Shown: positions 1-39,870 of the stretch, in pieces
Layout: each line of letters starts with the position of its first letter
How positions within the stretch are numbered: position 1 is the first letter of the stretch
DNA from: Thermoproteaceae archaeon
Lineage (GTDB): Archaea > Thermoproteota > Thermoprotei > Thermoproteales > Thermoproteaceae
NCBI GenBank assembly: GCA_020833025.1
Contig: JAJHRB010000004.1
Coordinates: 1-39,870, forward strand
Direction: 5' to 3'
DNA: 39,870 bases
Notes under the pieces: model-generated
Database searches by the model: none
What the model saw: only the letters and a program-made list of their open reading frames with translations
Told to the model about the DNA's origin: nothing
Program-made: the position numbers and the translations under genes

Positions 1-596
1 GCCGCTCTGTCCCGGCGAGTTGACGTAAACCGATATGCACGCCGTCCTCTCGCCGGTCCAGTCACCCGAATCTCGCAGATTCTCGGCGGCATTAACGCCA
101 GAATGCAGTACTGGCCGAAGCCGTAGATGTCAATGGACTGCACCCACCGCGCCGTGCCCTGCCACAGGGGCACGCCGACCGCCGTGAAATTCCCGGCCGG
201 CGTCCTGTTGACGTGCATGTGCGCCATCCGGCCCCGCCCGACGGAGCCCCAGCCCCACGCGCACTACCAGGACCCCTTCAATAGACACAGGCCCACTGCC
301 GCGTCGAAGTTCTGGAAGCCCCGCGCGCCGACATCTGCCGCAAGGACGGGCGTGCATCCTATGCAGAGGCGGAGTACTTCGGACAGCTGCAGTTTCACGA
401 TCTCGCCGGGAGGGGGGCGGCAGGAGGGCCGCGAGGCCGTAGTTGTATTGTCTGCTCCGTCGGGTGGCAGGCCAGCAGGAGCACTCCCGCGCGGCCCCGG
501 CGCAGGGTGGTAGGACGGCGCGCTGGCGCAATGAGCGTTGATGCGCAGATAGTGCCTAGTCTGGCGTTCACTTCTGCTTGCTCGCATGTAAAGCAA
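1..596 (-). pseudogene. Possible multiply frameshifted relic of a beta-rich/surface protein gene running off the left edge
   Basis: Protein-like segments appear in different minus frames (GPVSIEGVLVVRVG; HVNRTPAGNFTAVGVPLWQG..SIDIYGFGQY; GDWTGERTACISVYVNSPGQSG), separated by stops or frameshifts. No family recognised. Confidence 0.2.
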
Positions 597-683
597 GCTA
601 AGAGGCAGTGCAAGCTTGTTAGCATTGCGGTGAGCCGTCCGGCGCGCCGGGAGTTAAACAGCGCGGCAGGAAGGACAAGGGGC

Positions 684-780
684 TGGTAGCCCGGCCGGGA
701 TTCGAACCCGGGCCACGGGGTTTCTCCGCCGGCTCCCGGCCGACTCCAAAGCTGCGGGTCTCGGCAGACTCCCCGCATCC
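684..780 (-). tRNA. tRNA-Gln(UUG) 3' portion (nt 22 to ACCA) with two BHB introns (31/32 at 752-770; 37/38 at 722-745); no functional 5' exon in cis
   Basis: Minus strand: GGATGCGGGG [19-nt intron] CTTTGG [24-nt intron] ACCCCG TGGC CCGGG TTCGAAT CCCGG CCGGGCT ACCA. Intron 1 has H helix GCGG/CCGC and inner helix GTCT/AGAC. Intron 2 has CTTT/GGAG and GTCGGC/GCCGGC. The upstream 24 nt cannot form the acceptor stem. Confidence 0.85.
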
Positions 781-823
781 GTGGCCGGGTCGGTCTGGGC
801 GGCTGTGTCGCAGGTATTCTACG

Positions 824-830
824 TTTTTAA
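824..830 (-). promoter_or_regulatory. TATA box of the tRNA-Gln fragment
   Basis: TTAAAAA preceded by an A-rich BRE-like stretch (GAAAAC), 26 nt before A804, where the GC-rich leader begins. Confidence 0.6.
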
Positions 831-1040
831 GTTTTCAAGTGTAGTTACTGCATCTGGCTAGGGTGAGTTTAGGCGTCACCGAGTTCTTGGTTGATTCTCC
901 TCCCTGAACTGGCCCGCCCTGCGTACTCTGCACCTGTCTGCTTGGCATATCTGTCCGGCGTCGGCACACTAGCGCTAGAAACAGGCCGGCGGGCAATCCA
1001 GCTCCCAGATGGCCGAATTGGCTTTCTCGACGTCTAATAG

Positions 1041-1847
1041 CTATATCTCGAAGACGGCGCCGGCTCCCCTCACCTCGGCCGCTCCGGGCAAAGCCGCATG
1101 TAACGCGGCTATCCCGGACACGCCGGTGCAGTGAGTGCCTACGATCAGGCCGGGGCCCTTGGCCTTGAGGTACTCCGCGACTTCCCTCACTCTGGCCTCG
1201 GACAACCCTATGAAGTGAAGCCCGCCGATAATTGCGTGGAGTCTGTCGGCGCCTGCTACCTTCAAGCCGTATTCTACTATGTTCTCCACTCCGGCGTGGC
1301 CGCAGCCGGTGAGGGCGACGAGCCCCTCGGGGTGCCTTATGTAGAGAGCCATGTCGTCGGGCACAAGATCCAAGGCGGCTCCGGTGTGCGAAGGCCCCCA
1401 GCTCCTCGGTATCTCGCCCGAGGCCCATACGCCTTCGGCGATCTCGTAGGGCTTCCTCACCAGGACCAGCTTCACGCCTTTGGACTCAAGAAAGTCGCGG
1501 GTGAAGTCCACCCCTATCTCCACCTCCCCCACCTCGAACCTGGCGTAGGCCTTTGCGAAGAGATTCTCGTGGGCCACGACTGTCAGCGGCCTGGACCTTG
1601 CGTCGAGAAGTTTCTTGACCCCCCCGGTGTGGTCTATATGTCTGTGGCTGAGCACCAAGACGTCGGGATCGTCGGGAGATATGCCGAGAGCCCTCATGTT
1701 GTTGAGCAGGGCAGTTCCCGAGAGCCCGGTGTCGTAGAGTATTTTCCAGTCGTAGACGTAGGCCGAGAAGCCCCATTCGCCTAGGAGCTTCAGCCTGAGG
1801 GAGGAGGGCTGGGTTAGGTAGTTGTCCACCAGTATCGCTACTCTCAC
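1041..1847 (-). CDS. MBL-fold metallo-hydrolase, COG1237/MJ0301-like (often annotated as a pterin-pathway synthase)
   Basis: Motifs DNY, EWGFS, LYDTG, LSHRHIDHTGG, TGCGHAG, IGGLH, HCTG. GTG start at 1847 follows an AT-rich TATA-like box. Confidence 0.85.
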   Translation of the reverse strand: MRVAILVDNYLTQPSSLRLKLLGEWGFSAYVYDWKILYDTGLSGTALLNNMRALGISPDDPDVLVLSHRHIDHTGGVKKLLDARSRPLTVVAHENLFAKAYARFEVGEVEIGVDFTRDFLESKGVKLVLVRKPYEIAEGVWASGEIPRSWGPSHTGAALDLVPDDMALYIRHPEGLVALTGCGHAGVENIVEYGLKVAGADRLHAIIGGLHFIGLSEARVREVAEYLKAKGPGLIVGTHCTGVSGIAALHAALPGAAEVRGAGAVFEI

Positions 1848-1867
1848 ATCTCCACTGTCGCCGGAGT

Positions 1868-2240
1868 TTATGTAAATTTGCAGCCGATCTCCACATGGGC
1901 CTTCGCCGCGGCGAGCTCCACTGCCCTGCGGTCGGCCTCCAGCCACCGCGCCAGCCTGTCGGCCGGCGCAGGGTCGACGCAATAGCCGGCCCTCTGGAGC
2001 TCTCTCATCAGCCGGTGCACCTTGTCCCTCTTAGCCTGCGCTGCCACCGCGGCCTCCTCAAGGGACAAGCCGGCGAACTTCACGGCGAGCACGCTCTACT
2101 ATCTTGCTGAGCCTGTACGGAGCCCCCGCCGTGGGGCCCCTCAGCTCTATCCGGTAACGCCTGCCGTCAGGCACGCCTATCTCGGCGGCTATACGCGCCG
2201 TGGCGCCCCTGTAGATCCGCTCCTTGTTCACAACGCCGCG
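1868..2240 (-). pseudogene. Possible frameshifted small-gene relic (weakly PIN/VapC-like)
   Basis: Two minus-strand ORF pieces (..RIAAEIGVPDGRRYRIELRGPTAGAPYRLSKIVE / VLAVKFAGLSLEEAAVAAQAKRDK..) join with a 1-nt shift near 2093. The family guess is weak. Confidence 0.2.
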
Positions 2241-2540
2241 CGGCGGGGAGGGCGCCGGCCGTGCGCCCAGACGGAGTTCCTCGTTGCATCCGGCGGGGCC
2301 CATGGCGGCCGGCAGGCGCGGGTGAGGCAGGCCTGGAGGCCCAGCCCGCCGGCAGGAGCGCCTACAGCTGCTGACAGGTACCGCCGGCGGGAGAACGCAA
2401 TGAGTACATTGACTCTATGGCGATGCCCTCAGCTCCTAAATGCACCGCCAGCTCGCCGCTTTGACACTCACGCCGGGCCGCCCGGCGCGTTCGTAGGTCG
2501 CGCCGCAGGCGGCTTAAAAAGCGGGCCGGCGGCAGGTCTG

Positions 2541-3299
2541 GTGTACGTGATAGTGCTGTCGCTGGGAGACCCTGTCTCGCGCGCGTTCCTCAAGCTGGCA
2601 CAGCCCATGCCCCTCCTCAAGACTGTCGGCGAGATCGAGATTCGGAGGCTCGGCGAGCACCGCGTAGTGATTCACAGGGGGGAGCCAACGGAGTTCGGCG
2701 CGGAGGACCTGCTCGTCTCTCTCGGCGCGCACGCGGTCTTTATCTCGAGGCACGAGATGACAAACCCAAGGCCCATGCTGACGGTTCACGCGCCGGGCCC
2801 CTGGCCTGACGTCTCAGTCTCGAACCCGCGCCTCGCGACGGCAATCTTCAGGGCGCTCTGCAAGCTCGCGCCCGAGCCGTTCGCGTGCGCTTTCGAGGCG
2901 ACGCACCACCCGCCGAGCACGTCCAGCGTCTCTGCCACATTCGTGGAGGTGGGGAGCACGGAGAGGGAGTGGGGCGATAGGAGGGCCGTGGAGGCGCTGA
3001 TGTGCGCAGTGAGCGAGGCGCTGGGGAGAGAGCGGGGAGGCGGCGTGCCGACAATGGTAATAGGCGACCTCCACTACTCCACCGCAGCCAGCGATGCACT
3101 GAGGGGGGAGATCGACATCGGGCACGTCGTGCCGAGATATGCGAGCGTGACGGCGGAGGACGTCCTACGCGCGCGCGAGAAGCACACAGAGAGCGTGAAA
3201 CGCGCTGTGGTGTTCCGCAAGGGCGTTAGAAACCCGCTTAGGGCCGAGGTGGTCCGGCTGCTTAAGGAGCGCGGCGTTGAGGTCACCCTACGGGGATGA
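2541..3299 (+). CDS. dtdA: D-aminoacyl-tRNA deacylase (archaeal DTD2)
   Basis: Motifs FISRH, LTVH, FEATHH, FVEVGS. GTG start about 25 nt after TTAAAAA (2514-2520). Confidence 0.9.
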   Translation: MYVIVLSLGDPVSRAFLKLAQPMPLLKTVGEIEIRRLGEHRVVIHRGEPTEFGAEDLLVSLGAHAVFISRHEMTNPRPMLTVHAPGPWPDVSVSNPRLATAIFRALCKLAPEPFACAFEATHHPPSTSSVSATFVEVGSTEREWGDRRAVEALMCAVSEALGRERGGGVPTMVIGDLHYSTAASDALRGEIDIGHVVPRYASVTAEDVLRAREKHTESVKRAVVFRKGVRNPLRAEVVRLLKERGVEVTLRG

Positions 3300-3928
3300 A
3301 CGGCCCCGGCGACTGCAAGCCGGTGATGTTCGACCCGCTGGAGTGGCTTTACGTAATTACCATGGCCCGCTCGCTCCTCCCCGAGCTCTCATTCCACGCG
3401 GACGGGGCGGCGACGAGAGTCGCGGCGTCGCTCGGAGGCCTCTCCATAGACGCGCTGAGGGATCTCGACTGGAGCTCTCCCGCGATCTTCATGCCGCCGT
3501 TCGAGAAGGCAGTCGGCGGTTCGGTGACAGTTGCCGTCGAGGGCCACACGGCAAGGAGGCTCCAGAGGCGCGGGATCAGGCCTGACGTCGTGGTGACAGA
3601 CCTAGACTTCGAGCCTGAGGGCGTCGAGATGGGGAGGTTCGTTGTGGTGCACGCTCACGGCGATAATTACTGGAGGCTGCCGGCCAGGCCCTGGATTTAC
3701 ACCGTGCAGACGTGGCCCGTCGGCTGCACGCACAATATTTCCGGCTTTACTGACGGCGACAGAGCTGTGTACCTGGCTTACTACATGGGGGCGCGGGAGG
3801 TGACAATATCAGGCTTCAATCCCGGCGCGCCGCTCAAGAGAGACGACAGCGTTAAGAGAAGAAAGCTGGCTCTGGCTTCCCACCTGATAATGAGGCTCTC
3901 GCTCAGGATTCCCGTAACGCTCGTCTGA
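3296..3928 (+). CDS. mptE: 6-hydroxymethyl-7,8-dihydropterin pyrophosphokinase (MptE/DUF115)
   Basis: Motifs PDVVVTDLD, VHAHGDN, GFTDGDRAVYLA, KRRKL. Overlaps the dtdA stop (ATGA). Confidence 0.85.
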   Translation: MNGPGDCKPVMFDPLEWLYVITMARSLLPELSFHADGAATRVAASLGGLSIDALRDLDWSSPAIFMPPFEKAVGGSVTVAVEGHTARRLQRRGIRPDVVVTDLDFEPEGVEMGRFVVVHAHGDNYWRLPARPWIYTVQTWPVGCTHNISGFTDGDRAVYLAYYMGAREVTISGFNPGAPLKRDDSVKRRKLALASHLIMRLSLRIPVTLV

Positions 3929-4273
3929 CCTCCTCCCCGCCCTAAAGGGCGGGGGCTCCCCCCGGGCGGATCACGGGTTCGCGGTTTACCGCCTTCACCC
4001 TCATAGCTTCACGGCTGGTGGGTCGAGACACCCACCCCGCTCCGCTCGTCCAGCGGTAGACCGCGGGCCGGGCCTCCGGCCCGTTACCCCTATCCCTCGC
4101 CGCGGAGAGCCCCCCGTCCGCGGCTCCCGGGGACTCGGGGATATGTAGGGACCGCGCGGGGACACACGCCTGCAGCTGGCCCCGGACGGGGCATCCCCGC
4201 GCGGGGGCGCGCATCGTCGAGACAGCGCTGTATTTTAAACTTTGCCCCGCCATGAGGGGCGAGGCTTTCAGTT
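3925..4273 (-). mobile_element. Non-autonomous IS200/IS605 mini-element (PATE-like) with a TnpB C-terminal/omega-RNA remnant
   Basis: Left end: target TTAC (4274-4277), guide AAAG, hairpin 4245-4264. Right end: guide GAGC, hairpin CCCCGCCC-TTTA-GGGCGGGG (3935-3954), terminal TCAG. Internal TTTAAAA at 4233-4239. One frame reads GNGPEARPAVYRWTSGAGWVSRPTSREAMRVKAVNREPVIRPGGAPAL*, resembling crenarchaeal TnpB tails as I recall them. Confidence 0.85.
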
Positions 4274-4316
4274 GTAACCCGGTAAAAGCTTTTTTGCGCT
4301 GTGCTGCATCCGCGCA

Positions 4317-4907
4317 ATGCGCGTGCCCTACGCGCGCGAGGAAGTGGAAATACCGAGCGGCGTCATCGCGTCCGTGGAAAGAGTAGGGCCGTTCGACTAC
4401 AGAGTGAGGGTGAGGGGGCCTCTCGGCGAGCTGGTGAAGGAGTTCAGGAACACGCCGGTGCTCATTAGCGTAGCAGACGGCAAAGTCGTGCTCGAGGTCT
4501 ACAACGCCAGGAAGAGGGAGTACGCCCTCCTCGGCACCTACAAGGGGCTCATCAAGAATATGGTCCTCGGCGTGACCAGAGGCTGGAGGTACAAGCTTAA
4601 GGTAATATACACGCACTTTCCAATGCTGGTTAAGCTCCAGGGGAGGCAGCTAGTGATAGAGAACTTCCTCGGCAGAAAGTCCAAGATTGCGCTGGACGTA
4701 CCGGACGGCGTAAGGGTTGAGGTGAGGGGGAAAGAGGATGTGGTGGTCGAGGGAATTGACAGAGAGCTAGTAAGTCAATTCGCTGCAAGCATTCAGCAGG
4801 CGGTAGAGCTAAGGGGAGATGAGAGGCCGTGCCCCCACGGGCGCGAGGGCGGTCTCGGAGTGATTGACGGAATTTATATTGTGGGCTGCGAGCACATAAA
4901 GAGCTAG
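4317..4907 (+). CDS. rpl6: 50S ribosomal protein uL6
   Basis: EVEIPSGV, VRGPLGELVKEF, KLKVIYTHFPM, IENFLGRK, VVEGIDRELVSQFAASI, DGIYI. Confidence 0.95.
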   Translation: MRVPYAREEVEIPSGVIASVERVGPFDYRVRVRGPLGELVKEFRNTPVLISVADGKVVLEVYNARKREYALLGTYKGLIKNMVLGVTRGWRYKLKVIYTHFPMLVKLQGRQLVIENFLGRKSKIALDVPDGVRVEVRGKEDVVVEGIDRELVSQFAASIQQAVELRGDERPCPHGREGGLGVIDGIYIVGCEHIKS

Positions 4908-4911
4908 CCGC

Positions 4912-5259
4912 GTGCAGCGCACGCTGCTCGAAATCGCGGGCCGGAGGGGGAGGCTCGTCGTTATCGAGGATCCCGACACGGGGGGCATTTACGCGGTAGT
5001 ACCGTGGCGGGAGAGAGTCGCGCCGGCAAAAATAAGAGAGGTGAGAGAGCTAACGCTTGACTACTGGCGGTACGTCAGCGGCATCGGCCTCGTGCTCGAC
5101 CTCACGGCATGGGCGCGCGAGTCCGGAGTGACGCAGGAAGACATAAGAGAGAGGGTTGAGAAGTACGGAGAGCTCGTGGACAGGATAATTGACGTGCTGG
5201 AGAGAGGGGCCGGGAGGTCGGGGGCTGGCGCGTCCCGGAGGAGGTGGGGGCGGCGGTAA
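4912..5259 (+). CDS. Hypothetical protein
   Basis: 115-aa ORF directly after rpl6 with host-like codon usage. No motif recognised. Confidence 0.7.
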   Translation: MQRTLLEIAGRRGRLVVIEDPDTGGIYAVVPWRERVAPAKIREVRELTLDYWRYVSGIGLVLDLTAWARESGVTQEDIRERVEKYGELVDRIIDVLERGAGRSGAGASRRRWGRR

Positions 5260-5295
5260 TTCCATTACGGCGCCCAAGCTTTTTTAAGGCGCCCC

Positions 5296-6030
5296 GTGGG
5301 GCATCCCGTGAGCTACTACGGAGGCCACGAGGAGGTCATCCACTTGGACGTTGACGATGAGAGCAAGAGCATAGTAAGAGAGTCGCTGGCGCAGATGACC
5401 TATCCCGTGGAGCTCCACTTCTTCACGAGCCGGACGTGCGCCAACCGCGACATTAACTGGTGCATACCTACTGAGGAGCTCCTCGACCTATTCACGCAGC
5501 TCGCGCCGCAGGGAATGCTCAGAGTGAACAAGTACATCTACGAGAAGAGTGCGGATGCGTTCGAGAAGTTCGGCGTTGAGCCCTACCGGGTGCCCGCGAT
5601 ATACTTCGAAGACGGCTTTATCAGATATCTCGGAGCGCCCATGGGAGAGGAGGCGCGCGGCTTCCTGGAGACCATAGTGAGGCTGGGCACTGGCAGGACG
5701 GGGCTTAGGCAGAGGACGAGGGCTGAGCTCGCGGCCCTGGCCCGCACCGCATCGAGGCGCGTTTACATCCTCACGTTCACGACGCCTAGCTGCCCGTACT
5801 GCCCGTACGCGGCACTAATAGCGAACATGTTTGCTTACGAGAGCCGCGGGAGGGTCCTCTCGGTGGTCATAGACGCGTACGAGAATCCCGACCTCGCCAA
5901 CATGTACGGCGTGATGGGAGTGCCCGCCGTCGTTATCCAGCCGGAGGGGGCCTCTCTCGGCGAGATAGAGTTCGTCGGCGTGCCGCCCGAGCACGCGTTG
6001 CTTGCGCGCGTGAAGAGCCTGGCGACTTGA
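5296..6030 (+). CDS. Protein disulfide oxidoreductase (PDO; two thioredoxin folds)
   Basis: C-terminal CPYC, N-terminal C...WC, VPA cis-Pro motifs, GAPMGEE and FVGVPPE. TTTTAA about 20 nt upstream. Confidence 0.9.
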   Translation: MGHPVSYYGGHEEVIHLDVDDESKSIVRESLAQMTYPVELHFFTSRTCANRDINWCIPTEELLDLFTQLAPQGMLRVNKYIYEKSADAFEKFGVEPYRVPAIYFEDGFIRYLGAPMGEEARGFLETIVRLGTGRTGLRQRTRAELAALARTASRRVYILTFTTPSCPYCPYAALIANMFAYESRGRVLSVVIDAYENPDLANMYGVMGVPAVVIQPEGASLGEIEFVGVPPEHALLARVKSLAT

Positions 6031-6099
6031 GGGTCTGCCCTTTCGCGCCTCCCCGCGCCCGCGGGAGTCACGGCTATAACCCGCCGCCGCGCGCCTGCT

Positions 6100-6690
6100 G
6101 TGGCGTGCCGCGGGGTTAGGATACGTGTCGCAACGCGCAACGCACATAAACTTGCCGAGATAGCAGAAATACTCAGGCCTTACGGCATTCAGGTAGAGGC
6201 TCTGGGCGCGGAGAAGGTTGAGGTTCAGGACGACGATGTTGCAAACATCGCCAGAAGAGCCGCCGAGATTCTCTGCAGCCAGCACGGCGACTGCGTTGTT
6301 GTGGAGGACACCGGGCTCTACATCAAGAGCCTGGGCGGGTTCCCAGGCCCCTACGCCGAGTACGCGTACAGGACAGTAGGGCTGCGCGGCATCCTGAGAC
6401 TCCTCGAGGGCTCTCGCGATCGCGAGGCGGCGTTCAGGTGCGCCGTCGCCGTCTGCGTCGGCGGGAGCGTTCACGTCTTCATCGGCGAGGCGCGCGGCTG
6501 GATAGCGCGGGAGCCCCGGGGCAGCGCCGGGTTCGGCTACGACCCTGTATTCGTACCGGAGGGGGAGTCGCGGACGTACGCCGAGCTGGGAGGGCTCGTT
6601 AAAAACAGGGTGTCCCACCGCGCCAGGGCCTTCACCGCGCTTGCGAAGTTCCTGCTCGAGAGCTGCAAGTGCGGCGAGAGGACTACGTAG
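6100..6690 (+). CDS. rdgB: Non-canonical purine NTP pyrophosphatase (RdgB/Ham1)
   Basis: ATRNAHK, EDTGL, GFPGPY, GFGYDPVF, KNRVSHRARA. Confidence 0.95.
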   Translation: MACRGVRIRVATRNAHKLAEIAEILRPYGIQVEALGAEKVEVQDDDVANIARRAAEILCSQHGDCVVVEDTGLYIKSLGGFPGPYAEYAYRTVGLRGILRLLEGSRDREAAFRCAVAVCVGGSVHVFIGEARGWIAREPRGSAGFGYDPVFVPEGESRTYAELGGLVKNRVSHRARAFTALAKFLLESCKCGERTT

Positions 6691-7240
6691 CGCGCGCGGC
6701 GGCGCTCCTGCGCAGCAGGAGCGCGCTTGTCGCGACGAAAAGCGCCGTCGCGGCGACAGTGATCCCCACGAGCGCGGCCAGCGGCGCCCTCTCCACCGGC
6801 AGGGAGAGGGCTGGCGAGGCCTCGCACTCAATCGATATGCCGCTCGTGTTGTACACCTCCACGTAGCCCTGCCTGCGGGCGGGCTCCACGACGCCGCGTC
6901 TGCCCCTGCACACAACGCGGGCTCTCGGGTCCTTCACGACCACGACGACGAACTCCGACTGGGCCGTGCAGTCTACGCTGAACCTGCAGTCTTGCGGCGG
7001 CGCGTACGTGCAGTATCTGGCGCCAGAGTAGTATATCCCGTACACAGCATGTGCGCAGATGCGCCACTCGTATGCGCTCAGATCCGCAGGAATGGGAGCC
7101 TTAGAGCCGTTCACAACGACGGCGTCCCGCTCAACCGTAACGACAAGCATGCCGGAGGGGCCGCGCAGCGTGTAGTTGGCGAGGGCCGCTAGTGCTGCCG
7201 CCGCGAGCAGCGCAAGGGCTAGGGGGGCGAGCCGCGACAT
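6683..7240 (-). CDS. Hypothetical secreted/membrane-anchored protein
   Basis: N-terminal signal-like hydrophobic helix (MSRLAPLALALLAAAALAAL), Cys-containing beta-rich middle and a C-terminal TM helix with a basic tail. Confidence 0.7.
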   Translation of the reverse strand: MSRLAPLALALLAAAALAALANYTLRGPSGMLVVTVERDAVVVNGSKAPIPADLSAYEWRICAHAVYGIYYSGARYCTYAPPQDCRFSVDCTAQSEFVVVVVKDPRARVVCRGRRGVVEPARRQGYVEVYNTSGISIECEASPALSLPVERAPLAALVGITVAATALFVATSALLLRRSAAARAT

Positions 7241-7268
7241 GCCCTGCACCCCGCTCCTTTAATTAACA

Positions 7269-10070
7269 TTGCGCGCACGGCGCGTGGTCTTCGAGCTGCT
7301 CCACCCGGCGGTGAGGCGCGCGCTGGAGGAGAGGGGGTTCCGAGAGCCCACGGAGCCCCAGAGGCTGGCAATACCAGAGATACTTGCCGGCAGTAACGTA
7401 CTGGTGGTGGCGCCCACTGGCACCGGGAAGACGGAGGCCGCGGTGCTTCCAGTGCTCTCGAGAATGCTCGAGCTCGGGGCCCAGGCGCCCGGCATATACG
7501 CGCTCTACATAACGCCGCTCAGGGCCCTCAACAGGGACCTCCTCGACAGGATTAAGTGGTGGGGCGAGAGAGCGGGCCTCAGAGTAGACGTCAGGCACGG
7601 AGACACAGACAGGGCGGAGAGGCAGCGTCAGAGCAGGCAGCCCCCGCACGTGCTGATCACGACGCCCGAGATGCTGCAGGCAGTAATGACAGGCAGGAGA
7701 CTGCTGGGCCACCTGAGAGAGCTCAGGTGGGTTGTCGTGGACGAGGTCCACGAGCTCGCCGAGGACAAGAGGGGGGTTCAGCTGTCGCTGGCGCTCGAGA
7801 GGCTCAGGTACCACGTCGGGCGCGACCTCCAGATAATCGGGCTCTCGGCAACAGTCGGAAGCCCCGAGGAGGTTGCCAGATTTCTCGTCGGGGCCGGGAG
7901 GCCCTTCAAGGTAGTTATGGTCGGGGTTGCCAGGAGGATGCAGCTGGACGTCGTGAGGCCGGCGCCGGCTGAAGAGGACAAGAGACTCGCCGAGGCTCAC
8001 GGCCTCCACCCGGAGGTAGTCGCCAGGCTCAGGCTGGTGAGGAGGCTTGTCGAGGGGGCCCGCTCTGCCCTGATATTCGTCAATACGAGGAGCATGGCAG
8101 AGCTCCTCAGCTTCCGCATGTCGTATCTCTTCGGCGACCTGCCCGTCGCAGTTCACCACTCGTCGCTATCGAAGGCCGTCAGGGTGTCCGTCGAGCAGCG
8201 CATGAGGCGCGGAGAGCTGAAGGCCATTGTAGCCACGTCGAGCCTTGAGCTGGGAATCGACGTGGGGCACATAGACTTGGTCGTCCAGTATATGTCGCCA
8301 CATCAGGTGACGCGCCTGGTGCAGAGGGTGGGGCGGAGCGGGCACTCGCTGAGCTCCACGCCGAGAGGCGTTGTGGTGTGCGAGGACGTGAACGACACAA
8401 TGGAGGCAATGGTCATCGCGAGGCGCGCTCGTGCTGGCCTGCTGGAGCCCGTCAAGGTACCCAGCAAGCCGTACGACGTTCTCGTGAACCAAATAGCCGC
8501 GTTCCTAATATTAAAGCCCAGGTGGAGTCTCGCCGAGCTTTACGAGGTTATCAGGAGGGCTTACCCCTACCGCGACCTGACGCTTGACGAGCTCAGGAGA
8601 ATCGTCAAGTTCATGGGCGAGCTCCACCCGAGACTGGCGCTGTACTTCGAGGATAGCGACACGGTCGTGAGGCCTAGATCCCGAGGCTTCTACCGCTACT
8701 TCTACGAGAACCTCTCCATGATTCCCGACGAGAGGCAGTATGCCGTGATTGACGCGAGAACGGGAGAGCTCGTGGGCACACTCGACGAGTCGTTTGTTGC
8801 AGAGTACGGGAGCGCCGGCGTCAAGTTCATCTTTAGAGGGAGGCCGTGGGTCATAGTCGGAGTTGACGGGAGGGGCGTGAGAGTTGTGGAGGTCCAGGAC
8901 CCCTCGGGCGCCGTGCCGAGCTGGATCGGCGAGGAGATACCGGTGCCGCTCGAGGTGGCGCAGGAAGTGGGGGCGCTGAGGAGGAGGGCACGCGGCGGGG
9001 ACCACAAGGCGATAGCGGAGGAGTACGGCGTGAGCGAGGAGACCGCGAGGTACGCAGTGGGGGAGGTGCTCAAGCACGAGGGCCCGCTCCCGGACGACAG
9101 GACTGTCGTGGCGGAGCAGTACGGCGAGAATGTCGTGATAGTCCACGCGGCCTTCGGCACGCTCGTCAACAGGACGCTGGCAAGGCTGCTGGGAGAGCTG
9201 CTGGCAAGAATTTTTGAGAGGCCGGTGGGAGTCCAGCCGGACCCCTACGGCATTGTCATTCAATCGTCAGAGCGCGTGTCTGCAGAGCTCGTCGGCGAGC
9301 AGCTTAAGAGACTTGCCGCAATTAGCGCGGAGGAGCTGCTAGAGCTCTTAAAGGCGGCGCTGGTAAAGTCGGGCGCGTTCAAGTGGCGGCTCTTGCACGT
9401 TGCGAAGAGAATGGGCGCCGTCGACAAGGACGCTGACGTGCACAGCGTCAGCATGTCCAAGCTCGTGGAGGCATTTGGCGGCACGCCGGTATTTGACGAG
9501 GCTCTTAAGGAGTCGCTGGAGAGGGACCTGGACGTGGAGGGGGCGCTTGAGGTGCTCGCGAGGATTAGGAGGGGTGAGATATGCGTTGTGCGCGCCCGCG
9601 GCCCGACGCATCTGGGGCGCGTTCTCTACGAGAGGGTCTCTCACAGGCTCGAGGTAATACCGCCCGAGAGGCTCAAGAGGCTCGTCATAGACAGCACAAA
9701 GGCGCGACTCCTGAACCACGTGATGGTCGTGGCGTGTCTTGACTGCGGCTGGCACGACGCAGTGAGGGTTGGGGAGCTGTCAGAGCTGAAGTGCGCGAGA
9801 TGCGGCGGGCGCAATCTCGGAGCACTGCGCTCCGCCCGCGGCGACAGCACAGAGCGCGAGCTCAAGAGGCGCGCTGAAGAGCTCGCGAGGACAGCAGAGC
9901 TCATTAGGAGACACGGCTGGCTTGCGCTCTACGCGCTGGCGGCGAGAGTGCCCGTGGGCGACGTCGAGAGAATATTACTGGAGGTAGACGGCGCCAGTCT
10001 TGACGCTGTGACAGAGAGACTGCTAGAGGCAGAGCGGGAGCACCTGAAAAAGAGACTTCTCGAGTCCTAG
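7269..10070 (+). CDS. lhr: Lhr-family ATP-dependent SF2 helicase
   Basis: APTGTGKT, DEVH, GLSAT, FVNTR, HHSSLS, ATSSLELGIDVG, QRVGRSGH, C-terminal CxxC..CxxC. Confidence 0.95.
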   Translation: MRARRVVFELLHPAVRRALEERGFREPTEPQRLAIPEILAGSNVLVVAPTGTGKTEAAVLPVLSRMLELGAQAPGIYALYITPLRALNRDLLDRIKWWGERAGLRVDVRHGDTDRAERQRQSRQPPHVLITTPEMLQAVMTGRRLLGHLRELRWVVVDEVHELAEDKRGVQLSLALERLRYHVGRDLQIIGLSATVGSPEEVARFLVGAGRPFKVVMVGVARRMQLDVVRPAPAEEDKRLAEAHGLHPEVVARLRLVRRLVEGARSALIFVNTRSMAELLSFRMSYLFGDLPVAVHHSSLSKAVRVSVEQRMRRGELKAIVATSSLELGIDVGHIDLVVQYMSPHQVTRLVQRVGRSGHSLSSTPRGVVVCEDVNDTMEAMVIARRARAGLLEPVKVPSKPYDVLVNQIAAFLILKPRWSLAELYEVIRRAYPYRDLTLDELRRIVKFMGELHPRLALYFEDSDTVVRPRSRGFYRYFYENLSMIPDERQYAVIDARTGELVGTLDESFVAEYGSAGVKFIFRGRPWVIVGVDGRGVRVVEVQDPSGAVPSWIGEEIPVPLEVAQEVGALRRRARGGDHKAIAEEYGVSEETARYAVGEVLKHEGPLPDDRTVVAEQYGENVVIVHAAFGTLVNRTLARLLGELLARIFERPVGVQPDPYGIVIQSSERVSAELVGEQLKRLAAISAEELLELLKAALVKSGAFKWRLLHVAKRMGAVDKDADVHSVSMSKLVEAFGGTPVFDEALKESLERDLDVEGALEVLARIRRGEICVVRARGPTHLGRVLYERVSHRLEVIPPERLKRLVIDSTKARLLNHVMVVACLDCGWHDAVRVGELSELKCARCGGRNLGALRSARGDSTERELKRRAEELARTAELIRRHGWLALYALAARVPVGDVERILLEVDGASLDAVTERLLEAEREHLKKRLLES

Positions 10071-10122
10071 CGCCTGCCGGCCGTCGCTGGATGCCGCCGG
10101 CTCGCGCCGGCCCGCAGCGTCC

Positions 10123-11136
10123 TCAGCCCGCGGGGCTGAGGCGGCCGCCCAGGAGTCTCGAGGTGTAGTACTCAAAGAGGTCGCCTCTGCCGAAGCGCTC
10201 GAGGTCGCGGCGGACGTACTCCCTCGCCCTATCCCTGTCCATCGGCACGATCACGCCGTTCTTGTAAATGCTGAGGGGCGGTACGTCTCTGTCGACGAGC
10301 CCGTAGACGTGAGAGAGCGGGCCGATGTACTTGCCACAGTATATCAGCGTGCCTATCGCGGTCTTGGCAAAGTCCCCGAAAATCGCGCCGAGCTTCCTGT
10401 ACGCCCTCTGCGAGTAGGAAGGCCTCACTGGCCCCAGAGTGTTCTTCAAGTTCGAGACCGTCGTCCCGGCGCCGAGATTGACAAAGGGCGAGACGTAGCT
10501 GTCGCCGAGGTATCCCGAGTGCTGCTTACGAGTGTAAGCGTCCAGGAGCGCGTTCTTCACCTCGCCCCTCACCCTGGAGTTGTAGTAAAGCGCCGTGCTG
10601 GGCCTCACGTGAGTGAGGGGGAGGGCCGCGGACTCCGGCCCGATGACGGCCGGGCCCTCGACCACCGCGTACTCGTAAACGCGGCCGCGGACGTAAACAC
10701 TGCCCCGGGCGATCCCGCGGACGTCCCCCCTCACGAGCTCTACCCCGAGCTCTCGCAGTCTCGCAAGAGCGAGGCTCATGAACTCAACGTTGCGCTCTAT
10801 AGCGTCTGCGAGCGAGGCCAGCGGCTCCACCACCAGCCTGCTCCCGCCAAAGTCCGCGCTGTGCTCCCCGCACACGAGACTCTTTGACTTGAGGAGATAC
10901 GGCGCGCAGCCGACGTGAATTCTGGGGACGTCCGGCGGCACTCCATTCCTGATCTCGAACCTGCAGCCCTCGAGTATGAGCGGCAAGTCCACGGCCTCCT
11001 CAACGTAAACGACGACCTTGCCCGCGTCGCACAGCGCGAGCGCGACGAGCTCGACAATGCGAAACCCGCCGACCACCAGATAGGGCGGCGGGGCGGCAAG
11101 CGCCGGGGGCAGGCTGCCGACAATTGCGACTTCCAC
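10123..11136 (-). CDS. GlmU-like sugar acetyl/nucleotidyltransferase with a reduced N-terminal domain
   Basis: Left-handed beta-helix region with HSGYLGDSYVSPFVNLGAGTTVSNLKN and RKLGAIFGD. No GxGxR nucleotidyltransferase motif seen. Confidence 0.75.
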   Translation of the reverse strand: MEVAIVGSLPPALAAPPPYLVVGGFRIVELVALALCDAGKVVVYVEEAVDLPLILEGCRFEIRNGVPPDVPRIHVGCAPYLLKSKSLVCGEHSADFGGSRLVVEPLASLADAIERNVEFMSLALARLRELGVELVRGDVRGIARGSVYVRGRVYEYAVVEGPAVIGPESAALPLTHVRPSTALYYNSRVRGEVKNALLDAYTRKQHSGYLGDSYVSPFVNLGAGTTVSNLKNTLGPVRPSYSQRAYRKLGAIFGDFAKTAIGTLIYCGKYIGPLSHVYGLVDRDVPPLSIYKNGVIVPMDRDRAREYVRRDLERFGRGDLFEYYTSRLLGGRLSPAG

Positions 11137-11177
11137 GTTAAAGTTATTATCGCACGAGAATTTGAGGCTGCAGGCCG

Positions 11178-11915
11178 ATGCTGAGGGAGGTCAGAGAAGC
11201 CGTGAGGAAGCTCCTGGGCGTTGAGGATGCGCCGGAGTGGCTCCTGCGCAGGATTGTGCAGGAGATGAGGGAGAGGGGGCTTGACGTCGAGGGGGCCGTG
11301 AGCTACCTAGCCCCCCTGATAGAGAGAGTATACGGAGCAAACGTGAGGAGGTACAGGCCGGGGCGCGCCAGCATAAGGAAGGCCTCGGCATTTCTAACCG
11401 CCGAGATGCTAGAGATATTGGGGTATCGCGTTGAGTTCATCAGACTCTTCGGCACTGCCGTGCCGGCAGCTGTCAAAGGAGAGGGAGTGTACACGCCCGC
11501 CATTCCAGTATTTGACAGCAAGAGGAGGACGCGGTACATAACAGCGCTCAGCAGGAAGCTCATGAGGAGCGTGATACAGATAACCACAGTGAGAGGCGCC
11601 GAGGGAGTTCTCGCTGAGGTAGTGAGAGTTGACAGGCCGCCGTTCTACTACCTCTACACGCCGGCCGACCTGAGGCCCCTTCTGGAGGGCGCCCTGCCGA
11701 TACAGGCGCAGAGAGACAGCGCGCTCAACAAGCTCTACCAGTACTGGAAGTTGTTCAGAGAGCGGGGGTACCTTGTTCTCGTCGGGAGGGAAATTGGCGG
11801 GGTTGTGGTCGACCTTCTCGCCGTCGGTCTCGGAAGGTACGCGGTAGTGAGAGGGGCGGGCGGGAGAAAGCTCGCGCGGCTTAGGAGAGTCCTTGACGGC
11901 ATTTACGTCGTTTGA
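11178..11915 (+). CDS. Hypothetical protein, possible degenerate PD-(D/E)xK-like fold at the C-terminus
   Basis: 245-aa ORF with host codon usage; the C-terminus reads FRERGYLVLVGREIGGVVVDLLAVG. Confidence 0.7.
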   Translation: MLREVREAVRKLLGVEDAPEWLLRRIVQEMRERGLDVEGAVSYLAPLIERVYGANVRRYRPGRASIRKASAFLTAEMLEILGYRVEFIRLFGTAVPAAVKGEGVYTPAIPVFDSKRRTRYITALSRKLMRSVIQITTVRGAEGVLAEVVRVDRPPFYYLYTPADLRPLLEGALPIQAQRDSALNKLYQYWKLFRERGYLVLVGREIGGVVVDLLAVGLGRYAVVRGAGGRKLARLRRVLDGIYVV

Positions 11916-12200
11916 TTACTTACCGGCGCTGGCTCGCGCGCGCCTCAGCTCGCGCACTCTGGCTATTTCCCTCTCGATAAGCGACACGTGAAACTCGAGC
12001 TCCTCAATTACAAGCCTCTTAGCAGCCTCCCTGCCGTACTTCAGTATCTCCTCGGCCTCGTCGAGCTTCCCCCTCCTGACTCTCTCCTGCGCCGTGTAGA
12101 CCACGCACTCGACGAGCTTCTCCTTGAATTCGAGAGCCTTGCGACTGTTGCCCTCGCGCTCGGCCCACGCCGCGAGTCTCTCCCACCTTGCGCACGCCAC
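11916..12200 (-). CDS. Hypothetical helical protein
   Basis: GTG start about 25 nt after TTTTTAA (12221-12227); charged helical sequence. Confidence 0.7.
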   Translation of the reverse strand: MACARWERLAAWAEREGNSRKALEFKEKLVECVVYTAQERVRRGKLDEAEEILKYGREAAKRLVIEELEFHVSLIEREIARVRELRRARASAGK

Positions 12201-12242
12201 CGCAGGGCGGCGCTCGCGCATTAAAAAGCGTTGGCGCGGGGG

Positions 12243-13517
12243 CTAGCGGCCCGGCCTCCGTCTTGAGGGCGGGGGCGGCGGCGTCTTTCCGGGCTCTTGC
12301 GGCTTTGCGGCCGGCGGGGGCGGCGCCCTGGCCCTCGCCGCCGGCTGCGGGGCTCTGGGCGGCGGCTTGGCGTAGAGAGTCTTCACCTCCTGAATGCGCT
12401 TCAGGAGCTCCTCCTTCAGTCTCGGCGCTATGAAGTTCCCCGTGAACGCGTCTGCCTTTGCCGCTATAGCCAGCTTCGCTGCGAGGGCTCTCGCTATCTT
12501 GCCCCTCTGCCATCTGGGCGACCTGAAGATCTCCGGGTACTGGAATATCACGCCGTGCTTAGGCGGCTTGCTGCCAGTGCGCAGTGCTCTGAATAGCGCC
12601 TTCTCGGCGCCGAGCACCTGTATCGTGGACGCCGGCAGGAACGCCAGTCTCATGAGGCCGCCAGCCAGCTTTACCAGTCTCGCGCCCAGCAGCGGGCCGA
12701 CGAGCTCTCTTACGTTCGGCGCGACCTCCCTCATGGCCTCGTCAATGTAGCCGGCGAGGGCCTCTCTGAACTCCTCCAGCTTGACGAACACGTCGGCGTA
12801 GGTCTTAATCTGCTCGAGGTCCCACTCTGTCATCTCCGCGCCCACGCTCTTCGCTGCAGCCTCCGCTATCTTCCTCGCTCTCTCTTCCTGAATGTCGGGG
12901 ATGGCCCTCTTCAAGCTCTCCTGCGTTATCTTGGATCTGTGGCCAATGAAGTACACCACTCTCACGTATTCCCTGTTGTCCTTGGCGAGCTCCTCGAGCT
13001 CAGGAAAGTGAAGCCCGTACCACTCTCTAATTCTCGACGCGATTAAATTCATTATCTTGTCCACGTCGTCAAGCGCGCTGATTGCCTGCGCTACGTAAAG
13101 GTCTCTCTTCTCAACAGCCTGCCTGAGCTTGCGCCTCGTGACCAGCTCGCTCACGTCGAGCAGGAACTTCCTGTACTCGCCCCACTCCATGCCGAGCTGC
13201 TGCAGGTACTCGGCGAACCTCTGCCTGAACGCCACGACGGCCCTGCACGGGCTTTCCGCGTGCACCTCCACGCCCTTGACAGCTAGGACGAGCTTGCGGG
13301 CAAGCTCGGGATCCTCGACTACTACTCTCTCGGCCCTCTGTTTCAGTCTCTCGATGAGATTCAGAAGCTCTGGCACGGGATTTGACTTCTCCAGCTCTAT
13401 CACCCTGCTCGCTACCAGCTCGAGATCCCGCTCGTACAGCTCCTTGTCAACTAGATTTCCTGACTCGTCTAGGGCGAAGAAGCCTAGCACATCAGTCGCA
13501 ATATAGATTCTAGTCAT
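12243..13517 (-). CDS. nop5: C/D-box methylation guide RNP protein Nop5 (Nop56/58)
   Basis: RIREWYGLHFPEL, APNVRELVGPLLGARL, PASTIQVLGAEKALF, PPKHGVIFQ, RGKIARALAAK. Confidence 0.97.
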   Translation of the reverse strand: MTRIYIATDVLGFFALDESGNLVDKELYERDLELVASRVIELEKSNPVPELLNLIERLKQRAERVVVEDPELARKLVLAVKGVEVHAESPCRAVVAFRQRFAEYLQQLGMEWGEYRKFLLDVSELVTRRKLRQAVEKRDLYVAQAISALDDVDKIMNLIASRIREWYGLHFPELEELAKDNREYVRVVYFIGHRSKITQESLKRAIPDIQEERARKIAEAAAKSVGAEMTEWDLEQIKTYADVFVKLEEFREALAGYIDEAMREVAPNVRELVGPLLGARLVKLAGGLMRLAFLPASTIQVLGAEKALFRALRTGSKPPKHGVIFQYPEIFRSPRWQRGKIARALAAKLAIAAKADAFTGNFIAPRLKEELLKRIQEVKTLYAKPPPRAPQPAARARAPPPPAAKPQEPGKTPPPPPSRRRPGR

Positions 13518-13581
13518 TGAGTGCGCAAGTCAGCGGCTCCTTAATAAACGTGTCGTCGCGAGACCGAGCTATCGTAACATG

Positions 13582-15462
13582 TCAAGGCCGTACATGCAGC
13601 TCGGAGAGGGCACGCTTGACATCCTCAACGTCAACTCTCCCCCTGTAGGCCCGCATGACCTCTCTCAGCGCGTTCACGGACCCGACCCTCTGCACGGCCT
13701 CCCTCACTATCTCCCTGACCTTCTCGTAGGGGAGCCTCGTCAAGCCCAGGCGCTTTGCCGCCTCCTCTGCCGTCTCGCCCGGCTTCATGTTCCTAAGCAC
13801 GTCCTCCACGGCCTCCTTCGTGATGACTCCCTTGTCGAGAGCCTCCAGCACTGACGCTACCTTCTCCTCGGTTATCTCAACGCCCTCCCGCGCCAGGGCC
13901 CTCGCAATGTTGATGAGCACTCGCGCTACTAGCGGCGGCGGGACCGACCTGTACCTCAACACGTACTCCTCAAACTTCTCTAAATGCGGGGACCTGACCA
14001 GCTGCAGCGCCACGTCCTTGCTGAGGCCCATCGCCGCCAGCTTGTCCAGCTTGTCCTCCAGGCTCACTCTGGCGATCTCCTCGGCCCTCCTGATTATCTC
14101 AATCGTGATCTTGACCGGCGGCAGGTCGGTCTCCGGGTACATTCTGGCGGCGCCGGGCCTCGGCCTGAGGAATCTCGTCGTGCCGTCGGGATTGGCGCCG
14201 CGGGTCTCTTCAGGCACCCCGTTCACGGCCGCGTTGAGTCTCTGCACGATAACCGCTGCCGCCTCCTCGAGCTCTCTCCTGTCAATGCCTGCCAGCAGGA
14301 CGAAGCAGCCCGTACCCGCCATTGCCTCGACACGCCTGACCTCGTCCGCCGCGATTCCGTAGCCCGGCAGCTCGTCGCTGTGCACGAGGCCTCCCAGCTC
14401 CGTCCACGCCCTCACGTAGTCGGCGAGCTCGGCGCCGAAGCGCCTGCCCGGCTGTACCTCAAGGCCGAGGAGCCCCTGAAAGCCGGGGGTCTTGACGGCA
14501 ATTACCTGCCCGCCGGCCTTGAGCGCGCTGGATATGAGCCTCGACTTGGTGTTCGCGAAGGCGGCAGTCACGTCAACGGTGGACGGCTCGAGCCCCCTCA
14601 CGCCCCTTCTCCTGAGCTCCTCTGCCATCCTGAGCAGGTTTAGCTGCCTCATCACCTCGTACTCTATGACCCTCGGTATGAGGGACAGGTCCGGCACGCC
14701 CTTTATTTCAGTCTTCGCGCCCCCGGCTATCGAGACGTTGACGTCCTGCCTGACGGTTCCCGCGCCTCTCCTGGCCCTCCCAGTTATCTTGACGCTGTAC
14801 CCTACTATCCACGCGACCTCCTCGATCTGCTGCGGGCTGTAAGTCATGGGCTCCGTCGCTATCTCCACCAGCGGTATGCCGAGCCTGTCCAGCCTGTACA
14901 CCACCGTCCTCCCCTCCTCGGCGATCTTCCTGGCGGCGTCCTCCTCGAGCGCAATTGTCTGCACCCCTACATCGTATCCGAGGATCTTCTTCCTGCCGCC
15001 GTAGGCCACGAGCACGGTCCGCTGGAATCCCGAGACGTTCGACCCGTCCACCACAATCTTGCGCATGACGTGCATCTCGTCGAAGAGCTTCGCGTTGAAC
15101 ATCTTGGCCACCGCAACGGCCGTCACGAGCGCCTCCTCGTCGGGCATGTGCGGGGGCTCCTCGTCCAGCTCGACGAGACACGTCGTGTCGCGGTATCCCT
15201 CGTAGACGGCCCGCCTCCTCTTCCTCACCTCCCACACGACGGCCGGGTCCACGGCGCCCAGCTCGCTCAGCGAGATGTTGAGGCTCCTCTCCACCCTGAA
15301 GTGGGGCTCGTCGTCCCTCAAGAGAGGCGGGCAGTGGCAGAAGAGCTTGCGAGGCGTGCTCAGCTGGACGTGAATCTCGAGGCCCACCTTGAGCCCCAGG
15401 GCCCTGTAGTCCAGTTGAGTGCCGGCAGGCACGGGGCGTGCGGGGCGTTGCTTATTAGCCAT
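13582..15462 (-). CDS. gatE: Glutamyl-tRNA(Gln) amidotransferase subunit E
   Basis: DYRALGLKVGLEIHVQL, KLFCHCP, MRKIVVDGSNVSGFQRT, DRLGIPLVEI, RPRPGAARMYPETD. The start may lie at ATG 15462 or slightly downstream. Confidence 0.97.
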   Translation of the reverse strand: MANKQRPARPVPAGTQLDYRALGLKVGLEIHVQLSTPRKLFCHCPPLLRDDEPHFRVERSLNISLSELGAVDPAVVWEVRKRRRAVYEGYRDTTCLVELDEEPPHMPDEEALVTAVAVAKMFNAKLFDEMHVMRKIVVDGSNVSGFQRTVLVAYGGRKKILGYDVGVQTIALEEDAARKIAEEGRTVVYRLDRLGIPLVEIATEPMTYSPQQIEEVAWIVGYSVKITGRARRGAGTVRQDVNVSIAGGAKTEIKGVPDLSLIPRVIEYEVMRQLNLLRMAEELRRRGVRGLEPSTVDVTAAFANTKSRLISSALKAGGQVIAVKTPGFQGLLGLEVQPGRRFGAELADYVRAWTELGGLVHSDELPGYGIAADEVRRVEAMAGTGCFVLLAGIDRRELEEAAAVIVQRLNAAVNGVPEETRGANPDGTTRFLRPRPGAARMYPETDLPPVKITIEIIRRAEEIARVSLEDKLDKLAAMGLSKDVALQLVRSPHLEKFEEYVLRYRSVPPPLVARVLINIARALAREGVEITEEKVASVLEALDKGVITKEAVEDVLRNMKPGETAEEAAKRLGLTRLPYEKVREIVREAVQRVGSVNALREVMRAYRGRVDVEDVKRALSELHVRP

Positions 15463-15500
15463 TTCGGCGGCGCGGGAGTCCTGCCTCTCCCGCGCCGGCC

Positions 15501-15524
15501 AAACGTGTCCAATTTTTGGACACG
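15501..15524. repeat. 24-bp palindromic site, copy 1 (AAACGTGTCCAATTTTTGGACACG)
   Basis: Exact reverse complement of 15808-15831; internal dyad CGTGTCCAA-N3-TTGGACACG. Confidence 0.9.
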
Positions 15525-15536
15525 ATAGAGAGGCCG

Positions 15537-15806
15537 CTACGCCAGCTCCAGCGCCTGCACGACTGCAAGTCCCCTGTCCGTTAGCCTGTTGTACACGCAC
15601 GGGCGCCTCGCGTGGCACCTGCCCTCGTACCGCTCCACAAGGCCGCGCCTGACGGCCTCTTCCAGCGCGTCTTGCCCGTAGCCCCACTCGCCGAGCTGGC
15701 GCAAGAGCTCTCTCATGTAGGGCCATCTGCCGTGCGCGGCGTGGAACTTGTATATTGCCAGAAGCAGGCGCGCGAGCGCCCTCTCGCAGACCCCTATCTT
15801 CCTCAT
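15537..15806 (-). CDS. Small winged-helix (PadR/F93-like) DNA-binding protein, 89 aa
   Basis: ATG at 15806 about 28 nt after TTTAAA. Helical N-half and a wing ending YNRLTDRG, the LTxxG wHTH signature. Confidence 0.7.
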   Translation of the reverse strand: MRKIGVCERALARLLLAIYKFHAAHGRWPYMRELLRQLGEWGYGQDALEEAVRRGLVERYEGRCHARRPCVYNRLTDRGLAVVQALELA

Positions 15807-15807
15807 A

Positions 15808-15831
15808 CGTGTCCAAAAATTGGACACGTTT
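15808..15831. promoter_or_regulatory. 24-bp palindromic operator-like site, copy 2, between the TATA box and start codon of the wHTH gene
   Basis: Minus strand: ATTT-AAACGTGTCCAATTTTTGGACACG-T-ATG. Confidence 0.75.
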
Positions 15832-16004
15832 AAATCACGGCACTAGCAGCGCGGCTGCCTGCGCCGGGCCTCGCGCCCCGCACTCTCTGAACGAGCTCGT
15901 CAGGCCAGTCCTCACTCTCACCGGCCGCCGAGCTTGCAGGGCGCCGGCATTTTGGGGCGCGTTTAAAACGCGAGGCCCTTTCAAAATGCCGGTCGTGATG
16001 GAGT

Positions 16005-16121
16005 TGGTGCCCCGGCCGGGATTTGAACCCGGGTCACGGGCTCGAAAGGCCCGCCTGAGGGCGGGAGCCCGCTATCCTTGGCCGGGCTAGACTACCGGCT
16101 GGAGTGGCGGCCGGCCACGGC
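16005..16121 (-). tRNA. tRNA-Glu(UUC) with introns at 3/4 (16099-16118) and 25/26 (16055-16073), CCA encoded
   Basis: Spliced: GCCCCGG TA GTCT AGCCCGGCCAA GGAT G CGGGC CT TTC GA GCCCG TGAC CCGGG TTCAAAT CCCGG CCGGGGC ACCA. The 3/4 intron forms a full BHB (CCG/CGG, GGAG/CTCC, TGGC/GCCA). The 25/26 intron has a relaxed motif. TTTATT at 16160-16165. Confidence 0.93.
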
Positions 16122-16177
16122 TCCCGGCGCGCCGGGGCTGGGCTATCTCGGGCCGGAGCAATAAACTTTTCCGCGCC

Positions 16178-17098
16178 TCAAGCCCCGGCCCTCTGCCTTA
16201 TGGCACCGCGAGCGCACAGTATTGCGCAAGCGCCGCACCCCGTGCACGCCGGCAGTATCTGCGGCGCGCCGCTCGGCGACGGGACCAGCGCGGGGCATCC
16301 CGACTTCAAGCACTCGCCGCACCTATCGCAGAGCAGCGGGTCCACCTCGTAAGTCCCCCTCCTGGGGGCGTAGCCGACAACACGACTCTCGAGGAGTCGG
16401 CACGCATCCCCTGGCTCGTCTAGCACGACGGCATAACCCCCCAGCTCCGCAACGCGCTCCACCAGCCTGTCCCGCGCTCTCGCCACTGTAATCACGGGCC
16501 CTGCCCTGTAGCCGCCGGCGAGCATGCCGAGCGCTATCGCGCTCGCCTTAAGCGGCGGCAGGTAGACGTCCACTATCTCGGCGATCTCTCCGGGCGCGTG
16601 CCACGTCGGAATGACCATGTAGTCTGGGGGCGGCTTCGCGCGCGGCTCCAGCCTCACGTCCGAGACCACCACGGGAGCGGCGTCGAGAAGCCTCACGGCC
16701 GCGTAGATACACGCCATCAGCGGGAGGAGATAGTGGCCCACTGTGACGTTCTCGCCCCCCGAGGCCCACCTCCACGGGCGCAGGTAGTGCTTGTTAAACG
16801 TCGAGACTCTGCGCCTCGACGTGACAGGCCTCGGCCCTCTGTACCCGGCGGGCGTTAAGTGCGCCTCGGAGTAGTCGGCAGCAGCCTCAACGTCGCCAAA
16901 GCACGGGAGCTCCGGGGGGCATGGCGAGATTAACAGGGCTCCCCACACGGCATTTCTAGCGGCCTGGAGGGCCCCGGCCGAGGGCTCGGCGTAGACAAGC
17001 ACCCGCCTAAAGGTAATTGAAAGGCCTGCCGCTATGCCCAGCCTCTCGTCATCGCTGTACTCATCGCCGTCCACGATGAACTCTATCGCGCCGCGCAT
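16178..17098 (-). CDS. Truncated/divergent indolepyruvate:ferredoxin oxidoreductase alpha (IorA)-like protein with a C-terminal 2x[4Fe-4S] domain
   Basis: CDRCGECLKSGCP and CTGCGACAILC; IorA-like segments ERLGIAAGLS and FNKHYLRPWRW. About half the length of typical IorA. Confidence 0.7.
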   Translation of the reverse strand: MRGAIEFIVDGDEYSDDERLGIAAGLSITFRRVLVYAEPSAGALQAARNAVWGALLISPCPPELPCFGDVEAAADYSEAHLTPAGYRGPRPVTSRRRVSTFNKHYLRPWRWASGGENVTVGHYLLPLMACIYAAVRLLDAAPVVVSDVRLEPRAKPPPDYMVIPTWHAPGEIAEIVDVYLPPLKASAIALGMLAGGYRAGPVITVARARDRLVERVAELGGYAVVLDEPGDACRLLESRVVGYAPRRGTYEVDPLLCDRCGECLKSGCPALVPSPSGAPQILPACTGCGACAILCARGAIRQRAGA

Positions 17099-17120
17099 GC
17101 CCGCGCGCCCGTAAATCCTA

Positions 17121-17528
17121 TCAGCGGAGTGCTCCCAGCCTCACCAGCAGCCTCTTGAGGGCCTCCTTCTCGGCCGGAAACTCGTCGAGCGGGCGCGGCC
17201 CATTTAGCCTGACCCACAGGCACTTCTCAGACAGGTAGACGTCCCCCGTCTTCAAGTTTACCGCGAGCGGGAATATCTTGCACGCGAGCGGCTTAATTTC
17301 ATGAATGGTGCACCTGCCGTTGCGGTTGAACGGGCACGCGCCGCGAATAATCCACCTGTACAGCCTCACCCCATTGTACTCGCCCGCCGGAGTGAAGTGC
17401 AGCCTCGCGCCAATTCTCCTCGCCTCTCTCGTCAACACGTCTATCTCGTCCTCAAGCACTACCGGCATGTCCTCAAGCCCCTCGAACTTGCAGCACTCTG
17501 CCGGGCAGAGCACAGGGCATGTAAACAC
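17121..17528 (-). CDS. YkgJ-family cysteine-cluster protein
   Basis: CPVLCPAECC...CPFNRNGRCTIHEIKPLACKIFP pattern. Confidence 0.85.
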   Translation of the reverse strand: MFTCPVLCPAECCKFEGLEDMPVVLEDEIDVLTREARRIGARLHFTPAGEYNGVRLYRWIIRGACPFNRNGRCTIHEIKPLACKIFPLAVNLKTGDVYLSEKCLWVRLNGPRPLDEFPAEKEALKRLLVRLGALR

Positions 17529-17615
17529 TGGAAACTCACGTCGCGGCTTTAAGCGCTGCTGCCCGCGGCGAGCTTAAGCTATAATTTTTTTTAAGCCGCA
17601 GCGCAGCCGGCTCGC

Positions 17616-17693
17616 ATGTCCGCTAAGAAGGAGAAGAAAGAGGCAAAAGAGGCAAAGAAGGAAGCGAAAAAGGAGGAGAAGAAGAAGAAGTAG
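17616..17693 (+). CDS. 25-aa Lys/Glu-rich micro-protein MSAKKEKKEAKEAKKEAKKEEKKKK (not in the ORF track)
   Basis: ATG about 25 nt after TTTTTAAG (17588-17595), giving a leaderless geometry. Ends in tandem TAG TAA. Fills the gap before the rpl14e promoter. Confidence 0.6.
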   Translation: MSAKKEKKEAKEAKKEAKKEEKKKK

Positions 17694-17740
17694 TAACATT
17701 GTCGCGCATAGCTTTAAGTAACCCCCTCCCCTTTTTCCCG

Positions 17741-18064
17741 ATGGCCAAGGTCATTGACGTGGGCAGAGTAGTCGTCAAGCTGGTGGGGAGGGAGGCCGGG
17801 AGGAAGGGCGTGGTGGTTGACATAGTGGACGAGAATTACGTGCTCATAACCGGGCCCAAGTCTTTGACAGGAGTCAAGCGGAGGCGCGTGAACGTGAATC
17901 ACATTGAGCCAACAGATAGGAGAGTTGAAATCAGGAGGGGGGCTTCAGACGACGAGGTCCTGAAGGCGCTAGAGGACGCGGGGCTCGTCGAGTACATGAA
18001 GCAGAGAGTTAAGCCGAAGCTCGGAGAGCTGGCGGCACTCGACATTCCCAAGAGGGGAATTTAA
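17741..18064 (+). CDS. rpl14e: 50S ribosomal protein eL14
   Basis: VGRVVVKLVGREAGRKGVVVDIVDENYVLITGPK..GVKRRRVN..HIEPT; TTTAAG at 17713-17718. Confidence 0.95.
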   Translation: MAKVIDVGRVVVKLVGREAGRKGVVVDIVDENYVLITGPKSLTGVKRRRVNVNHIEPTDRRVEIRRGASDDEVLKALEDAGLVEYMKQRVKPKLGELAALDIPKRGI

Positions 18065-18117
18065 GCCGGCGCGCGGGCGCCGCGAGCAGCTTTAAGTGAT
18101 GCTGGTAGAGGGCCTGC

Positions 18118-19164
18118 GTGCGGGCCCCGCCGGGCTGTGGCGGCAGGGAGGTGTTTGTGAGAGCTCAGGAGCTCACGAATCCGGAGTGGGGCAAGCCGCC
18201 GCACAAGCGCGGCACCGAGGAGTACATTACGTACTCCATGGTCGTACTCGACAAGCCCCGGGGTCCCAGCAGCCACGAAGTCGCCGCGTGGGTAAAAAAG
18301 ATCCTGGGCGTTAACAGGGCGGGGCACGCGGGGACTCTGGATCCCAAGGTCTCCGGCGTGCTGCCGGTAGCAATAGCGGAGAGCACGAAGGCCCTAATTG
18401 CTCTCTCGAGGGCGGACAAGGTCTACGTGGCGGTAGCGAAGTTTCACGGAGATATTGACGGGGAGAGGCTGAGGGCCGTGATACGGGAGTTCCAGGGCGC
18501 GATATACCAGAAGCCGCCGCTGAGGTCCTCCGTGAGGAGGAAGCTCAGAGTGCGCCGCGTGTACTCGCTAGAGCTGCTAGAGCTGGACGGCAGGTACGCC
18601 GTGTTGAGGATGCACGTAGAGTCAGGAACCTACGCGAGGAAGCTAATCCACGACATAGGCGAGGTGCTGGGCGTTGGCGCCAACATGAGAGAGCTGAGGA
18701 GGGTGGCCGTCTCGTGCTTCAGCGAGAACGAGGCCGTCACGCTCCAGGATATCGCCGATGCGTACACAACCTGGAGGAAGTACGGCGACGACAGCTATCT
18801 GCGCCGAGTGCTGCTGCCGGTTGAGGAAATAACACGCCACCTGCCCAAGATATGGGTAAGAGACGGGGCAGTTGACGCAGTCTGCAACGGGGCGCCGCTG
18901 GCAGCCCCTGGCATAGTTAGGCTCGAGCATCCGTTCTCGGCCGGCGATCTCGTCGCGCTCTTCACTCTCAAGGGCGAGCTCATCGCCTTGGGGCGCGCCG
19001 CGGTCGACAGCGAGGAGGCCAAGAAAATGGAAAGGGGTATTGTCGTCAGGACGGACCGCGTGATTATGAGGCGCGGTACCTACCCGCCGTTCTGGAAAAA
19101 GAGGGGCGAGAGGGGGGCGGGGAGCGCGGAGGGGCAGCAGGCAGCTACTGCAGGCGGCAGCTGA
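18118..19164 (+). CDS. cbf5: H/ACA RNA-guided pseudouridine synthase Cbf5
   Basis: [50 protein letters not shown] domain. Confidence 0.97.
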
Positions 19165-19215
19165 GGGGCAGCGCCGGGGTTAGAAGATTTTAAGGGGCGC
19201 GCTAATTCACTGGCC

Positions 19216-19494
19216 ATGAGCCTGCGCCGCGTAGTAATTGACGCGGCAATACCAACAAAGGGCGTGACCATAATTGACGTGGCCAGGGAGCTCCAGAGAG
19301 TAGAGGGCGTGAGGGCCGTCAGAGTGACAGTGGACGACGTCGACGTCGACGTACTCGGCCTGATTATAGTGGTCGAGGGGGAGGGCATAAACTTCGAGGG
19401 GCTAGAGCGCGCCCTGGAGAAGATCGGCGGGGTTGTCCACTCAATAGACGAGGTCGTCGTCGGCGACTACACGCCCGAACTTGAATCAACGTGA
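19216..19494 (+). CDS. DUF211-family protein
   Basis: LRRVVID...V+GV..V.VTV.D+D...I.VEG..I.F...I...GGVVHSIDEVV pattern. Confidence 0.85.
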   Translation: MSLRRVVIDAAIPTKGVTIIDVARELQRVEGVRAVRVTVDDVDVDVLGLIIVVEGEGINFEGLERALEKIGGVVHSIDEVVVGDYTPELEST

Positions 19495-19991
19495 GGTACC
19501 TGGCCCTCGGGATACTAGACGGGCTGATCGCCGCCGGCACTCTCTCGGCATCACTGATCCTACAGGGGCGCGGGATGGACATGAGATTGCTGTCCCCGCT
19601 CATCATAATTGTCGCGTCAATCAATTCCCTCACCTCCTTTGTTGCGGAGTTCGCCCACCAGATGAAGAGCATCGGCGAGCTGACCTACAAGTTATCGTTC
19701 AGGAGGGCGCGAGACTGGACCCTCCTGCATAGCCGCGCGTTTTACCGCGCGGCCAGATCCGCGCTAGAGAATTTTGCAGCCTCGGCGGCGGGGGCCGCGG
19801 CCGTGTTACTGCCGGCGTGCTTGCTGCCGAGTCTGTCCATCATGGCAATCGCGGCCCTGACGGCCGCGCTCAGTGTAATATTCGCGCGCGGCTCTGGCGT
19901 CGGGCTCTTGGCGTTCATGAGCGCAATGAGCGCGGCTGTTACCGCCGGAATTCTAATAGGCCTGGCATTCCCTATAGTAGTGCCAGCTTAA
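19491..19991 (+). CDS. Multi-pass membrane protein, VIT1/CCC1-like
   Basis: YLALGILDG N-terminal motif and several hydrophobic helices; coupled to the DUF211 gene. Confidence 0.65.
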   Translation: MRYLALGILDGLIAAGTLSASLILQGRGMDMRLLSPLIIIVASINSLTSFVAEFAHQMKSIGELTYKLSFRRARDWTLLHSRAFYRAARSALENFAASAAGAAAVLLPACLLPSLSIMAIAALTAALSVIFARGSGVGLLAFMSAMSAAVTAGILIGLAFPIVVPA

Positions 19992-20013
19992 AATCCCGCC
20001 AGCGCAGTCAGGC

Positions 20014-20472
20014 GTGGCCGCGCTGCCCGTAGAGTATCTGAGGGCCACGAGAATTGTAAACGAGGTAGTAGACGGAGTTGAGGTGATATCATTTGAGGTC
20101 CCGACGCACAAGTACTTCTCAAGGGGCGAGGTGCCCTACCTCTCCCTTGCTCTGGACGTCGATATCAGGAGGCTCGAGAGCATGATTTCCGACATGAAAT
20201 ACGGCAGAGTTGTTGTGGAGAAGCTCTGGGCTCACAGGCTGGATAGCGACATCGCGCGGGAGGTGAGGCAAGTGCTGCTGCCGGATCTCACTATGAACCA
20301 GGTTAACGGCGAGGCCGAGGAGCTTGAGGGAGTGAGGATCCTCAAGCTGCACGTAGGCCAGCTTAGGGAGTTCATCAGGATCCTCGTGCGGGCGCGGCAC
20401 AGCTTCAAAGAAATTGTAATACACAGGAGGCCGCCGCACCCGGCCATCGCCAGGTATATTGCATATCTCTAG
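20014..20472 (+). CDS. Hypothetical protein
   Basis: 152-aa ORF, GTG about 25 nt after TTAAAA, host codon usage. Confidence 0.7.
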   Translation: MAALPVEYLRATRIVNEVVDGVEVISFEVPTHKYFSRGEVPYLSLALDVDIRRLESMISDMKYGRVVVEKLWAHRLDSDIAREVRQVLLPDLTMNQVNGEAEELEGVRILKLHVGQLREFIRILVRARHSFKEIVIHRRPPHPAIARYIAYL

Positions 20473-20494
20473 GCCAGGCGCGCCGGCGAGAGCC

Positions 20495-21427
20495 ATGAGA
20501 GTTGCCGTCGTGGGAGTCGGCAGGTGGGGCGCGAACCACGTGCGGGCGCTGGCAGAGCTAAGGGCGGAAGGCCTTGTTAGTGAGATACTCGCAATAGACA
20601 AGGACGGGGAGAGATTAAAATGGGCCGAGAGAGTTTACGGCGCGCGGCCCCTAAGGGGCATTGAGTGCGCGCAGGATCTGGACGTAGACGCGGCAATAAT
20701 AGCCACTCCCACGTCTCTTCACTTTGCACACGCCGCCCTGTTTCTATCGCGTGGAATTCCGACACTGGTGGAGAAGCCGTTCACCGCAACGCTGGACGAC
20801 ACATACAGGCTGCTGGACATTGCCGGCAAGACTCTCGTGACGACAGGATACCTCCTGAGATTCCACCAGGGCGTGAGGTACTCAAGAGACGCGCTGGCCG
20901 GCGTGGGGGGCGCACTCGCCGCCCTCGCGAGGAGAACCTCAAGCGGCAGGGAGCGCAGCGTTGATGCCGGCGTCATCAAGGACCTGGCAATACACGACGC
21001 GGACCTGGTGACCTACATCACAGGGGCGAGGGCAGAGTGCGTGCGCGCGCAGGCCATCGCGCCTGGAGGCCAGCGCGAGGAGCACGCGCAAATTCTGGCA
21101 GACTACGGGAGTCTGATTGCAGCGTTTGAGGCCAGCTGGCTCGTGCTCTATACTGACAGGAGGCTCGAGATTGTCGGAGGCAGCGGGACGCTGACAGTAG
21201 ATTTCGTGAGAGAGCGCGTCTGCCTCCACGCCCGCGGGGAGTCGCGCGAGCTAGCGGTGGGGGCGGCGGACCCCCTTTTGGCGCAGGACAGAGAGTTCTT
21301 AATGGCGGCGGCCGGCAGGGGGGGAGAGGTCGTCAGCCGTGAGGACATAGTCTACACGATGCGATTCTGCGAGGCCGCAACGCTCTCGGCGAGGGCCAAG
21401 AAAGCGGTCTGCCTCGACGAGCTCTGA
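20495..21427 (+). CDS. Gfo/Idh/MocA-family NAD(P)-dependent oxidoreductase
   Basis: VAVVGVGRWG, IIATPTSLH, LVEKPF, DLAIHDAD. Confidence 0.92.
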   Translation: MRVAVVGVGRWGANHVRALAELRAEGLVSEILAIDKDGERLKWAERVYGARPLRGIECAQDLDVDAAIIATPTSLHFAHAALFLSRGIPTLVEKPFTATLDDTYRLLDIAGKTLVTTGYLLRFHQGVRYSRDALAGVGGALAALARRTSSGRERSVDAGVIKDLAIHDADLVTYITGARAECVRAQAIAPGGQREEHAQILADYGSLIAAFEASWLVLYTDRRLEIVGGSGTLTVDFVRERVCLHARGESRELAVGAADPLLAQDREFLMAAAGRGGEVVSREDIVYTMRFCEAATLSARAKKAVCLDEL

Positions 21428-21918
21428 GGGTCGCGGCGGCAGTGCGCCGTCACAGTAAATATACTCTCGAAGAACATGTGAAGCGCGGCGGCCCTCACTA
21501 TGACGCACTGAGCCTTCAGCGCGTCGATAATCAAATCCGCGCGCCCCAGAGAGCTGAAGGTGATGATCACAGTACGCGGCCTCTCTGCGGATACCCACCT
21601 GAGAAGCCTCTGTATCATGCCCGTGTCGTGAACCGCCGGGTCCAGCGGCTCCTCGGGCGGCAGGTAGGGCGGGTTCGACACGACAGTGTCCGCGCGCCTC
21701 ACGGCGTCCAGCGCGTTGCCGCACACCACATCGACGTGGTCGGGGCAGGACTTGCACGCGTTGGCGTCCACGTCAATTGCCACAACCTGCCTGCACTTAC
21801 CGGCGAGCGCCGCCGCGAGGGCGCACGAGCCGGAGCCCACGTCGACACAGATATCGCCTGCCGCCCCCTCGAGGGCCCCGAGCGTGAGGTACGTGTCCTC
21901 GGCCGGCTGGTACACCAT
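21352..21918 (-). CDS. HemK/PrmC-like SAM-dependent methyltransferase
   Basis: MVYQPAEDT, VDVGSGS, VAIDVD, VSNPPY, ITFSSL. ATG coupled to the upstream TGA (TGATG). Confidence 0.88.
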   Translation of the reverse strand: MVYQPAEDTYLTLGALEGAAGDICVDVGSGSCALAAALAGKCRQVVAIDVDANACKSCPDHVDVVCGNALDAVRRADTVVSNPPYLPPEEPLDPAVHDTGMIQRLLRWVSAERPRTVIITFSSLGRADLIIDALKAQCVIVRAAALHMFFESIFTVTAHCRRDPQSSSRQTAFLALAESVAASQNRIV

Positions 21919-22730
21919 CAGCGAACGGGCAGGGAGTAGAACAGTGCCGGCGCGACGAAGAACGCAAATAGCGAGTACAGCAGCGTGCGCTCGTAACTGC
22001 TGCCGGTCTCGAGCGCGTGAAATGACGCGTGGGTAAACGCCGTGAGGAGCGGCACCACCGAGGACGCTATCTGGGACGCGGTAACCAAGTAAGGCGCGTT
22101 GAGCGCCCGCGCGAGCTCGACTGCCATTAAGTGAGCCGCGGGGTATAGCGCCAGGGGGTAGACTCCCAGTACTGCCCTCGGCGGCGCTATTCTCCTGCGC
22201 GAGAGCAGGTGAATTATGAGAAGGATTCCGAGTGCCGAGGCGAGAGACGCGGCGAGGGAGAGATAGGGGCCTGGATCTACCGGGGGCGTCAGGTAACACC
22301 CGGCGTATATGACGCCAATGAGCACGAGAGGCGGCTTGTAGAGCGCCCCGATTATGAGCGACGCAATCCAGCCTAGGAGCAGCATGAGCGATATTGCGCT
22401 CGAGTGAGGCGAGACCGAGAGCCACGCCGCAAGCGACTCAATTTTAAGCGGCAAGAGGAGTTTGCGGGAGCCGGGGCGCCCCGCGTTTAGGAGAATGTAG
22501 ACTGCTCTTCGACCGGTTTCCGTTAGGTAGACCAACGAGTCCTCCCGCCTGACGAGCCCGAGGCGCTCCAGCGCTGACACCTCTGCCACGACCGCGTGGG
22601 GGGGCATGTTGAGGGCGTTGCAGAGTCTCGCCAGCGTCAGCGCGCCGCTCTTATGCAGCGACATGAGAATGCCCCGCCGCGCGTTAGAGGCGGCCTCGCG
22701 CAGCGCTTGCTCGACGGCGGCGCCGCTCAT
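21918..22730 (-). CDS. wHTH domain fused to a multi-pass membrane domain
   Basis: N-terminal RRGILMSL..GALTLARL...V..EVSALERLGLVRRE...YLTETG, followed by about six hydrophobic helices. Confidence 0.75.
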   Translation of the reverse strand: MSGAAVEQALREAASNARRGILMSLHKSGALTLARLCNALNMPPHAVVAEVSALERLGLVRREDSLVYLTETGRRAVYILLNAGRPGSRKLLLPLKIESLAAWLSVSPHSSAISLMLLLGWIASLIIGALYKPPLVLIGVIYAGCYLTPPVDPGPYLSLAASLASALGILLIIHLLSRRRIAPPRAVLGVYPLALYPAAHLMAVELARALNAPYLVTASQIASSVVPLLTAFTHASFHALETGSSYERTLLYSLFAFFVAPALFYSLPVR

Positions 22731-22780
22731 AGTTAATATCGGGCGGAATTGTTAAAAATACTGAGCTGCACGGGGCACCC

Positions 22781-23065
22781 ATGGCGGCAGCGCTAGAGCA
22801 GACAATACTAGTGGGCAAGAAGCCGACAACAAACTACATAATCGCGACGGTAATGGCGTTCAATGCCGGCGTCAGGCGCGTGACGCTAAAGGCACGCGGC
22901 GCGGCGATCTCCAAGGCCGTGTCGGCCGCAGTGATGGTGAGGGACAGATTCCTGCCAGGCAAGGTGCAGATAAAGGACGTCAAGCTGCTGAGCGACAAGG
23001 TGCGCGCACAGGAGGGCAGAGAGAGGACGGTAGCCGCGGTGGAGATACTCCTCGAGATGTCCTGA
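22781..23065 (+). CDS. albA: DNA/RNA-binding protein Alba
   Basis: ILVGKKPTTNY, VTLKARGAAISKAV, RTVAAVEI. Confidence 0.95.
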   Translation: MAAALEQTILVGKKPTTNYIIATVMAFNAGVRRVTLKARGAAISKAVSAAVMVRDRFLPGKVQIKDVKLLSDKVRAQEGRERTVAAVEILLEMS

Positions 23066-23121
23066 GAGAGTCCGCGGGAAAGGGCACCTCCCCCTTTTTG
23101 CGCCAAACCAAGACCGCCAGC

Positions 23122-24399
23122 ATGGCCTTGGCCGCGCTCGTCAACTCGCTAGAAAATGCCCGGTACTACGATCCCCCCTACGGCGAGTTCTCAATCGCCA
23201 GAGCGCTGAGAGAGTCCGAGGGCAGGTGGACGCCGGTGTTCAGGAGAGTCCGCGAGAGATTCACAGGCGTCGGGAACTTGCTGGACGCCAGGAAGAAGCT
23301 GTACTTATATCTCGGTGCCTCCAGCGACGAGGATGCCTACACCAAGCTGCTCTCCGCGATGGAGAGCCCGATGAAGCTCGAGGCCGTCGCGTCGTGGAGG
23401 GACCTGTACAGAGAGCTTGAGTCGCTCGCCGAGCTGCCAATGGTGCGATACTACGAGAGAGAGGCGCGGCCCTACATAACGGCGTCAGTGGTGGTGGGCA
23501 GGGGGCCTGGCAATCTCATGAACGCGTCAATTCACAGAGTGTCGCCGGTGGGCGCGAGGAGGGCCGTCGTGAGACTAGTGCCGCGGCACCTGTACTACAT
23601 TCACGAAATGAACATGAGGGCAGGAGGCGAGACTCCCGTCGCCATTGCGTGGGGGACTCACCCGCTCGTGCTCGTGGCCGCGGCATCGTCGCCGCCTCTG
23701 GGAGTCTTCGAGCTGGAGGTTGCAGCGCGGCTCGCGGGCGGGCTCAAGGTAATCGAGCTTGACAACGGCGCTGTCGCTCCATTCATGGCCTCCATCATAA
23801 TCGAGGGGTTCATCACGAGGGATCTCGCCGAGGAGGGCCCATTTGTGGACGTGCTGGGCACGTACGACAGAGTGAGGGCGCAGCCGACAATTAGGGTCGA
23901 GAAGATATACGTGCTGCGCGAAGACGCGTACGTCCACTACTTGCTCCCCGCCGGGGCAGAGCACGCACTGCTCATGGGATTCGACAGAGAGGCCAGAATC
24001 TGGAGGGCTGTGAAGTCGGTGGCCCCCGGGGTGAGGAAGGTCAGGCTGACTAGGGGCGGCGCCGGCTGGCTCACTGCCGTGATATCCCTCGAGAAGTCGT
24101 CTGAGGGCGATGCAAAGAACGCGCTCCTGGCGGCGTTCGCGGCGCACCCCAGCCTCAAGATCGCCATCGCCGTCGACGGCGATATAGACCCGGACGACCC
24201 GGTGGCGGTCGAGTGGGCCGTGTCAACCAGGCTGAGAGCCGATCGCGGCATTTTTGTAATACCTTACGCGAGAGGGTCGAGCCTGGACCCCTCAGCGCTT
24301 AATGAGGAGGGGCTCACGCACAAGGTCGGCATAGATGCAACGAGGCCGCTAGACGCCGACTCCCTGCTTTTTGAGCGCGCAAAAATACCCGAGGCCTAG
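23122..24399 (+). CDS. UbiD-family prFMN decarboxylase, probably anhydromevalonate-phosphate decarboxylase
   Basis: NASIHR, RHLY, EEGPFVDVLGTYD, EH..LMG, IAVDGDID, GSSLDPS, KVGIDAT; in an operon with both AcnX subunits. Confidence 0.88.
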   Translation: MALAALVNSLENARYYDPPYGEFSIARALRESEGRWTPVFRRVRERFTGVGNLLDARKKLYLYLGASSDEDAYTKLLSAMESPMKLEAVASWRDLYRELESLAELPMVRYYEREARPYITASVVVGRGPGNLMNASIHRVSPVGARRAVVRLVPRHLYYIHEMNMRAGGETPVAIAWGTHPLVLVAAASSPPLGVFELEVAARLAGGLKVIELDNGAVAPFMASIIIEGFITRDLAEEGPFVDVLGTYDRVRAQPTIRVEKIYVLREDAYVHYLLPAGAEHALLMGFDREARIWRAVKSVAPGVRKVRLTRGGAGWLTAVISLEKSSEGDAKNALLAAFAAHPSLKIAIAVDGDIDPDDPVAVEWAVSTRLRADRGIFVIPYARGSSLDPSALNEEGLTHKVGIDATRPLDADSLLFERAKIPEA

Positions 24400-24406
24400 C
24401 GGGCTC

Positions 24407-25540
24407 GTGGGCTTGCGTGAGGCGCGCGAGTACGCGAGAGAGGCCGTCCTAAAGGTCGCGGACGCGGTGTCAGGCGGCGAGGTCGTGCCGATAGACACGG
24501 CACACGTCTCTGGCGTGTCCTACCTCACGATAGGCGATCACGGCGTTGAGTTCCTCAAGCGCCTGGCGTCGCTGGGCGCGAGAGTCTCCGTCTTCACCAC
24601 GGCGAATCCAGCGGCAGTTGATACAGGCGGCGTCCTTGAGGTCGACAGGAGAACGGCAGAGGCGCAGAGGGAAATCATTGCGGCGCTCAGGGCGCTGGGC
24701 GTCAGCGTTGTCCTATCGTGCGCTCCCTACGAGTTCGTGCTCGTCAGGCCGAGAACCGCGCACGCATGGGCAGAGTCAAGCGCTGCCGCCTACATAAACA
24801 CATTCAAGGACGCCTGGACTGACAAGGTCCCGGGGCCTCTCGCGCTGCTGTCAGCGATTGCAGGCTTTGCCCCGAGGACGCAGCTCTACACGCCCGAGGG
24901 CCGGCGGCCGACCGCACTAGTGAGGGTCGCGTTCAAGCCGAGGGACCCCCTGGAGGCAGGGATCGTCGGAGCGCTGATAGGCGAGAGGCTCGGGCACGGA
25001 GTGCCCTACGTCAGCGGGATCCGGCTTCCCGACGAGGCCAGCAGGCGGGAGTTCGCAGCCGCGCTCTCGACATACTCGTCCATTGTCTTCGCCGTCATCG
25101 AGGGCGCGACGCCCAACTGGGCTGAGTACGCGAGGGCGGCCGACCCCGGCGAGCGCATTGAAATCGAGGGCAGCGACGTGCAGAGGCTTCTGAGGTGCGC
25201 AGGAGTGCCAGATGCAGTGTATGTAGGGTGCCCTCTCGCCGACGTGGAGACCGTGCTCTGGGTCATTAACGAGGTGGCGAGGCGGGGGCCCGCGAGAAGG
25301 CCCGTGTACGTCTCCACGTCGCCGGCTGCGTACAAGCTCGTCGAGAGGCAGGCCAGGGCCGCGTTGCGGCTCAACGTCGTGATTCTCGCCGGCTCGTGTC
25401 TCGTCGTGAGCCCGCACGCGCGGCGCCTCAAGTCCATCGCGACGGACTCTGCCAAGGCGGCGTTTTACATCAGCAGGCTTCACGGCATTAGGGTCTCTCT
25501 CTGCAGGCGCGAGGACTGCATTAAACTGGCCTATGCATAG
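24407..25540 (+). CDS. Aconitase X catalytic subunit (DUF521), probably phosphomevalonate dehydratase large subunit
   Basis: AHVSGVSY.TIGD.G, TTANP, SCAPY, AWAESSA, VYVGCP, GSCLVV, TDSAKAAFY. Confidence 0.88.
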   Translation: MGLREAREYAREAVLKVADAVSGGEVVPIDTAHVSGVSYLTIGDHGVEFLKRLASLGARVSVFTTANPAAVDTGGVLEVDRRTAEAQREIIAALRALGVSVVLSCAPYEFVLVRPRTAHAWAESSAAAYINTFKDAWTDKVPGPLALLSAIAGFAPRTQLYTPEGRRPTALVRVAFKPRDPLEAGIVGALIGERLGHGVPYVSGIRLPDEASRREFAAALSTYSSIVFAVIEGATPNWAEYARAADPGERIEIEGSDVQRLLRCAGVPDAVYVGCPLADVETVLWVINEVARRGPARRPVYVSTSPAAYKLVERQARAALRLNVVILAGSCLVVSPHARRLKSIATDSAKAAFYISRLHGIRVSLCRREDCIKLAYA

Positions 25541-25910
25541 CAGCGCCCGGCCGCGCGCGCGCCTCAAGCCGCTCATCAGAGGCAGGGGGCGCGTTGCCGC
25601 GAGGGTTGTCAGACTGGGCTTTCCAGTCTCGCTGCTCGGTGACTTAGATCCCGAGACGGGGAGGCTTGCCGGCGTTGACGCAGCCGGGAGCGTTGTCGCG
25701 CTGCCCTACTTGAGGGGCTCGACAGTCGGGCCTTACGTACTGTGGAGCGCGGCAGTCAGAGGCAAGGCGCCTCTGGCAATCGTGGCCGAGAGGCCCGACC
25801 TGCTGCTGGCAACCGCGTGCGCGCTGGCCGGCATCCCTCTATTTCAGGGATCTGTGACTGCAGAGTGCATAAGAATAGACCTGGAGACCGGGGAGTATGA
25901 GAGGTGCTAG
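25533..25910 (+). CDS. Aconitase X swivel subunit (DUF126), probably phosphomevalonate dehydratase small subunit
   Basis: PVSLLGDLDPETG, PYLRGSTVG, KAPLAIV. Confidence 0.88.
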   Translation: MHSSARPRARLKPLIRGRGRVAARVVRLGFPVSLLGDLDPETGRLAGVDAAGSVVALPYLRGSTVGPYVLWSAAVRGKAPLAIVAERPDLLLATACALAGIPLFQGSVTAECIRIDLETGEYERC

Positions 25911-26190
25911 CAAGGACGTCCTCACAAGGCTGGCGCTGCTAATGCTCGAGGAGCTCTCGCTCAGAGAGGGCGGTGCCGTGAGGCTCCGGTACTGGAAGAC
26001 CTACAGAATGGTCGAGTTCTGGCTGGGAGAGGGGGTGGCGCAGCTGATTGCAAGGAGGCTGGCCGAGGGCGGCTACGTGAAGCTCGAGGGCGGGCGCGCG
26101 GTCTTGCTCAAGCGCTTGAGCGCGCGCAGGAGCCTCGGTCAGATACTGAGAGATGCCTACGCGCTCCTAACCGCCGTGGCGGCCAGCTAG
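25897..26190 (+). CDS. Hypothetical small protein (possible wHTH)
   Basis: 97-aa ORF overlapping the AcnX small-subunit stop; LAEGGYVKLEGG is wing-like. Confidence 0.65.
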   Translation: MRGASKDVLTRLALLMLEELSLREGGAVRLRYWKTYRMVEFWLGEGVAQLIARRLAEGGYVKLEGGRAVLLKRLSARRSLGQILRDAYALLTAVAAS

Positions 26191-26195
26191 ACAGC

Positions 26196-27305
26196 TCAGG
26201 GCGCGGCCGCGCCCACCTGAGTTCTCTGCTCGCCAGATCCCTGCCTGCTCCCCCTCCGCGCGTAGAGCAGCGGGTTCCTCACGCCGCACGCGAGGCCGTT
26301 CGGGCACAGCCCCCAGGACAGCATTGTCTGGCAGCCCGGCACCATGTACTGCTTCCTGCCTCCGGCCTGCCCCGCTATGTGCATTACCTGGTACCTGGTG
26401 ACCCTCTCGTTGAAGTCGGGGGCGGAGCGGAACAGGTCGACTACTCTCTCGACGTCCCAGCCGCGCCTGACCAGGTAAGCCGCGAGCGCGAATCTGGCCG
26501 CGTGCGGGAGGTTCTCGCCGGCCTTGAGCGCCTCCACGAGCGCGCGCATGCAGGGGGGGTCCTCGCCGGCCTTAACCGCGTCCAGCCTTAGCGCCGGCCG
26601 CCCGTGCTTCCTAGCCAGCTCCTCGAGCTCGGGCACGAGGCGCGGGACTGCGTGTCTGGCAATCCAGCCGACCGCCAGCTCGTTCTCGCGCGCGAGCTCG
26701 ATAATGCGCTCCTCGTAGGCCCCCTCGAGGAGTCTCGTGAAATCGCCGTCGGGGATGAGAACCCAGCCCCTCACGACAGGCCTGTTTATCATGGCCCATT
26801 GCGGGCTCTGCGGCGCGAACTTGAGGTACGACGTCCAGCGTACCGCAACTGGAAGCTCGTCCGCCCGCGAGAAGCCACGGCCCCGGAAGACGTCCTTGGT
26901 GCACGCGGCGGAAACACCGAGATCTCTCGCAATCTCAAACCTGCAGCACTCCTCGCCGTAAATACAGCACTGATCGCGGAGCGCGCTTCTAATAGTCTGG
27001 GAGAATGCCTTGCCGCTCACCACCGCGAACTTTTTGAGCAAGTGGGGGCCGCCCGCTGCCGCGATGTAAAGCGCCAGCCTCGCGACGACCACCGCCCTTC
27101 CGGGATCGCTGCACTCGCAGCGCGCGGCCGCGGCGCCTGGCGCGCCCCGCTCGAGCAACGCCCTGAGGAACTCCACAGCCTCGCGAACTTTAGCCTCGTC
27201 GGAGAGCTCGCTCTCCAGCGTGGCGCCCTGCCTCTTCAGAAACTCCGATACTCTCCTCAGGAATGGAAAGCAGCAGGCCAGCTCAAGCGCCGAGCAGCGA
27301 GTCAT
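26196..27305 (-). CDS. priL: DNA primase large subunit
   Basis: PPCM, GENLPHAARFAL, FRSAPDFNE..TRYQ..HI, Y..PGC......GLC ([4Fe-4S] domain). Confidence 0.95.
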   Translation of the reverse strand: MTRCSALELACCFPFLRRVSEFLKRQGATLESELSDEAKVREAVEFLRALLERGAPGAAAARCECSDPGRAVVVARLALYIAAAGGPHLLKKFAVVSGKAFSQTIRSALRDQCCIYGEECCRFEIARDLGVSAACTKDVFRGRGFSRADELPVAVRWTSYLKFAPQSPQWAMINRPVVRGWVLIPDGDFTRLLEGAYEERIIELARENELAVGWIARHAVPRLVPELEELARKHGRPALRLDAVKAGEDPPCMRALVEALKAGENLPHAARFALAAYLVRRGWDVERVVDLFRSAPDFNERVTRYQVMHIAGQAGGRKQYMVPGCQTMLSWGLCPNGLACGVRNPLLYARRGSRQGSGEQRTQVGAAAP

Positions 27306-27346
27306 CGAGTCCCGCCGCCTCTCAGCATTTTTACGGCCCCGTCGCG

Positions 27347-28432
27347 CTAGCCGTATAAGCTGAGTAAGTCGAGGCCAGGCGCGAGCTCGCGGTATCTGCC
27401 GCCGGTGAGCCTAGCGAGCTGCCTTAGAAAGCCGCTCCTCTCGGTCGCGACGACGTGAAGCCTCCTGAACTTCCTCGCGATCTGCAGCACTCTGTCGGCG
27501 TCGCTGGTGCGCCCGTCGCTTATGATCACCACGTCTCTCGTCGCGCCGTGCGCGTGCAACAACTCCAGCGCCGAGGCTAGCTCCGTGCCCCCCATTGCGT
27601 AGACGTAGCGCAGTATCTCGATCATCTCTCTCGAGTAAGTGTGGGCGGCGTGGGGGGTCCACATAAAGTCGGCATCGACGTTGAAGAGGGCCAGCGCCAC
27701 GAAGCCGCGCAGGTAAGCCATCTGGCGTATGTATCTAGCAATTGCATTTTTGGCAACTCTGAGCTTGGTCGCGCTGCCGACGTACTCCTTCATGCTCCCG
27801 GAGACGTCAAGCGCAATGTAGACGGGCTTGTCTATAATGTGCGTGTACTCGCGCAGGTGAATGTCGTCATCCGACAGCGGCCTTCCCATGAGCCTCTTTT
27901 TCATGAAGGACATTGCCGTCATCAGCAGATCGATATCGGAAGGAGGGGCGCTGGGGCGGTACCGCTTGACCAGCCGCACTGCAGACTTCACGTGCGCGAC
28001 CCCCTCGCTCCTAGCGGCGATGGGGCTCCTCGCCTCCTCGAGGGCCTCTCTGGGCAAGTTGAGTCTCTTTATGACCTCTAGCTTCGCACGCGGGGACGCG
28101 TCAATGCGCACGTGTCTGTTGACAATGTGCGCGAGCGTGGGGGCCCTCTCGCTGCCGACGGAGCCCCACGCCATGACGGCAGGCTCCGCGCTCGGGCTGC
28201 GCTTGGCGCACGCAATGGCGTCTTCCACAATTTTCCTGGCAGCGCCGGGGCTCGCGCGGAGGGCTCCAGCCAAGTTCTGCGCTATTATGTCGACGAGCTT
28301 TTCCCAGCTCAGGCCGCCCAGCTGCGCCCTGGCCCGCACGTCGGCCGCCGCGTATACGAGGCTGCGCACTGAGGCCTGGCCGCCCAGGCACTCGTAAATT
28401 CGCAGCAGCAGGTCTGCTACCTCGTCCATCAC
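27347..28432 (-). CDS. von Willebrand A domain protein, MoxR partner
   Basis: MIDAS DVSGS, GGTEL, ISDG. Confidence 0.9.
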   Translation of the reverse strand: MMDEVADLLLRIYECLGGQASVRSLVYAAADVRARAQLGGLSWEKLVDIIAQNLAGALRASPGAARKIVEDAIACAKRSPSAEPAVMAWGSVGSERAPTLAHIVNRHVRIDASPRAKLEVIKRLNLPREALEEARSPIAARSEGVAHVKSAVRLVKRYRPSAPPSDIDLLMTAMSFMKKRLMGRPLSDDDIHLREYTHIIDKPVYIALDVSGSMKEYVGSATKLRVAKNAIARYIRQMAYLRGFVALALFNVDADFMWTPHAAHTYSREMIEILRYVYAMGGTELASALELLHAHGATRDVVIISDGRTSDADRVLQIARKFRRLHVVATERSGFLRQLARLTGGRYRELAPGLDLLSLYG

Positions 28433-29346
28433 GCGCTTACCGCTGCCTTCTCGAATAAATTAACCAGCACATTCTTCACCTCGGAAGTGTGAGGCAGGTT
28501 AGCTGCCAGTGCCAGTTTCAAGTCCCTCACGCCCGCGCTCCTGTGCTGCGACCACGCCCGCGCCACGGCGTCGGCGAGCGCATAACTGAGAGACCTCACG
28601 GACTGGGGGTACCCGGCTCTCTCCGCCTCGTAGGTGAACTTCACCAGCATGTCGACGAGCCTCGGCGGTATCTCGGCCTCGAGGTCCCCGAGGTATTCCT
28701 TGGCCTTCCAGATCAGTACCGACCGCAGTATCTCCCTGTCAGGCAGCTTGACCTCGACAAACTTGAACCTGTCGGCTAGGGCCTCTGAGAGCTCGTAGAC
28801 TCCCTCGTACTCGCTCGGGTTTGCTGTGGCTATAAGTGCAAAGTCGGTCCTTATTCTGAATCCCCTGACGTAGACGTAGTGCTCCTGTATTGCCTGCAGA
28901 AGCGCGGCCTGGGCATACGGATTGAGGCGGTTGATCTCGTCAAGTATCAACGCAGACCCGTGTGCCGTCACCAGAGGTCCCGGTATGTACGCAAGCGGGT
29001 GGTCGAGGCCTGTCTGCAGCGCCACCGCTATATCGATGTCGCCCGTCAGGTCCACTGCCGTCATGTGCGAGTGGCACGCGACCATGACATACGGCGGGTC
29101 GCTCAGGGCCAGGGTCTCGGCAATCACCTTTGCCAGAGTGCTCTTGCCCAGACCCACCGTGCCGACGAGGGCAACGGGCCTCCCGATCATCAGCCCGCTC
29201 AGCGTGTCAAGAACCACGTCGTCGAGCCCCCGCAGGGCCTTGTTTACTGCCCTCACTATTTCCTCCACGCCAAGCTTCCTCACGCGCTCCCTCACCAGCC
29301 TGGGTATGTTAACAGGCTCTCGTTGCAGCAGCTCGGAGAGTTTCAC
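28429..29346 (-). CDS. MoxR-family AAA+ ATPase
   Basis: Walker A GTVGLGKS, PGPLV, Walker B ILDEINR, ALLQAIQE, ATANP, EALADRF. Confidence 0.92.
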   Translation of the reverse strand: MKLSELLQREPVNIPRLVRERVRKLGVEEIVRAVNKALRGLDDVVLDTLSGLMIGRPVALVGTVGLGKSTLAKVIAETLALSDPPYVMVACHSHMTAVDLTGDIDIAVALQTGLDHPLAYIPGPLVTAHGSALILDEINRLNPYAQAALLQAIQEHYVYVRGFRIRTDFALIATANPSEYEGVYELSEALADRFKFVEVKLPDREILRSVLIWKAKEYLGDLEAEIPPRLVDMLVKFTYEAERAGYPQSVRSLSYALADAVARAWSQHRSAGVRDLKLALAANLPHTSEVKNVLVNLFEKAAVSA

Positions 29347-29446
29347 GCGAGCTCCGCGCGTGGCAGTTAAAAAATAAGCCCTAGAGGAGGGCGCGAGGTC
29401 GGGCGGTCTGTTTCAGACTTAAAAGAGGCCCCGCACCCTCCTCACA

Positions 29447-30805
29447 ATGACCGCCCGCGTGCTGAAAAGCGGCGAGATTTATCGTATAGAGGGTCCCGCG
29501 AAAGTTACTGTCAGGCAGGGCCGAATTTATGCAACAGGCGTGGTTTACACGGAGGGGCAGAGCTTCACGGTGCTGAAGGCAAGGAGGCTGGCAATAAAGG
29601 CTCTCGCGGACTCCGAGGTGGAGTTCATACTGGGCCCGGGCGCCGTGCTTGAGAGAGCCGCGCCGGGCGAGGAAGTGCTTGACCGCTGGGACGAGAAGAC
29701 CTCGTCGCTCGACCTCAGGGGAGTTATAATGGTCGTGGGGATGGTCGACGTCGGCAAGTCAACAATGGCCGCGCTGCTCGGCAACAAGGCGCTCGCGCGC
29801 GGCCTCAGTGTTGCAATAGTTGACGCGGACGTGGGCCAGAATGATTTAGGCCCGCCAACTACAGTCTCTCTCGCCAGGCTGACGAGATACATCACGCACT
29901 TGCGCCAGCTCCTGGCCGAGAGGAGCGTGTTCCTCCAGACCACGAGTCTCGAGCGCATCTGGCAGAGCGCGGTGGAGAAAATCGCGAGAGCCGTCGAGTA
30001 TGCAATTAACGAGTGGGGGGCAGACACAGTGATAGTCAACACCGACGGATGGGTTCTCGACAAGAGCGCGGTTCTTTACAAGCGTGCCTTGATAGATAGA
30101 ATAAAGCCGAACCTGATAGTCGCAATACAGGTTGAGGGCGAGCTCGCGCCAATTCTGGACGGCTACAGCAATGTGGTGGTAGTGCCGCCGCCGCCGCACG
30201 CCAGGACCAAAAGCAGGGAGGACAGGAAGGCGCACAGAGAGATGGGGTACGGCAGATTCATCTTCCCGCCCGTCGAGCTGGTAATACACCTCAACAAAAC
30301 GCCTCTGTGCAATCTACTAATGTTCGGCGGTATTGAAATATCAGATGAGCTAAAGAGAATGCTCGGGAGGGCTCTGGGCGTTCCCATCTTAAAGGCGTTC
30401 CAGTACAAGGACAGAGTATACGCAATTGTCAACAGCGACTCGTTTGCCGTCAGGAAGATAGGCGGGTTTAAGGTGGCGTGCCTCCCGGCGGACTTTGAAA
30501 GGGGGCTTCTAGTCGGGCTCGAGGACGGCGAGGGCTTCTTGGTGGGACTCGGCGTCATGAAGAAAATTTACTACGACAAGAGGAAGGCCATTGTCTACAC
30601 GTCGAGCGAGGTGGAGAAGAACTTGAATAAAGTGAGGTGCGTTAGGCTCGGGCTCGTAAGGCTTGACGAGAGTTTCAATGAGGTCGAGAAGGCAGTAGGC
30701 CTACTCAAGATTCTTGAAGCGCTTGAAGAGGACAAGGGCGAGCTCGGGCCTCCCTCTAACCACGACCACTCCCGGAGCAACTCGGGGCCGCAGGACGCCT
30801 CCTGA
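29447..30805 (+). CDS. clp1: Clp1/Grc3-family polynucleotide 5'-OH kinase
   Basis: GMVDVGKST, DADVGQNDLGPP, VNTDGW, REDRKAHRE. Confidence 0.9.
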   Translation: MTARVLKSGEIYRIEGPAKVTVRQGRIYATGVVYTEGQSFTVLKARRLAIKALADSEVEFILGPGAVLERAAPGEEVLDRWDEKTSSLDLRGVIMVVGMVDVGKSTMAALLGNKALARGLSVAIVDADVGQNDLGPPTTVSLARLTRYITHLRQLLAERSVFLQTTSLERIWQSAVEKIARAVEYAINEWGADTVIVNTDGWVLDKSAVLYKRALIDRIKPNLIVAIQVEGELAPILDGYSNVVVVPPPPHARTKSREDRKAHREMGYGRFIFPPVELVIHLNKTPLCNLLMFGGIEISDELKRMLGRALGVPILKAFQYKDRVYAIVNSDSFAVRKIGGFKVACLPADFERGLLVGLEDGEGFLVGLGVMKKIYYDKRKAIVYTSSEVEKNLNKVRCVRLGLVRLDESFNEVEKAVGLLKILEALEEDKGELGPPSNHDHSRSNSGPQDAS

Positions 30806-30936
30806 CCTCCGGAGGTAGCCGGGCGAGGCGGTGGCGCCCCCTCAGGGCCGGGAGGCGCCGCGGCCGCAGGGAGCGGGAAAAGCCCGGCAAGAGATGCCGG
30901 GACAAGGCCTTTAAGCAGCCGGGCAGGGGCGGTCGG

Positions 30937-30986
30937 GTGAGCGGAGCGGGCAGCGACTGAGCGGTGAAGAGCCTATCTCACAGCGA
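30937..30986 (+). ncRNA. Candidate C/D-box sRNA with co-varying non-canonical C and D boxes
   Basis: GTGAGCG -13 nt- CTGA gcg GTGAAGA -12 nt- GCGA; TTTAAG 27 nt upstream. Confidence 0.55.
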
Positions 30987-30994
30987 CTTGGCTC

Positions 30995-31789
30995 TCACCA
31001 CTCCTGAAGGTCGGCCAGCGTTCCCAGGAATGTCATGTCGGGTAGGTACACCTCCGCGAGCTCGTGTCTCCACTCAACGTACTTGAGAATAGACTTTCCC
31101 TCTAGCGACGCGCGCGGCAGCTCTCTCACGTCGACTCCCGCCAGCAGCGGGTGGAACGCGGGGAGCACGATAATCTTGACCACGCCGTCCTCGCACGGAT
31201 CGCCGTAGAGACTCTCGCAAAGCGCCCTCCGCTGGGCGTGAATTTTGAGCAGCGCTGGCACCTTTACGTAATACCCTATGTCGTCTCTTATCATCACTGC
31301 AGGGTGCGTGTGCCCCATTATTACTACGCCCGCTCTCTCCAAGTCCTCCCTGCGCGGCTTTGCGTGCCCGTGGAGCAGCAGGTATTTATCGTCGAGCAGA
31401 ATCCCGCGGGCCGGCGCGGTAATGACTCCCTCTATGCCTTCGGCTATCTCGCGCAGCAGCGTGTCGTGATTTCCTGGAGTCAGCAGCACCGGAACTCTCC
31501 TGGCCACTGCCGACAGGAACGCCCTGACCTCGCCCGCGCTGTCCCTAGGCGAGCGAAGCTCGTGCTTGACATCGCCGAGAATGACGACGAGAGTCGCATT
31601 GAGGGAGTCGGCAAGCTCTACCACCCTCCTTGCAATTCTCTCCGTCTGGCTCGCCACGTTCACTCCCCGCTCTCTCTTGAGCTCTAGCTCCAGCCCGATG
31701 TGCGTGTCTGCGATGAGGAGCGCGCGCCCGCGCTTTAGGCGCAAGACCGCCTCGTACTGCAAGTCAAGACACACGCTGCCTGCGCACAA
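30995..31789 (-). CDS. Metallophosphoesterase (COG1407/ICC-like)
   Basis: IADTHIG, LGDVKH, PGNHD, LHGH, MGHTHP, LPAFHP. Confidence 0.92.
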   Translation of the reverse strand: MCAGSVCLDLQYEAVLRLKRGRALLIADTHIGLELELKRERGVNVASQTERIARRVVELADSLNATLVVILGDVKHELRSPRDSAGEVRAFLSAVARRVPVLLTPGNHDTLLREIAEGIEGVITAPARGILLDDKYLLLHGHAKPRREDLERAGVVIMGHTHPAVMIRDDIGYYVKVPALLKIHAQRRALCESLYGDPCEDGVVKIIVLPAFHPLLAGVDVRELPRASLEGKSILKYVEWRHELAEVYLPDMTFLGTLADLQEW

Positions 31790-31798
31790 CGCGCGTTT

Positions 31799-32308
31799 TT
31801 AACATGCAGCGCGCCTCCCTGTGCAGAAGCGGCGCGCGGCCTCCCTGTCGCGGAGCCTGAGCCTGTACCCATCCTCGCCGTCGCCGTAGTAACCCCTCAG
31901 CACTTCAGAGATCGTGAAGCCGGCCGACGTGTAAAGCCTGAGCGCGGGCTCGTTTGACACCCTCACCTCGAGGAACACTTCGGACACCCTCCCGCGCGCG
32001 AGCAGGTTGAGCGCGGTGCACAGAAGCGCGCGCCCAATGCCCCTCCTCCTGTACTCGGGCCTCACGGCCAGCGATATGACGTGGGCGGCGCCCCCCTCGA
32101 TGCACGTGATTATGTACCCCACCACGTCATTGCATGCGAGATACACGTAGGAGCTATCGCCGCAGTAAGCGCACAGAAACTTCAAGATCTCTGGGCTGTA
32201 GATGTCGTGCGGCTTGAATGAGCTAAGCTCGACGCTGTATATTAGCGGCGCGTCAGACGCGCGGCACTCCCTCACGGCGTGCGCGCAGCCACCGCACTCT
32301 GCGCGCAT
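31799..32308 (-). CDS. rimI: RimI/Ard1-type N-acetyltransferase (GNAT)
   Basis: AHVISLAVRPEYRRRGIG, FLEVRVSNEPALRLY, GYYGDGEDGY. Confidence 0.92.
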   Translation of the reverse strand: MRAECGGCAHAVRECRASDAPLIYSVELSSFKPHDIYSPEILKFLCAYCGDSSYVYLACNDVVGYIITCIEGGAAHVISLAVRPEYRRRGIGRALLCTALNLLARGRVSEVFLEVRVSNEPALRLYTSAGFTISEVLRGYYGDGEDGYRLRLRDREAARRFCTGRRAAC

Positions 32309-32598
32309 TTGCCAAGCGGTCTCGGCGCTCGCACAAAAGGCTTTCGAGCGCGGCGCCGCCTGCGCCAGGGCTCCGGGGGCTCTCGCCGCAGGTGCGTGCC
32401 TGGGGCTTGGAGAGATGGCCTGCATACCTCAAGACTGGGGTCAGGAGGGGGCGCCGGCAGCCGTCCCTAAGCGCGGTATTGCGGCCCGGAAAAGCGCGGC
32501 GCCGTTACGCGGGGCCTGGGGCCGGCCACTGCGGGCGCCAGTCGCGCAACGGCGCCCGGCGCGTGTCTGGCGGCGCGAGAGGTGCCCTGTTGTCATTT

Positions 32599-32649
32599 TC
32601 AGCGCGTCTCTTCCCCGGTCATGGATCGCGCCATCGAACCCCTCATCAC
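32599..32649 (-). ncRNA. C/D-box sRNA
   Basis: GTGATGA -13- GCGA tcc ATGACCG -13- CTGA: canonical C and D boxes with canonical 51-nt geometry, intergenic. Confidence 0.7.
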
Positions 32650-32682
32650 GCCGGCTTGCCGGAGTGCGCGTGGAATAAGCGC

Positions 32683-32730
32683 TCTGCAGCGCAGCCCTCG
32701 TCACTGGTCTGACCGGGTTCAGCTCATCTT
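32683..32730 (-). ncRNA. Candidate C/D-box sRNA, in tandem with 32599-32649
   Basis: AAGATGA -12- CAGA cca GTGACGA -11- CAGA; the U-A and G-C K-turn pairs are retained. Confidence 0.45.
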
Positions 32731-32875
32731 CGACGGCAGTCTCAGACGCGGCTAGCGGTGCCGCCTCATTTTAAGCCTTTCTCGCACATGCAACTGCGCG
32801 AGAAAGCACAAAAAGCGAGCTGGAGCTGTCCACAATGCCGGGGTTTACGAGCTGGAGCTCCAGCTCTACGCCCTC

Positions 32876-33736
32876 TTGAGGGAGCGCGCGAAGTACAACG
32901 TCCCGCCTCTTATAGACGGCGCGCTCGCGCCGGTCATAGCGCGAGAGGTCTCGAGAAAGAGCAAGCCAGTAGTGGCGTATTTGGGCCCGGAGCGCTCGTT
33001 TACCTGGGAGGCCGCGGCAGCCGTATTCCCCCACAGCGAGCGCGTTCCCTGCGCCTCCATAACTGACGTGTTCCGCGAGGTGGAGCGCGGCGCTGCCGAT
33101 TACGGCGTCGTGCCGTTCATAAACAGTCTCGAGGGGCCAGTCGGCGAGACCGTGGACGCGCTGGCAGTGTACAGCGCGAGGATAATTGCAATGTACGAAA
33201 TACGCATTGTGCTCTGCATGGCGAGAAAGGGCACGCCGCGCGTCGTGTACACGCACCCGCACGCCGCGGCTCAGGCCAGGAGAGTTCTCTCGACACTCGG
33301 CGCGGAGGTCGTCTACACGCCGTCGACGTCAAAGGCAGTGGAGGAATTCGAGAGGTGCGGCGAGGGCTGCGCCGTTATCGCCTCGCCGAGGGCGCTCGAG
33401 CGCTACGCGGACAAGGTATGCGGTGTTGAGGACGGCGAGAGTTACACAAGGTTCGCCGTGCTCTCAAGCCGCGCGGAGGGCGCCGGAGAGAGAGTCGCAC
33501 TCGTATTCGCCGTGCCGAACGTCGCCGGCGCGCTGTACAGAGCGCTGGGGCCGATAGCGAGGCGGGGAATTAACATGACGCTGATATACTCAAGGCCCAC
33601 GAGACTCTCTCCGTGGGATTATTTCTTCCTCGCAGAGCTGGAGAGCTCGGAGGGTTTAGACGGCGCAGTGAGGGAGATGGCAGAGTGCACGACAATGTTA
33701 AAAGTAGTGGGGAGGTACAATATCATCAGGCTCTAG
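32876..33736 (+). CDS. pheA: Prephenate dehydratase with ACT domain; true start probably ATG 32835, out of frame by 1 nt in a G run
   Basis: VAYLGPERSFT, YGVVPFINSLEG, YTHPHAAAQ, STSKA, TRF, PNVAGALY, NMTLIYSRP. Confidence 0.9.
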   Translation: MRERAKYNVPPLIDGALAPVIAREVSRKSKPVVAYLGPERSFTWEAAAAVFPHSERVPCASITDVFREVERGAADYGVVPFINSLEGPVGETVDALAVYSARIIAMYEIRIVLCMARKGTPRVVYTHPHAAAQARRVLSTLGAEVVYTPSTSKAVEEFERCGEGCAVIASPRALERYADKVCGVEDGESYTRFAVLSSRAEGAGERVALVFAVPNVAGALYRALGPIARRGINMTLIYSRPTRLSPWDYFFLAELESSEGLDGAVREMAECTTMLKVVGRYNIIRL

Positions 33737-33742
33737 CCGCCG

Positions 33743-34516
33743 CTACGCGGGGGTAACCTCGACGTAGTCCGGCTCCAGCACTCCGGCCAGCCTGAGGAGG
33801 AGCTCTCTCACTGTGATGTCCGGTCTCTCGCCCAGAATCTTGCGCGCGAGCCGCGCCTTCTCCGGACAGTACGCCGACACTATCTCCTCGACCTCGTCCT
33901 CGGGTATGACGTCGGGCAGCTGAACTGTCACGTGCACGAGCATGTTCCCCACCGGCGGGATGCTCTCGACGATTTTCTCGTAAACCTCGGGCAGCATGGA
34001 TATCAAGAATGACGCATTTGCGAGACGCGCGTTCCTCAGCCTGTGAATCACGTAGGCCACGTCGAAGAACCTCGGGTCCTCGGCCGAGGGGAGCAGCTCG
34101 TCGAGCGCAATTACGACCCTGCGGGGGGCCAGCTCGAGCGCCGCCTTCAAAGTCCAGGAGGGATCTGCGCGGGCCAGCGAGAGAATCCCCTCGTAGCCGA
34201 ACTTCCGGTAGGCCTCGACTACCCGGCTTCTGGGCGCAGAGCTGGCGTATCTCGAGACGAGCCTCCACGCAATTGATGCGAAGATCTGCGCGGCGCTCCT
34301 CTCGGTAATCTCACTCGCGTCGACATACACGCACTCAACTCTCCCGCACACTTCGTACATTACCTGCGTCTTCCCCATGCCAGCCCTGCCGATGAGCACG
34401 ACTATCGGCAGCTCTGACGCCAGCTTGACGGCAGAGTCAACCGCCTTAAGCCACGACCTGCCCCCGAGCTTGAAGCTCTCGCTGGCCACGGGCCACTTGG
34501 GAATCTCGCACCCCAC
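33743..34516 (-). CDS. Uncharacterised P-loop ATPase
   Basis: Walker A GRAGMGKT, Walker B VVIALDE. Confidence 0.8.
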   Translation of the reverse strand: MGCEIPKWPVASESFKLGGRSWLKAVDSAVKLASELPIVVLIGRAGMGKTQVMYEVCGRVECVYVDASEITERSAAQIFASIAWRLVSRYASSAPRSRVVEAYRKFGYEGILSLARADPSWTLKAALELAPRRVVIALDELLPSAEDPRFFDVAYVIHRLRNARLANASFLISMLPEVYEKIVESIPPVGNMLVHVTVQLPDVIPEDEVEEIVSAYCPEKARLARKILGERPDITVRELLLRLAGVLEPDYVEVTPA

Positions 34517-34587
34517 GCAGCGCCCGGCCCTGCCCAATAACTGGCCGCACGGTATACTACCGGTACTATGCCTTCTAGCGCGCGGTA

Positions 34588-35064
34588 TTAGGCCGCGCCG
34601 CCCACTCTCTTTATGTAGCCGTATTTTCTAGAGCCAACGCGGACCTTGACGTCCCCGCCCTCGAGCAGCACGTAGTGCCCCCTCCTCGCCTGCAGCAGTT
34701 CCTGGAGCTTTCGCGAGAACTCCTCCCCGCCGATGCCCAGCCTCCGCGTGACAAGATCCATGACCTCGGCTAGCTTGGCGTACCCGCTCGCGCCCGCGAG
34801 CTCGCTCAGCGCCTCATTGAGGGCCAGCTCGAACTCCTCGAGCGAGATCTCTCTAGCACTCCAGCGCCTCTCTCTGAGACAGTCATAGAGCCTGGCCACG
34901 ACGAAGTAGAGGAAATTTCGCATGCTTATGACATAGCGGAACCCCGAGCCGGTCTTAACGACCTCCGCTTTGAGGGCAGCTGCCAGCTCCTCCGGCCTCA
35001 AGCCGATTCTCTCGGCAAACCTATCCAGCTCCGACTTCCTCACGCCGAACTTCACGTCGTCCAC
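34588..35064 (-). CDS. Hypothetical protein (possible C-terminal wHTH)
   Basis: 158-aa ORF co-oriented with the ATPase; TATA-like TTATATA upstream. Confidence 0.7.
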   Translation of the reverse strand: MDDVKFGVRKSELDRFAERIGLRPEELAAALKAEVVKTGSGFRYVISMRNFLYFVVARLYDCLRERRWSAREISLEEFELALNEALSELAGASGYAKLAEVMDLVTRRLGIGGEEFSRKLQELLQARRGHYVLLEGGDVKVRVGSRKYGYIKRVGGAA

Positions 35065-35112
35065 GACTCCCGGGCGCCGCGCGTATATAATGCAAAGGCT
35101 TAGCCCGCGCCA

Positions 35113-35799
35113 GTGCCGGACCTCCGGCGCGTGCTCGAGATAATTGACAGGACGGTGGCCGTCGGGCGCGAGGACTTTGCAATCGCCTCGCTGTGCGGCG
35201 GCAGTCTCTTCGAGCTGCTCGTGGCCGTTGTGCTGAGCCAGAACACGTCCGACAAGAATGCGCGCAGGGCGTACGAGAGACTCAGGGAGAGGCTCGGGCC
35301 AATAACGCCAGAGGCGGTCCTCGGGCTCCAGGAGGGCGAGCTCGCCGAGCTAATAAGGCCCGCCGGCATGCACAGGAAGAGGGCGCGCTGCCTCAAGGCG
35401 CTCGCATCGGAGTTCCTCCGCGCGCAGCTGACGCCAGAAAAGCTCGCCGCGATGGGGGCAGAGAGGGCGAGAAGGCTGCTGCTCGGGCTGCCTGGAGTTG
35501 GCAAGAAGACTGCAGACGTGATCTTAGCGTGTCTCGGACTCCCGGCATTTCCCGTAGACACGCACATCGCGAGAGTCGCGCGCCGCCTGGGCGTGGGGCG
35601 TGTCTACGACGAGGTGAGCAGAAGGCTCATGGAGAGCCTGCCGCCGGGCAGGTACTTCGAGCTCCACCTGAAGCTGATTAAATTCGGGCGCGAGATCTGC
35701 ACGGCGAGGGCCCCGAACTGCCGCTCGTGCCCCCTCAGCTCGCTGTGCCCCTCCAGCGCGCTGACCGCACGCGGCTCAGGCGAGGGTTCCTCGTCATAG
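35113..35799 (+). CDS. nth: Endonuclease III (HhH-GPD, [4Fe-4S])
   Basis: LSQNTSD, LPGVGKKTAD, PVDTHIARV, CTARAPNCRSCPLSSLC. Confidence 0.95.
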   Translation: MPDLRRVLEIIDRTVAVGREDFAIASLCGGSLFELLVAVVLSQNTSDKNARRAYERLRERLGPITPEAVLGLQEGELAELIRPAGMHRKRARCLKALASEFLRAQLTPEKLAAMGAERARRLLLGLPGVGKKTADVILACLGLPAFPVDTHIARVARRLGVGRVYDEVSRRLMESLPPGRYFELHLKLIKFGREICTARAPNCRSCPLSSLCPSSALTARGSGEGSSS

Positions 35800-35824
35800 C
35801 GTCAGCAGCGGCACACTACATCAC
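35776..35824 (-). ncRNA. C/D-box sRNA, antisense-overlapping the nth 3' end
   Basis: GTGATGT -12- CTGA cgct ATGACGA -11- CTGA; TTTATAA (35846-35852) 28 nt upstream. Confidence 0.8.
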
Positions 35825-35947
35825 TAGCGCCGTGAGCTCCGCGCGTTATAAAGCCCGCCCCCGAGGTCAGACGTGCGGGACAGGACGTGACTCGCCGGCC
35901 GGAGTTGCACGGGGAGCTCTTAAATAATCGCGCTCACGGGCACCGCA

Positions 35948-37132
35948 ATGAGAGGGTTCTCGCCGAGAGTCGAGCTGCTGCGAGAATCCCCGACGAGGAA
36001 AATAGACGCGCTGCGTGAGAGGCTAAAGCAGGAGCGCAAGGACATAATTCTGCTCTCGACGGGGCAGCCTAGCATACCGCCGCCGCGGGAGATTCGCGAG
36101 ATTCTGATGGGGCTGCTGGCCGAGGACTCCATGGAGCTATACGGCTACACGCCGTCACAGGGCCTTTACGAGGTGAGAGATGCGATATCTGAGGATCTCA
36201 AGAGACTCGGCGGCATTGACGTGCCGCCGGAGCAGATAGTCCTGACGGCAGGCGGGCAGGGAGCGATGTTCTCTACGCTTGCCGCGATTCTGGAGCCGGG
36301 CAACGAGGTCGTCCTAATCGACCCGACTTACTTCGGCTACAAGCCCCTGCTCGACTACTTCGGCGCGGCCGTCAGGAAGGTGAGGGCGAGCCTGGAGGGC
36401 GGCTTCCAGCCCGATCCCGAGGCGCTGAAGTCCGCCGTCAGCAGGAAGACAAAGGCAGTGATCTTGGTCACGCCAGACAATCCAACTGGCAGAGCGCTGC
36501 GCGAGGATGTCGCCAAGGCCGTGGCCGATCTGGCGAGGGATTACGACTTCTGGGTTATCACCGACGAGGCCTACAAGACGCTGATATACGATGGGGGTCA
36601 CGTCTTCATGTACAAGCTCGCGCCGGAGCTAACGATCTCTATCAACACGTTCTCCAAGGACCCGGCAATACCCGGCTGGAGGCTTGGCTACGTCTACGGC
36701 CCCCCCGAGGCCGTGCGCAAGATAAAGCTCGTGAGCGAGGAGGTGGTGTACTGCCCGCCGTCCTTCGCCCAGAGGCTCGTTGCAATTTACCTGCGCTCTG
36801 ACGTCAGAATGAGGTACATTAGAGAGGTCGTCGACGCGTACCGCAGGCGGCGCGATGTCGCCGTGCAGGCGCTCAGGCAGTACCTGCCGGAGGCCAGATT
36901 TGCGGTCCCCTCCGGCTCCATGTTCATATTTGTCGATCTGTCGGCTTACGTGGAGAGCGGCGAGAGGTTCGCCGAGACGCTCCTGGAGAAGTACGGAGTT
37001 GCGGTCGTGCCCGGCGCGTACTTCAGCGATTACTACAAGGCGGCAGTTAGGATATCGTTCGTCGCTGAGACGCCAGAAAGAATCGTCGAGGGCGTGCGGA
37101 GAATTGCAGAGGCGGTGGAAGAGGGCGCCTAG
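35948..37132 (+). CDS. Class I/II PLP-dependent aminotransferase (AspC-like)
   Basis: LSTGQP, YTPSQG, TAGGQGA, TPDNPTG, DEAY, NTFSK....PGWRLGY, GAVRISF-like C-terminus. Confidence 0.95.
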   Translation: MRGFSPRVELLRESPTRKIDALRERLKQERKDIILLSTGQPSIPPPREIREILMGLLAEDSMELYGYTPSQGLYEVRDAISEDLKRLGGIDVPPEQIVLTAGGQGAMFSTLAAILEPGNEVVLIDPTYFGYKPLLDYFGAAVRKVRASLEGGFQPDPEALKSAVSRKTKAVILVTPDNPTGRALREDVAKAVADLARDYDFWVITDEAYKTLIYDGGHVFMYKLAPELTISINTFSKDPAIPGWRLGYVYGPPEAVRKIKLVSEEVVYCPPSFAQRLVAIYLRSDVRMRYIREVVDAYRRRRDVAVQALRQYLPEARFAVPSGSMFIFVDLSAYVESGERFAETLLEKYGVAVVPGAYFSDYYKAAVRISFVAETPERIVEGVRRIAEAVEEGA

Positions 37133-37725
37133 GGCCTAATCAGGCCGGCCAGCCTCTCCTTGATGTCCGCGAGCTCCTTGCGGAGCCTCTCGACCTCCCC
37201 CCTCAGTCTCTCGTTCTCCTCTCTTAACTTCCTATTCTCCTCCTCCAGCTGCCTCATTCTCTCACCGACATCGGCGCCGGCAAGCTGCTGGCACCTATCG
37301 CTCCGCACCCAGTAGTAGAATTCTGTTCTCTCCCTGTTCCACCTCAGCGCGCCGCTTGTCAGGTCGACCTCTATTTCTGTTATGACCATGAATATATCAC
37401 CCTTGTCCAGCCCGTACTTTGGCGCTATCTCGCTGAAAAACCAGCTTTTCATGTCCTCGAATATTTCCTTGCTGGTCTTCCTGAACTCTGCCGAGTCCCT
37501 TATCCTGTTGAATACCTCCTCGCCGCGAGGGCCAAGCCTCTCCCTCAGCGATCCCGCCAGAGCCCCGAAGAGCAGCCTGAAGAAGTCGGGCCTGCCCCCC
37601 TCGCCGTACCTCCCAAATAGCCTGCCCGCCGAGGTCTTTCCGGTGTTCCACCTCAATACCAGCACCTGCCTCCCCTCCCGCTCCTCCACGTATGCCCTCT
37701 CAACGGCTCTCTCCTCTTCGGCCAT
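37129..37725 (-). CDS. Hypothetical protein with a C-terminal coiled coil
   Basis: Globular N-domain (WNTGKTSAGRLFGRYG, YWVRSDRC) plus heptads LEEENRKLREENERLRGEVERLRKEL; ATG about 27 nt after TTTTAAG. Confidence 0.8.
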   Translation of the reverse strand: MAEEERAVERAYVEEREGRQVLVLRWNTGKTSAGRLFGRYGEGGRPDFFRLLFGALAGSLRERLGPRGEEVFNRIRDSAEFRKTSKEIFEDMKSWFFSEIAPKYGLDKGDIFMVITEIEVDLTSGALRWNRERTEFYYWVRSDRCQQLAGADVGERMRQLEEENRKLREENERLRGEVERLRKELADIKERLAGLIRP

Positions 37726-37778
37726 GCTACTCAAGACTTAGTACGCTTAAAATCTTGCACCCGGGCAGCGCGCGTATT

Positions 37779-38330
37779 ATGGCAGCATACGCCTGGCGCA
37801 CGGCGGCATGCCGCGGGGGTGCGAGCTCTGCCTGCTCGGCGCCAAGAGCTTCGTGTTCATAACGGGGCCGTGCCTGCTGGGCTGTTTCTACTGCCCGATG
37901 GGCGCGGACAGACTCGGCAGGGACGTCATTTACGTGAACGGCGCCCTGCCGGCGGCGACGATATCGTGAGGGCGGGCCGCGATTACGCCTCGGAGGGCGC
38001 CGCGATCACAGGCGGCGAGCCGGCCGCGGTCGCGGGCAGGGTGTGGGGGAGTCGCCCGGCTTCTGAAGCGCGAGTTCGGCGGCGACTTCCACACTCACGT
38101 CTACGCGCACGCGCCGAACTCCAACGACAGGAGAGCGGGCTCATCGCGTCCAGCGGCGTCGACGAGGTGAGGGCGCACGCAGTATCGGCGGAGCAAGCGC
38201 GCGGCAGAGAGGGCGCTGTGAGGGGGCTTCCATGGCGCTGCGCGCAGGCGGGTCGACGCGAGGCTCGTCACGAGCAATGCCTTTAGAGAGGCTGTGAAGT
38301 ACTGGCGAATAAAGCCAAGCGCTTCTGCAT
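37779..38330 (+). pseudogene. Radical SAM protein (COG2108-like) pseudogene with several frameshifts, truncated
   Basis: GMPRGCELCLLGAK.FVFITGPCLLGCFYCP (CxxxCxxC) in one frame, GAAITGGEP in another, and FGGDFHTHVY and SSGVDEVR after further shifts. Confidence 0.75.
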
Positions 38331-38679
38331 CTCTCGGGATGGCGGCGGGATGGTGCACCTCCCCGCTATCTGCCATGCAGCGGAGAGGGCGCTGACCGCG
38401 CGCCCAGATGGGGCGGTTGATACCTCTGGGCTGAAAAACGCCCCTCGCGGGCTCAGAGACCAAAACCCGCTTTCTTACCGGGCTACAAAACGTGCTATGT
38501 AACTCCACTCCCGTCTATACAAACATCGAGAAGAAATCTTGGGCGGGACGTAACGCCGGACATTGTTTGCGTGTAATCCGGCAAGACTGCCGGAGAAGCC
38601 AATGCGGCGGACGATCAAATCCGAGAGAAGGGGATGAAAAACGTGCGAGCTCCTAGATCTGTTTCAGGTATCTCCGCGG

Positions 38680-38997
38680 GATATCTGCCCTGGCGGGAGA
38701 AGTTCTGCAAGCACCTGGGCTTGAACACCAATAGGCTTCTTCCCATGCCGCGAGGACACCCTCTATCAGCAGCTCAGAGAGGCCAGGGAGGGGGCCGGCC
38801 TGCCGTGGCTGGAGCCGAGGCTCCTGCAGAAGTTCAACGCCCAGTGGCTCCTCGACCGCGGGGTGGACCCCGCGGACATAGACCTACTGCAGGGCCGCTC
38901 CGTGAGGGAGCGGGTGCTGTTCGAGCACTACATAGCGGACTACGAGAGGAAGCTCCGCGCCGTCTTTGAGAAACACGCGCCCGGGGTGTTCCCGTGA
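38680..38997 (+). pseudogene. Tyrosine recombinase/integrase C-terminal remnant
   Basis: ..EPRLLQKFNAQWLLDRGVDPADIDLLQGRSVRERVLFEHY..* matches the archaeal integrase box II pattern (RK/F..IxxLQGR..HY), with the catalytic R read as Q. No start, a frameshift near 38740, N-terminus missing. Confidence 0.7.
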
Positions 38998-39222
38998 GGG
39001 CGGCCCCGCCCCGGCAGCCGGCCCTCGTGCCTAGCGCCAGGCAGCTCAAGCGCAGAGCCGCGCCCGGTCTCGTGCCGCCTCAACGCCTCTCGGGCTTTGC
39101 GCGCTCTAAGCAGATTCAACTCCCTCTCGAGATTCTGTCTCAGGCCCTCAGCCCCAGTCCCCGCACGGGCCGCCCTCTCGCAATTGTGCTGGCACTTCTC
39201 GGTCCCTCCGCGGTGCTAGTCT

Positions 39223-39465
39223 ATGACCCCCTCCCCGCCCTAAAGGGCGGGGTTTCCATCGCGGGGGTCTCGACTGTTACCCCCTCCACGGGGGTTAATG
39301 GTTTTACGCCGTTGCCCGGGTTGGTGAAAACAGTGGGGTATCGCCCCACCGGCTCATCCAAAACCGAACCCCCTTTCGGGGGCACCAACCCGGGCACTAG
39401 CCAACCAGCAAGGCTGGGTTTTATAAACCTATCCTCACCCTGAAGGGCGAGGCTTGTCATGAATT
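39223..39465 (-). mobile_element. Non-autonomous IS200/IS605 mini-element holding only ends, a promoter and a structured omega-RNA-like region
   Basis: Left end: target TGAC (39466-39469), guide CAAG, hairpin 39433-39452. TTTATAAA at 39420-39427. 14-bp internal helix 39313-39326/39383-39396. Right end: guide GAAA, hairpin 39233-39252 (identical to element 1), terminal TCAT. Confidence 0.85.
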
Positions 39466-39466
39466 G

Positions 39467-39868
39467 TCATGCCTGGCCGCTCTTCCTGACCAGCTCCACT
39501 ACCGACTTTTGTATCTCCAGCAGAGTGGTCTGAACAACATCTATTCTGGCAGAGAGGCTCTTCTGCGTCTCCAGCAGGGTTGCCTGCACGGCGTCTATTC
39601 TGGCGGAGAGAGCGTCCCGGACGGCGTCTATCCTCCTCGCCAGGTCATCTATCCTCGCCGACAGCGACTTCGTTAAGTCGTCTATTCTCCTGTTCGTCTC
39701 GTCTATGCGCCGGTCAAGCCTGGTTATCTCTGCCCTCAGCTCCCTCAGCTCGCCCGCGATTGTGCCGAGGTAGAGCAGAAAGACGTCCTCGGTGGAAAGC
39801 CTCTTGCCCTCCCTTATCTTGCCGAGCGCGTGCTCGACTGCCGTCTTGAGCGCGTCGTAGGCGACGGC
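39467..39868 (-). CDS. paREP15-type coiled-coil protein (5'-truncated by the window edge; not in the ORF track)
   Basis: ..GKRLSTEDVFLLYLGTIAGELRELRAEITRLDRRIDETNRRIDDLTKSLSARID..; stop TGA at 39467-39469. Confidence 0.8.
   Translation of the reverse strand, partial: AVAYDALKTAVEHALGKIREGKRLSTEDVFLLYLGTIAGELRELRAEITRLDRRIDETNRRIDDLTKSLSARIDDLARRIDAVRDALSARIDAVQATLLETQKSLSARIDVVQTTLLEIQKSVVELVRKSGQA
39503..39610 (-). repeat. Two 54-bp (18-aa) tandem units within the paREP15 gene
   Basis: LSARIDAVQATLLETQKS / LSARIDVVQTTLLEIQKS. Confidence 0.8.
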
Positions 39869-39870
39869 GG

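Follow-up and report, generated by a model that had tools for sequence, protein, structure and literature searches.

On the minus strand of the window, by which we mean the whole stretch of 39,870 nucleotides analysed here, positions 836-684 very probably hold one of two genes that jointly encode tRNA-Gln(UUG), the two transcripts being joined by trans-splicing; this reading is built on sequence comparison and folding. Read directly, the strand presents in order a TATA box, a leader and the exons for tRNA positions 22-76, the latter interrupted by two cis introns at 31/32 and 37/38 (Table 1). Positions 1-21 were found on another contig of the same genome, followed by a trailer that matches the leader. 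A sequence-only reading of the window had described just such a promoter-driven 3' piece of tRNA-Gln(UUG), with the break at 21/22 and two cis introns, and the sequence together with the partner gene bears it out.

Table 1. Features of the proposed split tRNA genes, in the window and elsewhere in genome G000 (C numbers are contigs; the window contig is C19).
Feature	Location	Strand	Basis
Putative promoter: purine-rich BRE-like bases, then TATA box TTAAAAA (830-824)	window 824-836	-	direct reading; activity putative
Leader, 24 nt, GC-rich	window 781-804	-	direct reading; pairing with 5'-piece trailer; homology to cis 21/22 intron
Exon, tRNA positions 22-31 (G22-G31): D-stem 3' strand, position 26, anticodon-stem 5' strand	window 771-780	-	
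Cis intron 1, 19 nt, at 31/32	window 752-770	-	BHB, checked by hand
Exon, positions 32-37 (C32-G37), including anticodon TTG	window 746-751	-	
Cis intron 2, 24 nt, at canonical 37/38	window 722-745	-	BHB
Exon, positions 38-76: anticodon-stem 3' strand, 4-nt variable loop, T arm, acceptor 3' strand, A73, encoded CCA	window 684-721	-	
Pyrimidine-rich tract directly past CCA; possible termination region	window 666-683	-	direct reading; inference
5' piece of Gln(UUG): exon positions 1-21, 28-nt trailer, hairpin	C28 from 34809	-	genome search
Gln(CUG) 5' piece	C14:10839-10920	+	own TATA box
Gln(CUG) 3' piece	C89, about 398-493	+	own TATA box, 27-nt leader, one canonical intron
Leu 3' piece	C89:48541	+	
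Leu 3' piece	C102:3207	+	
Leu 3' piece	C89:53522	-	
Leu 3' piece	C34:22761	+	
Asn-like pair, first piece	C20:13302	-	13-nt complement
Asn-like pair, second piece	C74:5760-5845	+	13-nt complement
Thr-like pair, first piece	C34:9003	+	10-nt complement
Thr-like pair, second piece	C88, about 12860-12970	+	10-nt complement

The leader can be divided by its pairing partners: nucleotides 804-791 pair with the trailer of the 5' piece over 14 bp, a CCC triplet (789-787) pairs with a GGG in that trailer, the GGCC at 786-783 supplies the central BHB helix with its 3' strand, and AC at 782-781 makes up the 3' bulge of the BHB together with G22. Both cis introns keep their own BHB when folded by hand, with a central helix of 4 bp flanked by two bulges of 3 nt. 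The inner stem has 4 bp and a tetraloop in intron 1 and 6 bp in intron 2, where the central helix is the anticodon-intron helix. In this genome the gap from TATA box to +1 is 21-23 nt in the intact tRNA genes and in both Gln 5' pieces, which places the predicted start of the window gene at about 804-800; the TATA boxes of the UUG pieces stand 19-23 nt ahead of the leader or of +1, like those of the intact tRNA genes. Tracts like the pyrimidine-rich one past the CCA also trail other tRNA pieces of the genome.

No tRNA was called in cis at this locus by ARAGORN or Rfam, relaxed thresholds included (at the relaxed threshold Rfam returned just chance-level matches in 500-1100), which fits the absence of positions 1-21. 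Scanning for a T arm plus acceptor strand recovered the 3' end in the window and no acceptor 5' strand match up to 450 nt upstream of it; nor does the rest of the window hold a 5' exon with a D arm, in agreement with the earlier claim that no cloverleaf can form in cis and that the gene is not permuted. The genes nearest to the tRNA piece encode a metallo-beta-lactamase-fold protein (1041-1982, same strand, just upstream) and a D-aminoacyl-tRNA deacylase-domain protein (2022-3299, plus strand), and there is no integrase near the piece. Farther along, the minus strand of the window carries at 16008-16140 a multi-intron tRNA, probably Glu(UUC) (Rfam 31 bits; identity not assigned by ARAGORN), whose acceptor 5' strand is seemingly interrupted after about position 3 and which has an extra intron just before the anticodon loop.

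The genome, G000, is a metagenome bin of 126 contigs and 1.56 Mb (62.6% G+C, 94% complete, 0% contaminated) in which a Gln 5' exon with a D arm is present twice, on C28 and on C14. The first of these is the separate 5'-piece gene that had been predicted from the window: its exon matches the expected pattern exactly, and its TATA box lies 23 nt upstream, a spacing shared with the intact tRNA genes of the genome. Its trailer closes with 14 bases that are perfectly complementary to the 14 bases opening the leader. This 14-mer has two occurrences in the 1.56 Mb, namely the C28 trailer and the reverse complement of the leader itself, where 0.058 would be expected for the whole genome and about 1e-6 for the 60 nt past a given 5' exon; the leader-trailer duplex reaches -42 kcal/mol, compared with -25 ± 3.7 kcal/mol for shuffled trailers. 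The predicted trailer was thus found in part: 14 of its 18 bases are present, after which the actual trailer diverges into a 10-nt internal loop, and a search with the reverse complement of the full leader found only the leader itself. When the four exon segments are joined by script, ARAGORN calls a 76-nt tRNA-Gln(ttg) with a normal cloverleaf, identical to an intact, intron-free Gln gene (locus L012) of a same-genus genome. Gln-specific exon words are limited to C19 and C89 (3' bodies) and to C14 and C28 (5' exons), and the 94%-complete assembly contains neither an intact Gln gene nor a further Gln(UUG) exon.

At the proposed junction the 5' exon ends in GGCC-AA and the leader in GGCC-AC, followed by G22. 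The two GGCC tetramers pair to give the 4-bp central helix of a BHB at 21/22 with bulges of 3 nt each (AA plus the first trailer base; AC plus G22), so that the A21 and G22 junctions sit in the bulges; beyond them come the helix between trailer GGG and leader CCC, a 10-nt/1-nt internal loop and the 14-bp helix. This geometry equals that of the cis introns that relatives carry at 21/22. Cofolds of the full-length UUG pieces, at 37 and 90 °C, all keep the trans acceptor stem, the 14-bp helix and the hairpin that follows the trailer. In the minimum the first bases of the trailer pair with exon positions ~41-49 instead of entering the BHB, whose form is less favourable by 9.5 kcal/mol at 37 °C and by 5.5 kcal/mol at 90 °C and appears only under constraint. 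Truncated constructs of the second Gln pair described below, Gln(CUG), come near the BHB without constraint: the central helix and the AA bulge form, and the 3' bulge is 1 nt and not 3. We do not count the competing pairing against function because relatives with a cis intron have the same competition, the complementarity between the start of the 21/22 intron and exon positions ~41-49 being conserved and open to their genes as well.

Maturation would begin with transcription of the window gene from its own TATA box, yielding the 24-nt leader and then positions 22-76 with the two introns, and the C28 gene would supply positions 1-21 followed by the 28-nt trailer and the hairpin. The two RNAs would anneal through the 14-bp helix, the short helices GGG:CCC (3 bp) and GGCC:GGCC (4 bp), and the D and acceptor stems, which would set A21 and G22 in the two 3-nt bulges of the BHB. 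A heterotetrameric splicing endonuclease could then cut both trans bulges as well as the two cis BHBs, and RtcB would ligate the exons into the 76-nt tRNA-Gln(UUG). Genes for such a machinery are present: EndA alpha, the catalytic subunit, is encoded on C61 (PF01974, 100 bits), RtcB on C60 (501 bits), and a candidate EndA beta of 122 aa on C29 matches PDB chain 2zyz_A (PAE0789; E 2.4e-44), which we take to be the structural subunit of the Pyrobaculum aerophilum endonuclease. The RtcB match falls in two parts within a single 961-aa open frame (C60:4614-7331, plus strand), suggesting an intein or another insertion in the ligase gene.

The second Gln isoacceptor follows the same design: as judged from its pieces, tRNA-Gln(CUG) is split like Gln(UUG), at 21/22, with a leader-trailer helix of 11 bp. 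Cognate duplexes of the two pairs reach -42.0 and -42.3 kcal/mol and crossed ones -37.2 and -31.6 kcal/mol, an advantage of 5-10 kcal/mol for the cognate partners. The 5' exons on C14 and C28 differ at one D-loop base, so crossed joining would still yield usable tRNAs. Directly after both trailers stands a GC hairpin (C28:34759-34731, minus strand; C14:10890-10916, plus strand), whose 3' arm plus CT reads like an acceptor 3' strand, a pattern that occurs only three times in the genome. The idea that this hairpin is a decayed T arm and acceptor strand received weak support (shuffle fractions of 0.025 and 0.23) and was set aside.

Could the window stretch be a dead fragment, an att-site duplicate or a decaying pseudogene, with an unassembled intact gene doing the UUG decoding? 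The assembly is short of complete, and att-like partial tRNA-Ser 3' copies next to helix-turn-helix genes do exist in this genome. We nevertheless hold this to be very improbable, because those Ser relics are preceded by AT-rich sequence and have close by an intact parent gene, which the window piece lacks, and because the window piece has a correctly spaced TATA box, two cis introns whose BHBs are intact, exons with the sequence of functional orthologues, a unique partner with a 14-nt complement and a CUG counterpart built in the same way. An intact Gln(UUG) gene elsewhere, coupled with the lack of a 5' partner, had been put forward beforehand as the sign of a pseudogene or att relic; what the assembly holds is the reverse, a partner and no intact gene. 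The partial Ser copies themselves lie at C12:11340-11396 (plus strand), C17:72-130 (minus strand) and C78:4326-4381 (minus strand), each with an adjoining helix-turn-helix gene and AT-rich upstream sequence; C12 and C17 each also carry an intact Ser gene at a distance of about 10 kb, and on C78, which is 4.4 kb long, no such gene was seen. These copies resemble att-site duplicates left by integrated elements more than they do split genes.

Slimmer still is the chance that both pieces belong to one transcript, as a very long intron or a circularly permuted gene. The contig ends are open, and same-strand continuation from C19 into C28, or from C14 into C89, could be imagined, yet no contig-end overlaps link C14 to C89 or C19 to C28 in either direction. 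For UUG the sole order that a single transcript would allow puts the 3' piece first, at least 2.6 kb ahead of the 5' piece. No match occurs along the 34.8 kb that follow the 5' piece or along the 39 kb of window contig that precede the 3' piece, and both pieces have a TATA box of their own, spaced as in tRNA genes. Circular permutation was considered separately and rejected, as nothing resembling a 5' exon lies within 683 nt downstream of the CCA and none with a D arm occurs in the window.

We also aligned the Logan contigs of four DNA runs from two studies with window 500-1100. Those of run X1, the likely source sample, cover 692-1100 with zero differences, those of X2, from the other study, cover 698-881 with zero differences, and those of X3 cover 698-1100 and show five differences, all outside the leader, one of them (735) in the apical loop of intron 2; the contigs break only at T-arm words common to many tRNAs. 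Misassembly at 781-804, which the sequence-only reading had raised against itself, is ruled out by these contigs from two studies. An assembly artefact more broadly, whether a chimeric join at 781-804 or a bin that mixes organisms, is the least credible alternative: the genome is indeed a 126-contig metagenome bin and the read-derived contigs do break at shared T-arm words, but those of X1, X2 and X3 span promoter, leader and body with the leader unchanged in all three, and a chimera would not create a unique 14-nt complement beside the correct exon on another contig. This check applies to the 3' piece in the window, the 5' piece on C28 coming from the bin assembly alone; the RNA runs found share only ~4% of the sampled sequence words with the stretch.

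How the two-gene arrangement arose can be followed in the relatives, which we take to be cultured Pyrobaculum and Thermoproteus species. Both Gln genes could be examined in 23 of 24 other genomes of the family, the 24th (61% complete) giving no match, and most Gln genes from the same genus (g1) and the sister genus (g3) carry a cis intron exactly at 21/22 that shares the central helix, the bulges and the GGG...CCC stem with the split pieces. Scans of metagenomes and of species-representative contigs revealed the closest counterpart, in Thermoproteus sp. CP80 and similar hot-spring contigs, where the Gln genes hold a 50/51-nt cis intron at 21/22 whose first ~30 nt align with the trailer and whose last ~30 nt align with the leader, in the same order. 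The inner hairpin stem of this intron is the leader-trailer helix, and the break falls at the 5-nt loop of the hairpin. In CP80 three cis introns, at 21/22, 31/32 and 37/38, interrupt the Gln(CUG) gene (L091), giving the architecture of the window gene in unsplit form, and CP80-type Gln(CUG) genes carry, at the same position, a 19-nt intron homologous to intron 1 of the window. The split gene would thus have arisen by breakage of a cis 21/22 intron at the loop of its inner hairpin, and the direction from intron to split can be read from the sequences because the unsplit state is kept in close relatives and its hairpin matches the helix.

This origin also alters how the leader is understood. 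It had been proposed that the whole leader may be a diverged 5' exon, a view not supported in that form: its last ~10 nt are homologous to the 3' end of the relatives' cis 21/22 intron, and its middle matches the 3' strand of the inner hairpin of that intron. Its first four bases, AGCC, at the usual distance of +1 from the TATA box, could still be an exon relic. Relative to the CP80-type intron, the stem shows two compensatory pair changes (T-A in place of C-G in the UUG pair, C-G in place of T-A in the CUG pair), which may predate the split. Both Gln 5' pieces share a hairpin that no cis intron has, and this hints that the pieces were copied after the split, in which case the compensatory changes would be later than it. 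The leader is absent from the 28 other family genomes searched with up to 3 mismatches allowed, and a metagenome scan for leader plus exon gave no match. One further Gln 5' exon of the same genus, L043 (G013:C81, minus strand, 5' exon at 31513), is followed by a GC-rich trailer, a hairpin and T-runs; no 3' exon lies within 200 nt of it and no partner was found in the 98%-complete G013 by exon words, 3'-end word or trailer complement, so L043 is only a candidate for a split-gene piece.

Among known split tRNAs, Chan, Cozen and Lowe list those of Nanoarchaeum, Caldivirga, Staphylothermus, Aeropyrum and Thermosphaera, with six as the highest count per genome and none in five sequenced Pyrobaculum species (PMC3218864). 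The sole split Gln in their table is that of N. equitans, the same Gln(UUG), likewise made from two transcripts joined at a BHB with a heterotetrameric endonuclease; it differs in its 32/33 junction in the anticodon loop, in having no extra cis introns and in belonging to an unrelated lineage with a reduced genome (Table 1 of PMC3218864), and its origin is independent of the present one. The split tRNA-Lys(CUU) of Staphylothermus and tRNA-Asp(GUC) of Aeropyrum and Thermosphaera resemble our case in the perfect trans pairing beside the BHB (13 nt there, reported for Staphylothermus among them, and 14 here); a base change that keeps a trans pair was taken as a sign of selection and the splits were read as late, and the differences lie in the order (Desulfurococcales), in the junctions (30/31 and 37/38) and in the single split tRNA per genome (PMC3218864). 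Caldivirga maquilingensis, as outlined in a review (Fujishima et al., 2009, via PMC4390854), is likewise a free-living member of the Thermoproteales whose tRNA pieces have separate promoters, pair by leader and trailer and form a BHB where they join; its intervening sequences are homologous to cis introns found at the same position in relatives, and some of its isoacceptor pairs have a piece in common. In that account its split tRNAs are Gly, Glu and Ala; here the tRNA, the family and the genus are others, the junction is in the D loop at 21/22, and the 3' piece keeps two cis introns. A resemblance of the intervening sequences of split tRNAs to cis introns of related species is also described in general terms by Kanai (PMC4390854).

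Also close are the cis-spliced Gln genes of Pyrobaculum and Thermoproteus, such as L091 of CP80, which share the exons, the interruption sites, the central helix, the bulges and a homologous stem with the split pair. There the 50-nt intron is continuous within a single gene, whereas the split pair has the cut at the hairpin loop, a helix lengthened to 14 bp and halves that sit on separate contigs with separate promoters. A D-loop junction at 21/22 is absent from the junctions tabulated in PMC3218864 and in the 2015 review (PMC4390854), and no report of the present split Gln was found in the literature covered, which is incomplete. New here are the pair of isoacceptors concerned, the place of the junction, the lineage and the co-occurrence with two cis introns; the rules are otherwise those of known split tRNAs.

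The genome holds many other promoter-driven tRNA pieces. When 9 candidate 5' pieces were compared with 12 candidate 3' pieces in a matrix of their longest complementary runs, the background was 5-10 nt and the matched pairs stood out at 14 and 11 nt (the two Gln), 13 nt (Asn), 10-11 nt (Leu) and 10 nt (Thr). The Leu 5' piece, promoter-driven at C89:44350 (plus strand), has a trailer complementary over 10-11 nt to the leaders of four Leu 3' pieces (anticodons UAG, GAG, CAG and CAA; Table 1), so that one 5' piece would serve several isoacceptors; an intact Leu gene is also present at C100:10812 (minus strand). A 12-nt match between the C14 trailer and the Leu(CAA) leader was dismissed as within chance for GC-rich repeats. 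Further candidate pieces, so far unpaired, lie on C31, C81, C13, C91 and C100 and at C74:17519. On balance, we lean towards the view that this hot-spring genome of the Pyrobaculum lineage holds the most fragmented tRNA gene set known, above the published six.

Split tRNA genes are rare and central to the debate over whether tRNA halves are ancestral or derived. The present split Gln occurs in a genus reported to be without split tRNAs (PMC3218864), and the two cis introns in its 3' piece would bring trans- and cis-splicing together on one precursor. A break inside an ordinary intron of related species bears on how split tRNA genes arise. If our reading is correct, the Gln genes would be a dated case in which an intron became a split gene and compensatory changes were retained between strands now at different loci, and would give direct support to a late, intron-derived origin of split tRNAs.
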